Shown piece by piece: positions 1-6,520 of a stretch of 6,520 bases of DNA. Source of the DNA: Vibrio cholerae ATCC 14035 (GTDB lineage Bacteria; Pseudomonadota; Gammaproteobacteria; Enterobacterales; Vibrionaceae); assembly GCF_000621645.1 (NCBI RefSeq), contig NZ_JHXR01000048.1, positions 1 through 6,520 of the forward strand. The letters run 5' to 3'. The notes beneath the pieces are model-generated. The model did no database searches. It was not told where the DNA came from and saw only the letters and a program-made list of their open reading frames with translations. The first letter of the stretch is position 1, and every line of letters begins with the position of its first letter. Both the position numbers and the translations under genes were made by a program.

Positions 1-309
1 CTCTGTATTTGAGGTAATTTGAATATACTGCGTTCCAAATATACCTCTTTTGGCTATCAACTCGGCTTTTAGACCATGGAGAAAAACGTCTCCTCCCGTA
101 ACGGACAAATGTGCCTTCTTAAATAGGAATAGGGCTAAAAATAAATAGATAACAACCATAGTTGTCACTCCAACAAGGAATGACCATAGTTGAAATTCAG
201 TTTCGGTGAACCAGTTAAAAACAAGAGTAAAAACCACATAACTCGCCACCATGGACAACACTATTTTCGAGTGCAATTTCTTAGTTCTAAACTCTATATT
301 TCTGTTCAT
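1..309 (-). CDS. Hypothetical 2-TM membrane protein, 5' end present, 3' end runs off the left window edge (cassette 0)
   Basis: This ORF is not in the supplied track because it has no stop in the window; I translated it by hand from the ATG at 309..307. The product reads MNRNIEFRTKKLHSKIVLSMVASYVVFTLVFNWFTETEFQLWSFLVGVTTMVVIYLFLALFLFKKAHLSVTGGDVFLHGLKAELIAKRGIFGTQYIQITSNTE... It has two clear hydrophobic helices followed by a soluble region, and stays open for 103 codons to position 1. The SD is weak. In-frame TTG (321) and GTG (330) alternatives exist, so the start is uncertain. Confidence 0.55.
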   Translation of the reverse strand, partial: MNRNIEFRTKKLHSKIVLSMVASYVVFTLVFNWFTETEFQLWSFLVGVTTMVVIYLFLALFLFKKAHLSVTGGDVFLHGLKAELIAKRGIFGTQYIQITSNTE

Positions 310-339
310 CCGTAAATCCAAACTGTTCACTTGTGCATT

Positions 340-463
340 TAACGCCCGCCTAAGGGGCTGACAACGCATTACCACTAAACTCAAACACAACAACCGTAAC
401 CACCGCGGCTCAATGGGACTGGAAACGCCGCGCGTTGACAGTCCCTCTTGAGGCGTTTGTTAG
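340..463 (-). repeat. attC recombination site (VCR-A), attC of cassette 1
   Basis: The + strand reads TAACGCCCGCCTAAGGGGCTGACAACGC...GCGTTGACAGTCCCTCTTGAGGCGTTTGTTAG. On the minus strand the R' core is GTTAAAT (337..343), with the G|TT crossover at 343/342. Confidence 0.95.
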
Positions 464-483
464 CTCTCTGCTTGGCGAATAGG

Positions 484-726
484 TTACTGAAATTGTTCAC
501 CATGATTTTCTAAAGTTGTGCTACCACAGATAGCACAAACAACATATCTATCTGTTAATTCTAACGAAACGCCACCAGGTAAAGAGGCTGCCGAACTACT
601 AAAAAATCCATCTAGAAATGCTTTGAACTGCTCTCTTTTGGACTTACCGTACTTTGATGGCTTTTGCTTCATCACTTCTTTATGTTCAGTGTTCTTCCCA
701 CACTTTTCACAAAACCTTGTGCTCAT
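484..726 (-). CDS. Small (80 aa) split zinc-ribbon protein, function unknown (cassette 1)
   Basis: The ATG at 726..724 is preceded by AGGAG with a 5-nt spacer (TTTCAGGAGATAGTATG). The product is MSTRFCEKCGKNTEHKEVMKQKPSKYGKSKREQFKAFLDGFFSSSAASLPGGVSLELTDRYVVCAICGSTTLENHGEQFQ. It has CxxC knuckles at both ends and a Lys-rich segment in between. The 125-aa track ORF (484..861) is longer only because it reads through VCR-B. Confidence 0.7.
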   Translation of the reverse strand: MSTRFCEKCGKNTEHKEVMKQKPSKYGKSKREQFKAFLDGFFSSSAASLPGGVSLELTDRYVVCAICGSTTLENHGEQFQ

Positions 727-807
727 ACTATCTCCTGAAATATTGCTAAAAAGAACTTCAAATCCAGCTTGGCTTTTTGGACTCTGCGATGAACTTTGAA
801 AGAGAGC

Positions 808-931
808 TAACGCCCGCCTAAGGGGCTGACAACGCATTACCACTAAACTCAAACACCACAACCGAAACCACTGCGGCTCAATGGGACTGGAAACGCCGCG
901 CGTTGACAGTCCCTCTTGAGGCGTTTGTTAT
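808..931 (-). repeat. attC recombination site (VCR-B), attC of cassette 2
   Basis: A consensus VCR. It differs from VCR-A only at a few central positions (caccacaaccgaaaccactgcgg). The esterase stop codon lies 3 nt from its R'' end. Confidence 0.95.
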
Positions 932-933
932 GT

Positions 934-1851
934 TTAATTTTTGATTGCATTTGCAATATTTCTAATACAACGCCTTGCAGACTCACTTACACCCGACAGT
1001 TGATAGAAACCATGTATTACACCTAGGTAACGTTCACAATAAGCGTCAACACCTTGGGAAAGAAGCAACCTGTACAACTGCTCTCCTTCATCTCGCAGTG
1101 GGTCATACTCAGCAGTGATAATCAAGGTTGGAGGTAAACCTTGAAGATCCTTTCGTGCCAATAGATTCAGTTCTTTTTCACTGGCCAACCGCTCTGACTC
1201 ACCCGCATAAAGCTGGAAACCGGACAACAACATTTGTGCAGTAATAATGAAATCTGTACCGTTTTTCTGATAACTATCAGACACCCCCAAGGGGTCAACC
1301 ATGGGATATATTAGGATTTGTTTCTCAGGTAGCCACAGCTTTTTATTTTTCAAACGAAGTGCTGTAGCAAGAGCTAATTGTGCACCTGCACTATCACCGA
1401 CAAAGAATACATGTTCAGTATCGCCGCCATATTTATGACCATGTTCTTTGATACCTAATGCGGCCTGAAATACATCATCATGAGCTGATGGGTATGCATG
1501 CTCTGGTGCTAAGCGGTACTTAATGCAAACTACTATAGTCTCTGATAAATGAGCTAACTGCCTTAGTTGTGCTTCATGTGTTTCAAAACCACCGCTAATG
1601 AAACAACCGCCATGAAAATAAATTGTAATTGGCAAATCAATTTTATCGCTTGGCTTATAAACTTTGACTTGTATGCCATCCAGCTCATCAACAAACTCAT
1701 CGGCCATTTCAGGACTTGAGCCAGCCAAAACCGTACTTGAGAGATAACCTGCCCGACGCTCAGAAATAGTTTGTTTTGATGGACAGGGTTTTCCACTAGA
1801 AATGAACTCTTCAACGAGTTCTTTAATGCCACGCTCTAGATAGTTGGTCAT
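934..1851 (-). CDS. Alpha/beta-hydrolase fold-3 esterase/lipase, family IV (hormone-sensitive-lipase type) (cassette 2)
   Basis: The family IV signature motifs are all present. These are the oxyanion-hole HGG (IYFHGGCF), the nucleophile elbow GDSAG (FVGDSAGAQLA), the acidic residue in YDPLRDEG, and the catalytic His in GVIHGF. I place the start at Met33 of the track ORF (ATG 1851..1849, MTNYLERG...). The alternative ATG at 1947..1945 overlaps the attC R' box (GTTATG) and would add 32 aa. Confidence 0.85.
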   Translation of the reverse strand: MTNYLERGIKELVEEFISSGKPCPSKQTISERRAGYLSSTVLAGSSPEMADEFVDELDGIQVKVYKPSDKIDLPITIYFHGGCFISGGFETHEAQLRQLAHLSETIVVCIKYRLAPEHAYPSAHDDVFQAALGIKEHGHKYGGDTEHVFFVGDSAGAQLALATALRLKNKKLWLPEKQILIYPMVDPLGVSDSYQKNGTDFIITAQMLLSGFQLYAGESERLASEKELNLLARKDLQGLPPTLIITAEYDPLRDEGEQLYRLLLSQGVDAYCERYLGVIHGFYQLSGVSESARRCIRNIANAIKN

Positions 1852-1946
1852 ATTTAATTCTTCGAATGTGTTCAAAGCTCGAGATGATAGCCGAACACAT
1901 AAAACTGTATATAAAAACAGTGGCAATTTGTGATACTGATTAAACA

Positions 1947-2069
1947 TAACGCCCGCCTAAGGGGCTGGCAACGCACTACCACTAAACTCAAATACAACAA
2001 CTGCAACCACCGCGGCTCATTGGACTGGAAACGCCACGCGTTGACAGTCCCTCTTGAGGCGTTTGTTAG
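1947..2069 (-). repeat. attC recombination site (VCR-C), attC of cassette 3
   Basis: A consensus VCR with a 1-nt deletion (ctcattggactgg instead of ctcattgggactgg) and a GGCTGGCAACGC variant. Confidence 0.95.
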
Positions 2070-2084
2070 CCGTTTTTTTCAAAC

Positions 2085-2387
2085 CTACTGTTTCGTAAGC
2101 ATTAACCGACGCAAATCTCGCTCCGCACGCATAACAAAAAGAATACGAACCTTTGCATCATCATACTTGTAGAAAACACGACACGGACTTACAACGACTT
2201 CACGATAATTGAGGTGTTCTAGTTCTGGAGGGACGCGCCCAGACTCTGGAAAATCGGCCAAACGTTCAACTTTTGTAAAAACGGTTTGCACCAGTTGTTT
2301 AGCAGCCACGACATTTTCAAGCGCGATGTATTCAGCAATATCATTCAAGTCGGATAGAGCCAGCTCCGTCCAAATTATTTCAACCAT
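2085..2387 (-). CDS. Type II toxin, ParE/RelE superfamily (ParE-like) (cassette 3)
   Basis: The 100-aa product starts MVEIIWTELALSDLNDIAEYIA... and ends ...RVFYKYDDAKVRILFVMRAERD, which is the typical ParE_toxin fold pattern. It overlaps the upstream antitoxin gene by 13 nt. Confidence 0.85.
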   Translation of the reverse strand: MVEIIWTELALSDLNDIAEYIALENVVAAKQLVQTVFTKVERLADFPESGRVPPELEHLNYREVVVSPCRVFYKYDDAKVRILFVMRAERDLRRLMLTKQ

Positions 2388-2632
2388 TTTGACATTCTGT
2401 CCTTAGCATCTTGATGGCTGACCACTTTACCATCCGCTAAAGCTCGCTCTCCGCGAGCAATACCTTCCAGGATCGCTAAACGATTTTGCATAAATTCATA
2501 GTCGTCTACATCAATAAGGTAAGCTGACGGTTTTCCGTGCTCAGTTATCAATACTGGCTCTTTCGTATCATGAAGATCGGCAAGGATCTTAGTGGCCTGA
2601 CGTTTTAGTGACGTCACAAGTTCTACTTTCAT
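2375..2632 (-). CDS. Type II antitoxin, Phd/YefM family (cassette 3)
   Basis: The 85-aa product MKVELVTSLKRQATKILADLHDTKEPVLITEHGKPSAYLIDVDDYEFMQNRL has the canonical Phd/YefM N-terminal domain. GGAG lies 8 nt upstream of the ATG. The gene sits directly upstream of, and overlaps, the toxin gene. Confidence 0.88.
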   Translation of the reverse strand: MKVELVTSLKRQATKILADLHDTKEPVLITEHGKPSAYLIDVDDYEFMQNRLAILEGIARGERALADGKVVSHQDAKDRMSKWLK

Positions 2633-2657
2633 TTGAGCTGCTCCAAAGAAATACTAA

Positions 2658-2690
2658 AGTGATACTATTCTATCACTCTAAGCATAGCAA
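2658..2690 (-). promoter_or_regulatory. Putative sigma70 promoter with overlapping operator palindrome for the phd/parE-like operon
   Basis: On the minus strand, TTGCTA (2690..2685) is followed by a 17-nt spacer and TAGTAT (2667..2662). A perfect inverted repeat AGTGATA-N6-TATCACT (2677..2658) covers the -10 element. Confidence 0.6.
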
Positions 2691-2703
2691 GCTTTCAAAC
2701 GGC

Positions 2704-2824
2704 TAACGCCCGCTTAAGGGGCAGCCAACGCCACTACTAACTTACCGTATAACACCGTAATCACAAAAACCAACGCATAGTAAAAATGCCGCGCGTTGGC
2801 TGTCCCTCTTGAAGCGTTTGTTAT
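2704..2824 (-). repeat. attC recombination site (attC-D), divergent non-consensus VCR relative, attC of cassette 4
   Basis: The ends are conserved (TAACGCCCGCTTAAGGGGC...CCCTCTTGAAGCGTTTGTTAT), but the inner arms and central ~70 nt are unrelated to the other eight copies. Length is 120 nt. The inner arms GCAGCCAACGC / GCGTTGGCTGTC remain complementary. Confidence 0.85.
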
Positions 2825-2833
2825 ATTCGTAGC

Positions 2834-3367
2834 CTATTGATTAAAAAGTTGTTCTACCGTTTTCATCGGTAAGAACATACGAATACGCTCATTATGTTCG
2901 CACAATACTTCAAAGCCGAACTTCGTATAGAACGCTTGAGCGGAATCTGTCAGACAATCCACAACTATTGCGTATGCTCTCATGTGATGATTCACTTCCC
3001 ACAAGTACTTCAGCGCACGGATTAGACTGACCTTTCCAAGTCCAGAACCGTGAAATTCTTTGTGCACAGCTAACTGAGCCAACAGAAAAACAGGGATTGG
3101 ATACCTCGGTAGTTTCTTTGCTAATTGTGCCGGTAATGTTTCTCGGCTGATTGAGCTCGGTGCAACACTATAAAAGGCACAAATAGCGAATTTTTGATTT
3201 AACAGTGGGTGAGCACTAGGTAAAACCATTGTTCGGCTAATACCTGCTTGCATGTGCTTTGCAGCTTGAGTTTTGATAAATGTGTTTAGCTCTTGCTCAC
3301 CACAGTCAAATGAGTCGCGGTCATGCTTTGATTTACTAAGTTCTACAAACTCTTTGCCCCAACTCAC
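2834..3367 (-). CDS. GNAT-family acetyltransferase toxin (TacT/AtaT/KacT-like) (cassette 4)
   Basis: The 177-aa product carries an N-terminal KHDRDSFDCGEQELNTFIK motif, the acetyl-CoA loop region QLAVHKEFHGSGLGK, and FYTKFGF. The start codon is GTG (3367..3365), forming a GTGA overlap with the antitoxin stop. It is paired with an upstream DUF1778 gene. Confidence 0.85.
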   Translation of the reverse strand: MSWGKEFVELSKSKHDRDSFDCGEQELNTFIKTQAAKHMQAGISRTMVLPSAHPLLNQKFAICAFYSVAPSSISRETLPAQLAKKLPRYPIPVFLLAQLAVHKEFHGSGLGKVSLIRALKYLWEVNHHMRAYAIVVDCLTDSAQAFYTKFGFEVLCEHNERIRMFLPMKTVEQLFNQ

Positions 3368-3633
3368 TTGATACCGCTCTTCTCTGTAAATTTAACAGCT
3401 TCAAGCAAAGCTTGATTCGGTGCTTTTACTTTATTACACGCAGCCATAAACTCGTCAAAAACACTGTCTTTAACCATAATACTTTCATGCTCCTCAATAA
3501 CATGAGTCGCATCTTCGTCCATAAGTCTCACCACATATTCAGTGAGACTTTTTAAACCAAGTAAAGCCGATGCCTTTTCAGCTTTTGCCTTGATCTCTTC
3601 ATCAAGGCGGATATCTAAACGTGCCGTTGCCAT
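3364..3633 (-). CDS. DUF1778 (ribbon-helix-helix, TacA/AtaR-like) antitoxin (cassette 4)
   Basis: The start ATG at 3633..3631 is preceded by AGGAGG (GCAGGAGGGGTTATG). The 89-aa product begins MATARLDIRLDEEIKAKAEKASALLGLKSLTEYVV, a typical DUF1778 N-terminus. The 141-aa track ORF is an artefactual extension into VCR-E. Confidence 0.85.
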   Translation of the reverse strand: MATARLDIRLDEEIKAKAEKASALLGLKSLTEYVVRLMDEDATHVIEEHESIMVKDSVFDEFMAACNKVKAPNQALLEAVKFTEKSGIK

Positions 3634-3672
3634 AACCCCTCCTGCGTACGGATACATTCCGTCAGTTGAGCG

Positions 3673-3701
3673 ATTATAGGCCAAACTTAAAGCACATTCA
3701 A
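3673..3701 (-). promoter_or_regulatory. Putative strong sigma70 promoter of the cassette-4 TA operon
   Basis: On the minus strand, TTGAAT (3701..3696) is followed by a 17-nt spacer and the perfect -10 TATAAT (3678..3673). It is bracketed by two copies of CCGTACG (complement of 3704..3710 and 3644..3650), each containing the CGTACG palindrome. Confidence 0.65.
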
Positions 3702-3735
3702 TTCGTACGGAAAGTTTACGGGGCGAGGGAGAATA

Positions 3736-3859
3736 TAACGCCCGTCTAAGGGGCTGACAACGCATGACCACTAAACTCAAACACAACAACTGTAACCATC
3801 GCGGCTCAATGGGACTGGAAACGCCACGCGTTGACAGTCCCTCTTGAGGCGTTTGTTAT
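3736..3859 (-). repeat. attC recombination site (VCR-E), attC of cassette 5
   Basis: A consensus VCR with minor variants (CCCGTCTAAGG, gcatgaccac). Its R'' TAA (3858..3856) serves as the stop codon of the MazG-like ORF. Confidence 0.95.
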
Positions 3860-4227
3860 GTGTGTGCTGATGATTGCTCTTGTTCTAGCTCTTTTTTCTG
3901 CTTGAGTTTCACCTCATCCCAAGAAATACCATTCTCGATTGCAGATACACGTTCTTCATATTTCCGACATGCTCTTTGGACTACAGACTCAATCTTAACT
4001 CCTGCCTCTTTTTCGAGAGACAGGATCGTATTTAGGTAGTCCCACAGCACATCACCTAATTCATCTTCGAGGTAACAGAGTCGATTCTTAGGGATTTCTT
4101 CGACAACTTCATCGACTTCTTGTTTAATCTCAGCCAGATAAGTAGATGAGCCTAAATACCAAGAATTATTCTTGTCGAATTCAGATTTTCGTTTGGCTAC
4201 TTCAAGCAATTTATCAAGATGTTGCAT
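3856..4227 (-). CDS. MazG-like nucleoside triphosphate pyrophosphohydrolase, small all-alpha integron-cassette type (cassette 5)
   Basis: The 123-aa product carries paired acidic metal-binding motifs spaced as in the MazG/all-alpha NTP-PPase family (EIKQEVDEVVEE ... EDELGDVLWDYL). GGGAAG lies 4 nt upstream of the ATG at 4227. Only ~20 nt separate the attC and the start. Confidence 0.75.
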   Translation of the reverse strand: MQHLDKLLEVAKRKSEFDKNNSWYLGSSTYLAEIKQEVDEVVEEIPKNRLCYLEDELGDVLWDYLNTILSLEKEAGVKIESVVQRACRKYEERVSAIENGISWDEVKLKQKKELEQEQSSAHT

Positions 4228-4247
4228 TTAACTTCCCACAAAACACA

Positions 4248-4371
4248 TAACGCCCGCCTAAGGGGCTGGCAACGCAATACCACTGAACTCAACCACAACA
4301 ACCATAACCACTGCGGCTCATTGGGACTGGAAACGCCACGCGTTGACAGTCCCTCTTGAGGCGTTTGTTAT
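4248..4371 (-). repeat. attC recombination site (VCR-F), attC of cassette 6
   Basis: A consensus VCR. Its R'' TAA (4370..4368) serves as the stop codon of the cassette-6 ORF. Confidence 0.95.
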
Positions 4372-4655
4372 GCATTTTTTGCACTATTTAATGACGTTAT
4401 CATTATTTTAGCCATCTCAAGCTTTGTTTCTTTATCAGCAGTATCCTCAACAACTTTGAATGAGAGTAATACATTCTGAATATCAACTAAGCTATCGTGA
4501 TAGCCTTTCAATTGTTGTGTTGTTTTACTATAGAGCCAGAAGAATACACCAGAGATAAACTCTACAATCACGCCAGATCCCGCAGATATATAAGCAACAG
4601 AATCTGCATTAGTACATATTATGGCTTCCGCTATGGCATTTAATGCATTTTCCAA
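4368..4655 (-). CDS. Orphan 95-aa protein with one hydrophobic/TM segment and a helical acidic-basic tail; function unknown (cassette 6)
   Basis: The start codon is TTG (4655..4653), with a strong SD AAGGAG 7 nt upstream (AGAAAGGAGTTAATCTTTGGAA). There is no in-frame ATG until near the C-terminus. The product is MENALNAIAEAIICTNADSVAYISAGSGVIVEFISGVFFWLYSKTTQQLKGYHDSLVDIQNVLLSFKVVEDTADKETKLEMAKIMITSLNSAKNA. Confidence 0.7.
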   Translation of the reverse strand: MENALNAIAEAIICTNADSVAYISAGSGVIVEFISGVFFWLYSKTTQQLKGYHDSLVDIQNVLLSFKVVEDTADKETKLEMAKIMITSLNSAKNA

Positions 4656-4676
4656 AGATTAACTCCTTTCTAAAAC

Positions 4677-4800
4677 TAACGCCCGCCTAAGGGGCTGACA
4701 ACGCATTACCACTAAACTCAAACACAATAACTGTAACCACCGCGGCTCATTGGGACTGGAAACGCCACGCGTTGACAGTCCCTCTTGAGGCGTTTGTTAT
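4677..4800 (-). repeat. attC recombination site (VCR-G), attC of cassette 7
   Basis: A consensus VCR. On the minus strand the R' core is GTTAGTT. Confidence 0.95.
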
Positions 4801-4806
4801 ATGAAT

Positions 4807-5475
4807 TTAATCTTTCGTCACGTTAACTTCTCGCAACCAAAACTTAGGGTTATGCGAGCCATCATGAGTTTTGCCTTTTGAGATCATTATTCGGCACAGT
4901 GCTAACGCAGTAATAGGAATTAACACATGAAAAACAAACCCAACTGAACAATTTTCTTTGTATGTCGATAGTGAAAAGATCACTAACACACACCAGATAA
5001 ACAACGTAAAGACAGCAACCCATTGGTTAATTTTAGAAACAGAGTATCGTTGAGGGCCTGTTATATATTTTTTACAGAACTCACTTTCAGGCGGTCGTTC
5101 CAAAAAGGATTTGTATAATGGCCCTGTAACGCTATCTTCTAGAAGATCTAGATGATTTTCCCAGTTTTCCTGCCAATACTTGCTACCTTTATTCGCAGAA
5201 AACCAAGCGAAAGTAAAAACAAAACCAGTTGAAGCAATTATTGTTAGGAACAGCGACTGACCACCACCTTTAAAATCTCCTGAAGCTACGGCAAAGAAGC
5301 CGGCAAAGGCAACCGCTATCAATGCCCAAAAATACGTCGCTCTTTTCCAGTAAAGCTCGATTTCAAACTTTCGTATATCTGAAGCTTGAGCAAATGCCGA
5401 CTGTAATAAAATAGAGTGCGATTTATCTGTCTCAAATTTCTTTATGTATTCTTCTTTATCGTACTGTTTACTCAT
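4807..5475 (-). CDS. Orphan 222-aa integral membrane protein with two TM hairpins (4 TM); function unknown (cassette 7)
   Basis: I place the start at Met26 of the track ORF (ATG 5475..5473), which is preceded by TAGGAAA (AATAGGAAACATATG). The earlier ATG at 5490 sits in the attC R' box (GTTATATG), and the one at 5550 lies inside VCR-H. The TM segments are YFWALIAVAFAGFFAVA, LFLTIIASTGFVFTFAWFSA, WVAVFTLFIWCVLVIFSL and VGFVFHVLIPITALALCRIMI. A Trp/acidic-rich loop, KYWQENWENHLDLLED, follows the first hairpin. Confidence 0.75.
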   Translation of the reverse strand: MSKQYDKEEYIKKFETDKSHSILLQSAFAQASDIRKFEIELYWKRATYFWALIAVAFAGFFAVASGDFKGGGQSLFLTIIASTGFVFTFAWFSANKGSKYWQENWENHLDLLEDSVTGPLYKSFLERPPESEFCKKYITGPQRYSVSKINQWVAVFTLFIWCVLVIFSLSTYKENCSVGFVFHVLIPITALALCRIMISKGKTHDGSHNPKFWLREVNVTKD

Positions 5476-5491
5476 ATGTTTCCTATTCATA

Positions 5492-5614
5492 TAACGCCCG
5501 CCTAAGGGGCTGACAACGCATACCACTAAACTCAAACACAACAACTGCAACCACCGCGGCTCATTGGGACTGGAAACGCCGCGCGTTGACAGTCCCTCTT
5601 GAGGCGCTTGTTAG
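5492..5614 (-). repeat. attC recombination site (VCR-H), attC of cassette 8
   Basis: A consensus VCR with a 1-nt deletion (gcataccac) and an R''-proximal substitution (GAGGCGCTTGTTAG instead of GAGGCGTTTGTTA). Confidence 0.93.
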
Positions 5615-5639
5615 TTTGCGTGCCAAAGTGACACAAAGA

Positions 5640-5668
5640 TTGCTTGTTGAACACTTTAACGCCATAAT
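5640..5668 (+). promoter_or_regulatory. Putative sigma70 promoter of the inverted DUF1778-GNAT operon
   Basis: TTGCTT (5640..5645) is followed by a 17-nt spacer and CATAAT (5663..5668). It is flanked by the direct repeat TGACACAA (5629..5636 and 5684..5691), with an extra GTGACA at 5675..5680. The SD AGGAG lies at 5693..5697. Confidence 0.55.
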
Positions 5669-5705
5669 GCCCATGTGACAGTTTGACACAACAGGAGATA
5701 AAACT

Positions 5706-5978
5706 ATGGCAACGACTTTGCCTCGCATCACCGCTAGAGTTGATGTCGATACTCAAGATTTACTCGCTAAGGCTGCTGCTCTTGCTGGTATGTCTAGTAT
5801 TAACTCATTTGTTTTGAATGCAGCAATCGAAAAAGCAAAACAAGTCATTGAACGTGAGCAAGCTCTAAAGCTTAGCCAAGCTGATGCCGTATTGCTGATG
5901 GAAGCTCTTGATAATCCAGCTGTAGTAAATGCAAAGCTCAAATTGGCATCCGAACGTTATGAGAGCAAAACTCAATGA
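5706..5978 (+). CDS. DUF1778 (RHH, TacA/AtaR-like) antitoxin, in a cassette inverted relative to the array (cassette 8)
   Basis: The 90-aa product MATTLPRITARVDVDTQDLLAKAAALAGMSSINSFVLNAAIEKA has the typical DUF1778 pattern. AGGAG lies 8 nt upstream. It forms an ATGA overlap with the downstream GNAT gene. Confidence 0.87.
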   Translation: MATTLPRITARVDVDTQDLLAKAAALAGMSSINSFVLNAAIEKAKQVIEREQALKLSQADAVLLMEALDNPAVVNAKLKLASERYESKTQ

Positions 5979-6472
5979 TGAATACGGTACTTCTCGATAA
6001 AGATAAGCACGATAGGAACCGTTTCAATTGTGGCACTGAAGCACTCAACAATTACTTAAAAGTAATGGCGAGTCAGCAAGCCAAAAAAGACAACACCAGA
6101 ACCTTCGTTTTGGAAGATGACAATAACAGTGCTTATATCATCGGCTTTTACACTCTGACTATGACGCCCATTGATTTGAAAGCCTTGCCCGACAAGTTAC
6201 AAAAGAAGCACCAATCCTCAACCTCTGGAGGGCTCATTGCTCGTTTAGCTGTCGACGATAGATACAAAGGAAAAGGTTTTGGTGAGTGGCTACTCATTGA
6301 CGCTCTCAGAAAGCTACTCGCAGCCAGTGACAGTGTAGCGTTCCCTGTTGTCATTGTTGATGCCAAAGATGGTGCAAAACATTTCTATGAGCGCTATGGG
6401 TTTCAAGCGTTTCAAGATGCCGAAAACAAACTCTTCATCACCATTGCTGATATCAGAGCAAGCTTAGGCTAG
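5975..6472 (+). CDS. GNAT-family acetyltransferase toxin (TacT/AtaT-like), in the inverted cassette (cassette 8)
   Basis: The 165-aa product carries KHDRNRFNCGTEALNNYLK, the acetyl-CoA loop RLAVDDRYKGKGFG, and FYERYGF. It is translationally coupled to the DUF1778 gene. Confidence 0.87.
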   Translation: MMNTVLLDKDKHDRNRFNCGTEALNNYLKVMASQQAKKDNTRTFVLEDDNNSAYIIGFYTLTMTPIDLKALPDKLQKKHQSSTSGGLIARLAVDDRYKGKGFGEWLLIDALRKLLAASDSVAFPVVIVDAKDGAKHFYERYGFQAFQDAENKLFITIADIRASLG

Positions 6473-6494
6473 TTATCCACTACCTTTAGCAAAC

Positions 6495-6520
6495 TAACGC
6501 CCGCCTAAGGGGCTGGCAAC
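6495..6520 (-). repeat. attC recombination site (VCR-I), R'-proximal 26 nt only, truncated by the window edge
   Basis: TAACGCCCGCCTAAGGGGCTGGCAAC is identical to the start of VCR-C and VCR-F. Confidence 0.85.

Follow-up and report, generated by a model that had tools for sequence, protein, structure and literature searches.

The 6,520-nt window analysed here (the whole stretch of DNA, in whose positions all coordinates are given unless a locus is named) is part of the Vibrio cholerae superintegron. Along it lie eight copies of a VCR-type attC repeat, each of about 125 nt, and the cassettes are carried by the minus strand in all cases but one. Pfam matches within the window point to an Abhydrolase_3 esterase, a TacA-GNAT pair, a MazG protein and an 8xMP membrane protein; a second TacA-GNAT pair and a Phd/ParE pair were named through the Pfam matches of an identical V. 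cholerae locus (L002). The two TacA-like antitoxin / GNAT toxin pairs occupy positions 5706-6472 (plus) and 2834-3636 (minus), one of them being inverted relative to the cassette array, and the Phd/ParE-like pair, at 2085-2632, corresponds to VCA0488/0489. A divergent VCR attC variant at 2700-2827 was not recovered in the 136-nt repeat family; the 44 nt at its 3' end share 89% identity with the reference copy. The Rfam scan of the window gave no match. The order published for strain N16961 comprises the mazG-related VCA0485, the ParE-like VCA0489 and the GDXG lipase VCA0490, which places the ORF studied here at approximately VCA0484, adjoining VCA0485. The cassette belongs to the superintegron of pandemic strains, and VCA0484 is not mentioned in the literature that was searched.

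The cassette is made up of a 24-nt leader, a 288-nt ORF and a VCR-type attC (Table 1). An attC of this type is found at every cassette, and the start-to-start spacing of the repeats is 429 bp for this one. The core sites agree: the R' core GTTAGTT of the upstream attC, at 4680-4674 (minus strand), sets the cassette start at 4679, and the R' G of the cassette's own attC lies at 4251. The length and limits given in a preliminary description of this DNA are thus upheld. With an ORF in cassette sense, attC R''/R' cores at both ends and no promoter of its own, the unit has the make-up of a VCR-type integron cassette; neither a sigma-70-like promoter nor a terminator was found within the 429 bp. Taken alone, its attC matches VCR-type repeats on plasmids of Vibrio and other origins.

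Table 1. Features of the 429-bp cassette and of the gene upstream of it (window positions).
Feature	Positions	Strand	Basis
Integron gene cassette, 429 bp	4251..4679	minus	VCR repeat spacing of 429 bp; core sites read from sequence
Cassette leader	4656..4679	minus	AAGGAG at 4668-4663 and in-frame TAA at 4661-4659; read from sequence
ORF, 95 aa (TTG start 4655-4653, TAA stop 4370-4368)	4368..4655	minus	ORF list and homologues
Codons 1-14/15 (MENALNAIAEAIIC, with or without the following T), unlike full-length family genes	4613..4655	minus	V. diabolicus similarity begins at CTAATGC
Family-derived 3' part, residues 15/16-95	4371..4612	minus	Equals the last 80 residues of a 265-274 aa protein
Pfam PF20712 match, residues 16-49 (profile positions 35-68 of 68)	4509..4610	minus	Pfam scan
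Single transmembrane (TM) helix, residues 20-42, VAYISAGSGVIVEFISGVFFWLY	4530..4598	minus	Hydropathy and invariant columns; equals TM4 of the full-length protein
Helical tail, residues 43-94 (predicted cytoplasmic)	4374..4529	minus	AlphaFold2 helices and conservation
VCR-type attC	4251..4370	minus	R'' TAACAAAC at 4370-4363 to R' G at 4251; repeat families D1 and D2
Upstream neighbour gene, 222 aa, four hydrophobic segments	4807..5475	minus	Pfam PF24838 8xMP, E = 4.9e-40

The TTG start codon is separated from the AAGGAG motif by a 7-nt spacer (TTAATCT). The in-frame TAA of the leader, two codons before the TTG, excludes any upstream extension of the ORF. As the preliminary description had read it, no usable ATG exists: there is none in frame near the start, and methionine is found internally only at codons 81 and 85. 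The sole other candidate start, a GTG at codon 29, is the source of older 67-aa annotations (P0193). At the other end, the attC R'' box opens with the three bases of the stop codon. Translation is plausible, since random DNA would seldom place a canonical AAGGAG at the optimal distance ahead of an in-frame start, and the ORF itself is not a chance one, having homologues at E = 1.7e-52 to 1e-21.

The exact 95-aa sequence is recorded on at least 1000 contigs, where NCBI and UniRef call it either "hypothetical protein" or "TRADD-N-associated membrane domain-containing protein". Both the protein and its family assignment are therefore already in public annotation and are not a new find; the preliminary description had suggested that ATG-only gene callers could miss the product, but it has been called. 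Among the four alleles recorded for V. cholerae, variation is confined to residues 2-5, 7, 13 and 95, and residues 16-94 show no change. The second 95-aa allele (P0204, WP_119469236.1) begins MVKEINAIAEAILCT instead of MENALNAIAEAIICT; 5 of its first 15 residues differ from those of the window protein and residues 16-95 are identical. The string MVKE also occurs in the full-length protein described below, 36 residues before NADS. One record labelled Klebsiella pneumoniae (P0201, WP_368734234.1), an 84-aa part of the V. cholerae protein on a contig of 488 bp, is probably contamination.

The 95-aa protein has one hydrophobic segment, which contains a conserved Gly/Ser motif and Glu32. Its best 19-residue Kyte-Doolittle window scores 1.69, a value taken from the V. 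diabolicus protein, whose residues are identical here. The tail that follows carries the conserved motifs YHDSL, QNxLLSFK and xDT. AlphaFold2 places helices at residues 2-15, 17-71 and 75-94 (mean pLDDT 80.8). If translated, the product is predicted to be a single-pass inner-membrane protein, and its short acidic N-terminus would face the outside of the cell with the helical tail, some 50 residues long, inside. Hydropathy and the modelled helices accord with the layout proposed at the outset, a Glu-containing hydrophobic segment followed by a helical tail.

The resemblance put forward in the preliminary description, to the second TM helix and C-terminal helix of two-TM modules, also proved sound. 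The protein matches Pfam PF20712 (CyanoTRADDas_TM, "Cyanobacterial TRADD-N associated 2-Transmembrane domain"), scoring 30.9 bits where the gathering cut-off is 24.3 (E = 2.9e-7). The match is restricted to the second TM helix, the complete two-TM hairpin (positions 1-68) being absent; full-length relatives are matched over positions 4-68. The family motif GSG..EFI..FFxLY..T..YHDSL..QNxLLxFK is present, and every one of the nearly or fully invariant columns is kept (G28, E32, F33, I34, F38, F39, L41, Y42, T45, Y52, H53, S55, L56, Q60, N61, L63, L64 and K67). The pattern quoted in the preliminary description, EFIxxxFFxLY...YHxxL, consists of such columns. A HMMER search of the full library returned 787 representatives at E <= 1e-3, mostly proteins of 250-330 aa matched at their C-terminus, so that the term "orphan" has to be dropped in view of at least 787 representative relatives.

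Scanning one genome per species yielded 50 loci, distributed over Shewanella, Paenibacillus, Chloroflexota, Acidobacteriota, Bacteroidota, Clostridia and Methanothrix. The family ORF measures 242-360 aa in 50 of 55 independent loci. Outside this range are L029 with an ORF of 198 aa, L004 with a half-size copy of 129 aa, and two decayed fragments, L050 and L058. PF20712 is the sole Pfam match in all 134 nearest representatives. No TRADD-N domain was found in the 7 window proteins, in 10 longer relatives or in these 134 representatives, and the flanking ORFs, compared all against all, revealed no conserved neighbour. With PF20712 alone and no constant partner, the clade is a self-contained, single-gene membrane protein, to which the TRADD-N name does not apply. 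Neither PF20712 nor CyanoTRADDas_TM is mentioned in the literature searched.

Two side observations concern loci of the family. The half-size copy (L004, 176-565; TM3, TM4 and tail), on a metagenome contig, lies directly upstream of a pair of GajA-like (OLD-TOPRIM/AAA) and GajB-like (UvrD) genes at 707-4565; the sequence preceding it is unrelated and contains an in-frame stop. In three genomes, short public gene calls of 88-116 aa sit within intact family ORFs of 260-274 aa: 116 aa in V. diabolicus (L001, 3527-4351), 89 aa in V. cholerae (L060, 2473-3270) and 88 aa in S. maritima (L005, 6001-6783), the last one starting on an ATA codon. Such calls are an annotation artefact of the pipelines.

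Hydropathy of the V. diabolicus full-length protein reveals four TM segments, of which TM4 is the least hydrophobic (1.69 vs 2.13-2.44). The AlphaFold2 model of the 274-aa Vibrio full-length protein consists of six long helices (mean pLDDT 79.6, pTM 0.64). The V. diabolicus copy is made of two helical hairpins, each flanked by long helices, and the conserved core of the intact relatives is the second hairpin together with its flanking helices. Conservation is highest in the helix preceding TM3 (YFDxLVxIN..NLxxYYxxVKxHTxxSF), in TM4 (GSG..EFI..FFxLY) and in the next helix (YHDSL..QNxLLSFK). An internal duplication of the full-length protein was considered and not accepted as homology, hhalign giving a probability of 24% for the N-terminal against the C-terminal half. 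Comparison of the full-length model with solved and viral structures yielded no significant likeness, and PADLOC, PHROGs and NCBIfam gave no significant match for either the fragment or the full-length relatives. Below threshold, the N-terminal hairpin of the full-length relatives examined (P0159, P0161 and P0010) matches SieB with 23.4 bits against a cut-off of 26; their TM3-TM4 region matches NheB, T6SS_Burk_ExIF and MotA at E of about 1e-3, far below the cut-offs; and the AhlB pre-pore is among the weak Foldseek matches (E = 2.3). All of these may reflect the composition of hydrophobic hairpins alone.

Intact versions of the gene exist as cassettes in V. diabolicus (L001, 3527..4351, about 0.8 kb from intI), in V. 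parahaemolyticus (P0159) and in V. cholerae itself (L060, 2473..3270, with a VCR attC on either side); the Shewanella full-length copy is a single gene. From the sequence CTAATGC at codon 15/16 to the stop codon, the window cassette is 96.7% identical in nucleotides to the V. diabolicus one, and the last 80 codons show 8 synonymous and no non-synonymous differences. Upstream of CTAATGC the two cassettes are unrelated. With the full-length V. cholerae allele of L060, identity over this 3' part is 83.5%. Alignment, hydropathy and model all set the 95-aa ORF apart from the architecture of the stand-alone four-TM clade (about 250-320 aa): it lacks about 185 residues, which comprise TM1 to TM3 as well as the conserved helix ahead of TM3. 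The preliminary description was thus right in suspecting a truncation, only the last 80 codons of a 265-274 aa protein being retained, and wrong in taking the lost part for a sensor, since it belongs to the same membrane protein.

On the downstream side, comparison of window positions 4363-4375 (minus) with L001 4340-4440 shows that the 97% similarity ends exactly at GCATAACAAA, the attC R'' box. Past this box, the V. cholerae and V. diabolicus cassettes each have an attC of their own species type. The canonical integrase crossover takes place at R', not R''; a similarity ending at R'' fits the old puzzle of how host-specific attC sites are acquired.

The segment preceding the family-derived part is 66 nt long. 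It includes the 24-nt leader with the Shine-Dalgarno (SD) motif, the TTG and 14-15 new codons, and has the layout of an ordinary cassette 5' end. Given that a canonical AAGGAG and an in-frame start would rarely coincide by chance, this segment presumably once served as a real translation start region. Its source was sought in three ways. When the segment was aligned locally, on both strands, with the 5' portions of full-length cassettes and with 60 loci, the scores did not exceed those of shuffled controls. Metagenome contigs scanned for exact 22-mers yielded a single match, put down to chance, between genes in unrelated DNA, and blastn against plasmids matched only the VCR attC. MAFFT aligned MENALNAIAEAII opposite SLLNSIEERIS of the full-length N-terminus, but this was not accepted as a sign of an in-frame internal deletion: nucleotide identity between these two stretches, compared by hand, is about 48%, vs 97% in the 3' part. 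P0160, a full-length allele, and P0207 match the fragment without any difference over residues 15-95. Upstream of P0160, the translation CVASPLGGRY appears to correspond to the 3' end of a VCR, suggesting that a suitable donor exists within a VCR array.

Altogether, we read the cassette as a chimeric, 5'-truncated copy of a PF20712 single-gene membrane-protein cassette, which probably persists as a translatable relic without the function of the family. The likely route would be a deletion that started inside an upstream cassette, ran across its attC and ended in the PF20712 gene; most simply, the 66-nt segment would have been the start region of that other cassette. The surviving part is the last 80 codons, which encode TM4 and its conserved Glu together with the YHDS motif and the C-terminal helices, and the fragment would now be a passenger in the largely silent superintegron of the pandemic lineage. 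Deprived of three of four TM helices and of the YFDxLVxIN..NLxxYY helix, it presumably cannot do the job of the intact protein, which we would guess to be a self-contained membrane-acting module of conflict or stress systems. The decayed family fragments found elsewhere (L050 and L058) lend support to a relic. On the other hand, the SD and start region look real, and residues 16-94 are the same in all four V. cholerae alleles. The absence of non-synonymous changes, against 8 synonymous ones relative to V. diabolicus, indicates either a very recent truncation or continued purifying selection. Moreover, the existence of half-size two-TM forms of 129-155 aa (P0006-P0009) indicates that smaller versions of the family are tolerated. 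To the preliminary description the ORF looked like a genuine gene. This holds inasmuch as the ORF is real and has homologues; a function of its own is unproven, the ORF being a chimeric 3' fragment.

The same counterpoints could mean that the fragment is a functional minimal single-pass membrane protein, a possibility that we take seriously but consider doubtful. It could self-assemble through the Gly/Ser/Glu face of its TM helix and its amphipathic tail and act as a holin- or abortive-infection-like effector; alternatively, it could bind, modulate or block full-length PF20712 proteins, as a dominant-negative or immunity-like partner. A strong SD sequence with an in-frame start, an ORF intact on all those contigs, allelic changes confined to positions outside residues 16-94 and the purely synonymous divergence from the V. 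diabolicus allele would all be expected of a working protein. The retained region is also the best conserved one: full-length alleles differ there by 33 synonymous vs 6 non-synonymous codons, whereas their N-terminal part is less constrained (60 synonymous vs 43 non-synonymous). In addition, very small anti-phage proteins do occur in the same integron, for example the 64-aa TutA. However, the contigs probably represent for the most part one clonal pandemic lineage, so that their number says little about selection, and a recent full-length donor could have passed the conservation on, P0160 and P0207 being identical over the shared part. The fragment lacks the hairpin partner TM3 and the conserved helix before it, and it has no PADLOC or PHROGs match. 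Its position may also tell against a defence role: in the available part of the report by Darracq et al. (bioRxiv 10.1101/2024.07.02.601686), 88 N16961 cassettes were tested and 16 were anti-phage, numbered 308-458, a range that would exclude the present locus as judged from its position.

The more specific proposal that the fragment has been kept because it works, either as a decoy that inserts into or caps full-length PF20712 oligomers or as one of the smallest autonomous membrane effectors of an integron, seems to us rather unlikely. Were it correct, the variants beginning MENAL... and MVKEI... would bespeak selection for a translated C-terminal core with a leader free to vary.

At the opposite extreme, the ORF could be untranslated and the cassette silent DNA, with AAGGAG-TTG a leftover of another cassette's start that has no current role. 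TTG is a weak start codon, the cassette contains no promoter-like site, and it probably lies far from the integron promoter, as judged from its position near VCA0484 relative to intI at VCA0291. Cassettes of this integron have, furthermore, been described as poorly or not expressed under laboratory conditions. We nonetheless find this reading improbable. The SD sequence and its spacing are near optimal, nearby toxin-antitoxin cassettes are reported to have weak promoters inside the array, and silence at the present position does not bar expression after shuffling to the first position.

There remains the neighbourhood. As initially pointed out, the cassette adjoins, in cassette sense, an upstream one encoding a protein with four hydrophobic segments, which we recognized by reading the sequence. 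The protein belongs to PF24838, "Octameric membrane protein family (8xMP)", and shows in addition a weak NCBIfam SLATT_1 match (E = 0.052) far below the cut-off. In tblastn searches, it matched only two V. cholerae loci of the same array order; leaving aside the V. cholerae arrangement itself, none of the 55 family loci has an 8xMP homologue at a distance of up to about 8 kb, and the full-length PF20712 alleles adjoin unrelated genes. Adjacency to 8xMP thus appears to reflect inherited array order and not functional pairing, and the co-occurrence of the two cassettes envisaged in the preliminary description is not borne out. Neither 8xMP nor PF24838 is mentioned in the literature searched. That the fragment is a TRADD-N-coupled conflict module minus its sensor, or works together with the upstream 8xMP cassette, would agree with the Pfam family name, the above-threshold match and this adjacency, but it is largely refuted, and in our view most improbable, given relatives free of TRADD-N or any other added domain, a missing part that is TM1-TM3 of the same protein, and family loci with neither 8xMP nor any other conserved neighbour.

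Its sequence and family being already annotated, the fragment matters little by itself. The cassette does, however, offer a clean and datable case of a superintegron making a chimeric, still translatable cassette, and as such bears on how new small ORFs arise in integrons. Should the fragment turn out to act on its full-length relatives, it would provide a handle on a very widespread, uncharacterised family of membrane proteins, present in bacteria and Methanothrix.

Among known systems, membrane effectors of abortive infection such as SclB (RexB-like, from the Sucellos system of the same integron) and SieB resemble the fragment in being small helical membrane proteins found in defence contexts. 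This serves as a working analogy only: there is no significant similarity in sequence or fold, and the SieB-like region of the full-length relatives is absent from the window copy. Pfam defines PF20712 as a two-TM domain tied to TRADD-N in cyanobacteria; the window copy matches it above threshold, yet departs from that definition in that no TRADD-N is present in the window or in the nearest relatives scanned. TRADD-N systems are described by Kaur et al. 2021 (PMC8195603), the main text of which does not describe the PF20712 TM domain. Close counterparts are the full-length "TRADD-N-associated membrane domain-containing" proteins of V. parahaemolyticus (P0159, WP_341848621.1), V. cholerae (L060) and Shewanella carassii (P0161). 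Over its last 80 residues the fragment shows 100% identity with P0159 and 85% with S. carassii (L009); the motifs are shared, as is, for the Vibrio copies, the setting in an integron cassette. These proteins, however, are 260-274 aa long with four TM helices, according to the hydropathy of the V. diabolicus copy, whereas the window copy has a single TM helix, starts on a TTG and carries 15 foreign residues at its N-terminus. The half-size two-TM forms (P0006, 129 aa; P0007-P0009, 148-155 aa) are also reduced and also keep the C-terminal core, but they preserve the PF20712 hairpin in full (TM3 plus TM4) as well as the NLxxYY helix, whereas the window copy has kept TM4 and the tail only.
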